From contig CALJUC010000037.1 of assembly GCA_937975585.1 (NCBI GenBank), positions 1-49,068 on the forward strand: DNA of 49,068 nucleotides, given 5' to 3'. The DNA is from an uncultured Moraxella sp. Lineage in GTDB: Bacteria > Pseudomonadota > Gammaproteobacteria > Pseudomonadales > Moraxellaceae. The translations under genes and the position numbers were made by a program. Each line of letters starts with the position of its first letter. Position 1 is the stretch's first letter. The notes under the pieces are model-generated. The model saw only the letters and a program-made list of their open reading frames with translations, did no database searches and had not been told where the DNA came from. Positions 1 through 49,068 of the stretch are shown here, piece by piece.

Positions 1-39
1 CAATAAAGTAAATAACTTACTTTGAGTGGATTTAAAATT

Positions 40-115
40 TGGTGGAGCTAAGGAGAGTCGAACTCCTGACCCCTACAATGCCATTGTAGTGCTCTACCAA
101 CTGAGCTATAGCCCC
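40..115 (-). tRNA. tRNA-Ala (GGC)
   Basis: Reverse complement is GGGGCTATAGCTCAGTTGGTAGAGCACTACAATGGCATTGTAGGGGTCAGGAGTTCGACTCTCCTTAGCTCCACCA: 76 nt, cloverleaf, G3:U70 Ala identity pair, GGC anticodon, encoded CCA. Confidence 0.97.
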
Positions 116-167
116 AATGTTTGCATGTTAAGCAAAAATTTTAAACCCTTTGCCTAAGAGTGGGCGT

Positions 168-196
168 ATTTTATTGAAAACTAAAAACCGTGTCAA
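168..196 (-). promoter_or_regulatory. Sigma70 promoter of the tRNA gene
   Basis: Minus strand reads TTGACA-17 bp-TAAAAT followed by a GC-rich discriminator (ACGCCCAC), typical of stable-RNA promoters. Confidence 0.85.
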
Positions 197-411
197 TAGC
201 CAAACTGCGAAAAAACCATTTTTTTTAAACTTTTTACGCTATAATAGCGGGCGGCTGATTCTTCTCGTTAGCGCATCGAATTTTGTAGACAGTTAGTCAA
301 AAACTGCCTATCCTCATACCCGCTACCGCAAACCCTTTGGCGTTGCCATTCTTCGCCACCGTACACCTTGTATTATCGCCTACTCATTATTCATATTAAA
401 GGATATCGTTC

Positions 412-1038
412 ATGCCGCTTATTGATTTTATTTTGCACATTGGCGACCACTTGCAGCAGTTGGTCAATGACTATGGCTCATGGATTTATGCGATTTTATT
501 TGTCATTGTGTTTTGTGAAACAGGACTTGTGGTATTGCCGTTTTTACCAGGTGATTCGATGCTGTTTGCAGCCGGTACCATTGCGGCAGTAGGCGATATG
601 AATATCTTTATGTTAATCGGGCTGCTCATTATCGCGGCGATTTTGGGCGATTTTGTGAACTTCGAGATTGGCAAACATTTTGGTCAAAAGCTATTTGCCA
701 ACCCTAACTCGAAGATTTTTAAGCAAAGTTACTTAGAAAAGACCCACAATTACTACGAAAAATACGGCGGACGTACCATTATTATCGCGCGTTTTATCCC
801 GATTGTGCGTACCTTTGCGCCATTTGTCGCGGGTATGGGTCGTATGCATTATGGTGAGTTTATCCGTTATAACATCATCGGCGCGGTGGCTTGGGTGGTG
901 ATTTTTACCTTACTGGGCTATTTCTTTGGTCAGTTGCCATTTGTCAAAGAGCATTTTTCTTGGATTATGATTGGCATTATTGTTTTTTCTGTGTTGCCAA
1001 TGATTATCGAAATTATTCGCCATCGCATGGCCAAATAG
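412..1038 (+). CDS. dedA: DedA family membrane protein
   Basis: Motifs [19 protein letters not shown] and [16 protein letters not shown]; AAGGA RBS. Confidence 0.93.
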
Positions 1039-1142
1039 CTAAACGCAATAAATGTGACGTGTCACTTTATCGCTTTATTTTCTAAATGTTGTGCTATCCG
1101 CTATAATTTATGACCGATAATACCCTTATTTAACCCATTGAG

Positions 1143-2651
1143 ATGATTATGACCCAAAAAGTCCGCACCCGAATCGCGCCATCACCGACTGGTTTTCCCC
1201 ATGTTGGTACGGCTTATATCGCCTTGTTTAATATGGCATTTGCCAAAGCCCATGGCGGTGAATTTATCTTACGTATTGAAGACACGGATCAAACACGTTC
1301 AACCGCGCAGTCTGAACAGATGATTTTGGATGCCCTGCGTTGGGTCGGTCTAAACTGGGTTGAAGGCCCGGATGTGGGTGGCCCACACGCACCTTATCGC
1401 CAAAGCGAGCGTAAAGATATCTATAAAGACTACGCGTATGAGCTACTCGATAAGGGTCATGCGTTCCGTTGTTTTGCCACCGCAGACGAGTTAGACCAAA
1501 TGCGCGCTGAGCAAATGGCTCGCGGTGAAACCCCACGTTATGATGGCCGTTATGCCAATCTAAGCCGTGAAGAATCAGACAAATTGGCAAGCGAGGGCAA
1601 GCCATTCGTGATTCGTATGCGTGTGCCAGCAGAAGGCGTGTGCGTATTTGATGATATGCTGCGTGGTCGTGTCGAGATTCCTTGGGCGCAAGTTGATATG
1701 CAAGTGTTGCTAAAAACCGATGGCTTACCAACTTATCACTTGGCGAACGTGGTCGATGACCATTTGATGCAAATCACCCATGTGATTCGTGGTGAAGAAT
1801 GGATTAACTCAGCGCCTAAGCATCAGCTATTGTACAAATACTTTGGTTGGGAAATGCCTGTATTGTGTCACATGCCACTACTGCGTAATCCAGACAAATC
1901 AAAACTGTCAAAACGTAAAAACCCAACCTCAATCACCTATTATCGTGATGCGGGCGTGTTGCCAGAGGCCTTGCTTAACTACTTAGGTCGTATGGGTTAT
2001 TCATTGCCAAATGAAGCCGAGAAATTCACCCTAGATGAGATGATTGCAACCTTTGATATCAAACGCGTATCATTGGGCGGGCCAATCTTTGACGTGGAAA
2101 AACTGACTTGGTTAAACGGCGAGTGGTTACGTTCACTAAGCCCAGAAGTGCTAAAAACCAAGATCTTGGATTGGGCCAATGACAGCGATAAATTGACCGC
2201 GATTGCCAAAGCGATTCAACCGCGTATTAATTTATTATCAGATGCGGTGAATTGGGCAGGCTTTTATTTCCAAAACTTGCCAACCATCACGGAAGCGGAT
2301 TTTGAGCATAAAGTCTTATCAACTGAGCAGACCGTTGAGATTTTGCAATTTGCCCAATGGCAGCTTGAAACCATGCCAGTTTGGACGGAAGAAAATATCC
2401 AAGCTGTCCTATCAGGCCTAGCCGGTGAGCTTGGCGTGAAGCTACGTGACTTTATGTCGCCATTCTTTATTGCGATTGCGGGTTCAAAATCATCGACACC
2501 AGTGATGAACTCGATGTACTTAATCGGTGCGGACATGACTTTACAACGCCTACGCCATGCGATTGAGGTATTGGGCGGTGTCAGTAAAAAGAAAATGAAA
2601 GAGTTAGAAAAACGTAATGCGAGCTTTGGTGGCTTTCTAAATCAGGCTTAA
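1143..2651 (+). CDS. gltX: Glutamate--tRNA ligase
   Basis: [15 protein letters not shown] (HIGH motif), LRIEDTD and KLSKR (KMSKS motif). The start may instead be ATG 1149. Confidence 0.97.
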
Positions 2652-2693
2652 CAGCTAAAATTAGCTAAGTTTTTAGCTATTAATGTCATATTT

Positions 2694-2733
2694 AAACCCC
2701 TTATGTACACTCATTGTCATAAGGGGTTTTATT
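2694..2733 (+). terminator. Intrinsic terminator after gltX
   Basis: AAACCCCTTATG...CATAAGGGGTTT inverted repeat followed by a T-rich tail. Confidence 0.75.
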
Positions 2734-2848
2734 TAGTGTAATTTTATAATTAAAAAAATAAATTAATTTATATTAACCAATATGCTATTGTTTTATTGGT
2801 GACAGACCTTATATGATAGCTAATCAATAACGTATCACTTATTAGCGC

Positions 2849-3168
2849 CTTGATGTGCATATGCCAGCCGGTAGTAGCTTTAGCCAAGCGATTGACCCAA
2901 GTCCAACGCATTTTTATTCGTATATCGTGGGACTATCAGTATTGTGGGTAAACCAGTGCCGCTAAACAACATGGCGATTTTGGCCAATGATGCCAATACC
3001 GATGGTGTGACCCTCGAAGCAAGCGAAGACAGCAAGGTGTGGATTATTGCAGGTCATCCATTGAATGAGCCAATCGTCCAGTATGGCCCATTTGCGATGA
3101 ATACCGAACAAGAGATTTACCAAGCGGTACGTGATTTCCAAGCCGGTAAATTTGGCGAAGGCGTATAG
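2849..3168 (+). pseudogene. Pirin family pseudogene (C-terminal remnant, frameshifted)
   Basis: C-terminal pirin motif PLNEPIVQYGPFAMNT...DFQAGKF. Upstream LDVHMPAGSSFSQAIDPS is in another frame and joins NAFLFVYRGTISIV through a frameshift near 2903-2904. The N-terminal cupin domain is absent. Confidence 0.85.
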
Positions 3169-3184
3169 GCCTTTTTGATGAACC

Positions 3185-3223
3185 AAAAACGGGATAGGGT
3201 CTGTTCACCCCATCCCGTTTTTT
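3185..3223 (+). terminator. Intrinsic terminator after the pirin remnant
   Basis: AAAAACGGGATAGGGT...ACCCCATCCCGTTTTTT. Confidence 0.8.
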
Positions 3224-3423
3224 AGCATTTCAGCGGCGCTGTCTTTTGCAAACAGGGCACAAAATTTTTTACTGAAGTCAATTGGCTAAAATGCTATGAT
3301 AGCTTAACTTTATGCCAGTCGTTTAAATGCGCTATGTTGTGATTTTTATGCAATTGGCTGAACAACTTTCTTATGATGAATTTTTAACTTTTAACTGATT
3401 AGATGATATAAGGCAGCACCCTC

Positions 3424-3939
3424 ATGGTAAATGTACAAGCCGAATTGGCACAAGTCGAGCATATCAATGGCGAATTGCATACCAATGCCAATGCGCGTAT
3501 TGGTATGGTCGTTGGTCGTTTTAATAGCTTTGTGGTAGAAAGCTTGGTTGATGGTGCGATTGATACCTTATTGCGCCATGGTGTTGCTGGTCGCAATATC
3601 ACCGTTGTGCGTGTACCGGGTGCATGGGAAATGCCATTGGCGGTTGCGCGTATGGCACAAACCAACAAATTTGATGCGATTATCGGCCTAGGTGCGGTGA
3701 TTCGTGGTAGCACCCCACACTTTGATTTTGTTGCTGGTGAATCAGCCAAAGGTTTAGGTGCGATTGGTTTGGATTATGATATTCCGGTCATTAACGCGAT
3801 TTTGACCACTGACAGCATCGAGCAAGCCATCGAGCGCTCAGGTACCAAAGCCGGCAACAAAGGCTCAGAAGCCGCGATGGTTGCCCTTGAGATGATCAAT
3901 GTATTGGGTCAAATTGACGCACAAGCCGACGAAGAATAA
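3424..3939 (+). CDS. ribH: 6,7-dimethyl-8-ribityllumazine synthase
   Basis: [37 protein letters not shown]; sits before nusB. Confidence 0.97.
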
Positions 3940-3948
3940 GGTCGAACC

Positions 3949-4506
3949 ATGACAGATAGCAGTAATAACAGTAACGCCACCGCAGACAATGCCATTAACT
4001 ATAAAACCAGCCTAACCGCGATTCGTAAAGCACGTCGTTTTGCGGTACAGGGTTTGTATGAGTGGCTATTGACGGGTAATCCATCGCATGAGATTGAAGC
4101 GCATACTCGTGCCGAAAATGCCATGCATACCGTACATTTGGGCTATTACCATGAGTTGATTAGCCAAATCATCGCCCAAAGTGACGAATTGGTTGAGTAT
4201 ATCAGTAGCATTCTTGACCGTGAATGGACACGTTTAGACCGCGTTGAACAAGCCGTATTGTTAGTCGGTACTTATGAGATGAAACACTCACTACAAGTTC
4301 CGTATAAAGTGGTGCTTGATGAGGCATTGCAGCTAAATACCCATTTTGGCTCATCAGATGGTCATAAGCTCATTCATGTGGTCATGGATAAAGTCGCTAA
4401 AGATGTGCGTCAGCCAGAAGTTGAAGCAGACGCGAGAAAAGCGGCCAATCAAGCCCAGAGCGAAGCCACAGCTGAGCCATCAAATTTAGACCCATCACAA
4501 GACTAA
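3949..4506 (+). CDS. nusB: Transcription antitermination factor NusB
   Basis: [24 protein letters not shown]; ribH-nusB-thiL-pgpA synteny. Confidence 0.95.
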
Positions 4507-4513
4507 CGCTGTA

Positions 4514-4550
4514 AACAAAGCCATGATAAAAAATATGTCATGGCTTTGTT
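4514..4550 (+). terminator. Hairpin/terminator between nusB and thiL
   Basis: AACAAAGCCATGA...TCATGGCTTTGTT perfect inverted repeat. Confidence 0.6.
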
Positions 4551-4601
4551 GTATCTACGCTATGATTTACGCTTTGCTGTTTTCTGAAAGATTTTTTTGC
4601 T

Positions 4602-5537
4602 ATGTCTGAATTTTCCCTCATCTATCAACATTTCAAACATGCCACTACCAAAAATGCGCTAACCCAGGTCGGAATTGGCGATGATTGCGCGGTAAGTGAT
4701 ATCCCGGCTAACTCGCAATTGGTGAGTTGTGTCGACGTGTTGGTGGCTGGTCGACATTTTCCATTAACCACAAGCCCTTATGCGATTGGTTATAAAGCCG
4801 TGGCGGTAAACTTATCGGATTTGGCGGCAATGGGCGCGACACCCTATGCAGTGTTGCTTGGATTAAGCCTACCCAAAACATTAGCCAATGATGCGTGGTT
4901 AAGCGAGGTTAGTCGCGGGTTAGCGGACAGCTGTGCCCCGTTTGGGGTTGAGTTAATTGGTGGCGATACCACACAATCAGACACGTTAACCGTATCTATT
5001 ACCGCATTGGGTTTTGTGCCGCAAGGTGAGGCGATATCGCGTAGTGGGGCACAGGTCGGTGATGTGGTTTGTGTGAGTGGCGAGATTGGTTCAGCAAGTT
5101 TTGCCTTGCAACACATACTAAATGGTCAAGCAACTGAGCTACAGCCGGCACTAGATTTACCGAAACCACAAGTGACATTGGGACAACGATTACGTGGCTT
5201 TGCACATAGTATGATTGATATTTCTGATGGATTAGGGCAAGATTTGGGGCATATCTTAAAGGCAAGTCATGTCGGCGCGAAGGTATATTTGGATGCCATT
5301 CCAGCAGCTGACGCTTTACAAGCGTTACCAAATATTGAAAAATGGCAGCATCAGCTAAATGGTGGCGATGATTATCAGCTTTGCTTTACCATGAGTCAGG
5401 TAAATTTTGCCAAATTCCAGCAGATTTATCCTGAGCAAGTGTTTTGTATCGGTGAAATTACTGCTGAAAATAGCCTACATTTGTTTTATAATAATACTAA
5501 AGTAAACGTCGAAATTAGCGGTTATCAGCATTTCTAA
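4602..5537 (+). CDS. thiL: Thiamine-monophosphate kinase
   Basis: GIGDDCAV, NLSDLAAMGA, GGDT, DISDGL, GGDDYQLCFT. Confidence 0.96.
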   Translation: MSEFSLIYQHFKHATTKNALTQVGIGDDCAVSDIPANSQLVSCVDVLVAGRHFPLTTSPYAIGYKAVAVNLSDLAAMGATPYAVLLGLSLPKTLANDAWLSEVSRGLADSCAPFGVELIGGDTTQSDTLTVSITALGFVPQGEAISRSGAQVGDVVCVSGEIGSASFALQHILNGQATELQPALDLPKPQVTLGQRLRGFAHSMIDISDGLGQDLGHILKASHVGAKVYLDAIPAADALQALPNIEKWQHQLNGGDDYQLCFTMSQVNFAKFQQIYPEQVFCIGEITAENSLHLFYNNTKVNVEISGYQHF

Positions 5538-5566
5538 CGTGATATCTTCAGGATTGATTAATTATC

Positions 5567-6154
5567 ATGCACGACCAAGAACCGCTACACAAACCCGATA
5601 TCCGTAAGGCCAATGTCTTACCACCGTTACCCGTGGGTAGTTCACCATGGGATACCCTAATTTACTGGTTGGGGATTGGGTTAGGCTCCGGTATGCCCAA
5701 GCGCGCGCCTGGGACTTGGGGTACAGCTGGCGGGTTAGTGGTTGCGATTCCGATGATTTGGCTTGGGTTTTGGGGTTTTTTAGCGGTGACCCTTATTGCT
5801 TGCGCTATCGGTGCTTATATTTGTGGCCGTACCAGCGAGTTGATGGGTGTGCATGATGATCCGCATATTGTGTTTGATGAATGGGCTGGTCTGTGGGTGA
5901 GTTTACTACCGATTTGGTGGTTGTTTCATGAGCATCCGTTATTTATGAACCAACCGCTGAGTTTGGTAATATTGTTAGGTGCGGCGTTTGTTGCATTTCG
6001 CTTTTTTGATATTATTAAGCCCTTTCCCATTAAGTGGGTAGATAAAAACCTGTCTGGCGGCTTTGGTATTCTCATTGATGACATTCTTGCCGGGGTCATG
6101 GCGGCTATTTGTATATGGCTAATGATTCATTATTTCGCCAATTTATTGCCTTAG
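5567..6154 (+). CDS. pgpA: Phosphatidylglycerophosphatase A
   Basis: APGTWGT, HDDPHIVFDE, FRFFDIIKPFPI, GGFGILIDD. Confidence 0.95.
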   Translation: MHDQEPLHKPDIRKANVLPPLPVGSSPWDTLIYWLGIGLGSGMPKRAPGTWGTAGGLVVAIPMIWLGFWGFLAVTLIACAIGAYICGRTSELMGVHDDPHIVFDEWAGLWVSLLPIWWLFHEHPLFMNQPLSLVILLGAAFVAFRFFDIIKPFPIKWVDKNLSGGFGILIDDILAGVMAAICIWLMIHYFANLLP

Positions 6155-6217
6155 TGTTGATGCTGTCCCCAATAATTTTTTAATAAAAACGCCTGAAATG
6201 ATAAATAGGAAAACAGT

Positions 6218-7579
6218 ATGACCCAATTAACCACGCTGATTTTGGCCGCCGGTAAAGGCACTCGTATGAAATCAACCAAGCCAAAGGTACTCCAAACCTT
6301 GGCGGGTAAGCCGTTACTACAGCATGTATTAAACACCGCTAATCAACTCAGCAGTGAAAAAAACATCGTGGTATATGGCTTTGGTGGTGATCAGGTCAAA
6401 ACGGCCTTTACGGGTGTGGAGATTCGTTGGGTCGAGCAAGCCGAGCAATTGGGCACCGGTCATGCGGTCAAAGTGGCATTATCTGAGTTACCGCACGATG
6501 GCAAAAGCTTAATTCTATACGGTGATGTGCCACTCATCCAACAAAGCACGCTAGAAAAGCTTATCGCGGCAAACACCTCAGGTATGGCAATGCTCACCTT
6601 GACCGTGGATAACCCATTTGGCTTAGGACGTATCGTGCGTGACGGTAACGGCAAAGTTTTGGCCATCGTTGAACAAAAAGACGCTACCGACGAGCAAAAA
6701 GCCATCTGTGAAATTAATAGTGGTATTTATGCAGTGGACAATGCGTTACTGCATAAATACTTACCAAAACTTGAAAATAACAACGCCCAAGGCGAATACT
6801 ACTTAACCGATATCGTTAAAATGGCAGTGGCCGATGGTATTGATATTGCCACCATTCAGCCAGATTTTGACTTTGAAATTGAAGGCGTAAATGACCGTGG
6901 CCAACTCGCCAATCTAGAACGTATCTACCAAAGCCATTTGGTCGAAAATTTACAAGTGCATGGTGTTCAGTTTGCTGACCCAAGCCGTGTCGATATTCGT
7001 GGTACTTTGACCTGTGGTCAAGATGTATTTATTGATGTGAATGTGGTATTTGAAGGTGCTGTCACTTTAGGCGATAGCGTATATATCGAAGCCGGTTGTG
7101 TGATTCGTGACAGTCAGATTGGTAATGCGTCGCATATCAAACCCTATTGTGTGATTGACCAAAGCCAAATCGGTGCGGGCGTGGATATTGGGCCGTTTGC
7201 CCATTTGCGTCCAGCAACCGTGTTGAGCGATAATGCCAAAGTCGGTAACTTTGTTGAAACCAAAAAATCAACGATAGGTAAAGGCAGTAAAGTCAATCAC
7301 CTAACCTATATTGGTGATGCACAAATTGGTGACAATGTGAATGTCGGTGCGGGTACGATTACTTGTAACTATGACGGGGTCAATAAGTTTAAAACCGTCA
7401 TTGAAGATAATGCCTTTATCGGTAGCAACTCAAGCTTGGTTGCGCCAGTGACGATTGGCAAAGGTGCGACCATTGGCGCAGGCTCAGTGATTACCAAAGC
7501 CGCCCCTGAAGAAAAACTTACCGTGACGCGCGCCAAGCAGACCACCATAGACAGTTGGCAACGTCCCGTTAAAAAATAA
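6218..7579 (+). CDS. glmU: Bifunctional UDP-GlcNAc pyrophosphorylase/glucosamine-1-P N-acetyltransferase
   Basis: [18 protein letters not shown], hexapeptide repeats, TCNYDG. Confidence 0.97.
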
Positions 7580-7637
7580 AACCTTAACGTTTTTTAAACA
7601 TATGTTGTGATTTTTGTTGATAACGCGTTAAAATAGC

Positions 7638-7672
7638 AAAGTCCATCTAACGATTTGGGATGGGCTTTTTTA
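7638..7672 (+). terminator. Terminator-like hairpin between glmU and glmS
   Basis: AAAGTCCATC...GATGGGCTTT followed by a T run. Confidence 0.6.
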
Positions 7673-7726
7673 TAGGATTTATCGAATGGTTCGGTAAGTC
7701 AAAATTTTGATACTAAGGAACATATT

Positions 7727-9565
7727 ATGTGCGGTATCGTCGGAGCAATTCGCAGCAACGCTAATGTTGTTGATTTTTTAACAGATGGCCTAAAACGCCT
7801 AGAATATCGCGGCTATGACTCATCGGGCATCGCGGTGCAAACCGATAATGGGCTAAAGCGCGTGCGTCGTGTCGGCCGTGTTGCGTTAATGGAAGAAGCC
7901 GCCAAAGAACGTGGCTTAACCGGTAGTACCGGTATTGGTCATACGCGCTGGGCAACCCATGGTGGGGTCACTGAGCCCAATGCCCATCCGCATATTTCAG
8001 CAAATTTGATTTCCGTGGTGCATAACGGCATTATCGAAAACTTTGAGTCAGAGCGTAGTCGCTTACAAGCGGCGGGCTATGTGTTTGAGTCGCAAACCGA
8101 CACTGAGGTCATTGCCCATAGTGTGCATCAGCAGTATGTGGCGAATGGTGGTGATTTGTTTAACGCGGTACAATCTGCATGTCAGCAATTCCACGGTGCA
8201 TTTGCGATTGGCGTTATCGCTGAAGACCAACCAAACACCATGGTGGTTGCCCGTATGGGTTGTCCATTGTTGATTGGTTTAGGGGAAGAGGAAACCTTTA
8301 TTGCTTCCGACGTATCAGCCGTGGTTGCGTTTACGCGCCAAATCATGTACCTAGAAGATGGTGATATTGCGCTATTAACTGCCAATGGCATTGAAAAAAT
8401 CTTGGACAAAAATGGCCAAACACCCAATCGCGCCATCAAAACCTCAAATGTGTCATTAGCCTCACTAGAACTTGGGCCTTATACCCATTTTATGCAAAAA
8501 GAAATCCACGAGCAGCCAGTGGCGATTGCCGATACGGCTGAGATTTTCTTAGACGGTGGTTTTGAGCCAGCCAACTTTGGTGAAAAAGCCAAAGACGTGT
8601 TTAGCCAAATTAATAGTGTCAAAATATTGGCGTGTGGTACGTCGTATTATTCAGGTTTAACGGGCAAATATTGGATTGAAAGTATCGCAAAAATCCGTTG
8701 TGATGTGGAGATTGCCAGTGAATACCGCTATCGCGATGTGATTGCTGACCCGAATGAGTTAATCATTACCATTTCGCAGTCTGGTGAAACCTTAGACACC
8801 ATGGAAGCGCTAAAATACGCCAAATCGTTAGGACACAAGCATAGCTTATCGATTTGTAATGTGATGGAGTCTGCCTTACCGCGCGAAAGTGAGTTGGTAT
8901 TGTATACCCGTGCGGGTGCTGAAATTGGTGTGGCCTCGACCAAAGCCTTTACCACGCAGTTGGTGGCGTTATTTGGCTTTGCGGTGACATTGGGTAAACT
9001 TCGTGGTGTGGTCAGTGATGCACAAGCACAGGAATACATCCAAGAGCTTCGCCAGTTACCTAATAGTATCCAACACGCGCTCAATTTAGAGCCGCAAATT
9101 GCAAGTTGGGCCAATCAGTTTGCCAATAAACCAAGTAGCTTGTTCTTGGGTCGTGGTATCCATTACCCAATCGCGTTAGAAGGCGCGTTAAAGCTTAAAG
9201 AAATCACTTATATTCATGCAGAAGCTTACCCAGCAGGTGAGCTAAAACACGGCCCATTGGCCTTGGTGGATGAGAATATGCCGGTGGTGGTGATTGCGCC
9301 AAATGATAGCTTGCTCGATAAAGTTAAAGCCAATATGCAGGAAGTTGGCGCGCGTGGCGGTGAATTATTTGTATTCACGGACTTAGATAGCGAATTTGTG
9401 GCTGATGACCAAATACACGTGATTCGTACCCCGCGCCACGTCGGTATTTTATCACCGATTGTGCATACGGTTCCGGTGCAATTGTTGTCTTATCATGTGG
9501 CGTTGGCAAAAGGTACAGACGTTGATAAGCCACGTAACTTAGCCAAATCGGTCACCGTCGAATAA
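7727..9565 (+). CDS. glmS: Glutamine--fructose-6-phosphate transaminase (isomerizing)
   Basis: [34 protein letters not shown]. Confidence 0.98.
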
Positions 9566-9632
9566 TGTTTGTCGGGATTAAAGTAGATTTGTGGTTAAGT
9601 AATTAGGTGTCATACTATTAACGCCTATTTTG

Positions 9633-9673
9633 TCCTTTGTTATTCTGCTTTTGAGGATAACAAAGGATTTTTT
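9633..9673 (+). terminator. Intrinsic terminator after glmS
   Basis: TCCTTTGTTATTCT...AGGATAACAAAGGA plus a T tract. Confidence 0.75.
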
Positions 9674-9758
9674 ATGTCTATTAAAGCGCCACAAACTTAC
9701 CCACCTTTTGTAAACATGCAAGATATTTCATCACTTGGACGCTCACATTGGGTTGTTG

Positions 9759-10289
9759 TTACAGCATCGTATCAAAATGCTCAATAAACTGCTGCAATGC
9801 TTTTCGATAGAACTCGTCGGTGAGTTGACCATTGTCGTCAAGCGCTTTGCTGATTTGCGAAAAATTAATCATGGTCGTTGATACAATCATCTGCTGATAA
9901 TAAGCAATACGTTGCAATTCAGTGGCCGCTAAATTGGCATTACCACGACCGGGCGTGGCACTGGCAATCGCGACTTTTTTGCCCGCCCAAGACTTGGTAT
10001 CAGAAGGACGACTCACCACATCAATAAAGTTTTTCAATCCGGCAGGCAAGCCACGGTTATATTCTGGGGTAAAGAAAATCACGCCATCGGCTTGGTTGAC
10101 TTGTTGACGTACTCGCTCATAACTGGTGATGACCTCACCGTCTTGGTCTTGGTTATACAGCGGCAAGTCACCAATGACTGCTTCTTCAATGTGCCAGTCA
10201 GCGGGTGCCATGGCCTTGGCATTGTCAGCAACTTTACGATTAAATGAGTCTTTACGTAGACTACCGATGACGAATACAATTTTTTTCAT
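9759..10289 (-). CDS. NAD(P)H-dependent FMN reductase (flavodoxin-like, ChrR/YieF type)
   Basis: GSLRKDSFNRK, TPEYNRGLPAGLKNFID. Start placed at ATG 10289 (MKKIVF), preceded by an AGGA RBS. Confidence 0.9.
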   Translation of the reverse strand: MKKIVFVIGSLRKDSFNRKVADNAKAMAPADWHIEEAVIGDLPLYNQDQDGEVITSYERVRQQVNQADGVIFFTPEYNRGLPAGLKNFIDVVSRPSDTKSWAGKKVAIASATPGRGNANLAATELQRIAYYQQMIVSTTMINFSQISKALDDNGQLTDEFYRKALQQFIEHFDTML

Positions 10290-10350
10290 GGTATTTTCCT
10301 TATCATTTTTATGGTTATACACTATTAACTATTCTTTTTATAAAACGGCA

Positions 10351-11088
10351 TTAATGCTGACGCTCGACCGGTTGTTGTAGCGCTTCAGGCAATGGTAACT
10401 CGGTTAAACCCGCCTCACTAATATCGTTAGGACGAGCAACCACCAACGCCTCAAAGCCTTGTGCGGTGGCAATCGCATTCACCACATCAACTTTACCGAG
10501 TTTGCTACCCGCCGCTGGCACCTCACCTGCACCCGCCACACGATGTAACCACGCTTTTGGACTGGCTTTAAAATATAAGCGTGCGATGATTTCCTGTCCA
10601 AGATAACAGCCTTTGTCATAGTCAACACCGCCGCGTTGATGTAAGCGTAACTCTTGGGGTTGGAATAAACCTTGCGTGGCGCTCGTAATCCACACGTTGC
10701 CTTGCTCAATGCTCAAGCGCTGCCACATAGCCAAGTCGGTTGATGCGTTAGCTTCACCAAAGGTCGGCACACCATCAACCATGACGGTTGCTATTGGGGT
10801 AGGCGCGGACAAGGTGATTTTAGAAAAGGCACCGTATTTTTTGATATGTTTGGCCAAGCTGTCTGCCAAGTCTTGACTAGTCACAAGGTCGAATTCTTGC
10901 TCTGCGCGTTTCTTTAACCAAATGCCAAACTCCACACGGCCTTTTAGGTTGCTAATTGCTGTGGCTTGATAGGCATCATCAAGCTTGCTCACATTGCAAG
11001 TAATTTGGCCTTGCAAAAATTTTTCGGCATCTGCACCGCTTAAGGTAAACTGCACAAAGCCATTGTTAGAAGATAATGTGTCGCTCAT
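10351..11088 (-). CDS. ygfZ: Folate-binding protein YgfZ (Fe-S/tRNA modification)
   Basis: FLQGQITC and the signature KGCYLGQE. Confidence 0.93.
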   Translation of the reverse strand: MSDTLSSNNGFVQFTLSGADAEKFLQGQITCNVSKLDDAYQATAISNLKGRVEFGIWLKKRAEQEFDLVTSQDLADSLAKHIKKYGAFSKITLSAPTPIATVMVDGVPTFGEANASTDLAMWQRLSIEQGNVWITSATQGLFQPQELRLHQRGGVDYDKGCYLGQEIIARLYFKASPKAWLHRVAGAGEVPAAGSKLGKVDVVNAIATAQGFEALVVARPNDISEAGLTELPLPEALQQPVERQH

Positions 11089-11407
11089 ATTCTCACCGAT
11101 AGGGATTTATTATAAAAAGTTTTTGAAGATATCAGCTAATGGCTTGGGTAAGGCCGCTGATAAAAACTGATAATAATTGCCCTTAGTGTTACACAAATCA
11201 TCTTAGGCTTCAATGTTGCTTTTGTTGAGATAATCTTATGAATGAAAACTGTTTTTCCACTTGGTTACCCTTGACCGCATCAGTATGGCTAAATGTTTTA
11301 TTTCAATAATAAAATAGCGTACAATAGCTTAAGTTTAGCGCCGGTTTTAACACATTTTTTGTGTATTTTGTGGGCTATTTTTATTGATTAAATAATTTAA
11401 GGGACTT

Positions 11408-11752
11408 ATGAGCTTACCAGTATGCCCAAAATGTGGCGAAGATTATACGTATCAAGATGGGGATTTGTTGATTTGTCCAATGTGTAGCCACGAATGGCAT
11501 GCAAACGAATTAGAATCTGACAATGACACAGCCGTTATCAAAGACGCGGTCGGCAATGTATTGCAAGATGGTGACAGTGTGACCGTGATTAAGGACTTAA
11601 AGGTAAAAGGCTCAAGCACACCGATTAAAGTGGGTACCAAAGTCAAATCGATTCGCTTGCTGCACGATGCACCCGATGACCATGACATCGACTGCAAAAT
11701 TGAGGGTTTTGGCGCGATGAAACTCAAATCAAGCGTGGTCAAAAAAGCCTGA
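11408..11752 (+). CDS. yjdM: Zinc-ribbon protein YjdM/PhnA family
   Basis: CPKC...CPMCSHEW zinc ribbon; [15 protein letters not shown]; DIDCKI. Confidence 0.92.
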
Positions 11753-13959
11753 TGACTGATACGCAAGTAGAACCAATCGTGACATATGGTGTGTTTGGCA
11801 AGGGTATGCTCAAGAACAATGCCCAGTTACAGGCGTTTTTGCAAGCCTATAATGGACAGGATGCGCAGGTCAAACGTGTGTATCCCTTGCTTTCAACCAC
11901 CGATGGTGTCACGGCAATGCTTGGCTGGGGGCGAAAAAAAAGCTACCACCGCGCGAGCCGTTTTGCTTTGCGTCATCAGATGCAAATGCTCACCCTTGAA
12001 GATGGCTTTTTGCGCTCTCTAGATAGCGGTAAGTCTAGCCGCCATGCCTGTAGTATGGTTGTCGACCCGATTGGGATTTATTTCGATGCCAAAGCGCCTT
12101 CCTATCTTGAACAGTTGATTATCACCAGTCGTTTAACCCACGAGCAACAGCAACGCGCTGAACGTTTGATCGCTACGATCACCCACGAACGTCTATCCAA
12201 ATACAATTCCACCGCCAAAACAGGCACATTGACTGGACTTGACTTTTCAGCCGCTGAGCATGTGCTACTGATTGACCAAGTGGCAGGTGATCAATCCATT
12301 GCGGGTGCCGGTGCCAGTAAAAAAAGCTTTGCCAAAATGCTAAAAGCCGCGCAGCGTCAATATCCCAATGCGCAGTTATGGGTCAAAGCACACCCAGCGG
12401 GCAAGTTAGGGTATTTAACGGAACTTAAGCTGCCGCCATCGGTACGGGTGATTAGTACCACGGTTAATCCACTTGAGTTACTTGAGCGCATAGATGCGGT
12501 GTATACGGTCAGTTCGCACATGGGCTTTGAGGCATTAATGCTCGGTAAGGCAGTGCATTGCTTTGGCGTACCCTGGTACTCGGGATGGGGGTTGACGGAC
12601 GATAGCCAAGCACCAAGTAAAGTTTACCAACAAGCCTATCAGCGTCGTGAGGCATTACTTAAGCCGAACTTAGCACAGCTATTTACCGCCTGTTATCTGC
12701 GTTATAGTCAATATGTCGATCCAGCGACTGGCCGGGCGTGCCAAATTGAGCCAGTACTAGATTGGCTAATCACCAACCGCCATTGGCGCGATAAATTACC
12801 GCATGATTTAACCGTTTATGAATTAAGTTTTTGGAAATACGGGTTTTTAAAGGCATTCTTGGCGACCAGTCAGGCGGCATTATTTTTTAAGCCAAAATTT
12901 AAACTCAAAACCGCGCTGAATCCAAAGCAAGTCAGCTTTCCAAAAACCGAACCGTTTTTAGTATGGGGCTTTGCCAAAAAGCGACAACTGGCGCGAAAAC
13001 TTCATAATACCGCCACACCGATTTGGTGTATGGAAGATGGGTTTATTCGCTCGAATGGTTTGGGTGCAAGCTTGATTGAGCCATTGTCTGTGGTGCTAGA
13101 TCAAAGTGGTATTTATTATAACGCCACCGAGCCAAGTGATTTAGAGCAGTTATTACAAGTTCAACCCGTGTTAACGACCGAACAGCATACACGCGTTCAA
13201 GCCTTGATAACGCGTTTACTGGCGCAGCAAGTTAGCAAGTATAATGTCGGTATTCATCAACCGCTTAATATTAAGCGCACCGATAGCAAGCAGCCGATTA
13301 TTTTGGTGGTTGGCCAGGTGGAAGATGATATGTCGGTCAAGTTATGCGCCAGCGATATCACCACTAATCTCGCCTTGCTACAGCGCGTGCGTACAGATAA
13401 CCCAGACGCTTATATCATTTATAAGCCACATCCCGATGTCGAAGCCGGCTTACGCACTGGCAAAATCGCGGCGCGTGATATGCAACGTCATGCCGACCAA
13501 GTGGTGACAGATATCGCCATGCCCGTGTGTTTAGCGGCAGTTGATGCCGTACATACGATGAGTTCTTTGACAGGATTTGAAGCGTTATTACGAGGGTTGG
13601 CAGTGACTTGCTATGGTCTACCATTTTATGCAGGGTGGGGACTGACCACGGATAAAGCGCAAAACGCGGTAGCTGAACAAGCCAAACAGCGCCGCGCCCG
13701 CACGCAAGCGTTAAGCTTAACCCAGTTGGTATATGCGACCTTAATTGATTACCCGTTGTACCGCGTACCCCAGGGTTATGGGTTGGCACAAGTTGAACAG
13801 GTCATTGACTATCTATACCCAACTAGCGTGGATGACCAAGTCAATGCGGTTCAACCGTCTGCCAAATCGTCCTTTACCCAGCAGGCTAAATTAAAACTGA
13901 TGCAGACGCGGCAACGCATAAAACGACGATTGCCAAAAGCCGATGCCAACGATGCATAA
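11752..13959 (+). CDS. kpsC: Capsular polysaccharide beta-Kdo transferase KpsC/LipA (two GT domains)
   Basis: Duplicated motifs EDGF(L/I)RS, SKYN, QVxxDxS, KxHP, SxxGFEAL and YxGWGLTxD. Confidence 0.92.
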   Translation: MTDTQVEPIVTYGVFGKGMLKNNAQLQAFLQAYNGQDAQVKRVYPLLSTTDGVTAMLGWGRKKSYHRASRFALRHQMQMLTLEDGFLRSLDSGKSSRHACSMVVDPIGIYFDAKAPSYLEQLIITSRLTHEQQQRAERLIATITHERLSKYNSTAKTGTLTGLDFSAAEHVLLIDQVAGDQSIAGAGASKKSFAKMLKAAQRQYPNAQLWVKAHPAGKLGYLTELKLPPSVRVISTTVNPLELLERIDAVYTVSSHMGFEALMLGKAVHCFGVPWYSGWGLTDDSQAPSKVYQQAYQRREALLKPNLAQLFTACYLRYSQYVDPATGRACQIEPVLDWLITNRHWRDKLPHDLTVYELSFWKYGFLKAFLATSQAALFFKPKFKLKTALNPKQVSFPKTEPFLVWGFAKKRQLARKLHNTATPIWCMEDGFIRSNGLGASLIEPLSVVLDQSGIYYNATEPSDLEQLLQVQPVLTTEQHTRVQALITRLLAQQVSKYNVGIHQPLNIKRTDSKQPIILVVGQVEDDMSVKLCASDITTNLALLQRVRTDNPDAYIIYKPHPDVEAGLRTGKIAARDMQRHADQVVTDIAMPVCLAAVDAVHTMSSLTGFEALLRGLAVTCYGLPFYAGWGLTTDKAQNAVAEQAKQRRARTQALSLTQLVYATLIDYPLYRVPQGYGLAQVEQVIDYLYPTSVDDQVNAVQPSAKSSFTQQAKLKLMQTRQRIKRRLPKADANDA

Positions 13960-14034
13960 ATTATCACTTAGCCAATAGCGTATATACAGTCCAGTTAGTT
14001 AACCAACATCAAGACCAAACCATGAGGGAAAAGT

Positions 14035-15243
14035 ATGGCAGCATCCATGCGGCGCTTACTGACGCACCAACATGTCCTGTTAATCCAAGGAAAAATGGGC
14101 TCATTTTTTAGCCGATTTTCAGGATTTTTGCAGGCATCGGGGATGATTGTCAGCAAGATTAATTTAAATGCCGGGGATGCATTTTTTTATCAGCATACCA
14201 ACCATGTCTATAACTATAAAGACACTTTAGCCAATTTCCCTGACTATATTACCCGGCTGATTGCCGATGAACATATCGATGCGGTGGTGTGTTTTGGGGA
14301 TTGTCGTCCCCATCATGCGATTGCAGCGCAAGTCTGTAAGCGAGATGGCATTTCGTTTTTTGTGTTCGAAGAGGGTTATCTGCGCCCTGATTATATTACC
14401 TTGCAAGAGGGGGGTATTAACGGTAATTCACAACTTGATACGCGTGAAATCCGTGAATTGCCAAAGGCCAATGACAAGCCGTTACCGACCTTTAACCGGT
14501 TTTATCGTTTGTGTTGGGCGGCTGTGGTGTATTACATCATGGTCAAAGCCAAAGCCCGTGAATACCCGCACTATCAGCATTACCGTGGCATGAGTGCTTG
14601 GCAAGAAGCGTTAACGTGGGTCAAAGCACCGTTGATTAAGGCAAAAGGCTATCGTGCCGATAAACAACTGGAACAGCGCTTAAAGACTGAGCTGACAGAA
14701 CAGTATTTTTTGGTGAGCTTGCAAGTCTATAACGATTCGCAAATTACCTTTCACAGTGATTATGTCGATATTGTGGATTTTATTGATGAGGTGATGAGCA
14801 GTTTTGCGGCACATGCGCCTGCGTATGTACATTTGGTATTTAAACATCACCCATTAGACCGCGCCCATCGTCAGTATGGGCCAGTGATTGCCGGACTCGC
14901 CACCAAACTTGGCATTGCCACGCGTGTGCATTATGGATGTGATATGCATCTGCCGACCTTAATTCGTGACAGCTTGGGTATGGTGACTATCAATAGCACC
15001 ACGGGCCTACAATCGATTTATCACCGTAAACCGACCAAAACCATGGGCCGCGCGATTTATAATATTGACAATCTTACCGACCAACAGCCGTTGGATAGCT
15101 TTTGGCAAAACCCAAAAACACCGGATAATAGCTTTTATCAGCGTTTTCGTGAATACTTGATTGAGCAAACCCAGCTCAACGGCTCATTTTATGGTAAGTC
15201 GCCTTGGGTAGATAAGTATTTAACCAATAATCTATCTGCTTAA
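14035..15243 (+). CDS. kpsS: Capsular polysaccharide beta-Kdo transferase KpsS/LipB
   Basis: FEEGYLRPDYITL, LQVYNDSQI, FKHHPLDR, TINSTTGL, TQLNGSFY. Confidence 0.92.
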   Translation: MAASMRRLLTHQHVLLIQGKMGSFFSRFSGFLQASGMIVSKINLNAGDAFFYQHTNHVYNYKDTLANFPDYITRLIADEHIDAVVCFGDCRPHHAIAAQVCKRDGISFFVFEEGYLRPDYITLQEGGINGNSQLDTREIRELPKANDKPLPTFNRFYRLCWAAVVYYIMVKAKAREYPHYQHYRGMSAWQEALTWVKAPLIKAKGYRADKQLEQRLKTELTEQYFLVSLQVYNDSQITFHSDYVDIVDFIDEVMSSFAAHAPAYVHLVFKHHPLDRAHRQYGPVIAGLATKLGIATRVHYGCDMHLPTLIRDSLGMVTINSTTGLQSIYHRKPTKTMGRAIYNIDNLTDQQPLDSFWQNPKTPDNSFYQRFREYLIEQTQLNGSFYGKSPWVDKYLTNNLSA

Positions 15244-15413
15244 TACTCGCTTCAACGGCAGAGTAAAGCATCGGCTATCTAGCGGCTTTTATTCAGCGTC
15301 ATGCGTTTAGTAGTAGGTGATTGGCAAAAAATACGCTACAATAAGACCCATTTTGACATACGATTTTATTTTGTCTGTGCTTGTATCACAGACGCTCAGT
15401 TAGCACTTAGTAG

Positions 15414-17225
15414 GTGATTGTGACCGCATTATCTAATATCCGTAATTTTTCGATTATCGCCCATATTGACCACGGTAAATCGACATTGGCCGATCGCATT
15501 ATTCAAATGTGTGGCGGGTTAGATGCCCGTGAAATGCAGGCGCAAGTGCTTGACTCGATGGACATCGAGCGTGAGCGTGGTATTACCATTAAAGCACAAT
15601 CGGTAACCTTGTATTACGACCACCCAAATGGTGAAAAGTACCAGTTTAACTTTATCGACACACCCGGTCACGTTGACTTCTCATACGAGGTTTCACGCTC
15701 ATTGGCCGCGTGTGAAGGCGCTTTGTTAGTTGTCGATGCCGCGCAAGGCGTTGAGGCGCAGTCGGTTGCCAACTGCTATACCGCGATTGAACAAGGTCTT
15801 GAAGTATTGCCGATATTGAACAAAATCGACTTACCGCAAGTTGACCCTGAGCGCGTGATTCAAGAAATCGAAGATATTATCGGTATTGAAGCGGTGGATG
15901 CACCTCGCGTATCGGCAAAAACAGGCGTGGGCGTTGATGACTTACTCCAAGCGATTGTCGAAAAAATCCCAGCACCAACCGGTGACCGTGAGGCGCCACT
16001 GCAAGCCTTGATTATCGACTCTTGGTTCGACAACTACTTGGGCGTTGTGTCATTGGTACGTGTGCGCCAAGGTACCCTCAAAAAAGACGATAAAATCTAT
16101 ATCAAATCGACCAAAATGTCGCATCCGGTGACATCAATTGGTGTGTTTACGCCAAAGTCAATGGAAACCAATAAGCTTGAAGCCGGTGAAGTGGGCTTTG
16201 TGATTGCGGGTATTAAAGACATTGGCGGTGCGCCAGTTGGTGACACCATCACCCATGCAAAGACCCCTGATGTCGATAGTATCCCAGGTTTCCAAAAAGT
16301 CAAACCACAGGTGTATGCGGGTCTATTCCCGGTCGATTCAAGCGACTTTGAAGCCTTCCGCGAAGCCTTGCAAAAATTACAAATCAATGACGCGGCACTG
16401 TTCTTTGAGCCGGATACCTCAGATGCGTTGGGCTTTGGTTTCCGTTGTGGTTTCTTGGGTATGCTCCATATGGAAATCATCCAAGAACGCCTCGAGCGCG
16501 AGTATGACTTGGATTTGATTACCACCGCACCGACCGTTATTTATGAAATTAAAAAACGCGGTGGTGAAGTCGTACAGATTGATAACCCATCGAAGCTACC
16601 AGACCCAGGCACGATTGAAGAATTCCGCGAGCCAATTGCGCGCTGTAATATCCTCGTGCCACAAGATTATCTTGGTAACGTGATGACGCTTTGTATTGAG
16701 CGTCGCGGTGTCCAAGTCGATATGAAGTTTATGGCCAACCAAGTGCAGCTCACCTTTGACATTCCAATGGGTGAAGTCGTCATGGACTTTTTTGACCGCT
16801 TAAAATCTGTATCACGCGGTTTTGCGTCACTCGATTATAGCTTTGACCGCTTTGAAAAGGACCGTTTGGTGAAGGTTGATGTGTTGATTAATGGCGAAAA
16901 AGTTGACGCGCTAGCCATGATTTGCCATGCAGACCAAGCGCGTTACCGTGGTAACCAGTTAGTCGAAAAAATGAAAGAATTGATTCCACGTCAGATGTTT
17001 GATGTGGCGATTCAAGCAGCGATTGGTAGCCAAATTATCGCGCGCAGTACCGTCAAAGCCATGCGCAAAGACGTCTTGGCCAAGTGTTATGGCGGTGACG
17101 TATCGCGTAAGAAAAAATTGCTATCGAAGCAAAAAGAAGGTAAAAAGCGCATGAAGCAAGTGGGTCGCGTTGAGATTCCACAAGAAGCCTTCTTAGCGGT
17201 ACTCAAAGTCGATAACCAATCATAA
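15414..17225 (+). CDS. lepA: Elongation factor 4
   Basis: [48 protein letters not shown]. The GTG start is at 15414 or 15420. Confidence 0.97.
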
Positions 17226-17234
17226 AGGTGTTTC

Positions 17235-18140
17235 ATGGATTTTGACTTTAATCTCATACTTGTACCAGCGACGCTGATTTTAGGTGCGATTTGGTTGCTT
17301 GATAAATTGGTGTTGAAGCAGCGAAAGACCCAAGGCCTAGAAAAATCAAGCGCGCCAGTACGTTGGGCGTATGACTTTTTCCCGATTTTGGCTGTGGTGT
17401 TGGTGGTACGCTCATTTTTGGTTGAGCCATTTAACATCCCATCCTCTTCGATGGTGCCAACGCTCTATACAGGCGATTTTATCGCGGTTAATAAGTACGC
17501 CTATGGTATCCGTTTACCGCTTGTGAATGCCAAAGTCATTGATGTGGGTTCGCCACAACGTGGTGACGTGGCGGTATTTCGCTACCCAGAAAACCCAAAG
17601 ATTTATTATATCAAGCGCGTGATTGGGGTAGGCGGCGACACGGTGAGTTTTAATAACGGCCAACTGCGTGTGAATGGTCAACCGATTGCCACCACGCCGG
17701 TGGACTTTACGCCTGACCCGAATATGACGGCACAGCTTTATCCTGCTGGTAAAACTGAAATGGGGCAGTCATTGACACCCCAAGAGGCGGCACAATTGGG
17801 GATAACCGAAGAACAAACCGCGCAGTACGTACAAGAATCCCCAAGCGCTGAGCATACGCACACGGTACGTTATTTGGGTGATAAAGTTTGGTACCAGTAT
17901 GCGAGTTTTTTACAGCAAGCTGACCCGCAAATCAACACAAGCCAAGGCAAACAATGGCAAGTTACCGTACCCCAAGGGCAGTATTTTGTGATGGGTGACA
18001 ACCGTGACCGCAGTGCCGATAGCCGTTTTTGGGGGTTTGTGCCTGATGAGAACCTAGCCGGTAAAGCCGTGTATGTGTGGATGCACAAACCGGGTGGTTT
18101 GACCATGCCATCGTTCGCACGTAATGGCGCGATTCATTGA
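17235..18140 (+). CDS. lepB: Signal peptidase I
   Basis: IPSSSMVPTL (catalytic Ser), YIKRVIG (Lys), GDNRDRSADSRFWG. Confidence 0.97.
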   Translation: MDFDFNLILVPATLILGAIWLLDKLVLKQRKTQGLEKSSAPVRWAYDFFPILAVVLVVRSFLVEPFNIPSSSMVPTLYTGDFIAVNKYAYGIRLPLVNAKVIDVGSPQRGDVAVFRYPENPKIYYIKRVIGVGGDTVSFNNGQLRVNGQPIATTPVDFTPDPNMTAQLYPAGKTEMGQSLTPQEAAQLGITEEQTAQYVQESPSAEHTHTVRYLGDKVWYQYASFLQQADPQINTSQGKQWQVTVPQGQYFVMGDNRDRSADSRFWGFVPDENLAGKAVYVWMHKPGGLTMPSFARNGAIH

Positions 18141-18233
18141 TTTTGATTGATGAATATTGATAAATTGACTCAATCAGCATAGCACATCCGCAGGTGCTTA
18201 CGATATTAACGATCCATCGATGGGAGACCTAAT

Positions 18234-18626
18234 ATGAATTTACCCAGTCAACAACGCGGCATGAGTGTCACCATGATGATGGTGGTGATTATGTTAGTTG
18301 TTGTGTGTGCCAAACTTGGACTTGCCATCATTCCTGCACAAGTGGGACATTATCAGCTAAAAAAATCGTTGGCATTTGAGCTTAAAAAAGCCAATGACAA
18401 TAAAGAATCACCGAAAGATTTTATTAGTAATGTCGCCCAGCAATGGAACATCAATGGTTTTGACCAAAAGCCAGAAGATGTTATTACCATTACAGACAAT
18501 GTGCCAGGTGCTTTATCTATTAACCTAAAGTACGAACAGGCGAACAACTTTTTTGGTAATGTCGATATTCTTAATCGCTTTGATGATACGATTACCGCAG
18601 AAGATGCTAAAGTTGCCACCCCTTAA
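18234..18626 (+). CDS. DUF4845-like protein with pilin-like N-terminus
   Basis: QRGMS plus a hydrophobic helix; lies between lepB and rnc, as DUF4845 genes typically do. Confidence 0.75.
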   Translation: MNLPSQQRGMSVTMMMVVIMLVVVCAKLGLAIIPAQVGHYQLKKSLAFELKKANDNKESPKDFISNVAQQWNINGFDQKPEDVITITDNVPGALSINLKYEQANNFFGNVDILNRFDDTITAEDAKVATP

Positions 18627-18662
18627 TTACCCCATTTTTACTAACCAAATTACGATAACTGA

Positions 18663-19430
18663 ATGACGGATTTCCCGACCATACCTGCGTTTGACCTAAA
18701 AAAACTGCCACCCCAAACCCGGCAGTTAACCGCTTTGTTCTATCAAATGGGTTATCACTTTACCAATATCAATCTACCGATATTGGCATTGACCCATCGC
18801 TCGTTTGATAGTGAATATAATTATGAGCGTTTGGAGTTTTTGGGTGATGCGCTACTGGGTGTGGTGATTGCTGAAGCGTTATTTTTGCGTCATCCTGAGT
18901 TCGATGAGGGTCGGCTGACGCGCATGCGAGCAAGCTTGGTGCGAGAGGCGACCTTGGTGATTATCGCCAAGCAGCTTAAGTTGTCAGACTATCTGATTTT
19001 GGGCGTGGGCGAGCGCAAGGGTGGTGGGCGCCAACGCGCATCGATTTTGGCAGATAGTGTTGAAGCGTTGATTGGGGCGATTTATCTGGATAGCGGTAGC
19101 TTTGATACCGTCAAGCAGTGCGTGCTCAACTGGTTTAGTGATTTGTTTGAGCAAGTGCAAGAGCAAAAAGTGCTAAAAGACGCCAAAAGCCGCCTGCAAG
19201 AATTATTACAGGCGCATCAACTTCCCTTACCACGTTATACCCTGATTGATACTGAGGGTAATGCCCCGCATCAAATATTTACCGTGAGCTGTGATGTATC
19301 ACTCAACCTTGCCGACCCCGCAAGTTTAGAGCAAGTCGTTGCCCAAGGCGAAAGTCGACGTATCGCAGAGCAACGCGGTGCTGAGCAAATGCTACAATGC
19401 ATTAGCGAAAAACTGCCGCCGCTACGCTGA
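18663..19430 (+). CDS. rnc: Ribonuclease III
   Basis: ALTHRS, ERLEFLGDA, ADSVEALIGAIYLD, dsRBD KDAKSRLQE. Confidence 0.97.
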   Translation: MTDFPTIPAFDLKKLPPQTRQLTALFYQMGYHFTNINLPILALTHRSFDSEYNYERLEFLGDALLGVVIAEALFLRHPEFDEGRLTRMRASLVREATLVIIAKQLKLSDYLILGVGERKGGGRQRASILADSVEALIGAIYLDSGSFDTVKQCVLNWFSDLFEQVQEQKVLKDAKSRLQELLQAHQLPLPRYTLIDTEGNAPHQIFTVSCDVSLNLADPASLEQVVAQGESRRIAEQRGAEQMLQCISEKLPPLR

Positions 19431-19488
19431 TGGTCTTTTATTACACCTACACCTTCCATAATCAATGCCAAGAATTGTAACCCTTGCA

Positions 19489-19517
19489 TTGAAAGCCATT
19501 GGCAAACCGCCTATACT
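19489..19517 (+). promoter_or_regulatory. Candidate internal sigma70 promoter for era-recO-pdxJ
   Basis: TTGAAA-17 bp-TATACT in the rnc-era gap. Confidence 0.6.
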
Positions 19518-19606
19518 TTTAGCTAATTTCTACATTTATTTATCCATTTTTTCTGATTAATAAAGTTGTCCCGTGTGATAAAGCGGGTCTAACTTGGAAT
19601 TTATTT

Positions 19607-20647
19607 ATGACCCAATCGTCAAACCCTGATATCGAACTTGATCACGCTAACACGCAATCAACCGATAGCAACCAAGACCTCATTGCCCAGTTTTTTAATG
19701 CTGAGGACGAAGCAGCGCCAGAACGTGCCGAAGATTTTCGTACTGGCTATGTGGCGATTGTTGGCCGTCCGAACGTTGGTAAATCAACCTTGATGAACCA
19801 CGTGCTTGGGCAAAAACTCTCGATTACCTCGCGTAAACCCCAAACCACACGTCATCGTATCATGGGCATTTATACCGATCATGAGATGCAAGCGATTTTT
19901 GTGGACACCCCTGGTATTCATGGTAAAGAAGTGCGCGCGATTAATGAGCGCATGAACAAAGCGGCAACCTCTGCGTTGGTGGATGTCGATGCCGTGTTAT
20001 TTGTCGTTGATGGGCTAAAATGGGTCAGTGATGACGAATTAGTATTTGCCAAATTACAAAATCTATCAGTGCCAGTTATTGCCGTGGTCAATAAAAGCGA
20101 CACCATCAAAGACCAAGCGCAAATGTTTGGTGTGTTACAAAAACTGCATGACACCCAAGTATTTAGCGATATCGTGCCCGTGTCTGCCCTTCGCGGTCAC
20201 AACCTTGATGAGTTATTACATGTGATTGGCAAGTATTTACCAGTGGCAGAGCCGATTTTTGATGCCGAACAAGTTACTGACCGTTCAGAGCGCTTTTTGG
20301 CCAGTGAAATGATTCGTGAAAAAGTCATGCGTAGCTCAGGAGATGAGATTCCTTATGACTTGACTGTACAGATTGATACCTTCAAAGATGAGCCTGCGCA
20401 CCAAGACCCAAAAACTGGCAAATGGCGTAAAGCAGTGACCTTTATTGATGCGACAATTTTTGTCGAGCGTCAAGGTCAAAAAGCCATCGTTATCGGTGAT
20501 AAGGGCGAAAAAATTAAACAAATCGGTATCGAAGCGCGCCAAGATATGGAAGCCATGTTTGGCAAAAAAGTTATGTTGACGCTTTGGGTCAAAGTCAAAA
20601 AAGGCTGGTCAGATGATGACCGTGCATTGACGAGCCTAGGTTATTGA
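19607..20647 (+). CDS. era: GTPase Era
   Basis: GRPNVGKSTL, DTPG, NKSD, KH domain VIGDKGEKIK. Confidence 0.97.
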   Translation: MTQSSNPDIELDHANTQSTDSNQDLIAQFFNAEDEAAPERAEDFRTGYVAIVGRPNVGKSTLMNHVLGQKLSITSRKPQTTRHRIMGIYTDHEMQAIFVDTPGIHGKEVRAINERMNKAATSALVDVDAVLFVVDGLKWVSDDELVFAKLQNLSVPVIAVVNKSDTIKDQAQMFGVLQKLHDTQVFSDIVPVSALRGHNLDELLHVIGKYLPVAEPIFDAEQVTDRSERFLASEMIREKVMRSSGDEIPYDLTVQIDTFKDEPAHQDPKTGKWRKAVTFIDATIFVERQGQKAIVIGDKGEKIKQIGIEARQDMEAMFGKKVMLTLWVKVKKGWSDDDRALTSLGY

Positions 20648-20656
20648 TGAACGCTT

Positions 20657-21460
20657 ATGCGTAATCAGGCATTAACCGGCTATGTTCTACACCAAGCTGC
20701 GTATGGCGAAAGTCGCAGCTTGATTTATTTGTTTAGTCAAGAATTCGGTATGATTCACGGTTTGGGTAAAAAGAACTTACCACTATTCATGCCGATATCG
20801 CTGTTTGCCAATGGTAAGAAATCACTCAAAACCTTTAGCCAAAGTCAAATTGGTGCGGGAATGAATGCCTGCTTCAACACCTTAACGGGGCAGGGATTAT
20901 TTGCAGGCTTATACCTCAATGAGGTTTTGGTAAAACTACTACCCATTGAGCAGCCAATGCCATTGATTTGGGACAGTTATCAAAACACGATTCAGCAAAT
21001 TGCGACTATATTTACCAAGACTGTGCTTCACAACGCTATAAACAACGATCCGTTGCCCAAACCGCCAGATGATTTGAGCCTACTTAAATTCTTGCTGCGC
21101 CAGTTTGAACACCAATTATTTGATGAATTGGGTTATGGTATTGACTTACATCACGATAGTGTCGGTGACCCTTTAGTATCTACCCAAGCCTATCGCTATC
21201 GGTTGCAACAAGGTTTCGTTCCCATTGCCAGTGAAGACCTTGACCGTCACAGTATAACGGGTCAAATGATTGAACAGTGGCAACAATGGCTAACCACACC
21301 CTTGCAATTCATCAACGACTATCAACAACAACCCACACCAACCAAAGCCCTACTTAATCAAATCAGCCACAGTTATCGGATGGTCATTGATGATTTGTTA
21401 GATTATCAGACATTACAAAGCCGTGAACTGTGGCGCCAACTTAATCAATTATCCATCTAG
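20657..21460 (+). CDS. recO: DNA repair protein RecO
   Basis: GYVLH..YGESRSL, GLYLNEVL, LRQFE, LQSREL; era-recO-pdxJ synteny. Confidence 0.9.
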   Translation: MRNQALTGYVLHQAAYGESRSLIYLFSQEFGMIHGLGKKNLPLFMPISLFANGKKSLKTFSQSQIGAGMNACFNTLTGQGLFAGLYLNEVLVKLLPIEQPMPLIWDSYQNTIQQIATIFTKTVLHNAINNDPLPKPPDDLSLLKFLLRQFEHQLFDELGYGIDLHHDSVGDPLVSTQAYRYRLQQGFVPIASEDLDRHSITGQMIEQWQQWLTTPLQFINDYQQQPTPTKALLNQISHSYRMVIDDLLDYQTLQSRELWRQLNQLSI

Positions 21461-21487
21461 AACGATATAGATAACAAAGGAACTGCC

Positions 21488-22222
21488 ATGCCATTACTCG
21501 GTGTTAATATTGACCACATTGCTACCTTACGCCAAGCTCGCGGTGTCGCTTATCCAGACCCAGTCGCCGGTGCATTGATTTGTGAAAAAGCCGGGGCAAC
21601 TGGCATTACCTTGCACTTGCGCGAAGATCGCCGCCATATCCAAGATGATGATGTGTATCGTTTGGCTGACGTCATGACCACCCGCATGAACCTTGAAATG
21701 GCCGTTACCGATGAGATGGTTGGTATTGCGTGTGAAGTAAAACCAGCTTGGGTGTGCTTGGTGCCAGAAAAGCGCCAAGAATTAACCACCGAAGGCGGAC
21801 TGGATGTAATGAGTCATGCAGAAAAGATCGCAGATGCGATTAATAAATTACACCAAGTGGGTACGCAAGTTTCCCTATTTATTGATCCAAATCCTGAGCA
21901 AATTGCCAAAAGTATTGAGCTTGGCGCCGATGCCATCGAAATCCATACCGGTGCTTATGCCGAACATTGGCTAGAAGGTGGTGAAGCAGCCGCTGCCCCT
22001 GAACTTGCGCGTATCAAGCAAGCCGTTGTCTATGCCAAGCAGCAACGCCCTGAATTACTGGTCAATGCCGGTCATGGTTTGACTCGGGAAAACGTGGCCG
22101 CGATTGCAACGATTGAAGGCATTCATGAATTGAATATCGGTCATGCTATTATTGCCGATAGTGTCTTTATGGGACTCGAAAATGCGGTAAAAGCCATGCA
22201 GCAAGCGTTTAACCCTGCCTAA
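21488..22222 (+). CDS. pdxJ: Pyridoxine 5'-phosphate synthase
   Basis: [36 protein letters not shown]. Confidence 0.98.
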
Positions 22223-22254
22223 TTCTCGCCGCCTTAACCAAATCGTGAATGAGG

Positions 22255-22845
22255 TTATGGACAGCCTGTGGCCTGTTCACGATTCGGAATAATCTTGACG
22301 ATGCCGGTCATATTAAAGCTGACTTTCAGCATATTAGCCGTATTACCATTAGTAGGGCAGTATTTGATATGGCCGATAAAACCAATCGGACGACCACTAT
22401 CGGGTTTTAGAATAATAACCCCACCAGCTATCCCAAGCACTGTCCTTAAATTACCATACTTCAAAGAGAGCTTACGGCTATTATTGAGCTTGTCTGTACC
22501 CGCATCATAGGCTTGATTGTCATTCATATCGATAAATTCTAATAAAGATTCACCACCTGTTAGCACGCACGTTTGATTGGCATTAGCCACGCATAGTGTA
22601 ATCGGTTTTTGATAGATTAACGCATCCTGCTTACCCGTAATGATAAAAGACTTTAACTCATTAGCGGTATTCGTCGCTTCTAACAGCTGCAATTGGGGTA
22701 TTAGATAAGCCCCGCCCATACCGCCGATAATAGCCATAATCGCAATCGTAATGAGCATCTCAATCAGGGTAAAGCCTAAAGCCTGTTGAGATAATGATGG
22801 GGTGACGCGTAGGTAAGTTACTGAGACAGTAGTAGAGTTCATCAT
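22255..22845 (-). CDS. FimT/GspH-family minor pilin
   Basis: Prepilin cleavage motif G|FTLIEMLITIAIMAII with E5; Cys pair (LCV...TCV) and C-terminal YCP...GCP. Start placed at ATG 22845; the ORF track opens it at 22866. Confidence 0.85.
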   Translation of the reverse strand: MMNSTTVSVTYLRVTPSLSQQALGFTLIEMLITIAIMAIIGGMGGAYLIPQLQLLEATNTANELKSFIITGKQDALIYQKPITLCVANANQTCVLTGGESLLEFIDMNDNQAYDAGTDKLNNSRKLSLKYGNLRTVLGIAGGVIILKPDSGRPIGFIGHIKYCPTNGNTANMLKVSFNMTGIVKIIPNREQATGCP

Positions 22846-23262
22846 AAAACTTACCTTTAATGACAAAATTGGTAAAAAATTATCGAATTATACGATCTTA
22901 GAAATCTGTGAGAAAAGGCACAAAAAGCCTACATTAGGTTATATCAGTTGCCCAGAAAGATACCTAGAATAAAATATATTATAGAACAAAAGTTTTGTAT
23001 ATTAAAATTAATGTAGTTTTTGGTGACAAAAACTCGCCAGTATATGGCAAAGATTGACAAACTATATTAAAATCTGTGCGATAGCGAATATTTTAGTTGT
23101 ATTTAGATAGATTGTCATCGTAGGTTATGAATAGCAAGGCCTGATGCTATCGGATTTGGGCAAAGTTAATAGTTAATTAGTACCAAATTAATGGCTTGTT
23201 TTGTATTTAGATAACATATTGTGATAATCGTGTAATAATGTGTAGCAAAGCGAAAAAAACGG

Positions 23263-23291
23263 TTGTCATCTGATTTTTAACACGTTAAGCT
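23263..23291 (+). promoter_or_regulatory. Candidate sigma70 promoter of ompA/CD
   Basis: TTGTCA-17 bp-TAAGCT with an A-rich UP-like tract upstream. Confidence 0.6.
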
Positions 23292-23428
23292 ATCGTTAAG
23301 AACACGCATTAACTTGTTCACTTTTGTATAAACGAGCATTGCTGGCGTTGATGTATTAAGTAACAATTGATGTTAATTAGATGGTTAAACTAGAATTGCG
23401 AACTTAGATAATCCTTTGGAGGACTTCC

Positions 23429-24760
23429 ATGAAATTAAATAAAATTGCTCTTGCAATCGTTGCTGCGGCAACTATGCCAGTTGTGGCAAATGCCGGTGTT
23501 ACTATCACCCCATTAATCTTAGGTTACCACGTTGCTGAAAGCATTGAAGACACTGCTGACAAACAACGCGAAGTACTACGTACTGGTAAAAACCTTTATG
23601 TAAATAAAGATGGTAATTTTATTGATGATGCAAACGGTGCTCTTCCAGGTAATGGTCACCCAGATAATGGTGGTGTTGCGCTAGAAGACGGTCTATACAC
23701 GGGTGCGGGTATCGGTATCGAATTGACCCCAACTATCGCACTTGAATTAGAATACGGTGAAACTTCTGTAAACGCTGAAGCAAGTGAAGAATCAGCACAA
23801 GCTGGTGTAAACCGCTTTGACGCAAAACAAAAAATGTACTCAGGTAACTTCACTATCGGTACCGAAACGTTCACTGGCTACACCAACAGCCCATTCAAAC
23901 CATACATTTTAATCGGTGCCGGTGTATCTGATATCTCTGTTGAAAACCGTGAAGCAATCACTGCTACTAACGGTGGTGGTGCTACTTCACAAACTGGTTT
24001 AGTGAATCCACCAGCCGGTTCAGAAGTTGCAGAGTCTAAAGACACTATTGGTAACTTGGGTCTAGGTGCTTACTACCGTATCAACGACGCATTGAGCCTA
24101 CGTGGTGAAGCCCGTGCTATCCACAACTTCGACAACAACTGGTGGGAAGGTATGGCGTTGGCAGGTCTAAACGTTGTACTAGGTGGTCACTTAGCACCAG
24201 CTACCCCAGTAGTTGAACCAACCCCAGTTGCACCAGTTGTTGTAACTGACGGTGATGACGACCAAGACGGCGTATTGAACAGTGTTGACCAATGCCCAGG
24301 CACACCATTAAATGTAGTTGTTGACGCGAACGGCTGTCCAGTTCAAGTTAACATGGATGACGCATTGCGTATGGAATTGCGTGTATTCTTTGACACTGAC
24401 AAAGCTGTCATCAAAGATCAGTACAAACCAGAAATCCAAAAAGTTGCTGAAAAAATGAATGAATATCCAAATTCAACAGCTTCAATTGAAGGTCACGCAT
24501 CACGTATCAACGCACGTAGTAGCGCTGCTTACAACCAACGCTTGTCAGAAGCTCGTGCAAACGCGGTTAAATCAATGTTGGTTAACCAATTTGGTATCGC
24601 ACCGACTCGTATCAGCACTGTAGGTTACGGCTTCACTCGCCCAATCGCAGACAATAACACTGCTGAAGGTCGTGCAATGAACCAACGTGTATTTGCTATC
24701 ATCACTGGTAACAAAGCATCGACTACTGTTCAAACTAAAGACATGAACGTAACTCCATAA
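23429..24760 (+). CDS. ompA: OmpA-family major outer membrane protein (Moraxella OMP CD / OprF-like)
   Basis: Signal peptide ending ANA, beta-barrel, Pro/Val hinge, DDDQDGVLNSVDQCPGTP Ca-binding repeat, OmpA_C motif NQRLSEARANAVK; strongly biased codons; GGAGG RBS. Confidence 0.93.
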   Translation: MKLNKIALAIVAAATMPVVANAGVTITPLILGYHVAESIEDTADKQREVLRTGKNLYVNKDGNFIDDANGALPGNGHPDNGGVALEDGLYTGAGIGIELTPTIALELEYGETSVNAEASEESAQAGVNRFDAKQKMYSGNFTIGTETFTGYTNSPFKPYILIGAGVSDISVENREAITATNGGGATSQTGLVNPPAGSEVAESKDTIGNLGLGAYYRINDALSLRGEARAIHNFDNNWWEGMALAGLNVVLGGHLAPATPVVEPTPVAPVVVTDGDDDQDGVLNSVDQCPGTPLNVVVDANGCPVQVNMDDALRMELRVFFDTDKAVIKDQYKPEIQKVAEKMNEYPNSTASIEGHASRINARSSAAYNQRLSEARANAVKSMLVNQFGIAPTRISTVGYGFTRPIADNNTAEGRAMNQRVFAIITGNKASTTVQTKDMNVTP

Positions 24761-24783
24761 TATCAGTGAGTTATCGGTCTTAT

Positions 24784-24813
24784 AAAAAAAGCTACCTTCG
24801 GGTAGCTTTTTTT
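24784..24813 (+). terminator. Intrinsic terminator after ompA
   Basis: AAAAAAAGCTACC-TTCG-GGTAGCTTTTTTT. Confidence 0.92.
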
Positions 24814-25005
24814 GGTTTTGTCGAGTCAGGGTGTTTAACAAACGAGGTCTTGCGGTTAGTGACGCTTAAGATGCACTAGCTACCGTTTATTCACTGGCAT
24901 GCTTACCTTACAATTTAATTCACCTTATCGTCATTATAATCGTGTTATACTACCCCGCGTTTTTTTATATTCTATTAGTTAGCCCCCATTAAGAGCTATT
25001 TTTTT

Positions 25006-26844
25006 ATGTCAGATGCTATCAAAAATCTTCGCAATATTGCGATTATTGCCCACGTTGACCATGGTAAAACTACAATGGTTGATAAATTATTACAATATTC
25101 AGGTACTTTCGGTGAGCGTGCGGCTGAAGTCGAACGTGTCATGGACTCAAATGCGCTAGAACAAGAGCGTGGTATTACTATTCTTGCCAAAAACACGGCA
25201 ATTAAATGGACCAACCCAAAAGATGGTATTGAATACCGTATCAACATCGTAGACACCCCCGGCCACGCCGACTTTGGCGGTGAAGTTGAACGTGTAATGT
25301 CGATGGTTGACTGTGTCCTATTGTTGGTTGACTCGGTTGATGGCCCAATGCCACAAACCCGTTTCGTGACGCAAAAAGCGTTTGCCCGAGGTCTAAAACC
25401 AATCGTCGTTATCAACAAAATCGATAAGCCAAATGCACGTCCTGATTGGGTAATGGATCAAGTATTTGATTTGTTTGATAACTTGGGTGCAACAGATGAG
25501 CAATTGGAATTCCCAGTTGTCTATACTTCAGCGATTAACGGTATTGCCGGTCTAGAGCCGGATGCAATGGCTGAAGATATGCAGCCATTGTTTGAGACTA
25601 TCGTAAATATTGTTGAGCCACCGCAAGTTGATACCGATGGCCCATTCCAAATGCAAATCTCAAGCTTGGACTATGACAATTTTAAAGGTCTGATTGGTGT
25701 TGGTCGTATTCAACGTGGTTCGGTTAAAACCAATACCCCAGTAACCATTATTGATAAAGACGGTAACAAGCGTAACGGCCGTATTTTACAGATTATGGGT
25801 TATCATGGCCTTGACCGTATCGAAGTGCCAATGGCGCAAGCAGGCGATATCGTCTGTATCACCGGTATTGATGGTTTGAATATCTCAGACACGATTTGTG
25901 ATCCACAAAACGTTGAAGCCTTACCAGCGTTAAGCGTTGATGAACCAACCGTTTCGATGAACTTCCAAGTCAATAACTCGCCATTTGCGGGTAAAGAAGG
26001 TAAGTTTGTGACATCGCGTAATATTCGTGAGCGTCTAGAGCGTGAATTGATTCATAACGTGGCATTGCGTGTAGAAGACACGGACAGTCCTGATAAATTT
26101 AAAGTATCAGGCCGTGGTGAGCTGCATTTATCAGTATTGATTGAGAACATGCGCCGTGAAGGCTATGAGCTTGGTGTATCACGTCCGGAAGTTATCGTGC
26201 GTGAAATCGATGGTGAAAAACAAGAGCCTTACGAAAATGTCATCTTTGACGTTGAAGAACAACACCAAGGCGCTATTATGGAGCAAATGGGCTACCGTAA
26301 AGGCGAAATGACCAATATGGAAATCGACGGTAAAGGTCGTATCCGTATTGAGGCCGTTGTACCTTCTCGTGGCTTAATCGGTTTCCGTTCAGAGTTTTTG
26401 ACCATTACGTCTGGTACGGGTATTATGACCTCAAGCTTCTCACATTACGGCCCAGTAAAAGCCGGTGATGTGGCAAAACGTCAAAATGGCGTATTGGTTT
26501 CAATGGTCAATGGTACCGTATTGGGTTATGCGCTATTTACGCTACAAGAACGTGGCCGTCTGTTTGTATCACCACAAACAGAAGTCTATGAAGGTATGAT
26601 TGTCGGTCAAAACTCGCGTAGCGATGACATGGTGGTTAACCCAACCAAGGCGAAACAGTTGACCAACGTACGTGCTAGCGGTACCGATGATGCGATTGTG
26701 TTGACTCCACCAATTATCTTTACCCTGGAGCAAGCCCTTGAATTCATTGAAGATGATGAGTTGGTTGAAGTAACGCCAAAAGCGATTCGCCTACGTAAAA
26801 AATACTTGACTGAAAATGAGCGTAAGCGCCAAAGCCGTAAATAA
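25006..26844 (+). CDS. typA: Translational GTPase TypA/BipA
   Basis: RNIAIIAHVDHGKTT, GRGELHL, LTNVRASGTD. Confidence 0.97.
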   Translation: MSDAIKNLRNIAIIAHVDHGKTTMVDKLLQYSGTFGERAAEVERVMDSNALEQERGITILAKNTAIKWTNPKDGIEYRINIVDTPGHADFGGEVERVMSMVDCVLLLVDSVDGPMPQTRFVTQKAFARGLKPIVVINKIDKPNARPDWVMDQVFDLFDNLGATDEQLEFPVVYTSAINGIAGLEPDAMAEDMQPLFETIVNIVEPPQVDTDGPFQMQISSLDYDNFKGLIGVGRIQRGSVKTNTPVTIIDKDGNKRNGRILQIMGYHGLDRIEVPMAQAGDIVCITGIDGLNISDTICDPQNVEALPALSVDEPTVSMNFQVNNSPFAGKEGKFVTSRNIRERLERELIHNVALRVEDTDSPDKFKVSGRGELHLSVLIENMRREGYELGVSRPEVIVREIDGEKQEPYENVIFDVEEQHQGAIMEQMGYRKGEMTNMEIDGKGRIRIEAVVPSRGLIGFRSEFLTITSGTGIMTSSFSHYGPVKAGDVAKRQNGVLVSMVNGTVLGYALFTLQERGRLFVSPQTEVYEGMIVGQNSRSDDMVVNPTKAKQLTNVRASGTDDAIVLTPPIIFTLEQALEFIEDDELVEVTPKAIRLRKKYLTENERKRQSRK

Positions 26845-26887
26845 TACGGATTAGGCAGTTTATCGGATAATTCATACAAAGTAACAT

Positions 26888-26914
26888 AAAGCCTGTGACA
26901 CACAGGCTTTTTTT
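26888..26914 (+). terminator. Intrinsic terminator after typA
   Basis: AAAGCCTGTG-ACA-CACAGGCTTTTTTT. Confidence 0.85.
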
Positions 26915-27127
26915 ATTTATCATTGCTTAGTTTTTGTTTATAGTGCGGATAATATTAATCATATTATTGTTGATAGTATGCATTAATATCATAAAAAATT
27001 TAGCAATTTAATATTCGCTAACGTATTGTTTCTACTATACTAGTCTAGTAAGCAAGGGCGTAATTACTACTTTGATGTAACGAATGCTAACTAGCGACAA
27101 TACAATAAAGAATAGAAGGTACTTACT

Positions 27128-27559
27128 ATGAGTATGATGTCAGAATTTAAAGAATTTGCCCTTAAGGGTAACGTGATGGACTTAGCTGTCGGTGTGATTA
27201 TCGGTGGCGCGTTTGGCAAAATCACGACCTCGTTGGTTGAAGATATTATCATGCCGTTATTTTCGGCGGTGTTTGGTGGTCATCTTGACTTTACCAATAT
27301 GTTTGTCACATTGGGTGAAGTACCAGCAGGTACAGCCATGACCTATGATGCGCTAAAAAAAGCCGGTGTGCCAATGCTAGCTTATGGTAACTTTATTACC
27401 ATTTTAATTAACTTTATCATCTTGGCATTTGTGATTTTTATGTTGGTTAAAGCGATGAATCGTCTGCGCCGTCAAAGTGAAGCGCAAGTGCCGGCTGTAC
27501 CAGAGCCATCAGAAGAAGTACAATTACTGCGTGAGATTAGCCGTAAGTTAGACAAGTAA
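27128..27559 (+). CDS. mscL: Large-conductance mechanosensitive channel
   Basis: [24 protein letters not shown]; C-terminal LLREI. Confidence 0.97.
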
Positions 27560-27585
27560 TTTGTGATAGCCTTTTTTCTTTTAAT

Positions 27586-27614
27586 GCCTTAACCCGTGTG
27601 TTAAGGCTTTTTTT
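27586..27614 (+). terminator. Intrinsic terminator after mscL
   Basis: GCCTTAAC...GTTAAGGC plus T7. Confidence 0.85.
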
Positions 27615-27698
27615 ATGGGGGATTCCTCGGCCAAGGACTTGCTTTTGCTATACTATGCACCTACTAAAACAAGGTAATGAGTAATTCATAGGCGAACA

Positions 27699-28997
27699 AT
27701 GACGCAACATATCATGGTATTAGGGGCAGGGGTGGTCGGTATTGCGACCGCATGGCAGCTACGACAAGCGGGATTTGATGTCACCGTGGTGGATCAAGAG
27801 TCAGCCGCAGCCATGCAAACCTCGTTTGCCAATGGCGGTCAAATTTCGGTATCGCATGCCACACCTTGGGCCAATCCTAGTACACCATTTAAGGCATTCA
27901 AATGGCTACTACGCGAGGATGCGCCGTTACTGTTTCGCTGGCAGCGGTTATTTGGTCGTGATGCTGATAGTCAGTTATGGCGTTGGGGATGGCAGTTTTT
28001 GCGTGAGTGTAACGCGTCACGTGCTGATGCCAACTTGGTACAGATGGTACGTTTAGGCTTGTACTCACGTCAGGTATTGGGTGAGGTGCGCGCCCAAACC
28101 GGTATTCAATATGATTGCTTAACGCGCGGGATTATGCACTTTTATACCAGTCAGGCTGAGTTTGATAGCGCGATTGCCCCGACCTATCGTATGCAAGAAT
28201 TGGGTTGTGACCGTCGTTTGATTTCAGTCGCAGAAGCAGTGGCGCTTGAACCAGCTTTGGCTAGTGTGACGGACAAACTTGTCGGTGCGACTTATACCGC
28301 GCTTGATGAATCAGGCGATGCCAAAGTATTTACCCAAAACTTGGCCACCCTGTGTCAGCAACAAGGTGTGAAGTTTTTATTCAACAAAAAGATTGAGCGT
28401 TTGTTGATGGAAAACCAACGTCTTACGGCGGTGAGTTTAGTTGATACGTTAACAGGTGAATCACAACCAGTCAGTGCGGATAGCTATGTGTTGGCGCTAG
28501 GTAGTTATAGCCCGCAGCTTGCCAAGCCGTTGGGGATTGATTTGCCGATTTATCCGGCCAAAGGCTATTCGGCCACTTATCCGGTCTTACAACCGGATAA
28601 AACCCCGTATGTGAGTCTCATTGATGATGAGTTTAAACTTGTGTATTCACGACTGGGTGAGCGTTTGCGAGTGGCAGGCACTGCGGAGTTTAATGGCTTT
28701 AGTTTGGCGTTAAATCCGGTGCGTTGTGAGGCTATTACTCACCGAGTGCGAGCAGTGTTTGGTGAAGCGGTAGACACGCATCAGCCGAATTATTGGACAG
28801 GGTTACGCCCGATGACCCCCTCAAATGTACCGATTATTGGTCGTGCGAGTAATCGCTTGGGACGTATTGATAATTTGTACTTAAATACCGGTCATGGCAC
28901 CTTGGGCTGGACGCATTCGAATGGCTCTGCTAAGGCAATGACCGATATTATCTTGGGCAAACATCCGGAAGTGGATTTTGATTTTGTCGGGCTTTAG
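27699..28997 (+). CDS. dadA: D-amino acid dehydrogenase (FAD-dependent)
   Basis: GAGVVG, TSFANGGQIS, IYPAKGYS, WTGLRPMTP, NTGHGTLGWT. Confidence 0.88.
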   Translation: MTQHIMVLGAGVVGIATAWQLRQAGFDVTVVDQESAAAMQTSFANGGQISVSHATPWANPSTPFKAFKWLLREDAPLLFRWQRLFGRDADSQLWRWGWQFLRECNASRADANLVQMVRLGLYSRQVLGEVRAQTGIQYDCLTRGIMHFYTSQAEFDSAIAPTYRMQELGCDRRLISVAEAVALEPALASVTDKLVGATYTALDESGDAKVFTQNLATLCQQQGVKFLFNKKIERLLMENQRLTAVSLVDTLTGESQPVSADSYVLALGSYSPQLAKPLGIDLPIYPAKGYSATYPVLQPDKTPYVSLIDDEFKLVYSRLGERLRVAGTAEFNGFSLALNPVRCEAITHRVRAVFGEAVDTHQPNYWTGLRPMTPSNVPIIGRASNRLGRIDNLYLNTGHGTLGWTHSNGSAKAMTDIILGKHPEVDFDFVGL

Positions 28998-29014
28998 CGG
29001 TTAGACCTTAGCCG

Positions 29015-30334
29015 TTAATTGTCGTTTGATGTAAGGGTGTCAGTGACTAAGCTTTCAGCAGGGAAAAACACCGTAAAGGTCGAACCTTTACCAAGCTTGG
29101 AGTTAACCGTTAGTTTGGCATGATGTTGGTACAATACGTGTTTGACAATCGCTAAGCCTAATCCGGTACCACCTGTTTCTCGGCTACGGCCACTATCAAC
29201 GCGATAAAAGCGCTCGGTTAAGCGGTTAATATGGCGTGGCTCAATACCGATGCCATTGTCTTCAACGCTAAAGCACACCCCATCTTCATACTTGTACCAA
29301 CTAATGCTAATTTCCCCACCGTTTGGCGTGTATTTGATGGCGTTGGTAATCAGGTTGCTTAGCGCGCTACGCAGGTAATCCTCATAGCCCCAAATGTGCT
29401 GTTGGCTATCGATATGCAAATGAATCAGATGGTCGAAGGTCTTGTTATACATTTGCGCGTCATCAAATAGCTGAGTCAGCAGCCTTGGCATATCAATGTT
29501 GGTCGCTTCTTTGGGTCTTTCTTGGTTTTCTAAACGCGATAACAATAACAAGTCATTGATAATGTTGTTCATGCGCTGACTTTGCTGCATCATTTGATTG
29601 AGTGCGCGCTGCCAACGCGGCTCTAAGTCTGGCTGTTCGCTTAATGTTTCGACATAACCCATAATCACAGTCAGTGGGGTGCGTAACTCATGCGAGACGT
29701 TGGCAACGAAGTCTTTACGCATCTGCTCAAGATGATGCATACGCGTGACATCATAGATAATCATGAGCTTTTCTTGCCCAAACGGGGTTATTTCACACTG
29801 ATAAAAGCGGTTATTGTCTGCAAGGCTGGTTAAGCGAATACCGTCAATAAATTTATCAATATCTTCATAATACTCATGAAATAACGGACTGCGTAAGATG
29901 GTGAGAATATGACGACCTTGGTCAGGTGCGGTTAAATTCAAAATTTGCGCAGCGGCCTGATTCCACCATTCAAGGCAGTTGTTATGGTCAATGAGTACCA
30001 CGGCATCCTGCAATGCGCTCAATGAACTACGAATCTTACGCACTAAGCCGATGGTCTGTTGGTGAGCCTTTTCTTGTTGGCGATTGACGTAATATAAGTG
30101 GTTGGCAATCACATCAAGGCTATGCTCAAGGCGTGGCGGGGGTTCATGACTATGACGGGTCGCCCACAACTTAAAGCGTTGCAGTGACCACAAAAAATAC
30201 AGTTGATACAATAATAAACCGGCAGCAAAGCCCCAAGCCATGTAGCCAAATAAGCCGCCAATCAGCAAACCGACTAAACTTGCGAATAATGCCGGCAAGA
30301 TAGCCGACCATAAATTAAGGGGTTTGCTAGTCAT
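29015..30334 (-). CDS. phoR: Phosphate regulon sensor kinase PhoR
   Basis: FVANVSHELRTPLTV, NAIKYT, LTERFYRVD, GGTGLGLAIVKH; follows phoB. Confidence 0.95.
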   Translation of the reverse strand: MTSKPLNLWSAILPALFASLVGLLIGGLFGYMAWGFAAGLLLYQLYFLWSLQRFKLWATRHSHEPPPRLEHSLDVIANHLYYVNRQQEKAHQQTIGLVRKIRSSLSALQDAVVLIDHNNCLEWWNQAAAQILNLTAPDQGRHILTILRSPLFHEYYEDIDKFIDGIRLTSLADNNRFYQCEITPFGQEKLMIIYDVTRMHHLEQMRKDFVANVSHELRTPLTVIMGYVETLSEQPDLEPRWQRALNQMMQQSQRMNNIINDLLLLSRLENQERPKEATNIDMPRLLTQLFDDAQMYNKTFDHLIHLHIDSQQHIWGYEDYLRSALSNLITNAIKYTPNGGEISISWYKYEDGVCFSVEDNGIGIEPRHINRLTERFYRVDSGRSRETGGTGLGLAIVKHVLYQHHAKLTVNSKLGKGSTFTVFFPAESLVTDTLTSNDN

Positions 30335-30355
30335 AATAAGTGGGCGTTACTCGGG

Positions 30356-31054
30356 TTAGTCAACTTTGTTAGAAAAGCGGTAGCCAGTGCCGCGTACGGT
30401 TTGGATGTAATCAGCAAACCCAAATGGCTCAAGTACCTTACGTAAGCGACGAATATGCACATCAATGGTGCGGTCTTCGACATACACATTGCCGCCCCAA
30501 ACTTGGTCTAATAACTGAGTGCGAGTATAAGCACGCTCTGGATGGCTCATAAAAAACGCCAATAAGCGATACTCAGTCGGGCCAATATCAACGGGTTTGT
30601 CATTGGCGCTGACGCGTTGGCTCGCTGGGTCTAGACTTAAACCACCGATATTAATCGGTTTATCGCCTGATAGCGCGCTACTACGACGGAGTACCGCTTT
30701 AATACGTGATACCAATTCACGGGTCGAAAACGGCTTGGTAATATAATCATCGGCACCGGCATCCAGACCTTGGACTTTATTATCCTCTTCGCCTTTGGCG
30801 GTCAGCATAATAATCGGAATCTCAGATAGCATATCATCTTTTTTAAGACGGCGGCATAAATCAATGCCAGATAAACCATTGGGTAACATCCAATCGAGTA
30901 AAATCAAATTCGGACGATGGTCAACGACTAAGTGATGCGCTTGTGCTACCTCAGATGCTTGTAAACAATCAAATCCTGCCATTTCCAAGGTGGTGACAAT
31001 CATTTCACGGATAGCAGGCTCGTCTTCAACGACCAAGATAGTTTCATTTTTCAT
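30356..31054 (-). CDS. phoB: Phosphate regulon response regulator PhoB
   Basis: LLDWMLP, GPTEYRLL, VWGGNVYVEDRTIDVHIRRLRK, QTVRGTGYRFS. Confidence 0.97.
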   Translation of the reverse strand: MKNETILVVEDEPAIREMIVTTLEMAGFDCLQASEVAQAHHLVVDHRPNLILLDWMLPNGLSGIDLCRRLKKDDMLSEIPIIMLTAKGEEDNKVQGLDAGADDYITKPFSTRELVSRIKAVLRRSSALSGDKPINIGGLSLDPASQRVSANDKPVDIGPTEYRLLAFFMSHPERAYTRTQLLDQVWGGNVYVEDRTIDVHIRRLRKVLEPFGFADYIQTVRGTGYRFSNKVD

Positions 31055-31120
31055 AGCAATCTCAGGGTAACGGTGGGCAATAATGGCAGGTGGGCAAGGT
31101 CATATTGTCAATGGTAGATT

Positions 31121-31171
31121 ATGACAGCAATATTACAACCGGAAAATGTGACAAGAATATGACAATGACAA
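31121..31171 (-). promoter_or_regulatory. Tandem Pho boxes upstream of phoB
   Basis: Minus strand has TTGTCAT-ATTC-TTGTCAC (31165-31148) and TTGTAAT-ATTG-CTGTCAT (31138-31121), plus an extra TTGTCAT half-site; these match CTGTCAT-N4-CTGTCAY. Confidence 0.85.
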
Positions 31172-31236
31172 AACTTTAGTCTGCCTTATCATTTGTTTAG
31201 ATGGACACGATGAAGTTGCTAAGTAAAGTCGAGGCA

Positions 31237-31677
31237 TTAGTTGAGTTCAAATAAGAAGTTAATCGGGCCATCATTACAGCTTGATACCTGCATATTGGCA
31301 CCGAATTCACCCGTGGCGATGGTAGCGTGCTGCTGTTTGGCATACGCAATAATGTCATCAAACATCGGCTTTGCTAGGGTTGGGTGCATGGCTGGTTTAA
31401 AATCAGGACGACGCCCGTTTTGCGTATTGGCAAGTAGGGTGAACTGCGATACCAATAATAAGCCGCCGCCCACGTCTTGGACGTTTTTATCCATTTTTCC
31501 TTGTTCATTTTCAAAGATACGATAGGTGAGGATTTTATCAATCATCTTTTTGCCGATGTCTAGCGTATCATCATGTCCAAGCCCAAGATAAACCAAAACC
31601 CCTTGGTCAATAGCGCCTATAAGTTGGCCATCGACATGAACATTGGCAAAGGTGACGCGTTGAATCACGGCTTTCAT
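31237..31677 (-). CDS. dtd: D-aminoacyl-tRNA deacylase
   Basis: MKAVIQRV, SQFTL, GRRP, NDGPI. Confidence 0.97.
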   Translation of the reverse strand: MKAVIQRVTFANVHVDGQLIGAIDQGVLVYLGLGHDDTLDIGKKMIDKILTYRIFENEQGKMDKNVQDVGGGLLLVSQFTLLANTQNGRRPDFKPAMHPTLAKPMFDDIIAYAKQQHATIATGEFGANMQVSSCNDGPINFLFELN

Positions 31678-31749
31678 AGGAATTCCTTGAGGGTGTGTGT
31701 ATAATATCGCGGTGTCTGATTATAAAGACTACTGGCATAAAAGCCAATT

Positions 31750-31855
31750 TATAGTCTTTTAAATTCACTTTAATACTTCGTCAAGCTCGCTTGCTGTACT
31801 ATTTGTACTATCTGCGCTCGCTTTCCTTGTCCTAAAATGAATTTATTTGACTATA
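31750..31855. mobile_element. Correia/NEMIS-like MITE, copy A (106 bp)
   Basis: TATAGTC...GACTATA ends with ~23-bp imperfect TIRs and terminal TA; core GCTGTACTATTTGTACTATCTGCG resembles the short Correia element core. Confidence 0.8.
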
Positions 31856-31929
31856 TCTTGTCTATGACCTTGTGATGCCGATTTTTAAGCCTATTATTTG
31901 TTATAGCCTACTATTCTTTAGAGCCTATT

Positions 31930-32763
31930 ATGACCTTATTTACCACGCTACAAAACCTTGTCCCTCAGCAAAAACTTAGCGAAGTGGCGGGCAGGCTAGC
32001 CCAAAGCCGTCATCCGGTGGTCAAAAAAATGTTTATCCGTGGCTTTGCCAGTGCGTATGGGATTAAGCTAGACGAGTACGCGCGTGGTAGCTTGTCGCAA
32101 TATGAAAGTTTTAATGACTTTTTTACCCGCGAATTAAAACCCGATGCGCGTCCGATTGATCAAAATGCCGATAATATTGTGTGCCCGGCGGATGGGATGG
32201 TTTCACAAATCGGTCAAATCAGCCAAGGCAAAATGCTGCAGGCCAAAGGTCGTTATTATGAAGTCGGGCAGTTATTGGCCGACCATGAGTTAGGTAAGAC
32301 GATGACCGATGGTAGCTTTGCCACGATTTACTTGGCGCCAACCAATTACCACCGTGTGCATATGCCATTTTCGGGTACCTTGGTAGAAACGATTTATGTA
32401 CCAGGTCAGTTGTTTTCGGTTAATAATGAAACCGCCGACAATGTGCCGGATTTGTTTGCGCGTAATGAACGCTGTGTGTGCGTGTTTGATACCGAATTTG
32501 GCAAGGCCTGTGTGGTACTAGTCGGTGCGATGATTGTGGCAGGGATTGAAACCGTAGCCACCGGCAAAATCAAACGTAGCGCAACAATTCAACGTAGAAC
32601 CCATGATTTGCCACTGCAAAAAGGTGATGAGTTGGGACGTTTTTACTTAGGCTCGACGGCGATTGTGGTAATGCCAAAACAAGCGGGTACCGCTTGGGCG
32701 CCGGGTATGGAGCATGGTGCTGTCGTCCAAATGGGGCAAACCATGGGCACGTTTATGAAATAA
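31930..32763 (+). CDS. psd: Phosphatidylserine decarboxylase proenzyme
   Basis: SFNDFFTREL, YLAPTNYHRVHMP, self-cleavage motif LGST. Confidence 0.96.
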   Translation: MTLFTTLQNLVPQQKLSEVAGRLAQSRHPVVKKMFIRGFASAYGIKLDEYARGSLSQYESFNDFFTRELKPDARPIDQNADNIVCPADGMVSQIGQISQGKMLQAKGRYYEVGQLLADHELGKTMTDGSFATIYLAPTNYHRVHMPFSGTLVETIYVPGQLFSVNNETADNVPDLFARNERCVCVFDTEFGKACVVLVGAMIVAGIETVATGKIKRSATIQRRTHDLPLQKGDELGRFYLGSTAIVVMPKQAGTAWAPGMEHGAVVQMGQTMGTFMK

Positions 32764-32819
32764 GTAGCGCAAGTTGCCTCTAACGTTTTTTATTCGTTTA
32801 CACGCCAAATTCGTTCAAC

Positions 32820-32851
32820 ACCCAGTAGGGCAGTCGCTCACTGGGTTTTTT
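32820..32851 (+). terminator. Intrinsic terminator after psd
   Basis: ACCCAGT...ACTGGGT plus a T tract. Confidence 0.7.
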
Positions 32852-32880
32852 GTCGACAGTCACTTTGTTGACAGTTACTT
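32851..32880. repeat. 15-bp tandem direct repeat
   Basis: TGTCGACAGTCACTT followed by TGTTGACAGTTACTT (13/15 identical). Confidence 0.7.
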
Positions 32881-32985
32881 GGATGAGTAAACATAGGTAA
32901 CTGCAAAACGTCACCATTTTTGCCTTGTATTTTTTTGCACTTACTTTAAGCTAACCAGCAATATTGTTATTGTTTAAGTTTTTTT

Positions 32986-34296
32986 ATGAAATTAGCAACA
33001 TCTACAACAACAGCTGAACAAACATCTACTGAGAATCAGCCAGTTGACCCGCGTATTGACCATAAAGACGGTCATCAAGGTAACCATCACGATAACGAGC
33101 ATTACCCAACGGGTTGGATTATGTTGTTGGGGTTAATTATCGCCGTTGGCCCATTGACCATCGATATGTATTTGCCCGCGCTGCCAAGTATGGCCAAAGA
33201 CTTTGGCGTGGCGACGAGCTTTATTGCTAACTCAGTACCGGCTTATTTTGTGGGTTTGGTGGTTGGGCAATTGTTTTATGGCCCGCTGTCGGATCGGATT
33301 GGGCGGATTAAGCCGTTGTATTTTGGCATGGTGGTATATGTGATTGCCTCAATCATTTGTGCGACCACCGATAATGCGTATGTATTGTTTGCGGCACGTA
33401 CGGTACAAGCATTGGGCGCCTGTGTTGGCACCGTGGTAACGCGTGCAATGGTGCGTGACCGACTGCACCCGAAACAAATGGCAAAGGCATTTTCACTCAT
33501 GGTGTTGGTGATGGGTATTGCGCCAATCTTGGCACCGTCAATGGGTGCCTTGCTGCTTAAGTTTATCGATTGGCGGGTGATTTTTTGGTTTTTGGCAGGG
33601 TTTGGTGTGCTAAATATTATCCTCACTAAGCTGTTTTTACATGAAACGTTAGCGCCAGAAAATCGCAATGCGCGTCCGATTAATCAGTTATTGGGGCAGT
33701 ATTGGAACTTGCTAAAAGATGTCCGTTTTAATTATCCGGCGGTGGGGGCAGGGCTATTGATGGGCTCAATGTTCGTGTATATCAGCGCAGCGCCTGAGCT
33801 GATTATGGAAGCGTATGGGGTCACACCGGAGCATTTTAGTTGGATTTTTGGTATGAATGCAGCGGGCTTTATTGGGTTAACCCAAGTCAATCAATGGTTG
33901 GTCAATCGCTATCGGTTAGTCAGTCTATTACGTATTGGCGCACTGGTACAAGTGGTCGCAGCTGGGGTTTTGATGACGTTAGGATTGCTATTTGGTATCC
34001 AAGCTTGGTTGCCTTTGGTGTTGGCGTGTATTTTTTGCTGTATCGCAGGCTTGGGTCTCACCCAACCCAACGCGGGCGCGATTGCCTTGGCTTTTCAAAA
34101 GAAACAAGCCGGTACGGCAAGTGCGTTGCAAGGCTCGCTGAATTTTGCCGTCGGGATTTTTGGTGGGTTATTATTAAATCTGTTTCCGTTTAACGCAGTG
34201 GCCAAGTTGGGTTTGACCATGTTTATCTTGATGGCAATCGGCTGTTGGCTTGTGTTCCAGATTGATAAAAACCTAGACCTTGCGAATGTCGATTAA
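32986..34296 (+). CDS. Bcr/CflA-family MFS efflux transporter
   Basis: IDMYLPALP, GQLFYGPLSDRIGR, APILAP; about 12 hydrophobic segments. Confidence 0.92.
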   Translation: MKLATSTTTAEQTSTENQPVDPRIDHKDGHQGNHHDNEHYPTGWIMLLGLIIAVGPLTIDMYLPALPSMAKDFGVATSFIANSVPAYFVGLVVGQLFYGPLSDRIGRIKPLYFGMVVYVIASIICATTDNAYVLFAARTVQALGACVGTVVTRAMVRDRLHPKQMAKAFSLMVLVMGIAPILAPSMGALLLKFIDWRVIFWFLAGFGVLNIILTKLFLHETLAPENRNARPINQLLGQYWNLLKDVRFNYPAVGAGLLMGSMFVYISAAPELIMEAYGVTPEHFSWIFGMNAAGFIGLTQVNQWLVNRYRLVSLLRIGALVQVVAAGVLMTLGLLFGIQAWLPLVLACIFCCIAGLGLTQPNAGAIALAFQKKQAGTASALQGSLNFAVGIFGGLLLNLFPFNAVAKLGLTMFILMAIGCWLVFQIDKNLDLANVD

Positions 34297-34310
34297 CGCG
34301 CTCGACATAC

Positions 34311-35132
34311 TTAGTCAAAGCGATAAATATCCATGCCCAAGCTGTAATGGGCATAGCTTTCATGGACCACATTCATTTGGCTACCCGCACCCGCAGCAAA
34401 GTACAATGGTAATAAATGCTCAGGCGTTGGATGGCTATGTTTGGCAAAACGCTGCTGCGACCAATCAAGCGCGCTTGGCATATCGGTTTTGAGTTGATGA
34501 ATCAGCCAGTATTTAAATTCATTGGCTTGTGGCTCAATATCGGTGCTGTTAAAGCGCACCGTGGCTAAATTATGGGTGACGCTACCCGAACCAATAATCA
34601 ACACCTGTTGTTGGCGCAATGGCGCAAATAGCGCGCCCAACTGGTAACACGCATAACTATCAAAATTAAACGGCAAGGATACCTGGACAATCGGAATATC
34701 AGCGGTTGGGTACATATGCATGAGTGGTGTCCACACGCCATGATCAAACGGGCGCAAGGTATTAAGTGTCGCAGTTATTCCCAGTGCTTGTAGTTGATGC
34801 GCTAAGGCGTCAGCGACCTCCGGTGCGCCATGCGCGGGATAATCAATCGTATATAGTTCACGCGGAAAACCTGAAAAATCATGCCAAGTATCGGGCGCCG
34901 GATTGGCATTCAATTCTAACTGTTGGCTTTGCCAGTGTGCTGACAGGATAATAATCAATTTGGGCAGTGGCAGGTTTTGCCCAATTTTATTCAGCGCTTG
35001 GGTCATACTGTTATTTTCAAGCGCGATGGTTGGTGCGCCATGCGAAATAAATAAGCTAGGCAAGGTTGCGACTGGGCTCGGACTCGTAGCCAGTACGCCT
35101 TGTAAGGTCAAACGATTAGAGGTGGCTGTCAT
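34311..35132 (-). CDS. ygiD: LigB-type/DODA extradiol dioxygenase (YgiD family)
   Basis: FISHGAP, SAHW, HDFSGFP, DHGVWTPL, GSGSVTHNL, HPTPEHLLPL. Start placed at ATG 35132 with an AAGGA RBS. Confidence 0.9.
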   Translation of the reverse strand: MTATSNRLTLQGVLATSPSPVATLPSLFISHGAPTIALENNSMTQALNKIGQNLPLPKLIIILSAHWQSQQLELNANPAPDTWHDFSGFPRELYTIDYPAHGAPEVADALAHQLQALGITATLNTLRPFDHGVWTPLMHMYPTADIPIVQVSLPFNFDSYACYQLGALFAPLRQQQVLIIGSGSVTHNLATVRFNSTDIEPQANEFKYWLIHQLKTDMPSALDWSQQRFAKHSHPTPEHLLPLYFAAGAGSQMNVVHESYAHYSLGMDIYRFD

Positions 35133-35435
35133 TGAGATGTCCTTGACGGTAAATACCCAGTCATGCTGTGGTTCGAATAGGTGTGTAGAAGAATAGCATT
35201 GACGCAAATCCAGTATTTTTGTGATTAGTCATACTAAAACTGATGCGCCTAACCTACATAAGCCGTCTATATATCAGTAAATTATCCAATATAATGGGGA
35301 TAACTGCGTGACAATACAATTTTAATCAAGATGACAACGCCTAACGACAACGTCTAATGTCTAGGCTTATGCTTACGCCTTATGAAACGACAGCCAATCT
35401 GCGCTTTTGCCTAGAAAATTCATTATCAATAGCGA

Positions 35436-35930
35436 TTAGAAATAATCGCCACGATGATACGGATGGTGATTGATAATCGTCATAGCGCGATAAAGCTGCT
35501 CCATCAACACCACACGCACCAGTGGGTGTGGTAGGGTCAAATTTGACAGTGACCACTTAAAATGCGCCGCTGCCAAGACGTCTTTGGAAAGACCATCTGC
35601 GCCACCAATCACAAACGCCATATCATCGCCCAATTGCATGGCTTCACCGATTTTATCCGCTAACTGCTCGGTTGAAAGATTTTTTCCACGCACATCTAGG
35701 CAAATGAGCTGTTCACGTTTGGCGGCTTGGTGTGCTTGTAAAATTAACCCACCCTCGGTAATGGCGTATTTTTCGAGTTCAGCGGGCGAGGGGTTTTTGG
35801 CGCGTTTGCTTGCAGCAATCTCGACCACATCGGTGGTGAGCATCGGCTGAATGCGTTTATGATAGTCATCAAAACCGGTCTGTACCCAAGCTGGCATCTT
35901 TTGACCCACCGCTAAAATTCTGGCTTTCAT
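35436..35930 (-). CDS. rlmH: 23S rRNA pseudouridine1915 N3-methyltransferase
   Basis: VGQKMPAWV, IGGADGL, LTLPHPLVRVVLMEQLYRA, HPYHR. Confidence 0.97.
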   Translation of the reverse strand: MKARILAVGQKMPAWVQTGFDDYHKRIQPMLTTDVVEIAASKRAKNPSPAELEKYAITEGGLILQAHQAAKREQLICLDVRGKNLSTEQLADKIGEAMQLGDDMAFVIGGADGLSKDVLAAAHFKWSLSNLTLPHPLVRVVLMEQLYRAMTIINHHPYHRGDYF

Positions 35931-36160
35931 CAAGGCTTACCCATACGATTAAAACACGGATTTTAGCATGATTTGGCTCAGGCTTGCTCTCAGTTGCTAA
36001 ACAGGCTGTAAACGTCTGTAGCAATCAATAGGATTGGCATGAAAGATTATTCACAAAATTTAGCGGTAAATTAGTAAAAAACTCGCTACCATAGAGAAAT
36101 GACTAAATAAAATTGTATCTATTAAACCATTAACACCATTGTATTAGGGTCAATATCACC

Positions 36161-36688
36161 ATGCGCCAATGCCACCACAACCATAAAAAAACCGGCAAAC
36201 AGCAAAAAGCTACCAAGCCCAAACGCCACACACTGCGTAACATTGTTGGGCTAAGTGTGGTTGGGGGTACTGCTGCGGTTGGGGCAACGGTTGCTGGCAT
36301 TTGGGGCGGTTGGCAATATGTAAAGGCTGAGGCAAAAAATCGCCGTCGTCACACGCCCGCGTTTAACAAACTGGTCACCGCCAATACCTATTGTGGTACG
36401 GTACATAAAGATGGCGAACGATTTACCCTGACCACGGCAGGCGGGACGTATCACATCGTTGACCCATTAGCCGTGATTGATAAAATTGCCCACGCGCAAC
36501 TTGAAAAAGCCAAACATGATAAAACCCAACACAAGCCCCAAGTATCACGTTATCAGCCAAATGACCGACCCAGCGCGTATTATGATGTGCCTGTGTGTGT
36601 CGTCGGTGAGCTTAGCCAAAAAGGTCGCTATGGGTATTTGGGGCAGCAAGATTATCAACTAACGGTTGTTGAAGCCGCAGATATGTAA
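36161..36688 (+). CDS. Hypothetical membrane-anchored protein
   Basis: 175-aa ORF with a His/Lys-rich N-terminus, one Gly/Ala/Val TM segment and a C-terminal GRYGYLG motif. Confidence 0.7.
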   Translation: MRQCHHNHKKTGKQQKATKPKRHTLRNIVGLSVVGGTAAVGATVAGIWGGWQYVKAEAKNRRRHTPAFNKLVTANTYCGTVHKDGERFTLTTAGGTYHIVDPLAVIDKIAHAQLEKAKHDKTQHKPQVSRYQPNDRPSAYYDVPVCVVGELSQKGRYGYLGQQDYQLTVVEAADM

Positions 36689-36773
36689 TACCATTTTTGA
36701 TAAACCCTGTGATATAACTAGATAGATAATATGCCATCACGATAACAATACAACATCATCAAAGGAGTTGACG

Positions 36774-37349
36774 ATGACCATTAAATATAGCGCCCGACCT
36801 TACCGGATTGAACGTGCTGACTGCCAAGCCCTACTCATCGATATTCAACAGCGTTTGGCACCACATATCCATGACAATGACCATATCATTCGCCGCGCTA
36901 AGATATTGGTGCAAGGGTTACAAGCGCTGAATGTGCCCATTATGCTCAATGAACAATACCCCAAAGGCTTGGGAACAACAGTGCCTGACGTCATGGAGGT
37001 GCTATCACCCAATAATCAACAGGTCTTTGAAAAAATGAGCTTTAGCGCGTGTGACACGGCCGAATCATGGAAGCATATCGCCAGTCAAAACCGTAATACC
37101 GTACTGGTATTTGGCACCGAAACCCATGTCTGTGTCCTACAAACGGTGCTAGACTTACTGGATAATGGTATGCAGCCCGTTGTTATCGCTGATGCCGTCG
37201 GGTCACGCGACCCCTATGATAAAAAAATTGCCATTCGACGTATGCGTCGTGCCGGTGCTGTGATTACCACCACCGAGGCGATTTTATTTGAGCTGTGCCG
37301 CCGCGCTGACGATACGGCATTTAAGACAATTTCTAATTTGGTAAAATAA
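36774..37349 (+). CDS. Isochorismatase-family cysteine hydrolase (YcaC/ISOC-like)
   Basis: LLIDIQ (Asp), EKMSFS (Lys), ETHVCVLQT (Cys), EQYPKGLG; AGGAG RBS before ATG 36774. Confidence 0.9.
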   Translation: MTIKYSARPYRIERADCQALLIDIQQRLAPHIHDNDHIIRRAKILVQGLQALNVPIMLNEQYPKGLGTTVPDVMEVLSPNNQQVFEKMSFSACDTAESWKHIASQNRNTVLVFGTETHVCVLQTVLDLLDNGMQPVVIADAVGSRDPYDKKIAIRRMRRAGAVITTTEAILFELCRRADDTAFKTISNLVK

Positions 37350-37933
37350 TGCAACCACTGATTGATTATCTGTTGGCGATTGATGGGTTAAAACACGTCA
37401 ATCGTCGTAATTACATCACGCCAGACCCAACCACTCAAACGCAACGTTTAGAAAACTCGGCCGAACATTCATGGCACCTAGCGATGGCGTGCTGGGCGGT
37501 TGCCGATTACTTTAAGTTGTCAGTCGACCAAGCCAAATTATTAAAGATGGCATTGGTACATGACTTGGGCGAAATCGATGCGGGTGATACCTTTTTGTAC
37601 GATAGCCAACGCAGTCAAGCACACATCAACGAGCGTGTCGGGGTGGAGCGTCTGGCCAAGTTATCAAGCCACGAAGCTGAGTTGCTACAAATGTGGGACG
37701 AGCAAGAAACAGGCCATAGCCCTGAAACCAAACTGCTCAAGGTCGTGGATAGAATACTGCCCTTTATGCTCAATATGATTAGCGAAGGTGGGGCGTGGCG
37801 CGATCACCATATCAAGCGCTCACAAGTCGCGGCGGCAATGGCATTTATCAATCAGGACTTTCCCCAGATTCATGATTGGCTAGTGGCACAGATGGATATT
37901 GCCGTTGCTAATGGTTGGCTACGAGAAGGCTAA
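37349..37933 (+). CDS. HD-domain phosphohydrolase (YfbR/HDDC2-like)
   Basis: ENSAEHSWHLA, LVHDLGEIDAGD, VDRILP; start overlaps the upstream stop (TAATG). Confidence 0.9.
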   Translation: MQPLIDYLLAIDGLKHVNRRNYITPDPTTQTQRLENSAEHSWHLAMACWAVADYFKLSVDQAKLLKMALVHDLGEIDAGDTFLYDSQRSQAHINERVGVERLAKLSSHEAELLQMWDEQETGHSPETKLLKVVDRILPFMLNMISEGGAWRDHHIKRSQVAAAMAFINQDFPQIHDWLVAQMDIAVANGWLREG

Positions 37934-37945
37934 GTAAAAGGCTAG

Positions 37946-38506
37946 GTGAAGGTCATGTTAAAACGCGTCCTTGTTGGATTATTCATCACAGTTTGTGGGA
38001 TAGCAATGGCGCAAGCCCAAGACTATCAACTTGACCCCATCACGACCCAATGCTATCTATTTAGCCATAACCAACTACAACAAAACGTTAATTGTCAGAT
38101 GACCGGCAAAGCAAATACCGGTAAAGTATGGTCAAAGCGTCAAGAGTTTGTGTTATCAACTGGCCAGCTATCAAGCGACCAACAACGCGAACCGCTCATT
38201 CATACCTTATTAAAAACCAGCAAACGTAAATATCTTGCAAAAAACGATAAGATTCTTATGCCGATAACGCCTGATGGCAATAAGGCGGACGATGTCATTG
38301 ATATTGCCACACTAAACGGCAAGCCTGCAATACGACAAAACCGTTGGCTCAAAAACTCCCAAGTCATGACTGACGATGAGTTTTGGGGTGAATATTCTGA
38401 GCTAACGTCTGATAAACTGACCGATAGATTGGCGTGCTTACAAACCGAAGATAACAGCTTTGAGCTGTGTACACCGTATGCAGATAATGATTTTCGCACA
38501 GATTAG
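37946..38506 (+). CDS. Hypothetical exported protein
   Basis: Signal-peptide-like N-terminus ending AQA|Q; four Cys in the mature part. Start is GTG 37946 or ATG 37955. Confidence 0.7.
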   Translation: MKVMLKRVLVGLFITVCGIAMAQAQDYQLDPITTQCYLFSHNQLQQNVNCQMTGKANTGKVWSKRQEFVLSTGQLSSDQQREPLIHTLLKTSKRKYLAKNDKILMPITPDGNKADDVIDIATLNGKPAIRQNRWLKNSQVMTDDEFWGEYSELTSDKLTDRLACLQTEDNSFELCTPYADNDFRTD

Positions 38507-38532
38507 CAGTTTAAATGGTTTTATCAGATGAT

Positions 38533-38565
38533 AAAAAAACGTGCAAAGCAACTTGCACGTTTTTT
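38533..38565. terminator. Bidirectional intrinsic terminator
   Basis: AAAAAAACGTGCAA-AGCAAC-TTGCACGTTTTTT between convergent genes. Confidence 0.88.
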
Positions 38566-38601
38566 ATTTAACTCAAAACATTACTCTCAGCATGTTAGCT
38601 A

Positions 38602-39870
38602 TTAGCTGATTTTGGGCGCTTGGTTTTCGTCAATCACTGCCGCATCGACAACCACAGTTTTGCGACCTTCGATGGATGGCAACTCATACATGGTATCAAG
38701 TAGCGCATTTTCGACGATTGAGCGTAAACCACGCGCACCGGTTTTGCGGTTTAAGGCTTGTTTGGCAATCGCGACTAACGCGTCTTGGTCAAACTCAAGC
38801 TTGGCATCTTCCATCTCAAACAAGTATTCATATTGCTTGATTAACGCATTTTTTGGCTCGGTTAGGATTTGAATCAGCGCAGCTTCATCCAATTCTTCCA
38901 AAGTTGCAACCACGGGTAGACGACCAATCAACTCAGGAATTAGGCCAAATTTAATCAAGTCTGATGGCTCAACTTGTTGGAATAACTCACCGATTTTTTT
39001 GTTGTTGTCTTTGGCTTTGACATCCGCGTTAAAGCCGATACCGGTCTTTTCGGTACGCTGTTGAATAACTTTATCAAGGCCCGCGAATGCACCACCACAG
39101 ATGATAAGGATATTACTGGTATCGACTTGAATCATCTCTTGGCTTGGGTGCTTACGACCACCTTGTGGTGGCACATTGGCAACTGTGCCTTCAATCAATT
39201 TTAGTAGGGCTTGTTGTACGCCTTCGCCTGATACATCGCGAGTGATTGAGGGATTTTCGCTTTTGCGGCTGATTTTATCGATTTCATCGATATAGATAAT
39301 ACCTTTTTGGGTTTTTTCGATATCGTATTCGGCAGCTTGTAGTAGCTTTAAGACGATATTCTCAACGTCTTCACCGACATAACCTGCTTCAGTTAAGGTG
39401 GTCGCATCAGCGATGGCAAACGGTACATCCAATACCCGCGCCAAGGTTTGCGCCAATAAGGTCTTACCCGAGCCAGTCGGGCCAATCAGTAAGATATTAC
39501 TCTTTGATAGCTCAACCATGGCATTGTCGCTGCCATCTTTGACTAGTTTTGGCTGGCTGTGCATTTTGGCCGCGACTTTTAAGCGTTTGTAATGGTTGTA
39601 TACCGCAACGGCTAAGGTCTTTTTGGCGCGATCTTGACCGATGACATAGTCGTCTAGATGCTCACGCAATTCTTTTGGTGTCGGCAGACGACGTGCTAAC
39701 CAATCTTCGCTACCGACTTGTTGGTCGCTGCTACTGGTGTCGTCCAATAAGTCTTCGCACAATTCAATACATTCGTTACAGATATTGGCATCTTGGCCAG
39801 CAATCAGTTTTTTTACTTCGTGTTTGGCTTTGCCACAAAAAGAGCAGTGCGCCTCGAGTTCTTTTTTCAT
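38602..39870 (-). CDS. clpX: ATP-dependent Clp protease ATP-binding subunit
   Basis: CSFCGK zinc domain, [18 protein letters not shown] loop, TGARGLRSI. Confidence 0.98.
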
Positions 39871-40023
39871 CGGTTCACTCTATTGTTTAGACCGTTCATG
39901 ATAAGTAGTGCTTGTTAACTAAGCGGTATGTTATCTACAACATCAATTATGTTTGTTGTGCAAACAACACCCAAATTAACAATGGGCTAGATAAATGTAT
40001 CTAACCCGTATTCGGTATCTTGA

Positions 40024-40698
40024 TTATTCAGCGGTTGGGCGTTTGGTCAATACTTCATCGACCAAGCCATAGGCTTTGGCTTCTTCAGCATCTAACCAAT
40101 AATCACGTTCAACGTCACGTGCGATTTTCTCAAGTGGTTGACCAGTACGTTCTGCCAAGATTTTATTCAAGCGTTCACGGATTTTTAGGATTTCGCGCGC
40201 ATTGATTTCGATATCGGTGGCTTGACCTTGCGCACCGCCTGATGGTTGGTGAATCATCACACGTGCGTTGGCAAGCGCGTAACGTTTACCTTTTTCACCC
40301 GCAGCTAGCAAGAATGAGCCCATACTATATGCGCCACCCATACAGATCGTTGATACGTCTGGTTGGATAAAGTTCATGGTATCGTATACCGCAAGACCGG
40401 CACTGACCGATCCGCCCGGTGAGTTGATATACAAATGGATGTCTTTTTCTGGGTTTTCTGCTTCCAAAAATAGCAACTGTGCCACAATCAAGTTTGCCAT
40501 ATGGTCTTCAACTTGGCCGGTCAAAAACACCACACGCTCACGCAATAGACGAGAGTAGATGTCAAATGAGCGCTCACCGCGTGATGACTGCTCGACCACC
40601 ATAGGTACTAAGGCTGATTGTGGTGTAGTTAAACCACGAGTCACCGTGTTTTGCACAGCGCTAGTGGCAAATGGCGAGTCTAAAAATTTTTCTAACAT
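40024..40698 (-). CDS. clpP: ATP-dependent Clp protease proteolytic subunit
   Basis: [31 protein letters not shown]. Start placed at ATG 40698 with a TAAGGA RBS. Confidence 0.97.
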
Positions 40699-40728
40699 AG
40701 TTATCCTTATTAGTACATATTCCGACTT

Positions 40729-40831
40729 TACCTTTCCCAAAAAAATACACTATCTTTTTCAAACTCGCTTACTGTACTACTTGTACTATCTTCGTTCGTT
40801 TTCCTTGATATTGTAATTTTTGGGTTTGGTA
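40729..40831. mobile_element. Correia-core element, copy B (103 bp) with different inverted arms
   Basis: Core 40759-40807 is 43/49 identical to 31781-31829. Arms TACCTTTCCCAAAAAAATACACTATC and GATATTGTAATTTTTGGGTTTGGTA form an imperfect inverted repeat ending in TA. Confidence 0.75.
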
Positions 40832-40877
40832 TTAGATAAAAGTTCTCAAGCACATAATTTAGCCAGCGTTAAGACGC

Positions 40878-40902
40878 AAAAGCCCTTATCTAATATAAGG
40901 GC
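40878..40902 (-). terminator. Terminator-like hairpin after tig
   Basis: Minus strand reads GCCCTTAT-ATTAG-ATAAGGGC-TTTT. Confidence 0.55.
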
Positions 40903-40920
40903 AGTGCAGTTAAAAACAAG
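40892..40920 (-). promoter_or_regulatory. Candidate sigma32 (RpoH) promoter for clpPX
   Basis: Minus strand reads CTTGTT-13 bp-CCCTTATATT, versus consensus CTTGAA-N13-15-CCCCATNT; clpPX is a known heat-shock target. Confidence 0.5.
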
Positions 40921-40987
40921 TTGGTTAGCGCTAGCAGCCACGAAAAAACCGATAACAACCGCAACTGCGCTTAAAGTGTTAAGACGC

Positions 40988-42322
40988 TTACATTAAGCCT
41001 TGTTGTTGGCTTGCCAATAGGTCTTGGTAAGATACGTCTTTGTCGCTTACGTTCGCTTGAGCCAATAAGTAATCAACAACTTGGTCTTCTAGTACCACGG
41101 CTTCGATGTTAGCACGTTCTTGTTTGTTGTTGCTGTAGAAATCAACGACTTCTTTTGGATCTTCGTAGTTTTCTGCCATTTCGTTGATAAAGGCGTCCAC
41201 ACGTGCTTGGTCAACTTCTAGTTTGTTGGCTTCGATGATGCTTGATACCAACACACCTAGACGAGCAGCGCGTAACGCTTGTTCTTCGAACAATTCGTTA
41301 GGTAGCATGTCTTTGCTGAAGTTTTTAGGGTCAGCACCGAATTGTTGGGCAAAACGGTTTAACATCATGTCGCGTTGACGATCGATTTCTTGCTCAAGCA
41401 TAGAGCCTGGGATTTCGATTTCGTTTTTCTCTAACAAGGCATTGAAAGTTGCTTCTTTCACTTGAGCGCGCGCTGCGTTTTTCACTTCGCGTTCCATGTT
41501 TTTGCGAACGTCAGCTTTTAGCTTGTCAAGACCGCCTTCTTTAACACCAAATTGCTCGAAGAATGCTTCGTCAAGCTCAGGTACTGCTGGGGTTTCAACA
41601 GATTTTACGTTGATTTTGAACTGCGCTTGTTTGCCTTTTAGGTTTTCAGCTTGGTAATCTTCTGGGAAAGTTACGTTGATGGTTTTTTCTTCGCCAGCTT
41701 TCATGCCTACGATACCGTCTTCAAAACCAGGAATCATACGGCCGCTACCTAGGACTAGGCTGAAGTCTTGTGCCGCGCCGCCGTCGAACAATTCGCCGTC
41801 GATTGAGCCTTCAAAGTCAAATTTCACTTGGTCGCCATTCGCTGCTGCATCTTCTTTAGCCGCGAACGTTTGACGTTGTTTTTGTAGGTTTTCAATCATG
41901 GTGTCAACGTCAGCATCGCCAACAGTGGCAGTTTGACGCTCAACGTCTACGCCTTCTAAGCTTTGTACTTCAACTTCTGGGAATACTTCAACAGTGGCTT
42001 GGTAAACCAAGAAATCGTTTTCTAGTTTTACGTCGTCGATGTTTGGCATACCCACAGCACGGATGTTTTCTTCACGAATTGCGTCAAATACGGTATCACG
42101 GATTACATCGTTGATAACTTCTTGTTGGATACCTGCGCCGTATTGAGCGCGGATGTGTGATACTGGCACTTTACCTTTACGGAAACCGTCGATTTTAGCG
42201 GTTTTAGCCACTTGTTGGATACGGCTTTCAACACGGCCTTGGATGGTGGCAACTGGTACTTTAACGGTCAATTGGGTTTCCAAGTTTGACGTTTTGTTGG
42301 TAGTGATTTGTAAATCTGACAT
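40988..42322 (-). CDS. tig: Trigger factor
   Basis: [12 protein letters not shown] domain [11 protein letters not shown]; tig-clpP-clpX synteny. Confidence 0.98.
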
Positions 42323-42545
42323 GAGATAGCTTCCTAAAAAATAAATGGATAATCAAAAATCGCTTATGAATTATGCAATCCAGCGTTTTATCACAGGTGT
42401 ACAGCAAAAAATCGGTTGGTTATTCGGTGATAATCACCACCATAAAAATAACCGAAAGTCATATAGTATAAATTAAATGCCATTTAAAGTAAAAAAATTG
42501 TTTGCCGCATTCGTTTAACCGAAACGGCTTATCAAATGCGGTTGT

Positions 42546-43190
42546 TTAACCAAATTGCGCGAGTTGCTTTAATTCACCCAATAACTGCTGCATGGCTTTA
42601 CCACGGTGGCTGAGTTGGTTCTTTTGGGGCTTTGGCATCTCAGCGGCTGACAGATGCAATTCAGGTACCCAAAACAGCGGGTCATAACCAAAGCCATGCT
42701 CACCGTGTGGCGCGTCTAAAATTTCGCCTTGCCAAATTCCTTGGGCAATCAACGGTAATGGGTCTTCAGCATGACGCACCAACGCCAAGACACACACAAA
42801 CTGACCTATAATCGGGGCAGCTTTGCCATTAGCAGTACGGTGCGCTTGCAGCTCATCGAGCAGTTTTTGGTTATTGGTCGCGTCTTTATTGGCAGCAAAG
42901 CCATCACGCTCTTGGGCAAAACGGGCAGAATAAATCCCTGGGCTACCACCTAAGATAGGCACACATAGCCCTGAATCATCGGCCACCGCAGGTAAACCGC
43001 TAATTCGGCTCGCATGACGCGCTTTAATCAGTGCATTTTCCACAAAGCTTAACCCGTCTTCAATCGCATCGGCAATCTGTAATTCGCCTTGCGGGATAAT
43101 CTCAACGGGTAAATTAGCATCGGCAAATAAATGCTGAAACTCGGCAAGCTTGCCTTGGTTGTTACTGGCGAGTACCAACTGAGAAAACAT
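42546..43190 (-). CDS. rdgB: dITP/XTP pyrophosphatase (HAM1 family)
   Basis: [34 protein letters not shown]; ATG 43190 with an AGGA RBS. Confidence 0.95.
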
Positions 43191-43767
43191 GGTCAATCCT
43201 AAATCTATCTATTGGTTAAAAAATAGTCTGTCAGTGGCTGGATTACTCACTTGTCCACTACTTGGCTGCGTATCATAGCACAGCCTGAACAACACAATGT
43301 GACGGATTGTTATACCGCTAGAAGCATTGGCTTAAGAATAAAAAAAGTAAAATTTACAAGGCGTGTGTTAATCGTTTTATCTAGTAACTTTATCGGGTTA
43401 GTGTTATACCAAACGACAACATATTTCTTCAAGCAATTTGTTAAGATGGCTAATAAGCGATACTGACTAAAAATCAGTAGGTTAGCTTGTCTGATGCGTG
43501 ATACGTGCGGTAAGCGGATAGGGTTTTTTGCATATCCCCACACGTATTACGGTTAAATTTTGCTAAATTTTATGGCATCATAAGGTCGGTTACCCATGCG
43601 CTAGGCTTGCCAAGCACATCGGACAGACCACATGAGGTCACTTTTATCTTAGTTTATGTTTAGCTAGCACGATTTAAGCGGGATTTATCGTTATCCCGTA
43701 TCGTAAAAGTCACAGGATAATGACGAATACAACGCTTACACGTTAGCCAATGTATAAGGAAAATAAT

Positions 43768-44394
43768 ATGTCACACATTACTCTACCAGAACTACCATAC
43801 GCAAAAAACGCACTTGAGCCACATATCAGTGCTGAAACTCTAGAATATCACCATGACAAACACCACAATGCGTATGTGACTAAACTAAATGAATTACTAC
43901 CTGGTTCTGGCCTAGAAGGCAAAGAACTTGACGAAATCATTAAAGCAACGGCACAAGACAGCAGCAAAGCGGGTATGTTCAACCAAGCTGCTCAAGTATG
44001 GAACCACACATTCTACTGGAACTGCATGACCCCAAATGGTGGCGGTGAGCCAACGGGTGACCTAAAAGCCAAAATCGAAGAAGCCTTTGGTTCATATGCT
44101 AAATTCCGTGAAGAATTCAAAAATGCAGCCGTTACCCAATTTGGTTCAGGGTGGGCATGGTTAGTTGCTGATAGCGTTGGTGGCCAACTATCTATCATGA
44201 AAACTTCAAATGCTGACACCCCAATGGCACACGGTAAAGTTGCGGTATTGACTTGTGACGTTTGGGAACACGCTTACTACATCGACTACCGTAATCGTCG
44301 TCCAGACTACGTTGACACCTTCCTAGACAAATTGGTGAACTGGGATTACGCAAACGCGAAATACCAAGGCCAAGACGCTGGCGTAGAAAAGTAA
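43768..44394 (+). CDS. sodB: Superoxide dismutase [Fe]
   Basis: HHDKHH, FNQAAQVWNHTFYW (Fe-type AQ), NADTP, DVWEHAYY; ATG 43768 with an AAGGA RBS. Confidence 0.95.
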   Translation: MSHITLPELPYAKNALEPHISAETLEYHHDKHHNAYVTKLNELLPGSGLEGKELDEIIKATAQDSSKAGMFNQAAQVWNHTFYWNCMTPNGGGEPTGDLKAKIEEAFGSYAKFREEFKNAAVTQFGSGWAWLVADSVGGQLSIMKTSNADTPMAHGKVAVLTCDVWEHAYYIDYRNRRPDYVDTFLDKLVNWDYANAKYQGQDAGVEK

Positions 44395-44429
44395 GTAGAA
44401 AAATAATCGATTAACGATTATTGAATAGC

Positions 44430-44462
44430 AAAAACCCCTGAGCGGTTGCTTAGGGGTTTTTT
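44430..44462 (+). terminator. Intrinsic terminator after sodB
   Basis: AAAAACCCCTGAGC-GGTT-GCTTAGGGGTTTTTT. Confidence 0.88.
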
Positions 44463-44491
44463 ATTGGCAAAAATTAAGGATAAATTTAAAT

Positions 44492-44524
44492 AAAAAAAGC
44501 GTGGGCTAACTGATTAACCCACGC
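44492..44524 (-). terminator. Intrinsic terminator of the liu cluster
   Basis: Minus strand reads GCGTGGGTTAA-TCAG-TTAGCCCACGC-TTTTTTT. Confidence 0.85.
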
Positions 44525-44580
44525 AAGTGCCCTGTCTTAATAATAGGCGATAAAAATATCAGTCCTGCAATTTTCTATCA

Positions 44581-45756
44581 TTAAACAGTTTCGTTAAATA
44601 ACTCACGGCCAATTAGCATACGGCGGATTTCACTGGTACCGGCACCGATTTCGTATAATTTAGCATCACGCCAGAAACGACCCATTGGGTATTCGTTGGT
44701 GTAACCGTTACCACCGAAGATTTGGATACCTTCACCGGCCATCCAAGTGGCTTTTTCCGCAGTCCATAAAATCACGCTGGCACAGTCTTTACGAACTTGA
44801 CGCACATGGTCGCTACCTAGCATATCTAGGTTTTTACCAACGGTGTATAGGAAGCTACGACCGGCTTGTAATACCGTATACATATCCGCAACTTTGCCTT
44901 GAATCAATTGGAATTCACCGATTGATTGGCCGAATTGCTTACGGTCATGAATGTATGGAATAACGTTGTCCATCACCGCTTGCATGATACCGATTGGGCC
45001 CGCTGCCAGTACTGCACGCTCGTAGTCTAGACCACTCATCAATACTTTTACGCCGTTGTTTAAGCCGCCCATGATGTTTTCAGCGGGTACTTCAACGTTT
45101 TCAAATACCATCTCACCCGTGTGGCTGCCACGCATGCCTAGTTTGTCTAGTTTTTGCGCAGTGTAGAAGCCTTTCATACCTTTTTCGACCAAGAACGCGG
45201 TAATACCTTTTGCGCCAAGCTCTGGGTTGGTTTTGGCATATACGACCATCACGTCTGCATCTGGACCGTTGGTAATCCACATTTTTGAACCATTTAATAC
45301 GTATACGCCGTCTTTTTCTTCAGCGCGTAGTTTCATGCTGGTTACGTCAGAACCTGCGCCTGGCTCACTCATTGCCAATGCACCGATAAATTCACCAGTT
45401 AGTAACTTTGGTAGATATTTTTGTTTTTGTTCTTCCGAACCGTTACGTTTGATTTGGTTGATACATAGGTTTGAGTGTGCGCCATAGCTTAGGGCAACTG
45501 AGGCAGAGGCGCGGCTGATTTCTTCCATTGCCACCATGTGCGCCACATAACCCATGTCAACACCGCCGTATTGTTCTGGTACGGTGATACCGTGTAGACC
45601 AAGGTCACCCATTTTTTGCCATAAATCCATTGGGAATTGGTCGGTGTGATCTAGTTCAGCAGCGCGCGGTGCGATTTCAGCGGCAGCGAATGCTTGTACG
45701 GTTTCGCGAAGGGCATTGATATCTTCGCCTAGTTGGTAGTCAAGTCCTAACGTCAT
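44581..45756 (-). CDS. liuA: Isovaleryl-CoA dehydrogenase
   Basis: [44 protein letters not shown]. Confidence 0.93.
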
Positions 45757-45804
45757 GGTCGGTTCCTTTCTGTGTTAGTTAAATAAAGGGGTAAAAGAAG
45801 TATA

Positions 45805-46725
45805 TTAGCTATTGCGTTTATTTAGTAGCGCTCTTGCGACTCGTGAGCCATTTTGACGACCCAAGAAGTCACTGATTTTTTGGCCAACATCGACCAATTT
45901 TTCTAAGTCAATGCCAGTCTCGATACCCATACCATGTAGCATATAGACCACATCTTCAGTCGCGACATTGCCGGTTGCACCTTTGGCATACGGACATCCG
46001 CCCAAGCCCGCAACCGATGTGTCAAACTGCGCCACACCCATCTGTAAGGCTGCTAAGGTATTTGCCAGTGCTTGACCATAAGTATCATGGAAATGTCCCG
46101 ATACGTTGTGGATATCGATATAGCGGCAAGCGGCATCAATGGCTTTTTGTACTTTTAATGGGGTACCGACACCGATGGTGTCCGCGATACCAATATGCTC
46201 AGCACCGATATTAATCAGCTTTTCAGTCACATAGGCAACTTGGTCAGGATTAACCTCACCTTCGTAAGGACAGCCCACGGTGCATGAAATCACACCACGT
46301 ACGGCAATGCCATTGGCTTTGGCAGCTTCAGCAACTGGGGCAAAGCGCTCGATACTCTCAGCGATACTACAGTTGATGTTCTTTTGGCTAAAAGCTTCGC
46401 TCGCTGAACCAAAGATAACCACTTCATAGTTGGCAAAGTCTGGCTTGTGGGCGAGGGCGGCTTCAAAGCCTTTTAGGTTTGGCGTCAGTACCGAGTAGGT
46501 GACATTATCACGCTTGATAATGCCGTTTAACACATCGCTGTTATCCGCCATCTGTGGCACCCACTTAGGTGACACAAAACTGGTAGCTTCAAGCTTACGA
46601 ATACCGGCGTCAATCAAGCCGTTGACTAGCGCAATTTTGACATCGCTAGGTACGGTTTGCTTTTCGTTTTGCAAGCCATCACGTGCGCCAACATCGATAA
46701 TGCTTACAGAGCTTGGGTAGTTCAT
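45805..46725 (-). CDS. liuE: Hydroxymethylglutaryl-CoA lyase
   Basis: RDGLQNE, SFVSPKWVPQMAD, HFHDTYGQALAN, GLGGCPYA. Confidence 0.95.
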   Translation of the reverse strand: MNYPSSVSIIDVGARDGLQNEKQTVPSDVKIALVNGLIDAGIRKLEATSFVSPKWVPQMADNSDVLNGIIKRDNVTYSVLTPNLKGFEAALAHKPDFANYEVVIFGSASEAFSQKNINCSIAESIERFAPVAEAAKANGIAVRGVISCTVGCPYEGEVNPDQVAYVTEKLINIGAEHIGIADTIGVGTPLKVQKAIDAACRYIDIHNVSGHFHDTYGQALANTLAALQMGVAQFDTSVAGLGGCPYAKGATGNVATEDVVYMLHGMGIETGIDLEKLVDVGQKISDFLGRQNGSRVARALLNKRNS

Positions 46726-46727
46726 AC

Positions 46728-48812
46728 TTATTCCCCTTTGCCTGTGTCAAGTTTGAGTAACTCGTCACCGTCTGATACCAAGTCACCGGCTTTGAACAGT
46801 AACTCAGTCACGGTACCATCTGCAGGTGCGTTAATCGTATGTTCGATTTTCATCGCTTCGATAACGGCTAATGGTTGGCCTTTTTTGACCACATCACCGA
46901 CATTGACACGGAATGCGACTACTTGGCCTGGCATTGGTGATTTTAGGCTACCAGCATCTTGTGCTTCTTCACCCACATGCGCCATGCTATCGATTAGGCT
47001 GATCGTATCGCTCGCGCGGGTTGAGAAGACGTGTACTTGTTCGTTGTTTAACCACGCTTGTAGTTGTTGACGTTGGCCGTTAATCCAGATATTAAACGTG
47101 TCATCGGCTTGTGGTAGATAGCGAATTTCTCCATTGAAAATTTCAGTTAGCTGCTCAACGCTGTGCTTCGCGGCTGGGTTTTCGACTTTTTCAACGTTAT
47201 AAATCGCCAAGTTAAACTGTTGACCATCAACTTTGCTCATCATCGCTTTGAGTGGCGTACCATGATAATTTAGGTCAAATGGGCGTTGGTAATCGCTATA
47301 CGCACGGAAACCATTGGTGTGGCTGAATGGGTCATGGTTTTCAGTGCCTTTTTCAGCGGTTAATTCATTGATAATTGCGGTAGCAACCAACCACGGCAAT
47401 TCGCCACGACGTTGGTCAAATAGGACTTCTTTTTCACGCTCAATCAATGCGGTGTCAAGGTTGGCACAGCTGAATGAATCTGACTGTACCACATGGCGTA
47501 AGAATGCCACGTTGTTTGGTAAGCCAACGATACGGGTCTCTGCTAATGCTTGGTCTAGTTTTGCCAACGCTTGCTCACGCGTTGGGGCATGGACAATTAG
47601 TTTGGCAATCATCGAGTCATAGTATGGGCTAATGACATCACCTTCGCTCACGCCATCGTCCACACGCACGTCAGAGACGGTAAACGCGCTGTGCGCAGGC
47701 TTACGATATACGTGTAGGGTACCGGTTGCTGGCAAGAAGTTGTTGTCCGGGTTCTCGGCATTGATACGTGCTTCAATCGCGTGACCATTGATGGTTAACT
47801 CATCTTGGGTCTTTGGCAAGGTTTCGCCCGCAGCAACACGGATTTGCCACTCAACCAAGTCAGTACCCGTAATGGCTTCAGTCACTGGATGCTCAACCTG
47901 TAAGCGCGTGTTCATTTCCATGAAGTAAAAACGCATACCGTTATAAGCATCATCATCGCCCAAGTCAGTACGTTGCTCAACGATGAATTCAACGGTACCT
48001 GCACCGACATAGTTAACTGCCTTTGCAGCGGCAATCGCGGCGGCACCCATTGCTTGACGCATGGCCAAGGTCATACCCGGTGCCGGTGCTTCTTCCAAAA
48101 CCTTTTGGTGGCGACGCTGTACCGAGCAATCACGCTCAAATAGATAGACATAATTACCGTGGGTATCACCAAATACTTGAATCTCGATATGGCGTGGACG
48201 TAAGGCGTATTTTTCGATGAGTACATGGTCATTGCCAAAGCTACTAATCGCTTCACGTTTACATGAACCAAGCGCATCAATAAAGTCTTGTGAGTCGTGC
48301 ACCAAACGCATACCTTTACCACCACCGCCAGAGCTGGCTTTGATAAGTACGGGGTAGCCGATACTATCTGCTTGGGCTTTTAAGAACTCAGGGTCTTGTT
48401 CGGTACCGTGGTAACCTGGAATTAATGGTACATCCGCTGATTCCATTAGGCGTTTTGATTCGGCTTTTAGACCCATGGCGGTAATCGCAGACGCTGGTGG
48501 GCCAATAAATACTAGACCCGCATCAGCACAGGCTTGGGCGAACTGGTCATTTTCACTTAAGAAACCATAGCCAGGGTGAATCGCTTGTGCGCCTGTTTGT
48601 TTGGCCGCCTCTAGAATACGTTCCCAACGTAGATAGCTTTCTTTTGGGGCTGAGCCACCGATATACACGGCTTCATCACAGGCAGCCACATGCTTGGCAA
48701 AGCGGTCGGCATCTGAGTACACAGCAACGGTACGGATGCCCATTTTTTTGGCGGTGGCGGCAACACGGCAGGCGATTTCACCCCGGTTGGCTATTAAGAT
48801 TTTTGAAAACAT
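46728..48812 (-). CDS. liuD: 3-methylcrotonyl-CoA carboxylase alpha (biotin) subunit
   Basis: ANRGEIA, HPGYGFLSEN, EMNTRLQVEH, biotinyl EAMKIE; leucine-catabolism context. Confidence 0.88.
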   Translation of the reverse strand: MFSKILIANRGEIACRVAATAKKMGIRTVAVYSDADRFAKHVAACDEAVYIGGSAPKESYLRWERILEAAKQTGAQAIHPGYGFLSENDQFAQACADAGLVFIGPPASAITAMGLKAESKRLMESADVPLIPGYHGTEQDPEFLKAQADSIGYPVLIKASSGGGGKGMRLVHDSQDFIDALGSCKREAISSFGNDHVLIEKYALRPRHIEIQVFGDTHGNYVYLFERDCSVQRRHQKVLEEAPAPGMTLAMRQAMGAAAIAAAKAVNYVGAGTVEFIVEQRTDLGDDDAYNGMRFYFMEMNTRLQVEHPVTEAITGTDLVEWQIRVAAGETLPKTQDELTINGHAIEARINAENPDNNFLPATGTLHVYRKPAHSAFTVSDVRVDDGVSEGDVISPYYDSMIAKLIVHAPTREQALAKLDQALAETRIVGLPNNVAFLRHVVQSDSFSCANLDTALIEREKEVLFDQRRGELPWLVATAIINELTAEKGTENHDPFSHTNGFRAYSDYQRPFDLNYHGTPLKAMMSKVDGQQFNLAIYNVEKVENPAAKHSVEQLTEIFNGEIRYLPQADDTFNIWINGQRQQLQAWLNNEQVHVFSTRASDTISLIDSMAHVGEEAQDAGSLKSPMPGQVVAFRVNVGDVVKKGQPLAVIEAMKIEHTINAPADGTVTELLFKAGDLVSDGDELLKLDTGKGE

Positions 48813-48922
48813 AATCGTCCCTTTCTATTTTTTCAACACCGCATCACCGCGGATCTAACTTGGTGTTCTGATATAATTTAGCTTATAAAACCTAGCTTTT
48901 TACCCCAGTCATTTTGGCTCAG

Positions 48923-49068
48923 TCATTCAAGCCAGCTCGGTTTACGTTTTTGCAAGAATGACTGTACGCCTTCTTTACCTTCGGCGGATGCACGGATATC
49001 GGCAATGCCTGCGACGGTATCTTTGATTAACTGCTCATTAATCTCGGCAAATGCCACGTCTTGCACCA
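48923..49068 (-). CDS. liuC: Enoyl-CoA hydratase/methylglutaconyl-CoA hydratase, C-terminal part (truncated by window end)
   Basis: Manual translation VQDVAFAEINEQLIKDTVAGIADIRASAEGKEGVQSFLQKRKPSWLE* is a crotonase-family C-terminus. Confidence 0.8.
   Translation of the reverse strand, partial: VQDVAFAEINEQLIKDTVAGIADIRASAEGKEGVQSFLQKRKPSWLE

Follow-up and report, generated by a model that had tools for sequence, protein, structure and literature searches.

Bacterial MITEs have been described as elements that are conserved at their ends and carry a disposable filling. Two described families are closest to the element considered here. The Correia element (CREE/NEMIS), with a short form of 104–108 bp, ends in 26–27-bp repeats, and passages of one account state that the Correia repeat had so far been found only in Neisseria (PMC2649163). 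RUP is given a length of 107 bp and IS630-Spn1-like ends in passages of another account (PMC2229807). Both are called IS630-derived in part of a third source (PMC2817692), and they have been reviewed as separate families; how Correia-type elements move and persist is a long-open question. From the Moraxellaceae, MITEAba12 is described, in the passages that deal with it, as an element of about 110 bp with 16-bp GGCTTTGTTGCA ends, a 9-bp duplication, ISAba12 as its parent and conservation only at the ends. REP doublets (BIMEs), which are moved by RAYT, are a further kind of structured non-coding repeat.

The window analysed here is a 49,068-nt stretch of a Moraxella-like genome (2.73 Mb in 316 contigs), among whose relatives are Moraxella osloensis records. 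In the spacer between tig and clpP lies an element whose purine-rich strand is the minus strand (Table 1), and which is very probably a gene-less MITE with IS630 ends and a shared, structurally selected core. The element works like Correia and RUP and is a member of neither, as its arms and its duplication differ. With Correia it shares the sequence of a directional core, in the same register, together with the length, the end-to-end hairpin and the existence of short and long forms. In contrast to Correia, its arms (B arms) are unrelated to the TATAG-type, its ends are not the 26–27-bp repeat, its duplication is TTA/TAA rather than TA, and its host is Moraxella-like and not Neisseria, the only host named in the passages of PMC2649163. 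With RUP it has only the core in common, the arms and the phylum being different. The 1,091-bp IS630 of M. osloensis has the same terminal repeats (22 of 24 positions) and a 3-bp TAA duplication, but it carries a two-ORF DDE transposase and lacks the core. MITEAba12 comes from the same family, is of similar size and is also non-autonomous, whereas its pattern of conservation is opposite to that of the clpP-type element. REP doublets are likewise structured and non-coding, but the clpP-type core lacks a GTAG-tagged palindrome pair and is enclosed by IS630 ends.

Table 1. Features at the two copies of the element in the window and at their neighbouring genes.
Feature	Coordinates	Strand	Basis and remarks
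dtd	31237..31677	-	TIGR00256; 72 bp from copy A
Copy A, Correia-like MITE, TATAG...CTATA ends, core common with clpP copy	31750..31855	-	106 bp; model R1, 68.3 bits (training sequence)
psd, divergent	31930..32763	+	TIGR00163; 74 bp from copy A
clpP	40024..40698	-	TIGR00493 above cut-off; 30 bp downstream of element
Target duplication, degenerate copy CTT (inferred)	40726..40728	+	Element-free contig is 106 bp (103 + 3) shorter
Whole B-type MITE, TACC...GGTA (clpP copy)	40729..40831	-	103 bp; sequence, BLAST copies in genome, fold
Partner terminal inverted repeat	40729..40751	-	TTT where the IS has AAA; longer A run
Conserved folded core	40752..40809	-	Alignment A1, model R1
Terminal inverted repeat, 5' end of purine-rich strand	40808..40831	-	22/24 identical to end of IS630-family element (1,091 bp), compared with L506
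Target duplication, intact copy TTA	40832..40834	+	Direct TTA/TTA or TAA/TAA flanks of B-arm elements; element-free contig
Conserved tig-clpP spacer motif: terminator-like hairpin (40902-40882) and overlapping sigma-32-like promoter motif	40882..40920	-	Upstream of element; terminator scan
tig (trigger factor), upstream gene	40988..42322	-	TIGR00115

A first-pass annotation of the window had described the clpP copy and a second copy, here called copy A, as elements of 103 and 106 bp that end in TA and form long stems around a common core. The stems are upheld by folding, which places both copies well past their shuffles (z -5.1 to -8.7, 0 of 200 shuffles). The sizes and the TA ends are also correct, although the TA of the clpP copy belongs to its inverted repeat and the target duplication is 3 bp. 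The arms of the two copies are indeed unrelated, since 1204 and 1314 of 2000 shuffles scored equally well. The distances to the ATG codons, 30 bp for clpP and 72 bp for dtd, are right as well, but the account was incomplete in that psd, a divergent gene, also has copy A 74 bp upstream of it. Near the stem base, the folds of both copies have a 3x3 loop. It had been taken for a conserved feature, which it is not: among 79 non-redundant elements, 3 have an exact 3x3 purine loop and 11 a loop of 2–4 nt. The A3/A3 loop of the clpP copy exists because TTT replaces the AAA of the IS in the partner repeat, and the arms are perfect, without this loop, in B-arm copy C18 as well as in the parent IS.

The core consists of a lower loop (AAGG/RAC), an 8-bp helix, an upper loop (GCAGAYA/RGCAA) and a GTAC-N5-GTAC hairpin. 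Between 40759-40807 and 31781-31829 the two cores of the window differ at 6 of 49 positions, and two of the six differences form the compensatory pair AAGC/GCTT to AAAC/GTTT, both as originally reported. Of the other four, one breaks the closing pair of the tandem GA, one changes G-C to G-U and two lie in loops. The tandem GA pairs, first read as C-GA-G/C-GA-G, are therefore C-GA-A/C-GA-G in the clpP copy, with the closing pair broken. Just beyond the 49 nt, a C>A change in the clpP copy breaks a G-C pair that is kept in 64 of the 66 rows of alignment A1. The core of the clpP copy thus has two broken pairs and one new wobble relative to this alignment, and it scores 50.1 bits with model R1, in whose training set it was included, against 65.2 for the B-arm copy C18.

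The two copies are not a lone pair. BLAST of the genome returned 36 A-arm hits, among them the two halves of a single element, and 10 B-arm hits; contig ends truncate five of the latter. The A-arm elements measure from about 65 to 136 bp, and the element as a whole is short, non-coding, multi-copy and intergenic, lying between called genes. A-arm and B-arm cores are intermingled: the B copy C18 and the A copy C217 differ at 2 of 50 positions, and the B copy C265 has the long insert found in long A copies. No claim is made about the direction of exchange between the two types of arms. At C65:10350-10405 (G000) there is a divergent core of 39.5 bits with arms of neither type. A search of Rfam returned only tRNAs at gathering score in the window and 20 loci, and nothing at E values up to 5 around the element.

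The origin of the B arms can be followed to a complete insertion sequence. A B-arm pattern matched 69 of 201 genomes of the family, including pairs about 1.1 kb apart that enclose a two-ORF element with HTH and DDE_3 domains. This 1,091-bp element is annotated as IS630 on the M. osloensis plasmids NZ_CP024445.1 and NZ_CP024181.1, and copies of it were found at L506:1504-2594 and L518-L520. Four IS copies are flanked by TAA/TAA, and the orthologous empty sites have a single TAA in 4 of 4 cases among the sites listed. A set of 50 loose B-arm candidate pairs included 11 flanked by TAA/TAA, 10 by TTA/TTA, 1 by TCA/TCA, 2 with inverted flanks and 26 with other flanks, many of the last being chance pairings of the loose pattern; TAA/TTA or TTA/TAA flanks did not occur among the 50. 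The direct TAA/TAA and TTA/TTA flanks and the single-TAA empty sites together show that the B-type duplication is 3 bp long. The target duplication of IS630 elements is usually TA, from which the 3-bp TAA duplication of the 1,091-bp element departs. An IS5/ISL2-type parent, guessed from the 3-bp duplication and pursued with a PF13359 search, was discarded when the parent proved to be IS630.

At 22 of 27 positions the arm of copy A agrees with a second IS630 end, which comes from a Neisseria-like genome, and at 21 of 27 with the Correia repeat. The two arm types thus match two different IS630 elements, in agreement with the earlier suggestion that different transposon ends surround a conserved core. 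The companion suggestion that the arm sequence is free of selection is not supported, the arms being transposase-type ends. BLAST of this genome's assembly yielded no full B parent IS, only a 19-bp end at the edge of contig C169 (C169:1-19). The 3' fragment of an IS630 on contig C77 (C77:1-226, L011) was rejected as parent, as its ends differ. A search for a Moraxella parent IS of the A arms gave 18 weak matches but no recognized parent, and no A-arm empty site was found at the locus tested, which is filled in all four genomes that have it. The searches likewise found no parent IS for AGAGCC-type arms or for other arm families; the Rivihabitans genome G743 has 315 AGAGCC-type arm matches, many without a partner at core distance. 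Matches of the B-arm pattern in viral contigs look like chance. In genome G014 the 1,091-bp element lies at the stop codon of a gene that reads like atpC, and at L372 and L374 (G343) an IS630 end directly abuts a long Correia element at its arm, as though it had inserted there.

Arms and fillings are exchangeable. Nine IS loci gave no model match for the core, i.e. the parent IS elements are without it. B arms with the clpP-type core occur in G000, G011, G136 and a Cardiobacteriaceae MAG. In G011 (L405, L413, L415, L419) B arms also wrap a REP-like doublet that starts with GTAG, and in several congeners (L521, L522, L524, L525) they wrap a different doublet of 116 bp. Locus L502 is among the B-arm loci with other hairpin fillings, of which there is at least one beyond the two doublets.

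The core, of about 58 nt, is the same as the core of the Neisseria Correia element. The first-pass annotation had recognized a conserved core correctly but had missed this identity. In two N. gonorrhoeae records, copy A had 35 and 32 matches (82% over 70 nt, E 3e-7), and the one examined is an element of 106 bp that agrees with published Correia patterns. A core pattern was found in 13 of 151 genomes of the family and in 9 of 401 genomes of the phylum, with 0 and 1 matches for the controls. Scanning GTDB genomes with the core gave at least 123 loci, 80 of them named, each with its own paired arms. Among the matches listed, the named ones include Neisseria, Kingella, Eikenella, mitis-group Streptococcus, Aquitalea, Accumulibacter, Glaciimonas, Diaphorobacter, Rivihabitans, Methylotenera, Mycoavidus, Silvimonas, a Cardiobacteriaceae MAG and Clostridia MAGs. 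Beyond the family, model R1 matched 14 of 149 gammaproteobacterial families, and among 121 Bacillota genomes it matched 2, one of them the streptococcal centre genome; several of the new matches are elements of about 270 bp in which the apical helix is changed yet paired. The elements of mitis-group streptococci are 107 bp long, TA-ended and multi-copy, and have the same core with a 4-nt apical loop. They are probably RUP, an assignment made by length, ends, host and copy number. A narrow core pattern had 0 matches in viral contigs, and neither a BLAST of the clpP copy on plasmids nor one of the core on E. coli genomes gave a match. A link to ERIC is therefore not shown, there being no core match in the E. 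coli genomes.

Evidence for selection on the fold was obtained from alignment A1, whose 66 rows comprise both window copies and 64 rows picked manually out of 85 non-redundant loci plus a small number of closer relatives; rows were selected by conserved motifs, gapped or doubtful ones were dropped by hand, and the counts ignore kinship. Pairing was found in 90.5% of cells, compared with 72.0% in shuffled and at most 37.9% in slid alignments, and 13 of 18 pairs have changes on both sides. The excess of further pair types is less clear, since 38 of 500 shuffles reached the count. Seven of the eight positions of the 8-bp helix have three to six standard pair types, and the loops are nearly invariant. 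Nine of the ten pairs with the highest corrected mutual information are helix pairs, and the tenth is a non-canonical C·A (49 rows)/A·G (15 rows). C·A and A·G pairs are isosteric. Next to a bulged A, a C-G (54)/U-A (12) pair covaries. A metagenome scan was run with a search pattern that left both helices unconstrained. Every pair of the apical helix was formed in 28 of the 36 non-redundant rows that contain the downstream RAC motif, compared with 4 of 15 rows without it, and the helix took the forms GTAC/GTAC, GTGC/GCAC, GTAT/ATAC and GACC/GGTC.

The mismatches of the arms bear on which strand is folded. In the outer arms of 77 of the 85 elements, the purine-rich strand has 90 G·U against 32 A·C and 94 purine-purine against 44 pyrimidine-pyrimidine mismatches, counts that ignore kinship and, for G·U, may include an addition from strand-biased mutation. 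The proposal that the purine-rich strand is the folded one holds in this sense across the family, but not for the clpP copy alone, the RNA of which folds with -23.4 kcal/mol on the plus strand and -22.9 on the minus strand and so has no strand preference of its own. The broader proposal, that selection acts on a single-stranded structure, is borne out by the covariation of the core across genera together with the preference of the arm mismatches for the purine-rich strand. The core is at the tip of a long paired stem in 79 of the 85 non-redundant elements, and it starts 38–41 nt from the element end in four arm families, an offset that may follow simply from how long the ends are. Too little signal was present in a tree built from the 58-nt cores.

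At the clpP locus itself, the tig-clpP spacer is without the element in 19 of 19 congeners. Directly upstream of dtd, copy A is also missing in 19 of 19, with three weak model hits about 1 kb away. What is conserved in the spacer is a different feature, GCCCTTAT and its hairpin, which are kept in 20 of 20 tig-clpP spacers of the genus and are followed by a T tail; the hairpin could serve as terminator, promoter or both. The overlapping motif resembles the sigma-32 consensus and is a putative promoter, and a promoter scan found no sigma-70 promoter in or near the element. In the congener G011 the spacer (L020) is 335 bp long and has other palindromic repeats upstream of the conserved hairpin, which are independent insertions. 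Four DNA runs have the element at clpP in 4 of 4 cases, with no element-free joint among the joints listed. In the RNA run X16, one contig passes over the site without the element; it is 106 bp shorter there and has TTA once. This contig has further differences and therefore is probably from another strain; a reverse-transcriptase jump or removal at the RNA level is a lesser possibility for the junction. RNA-library contigs of two studies (X14, X15) extend from clpP into the element; they hint weakly at co-transcription, but are strandless and may derive from DNA.

The orientation of the cores differs between genomes. In this genome (43 rows, three having been dropped beforehand), 17 copies are in sense and 5 in antisense in tandem spacers (p = 0.017), 9 of 9 copies in divergent spacers are nearer the sense-downstream gene, and 6 of 6 convergent copies lie within 7 bases of a stop codon. 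In other genomes, by crude ORF calls, tandem spacers have 9 sense and 22 antisense copies, so that the upstream sense orientation suspected from the two window copies is reversed or absent there, and a universal sense orientation is rejected.

We lean towards an overall reading in which the clpP copy is a MITE with IS630 ends whose separately evolving core aids spread and does not control clpP. The matches and duplications suggest that the ends would be worked on in trans by an IS630 transposase, which would place the element into TTA/TAA sites. Cores would be exchanged between arm families, as A and B cores intermingle in this genome and both have short and long forms. The purine-rich single strand, which could be DNA or RNA, would fold so as to present two purine-rich internal loops, 8 bp apart and 38–41 nt from the end, to a putative protein partner. 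Copies with intact cores would found new bursts, and resident copies would decay. Since the fold is kept across families, resident copies decay and gene orientation is inconsistent, we infer selection on the element's own spread; this role for the core is plausible, if somewhat short of probable. It is favoured by the decay of the clpP copy in spite of a likely transcribed leader and its presence in 4/4 DNA runs. Against the overall reading are the unassembled full parent IS, the CTT at the left flank of the clpP copy and the 26 of 50 candidate pairs with other flanks, and the sense bias in this genome fits an effect at the RNA level. Such an effect is the basis of a fairly unlikely alternative, in which the same MITE has a core selected as RNA that makes co-transcribed insertions tolerable, by guiding or limiting RNase III in the arms or by preventing polarity, and has no part in transposition. 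Passages of three sources report Correia hairpins as RNase III sites (PMC2649163, PMC10969869, PMC2229807), and the loops resemble RNA motifs in their invariant G·A juxtapositions, bulged A and C·A/A·G covariation; the sense bias and the bridging contigs X14 and X15 are also consistent with tolerance. However, the crude ORF calls of other genomes give the opposite bias (9 to 22), the bridging contigs are strandless and may be DNA, the RNase III action reported in such passages falls on the terminal repeats and not on the core, and it is the clpP copy, where tolerance should count, that has a decayed core.

The exchange of fillings can also be explained if the core is a hairpin that moves independently in the manner of a REP doublet, with a putative enzyme of its own, and either inserts into minimal pairs of IS ends or is taken up by them. 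The GTAG-starting doublet and the 116-bp doublet are enclosed by the same B arms, REPs begin with GTAG in a table of PMC2817692, the parent IS elements are without the core, and copy-specific outer arms in the betaproteobacterial-type G532 and tandem units (L135, L173) also fit. This explanation is nevertheless quite unlikely, as the core is nearly always at the tip of a long stem (79 of 85) at a fixed 38–41 nt from the end in four arm families, and no associated gene was seen, most loci having short flanks. The similarity of the cores might instead reflect recent horizontal spread and gene conversion, with the fold an unselected by-product. A-arm and B-arm cores that differ by as few as 2 bases do mean that recent exchange occurs, and the shuffle control ignores kinship. 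Such an origin is very improbable in view of the many pair types of the 8-bp helix beside nearly invariant loops, the paired changes of the apical helix when it is left free in the search, and the R1 matches outside the training set that keep pairing with new sequence, a result biased by the model. Hardly more credible is the domesticated clpPX processing element proposed earlier, a regulator acting through RNase III or translation control in the leader. Its position 30 bp upstream of the clpP ATG, downstream of the conserved promoter-like motif, and its presence in 4/4 DNA runs would suit that role; it is contradicted by absence in all 19 congeners at clpP and at dtd alike, by the element-free contig X16, by core pairs that are broken and not kept, by a sense orientation that is not general and by the fact that this is one of about 40 scattered copies. 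The clpP copy is an ordinary-looking insertion, from which an incidental change in clpP expression may well follow. The case cautions against taking a solitary copy in a gene leader for a regulator.

A shared, covarying and swappable core that links these elements to Correia and probably to RUP is real and apparently undescribed. In the literature covered no account was found of the shared core, of a Correia-RUP link or of the Moraxella family; the older primary Correia and RUP papers (Buisine 2002, Mazzone 2001, Oggioni 1999) lay outside it, so an earlier remark is possible. The passages of PMC10969869, PMC6382973, PMC2649163, PMC3049150, PMC3184786, PMC2817692, PMC11544213, bioRxiv 2024.01.18.576219 and PMC2229807 contain no description of a shared core. 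A keyword search of three 2026 preprints returned no MITE terms, and their supplements, like those of the 2024 MITE census, may list the motif. In these elements it is the filling that is the conserved part, and one covarying fold spans two phyla and swaps between ends with different target sites. The movement and persistence of Correia-type elements are thereby made directly testable through a 58-nt module and a named IS630 transposase. A tentative and rather doubtful extension is that Correia, RUP, the Moraxella elements and many uncatalogued repeats form one modular system, in which a universal module of single-stranded RNA or DNA, with two internal loops that bind protein or are catalytic, would hitch-hike on whatever IS ends are available, make IS-end pairs successful as MITEs and possibly let the element leave a transcript between the duplicated target bases.

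Several further arrangements were seen among the core-bearing loci. Multi-copy elements of about 255–295 bp (L589-L611; L429, L431 and L435 in G642) contain a related module whose apical helix is entirely altered yet still paired, and number 35 copies in G766 and 14 in G642. Propionivibrio and Silvimonas records (L135, L173) have tandem core-bearing units 102 and 213 bp apart. Four copies in G532 (L064, L072, L077, L080) have a common core and inner stem within copy-specific outer arms of 17–18 bp; three of the four abut a converging stop codon, and a small GCGNAGC side hairpin is present. The records NZ_CP119140.1 (L032) and NZ_CP119142.1 are labelled as plasmids, are 2.17 Mb in size with dozens of Correia matches, and are probably chromosomes.
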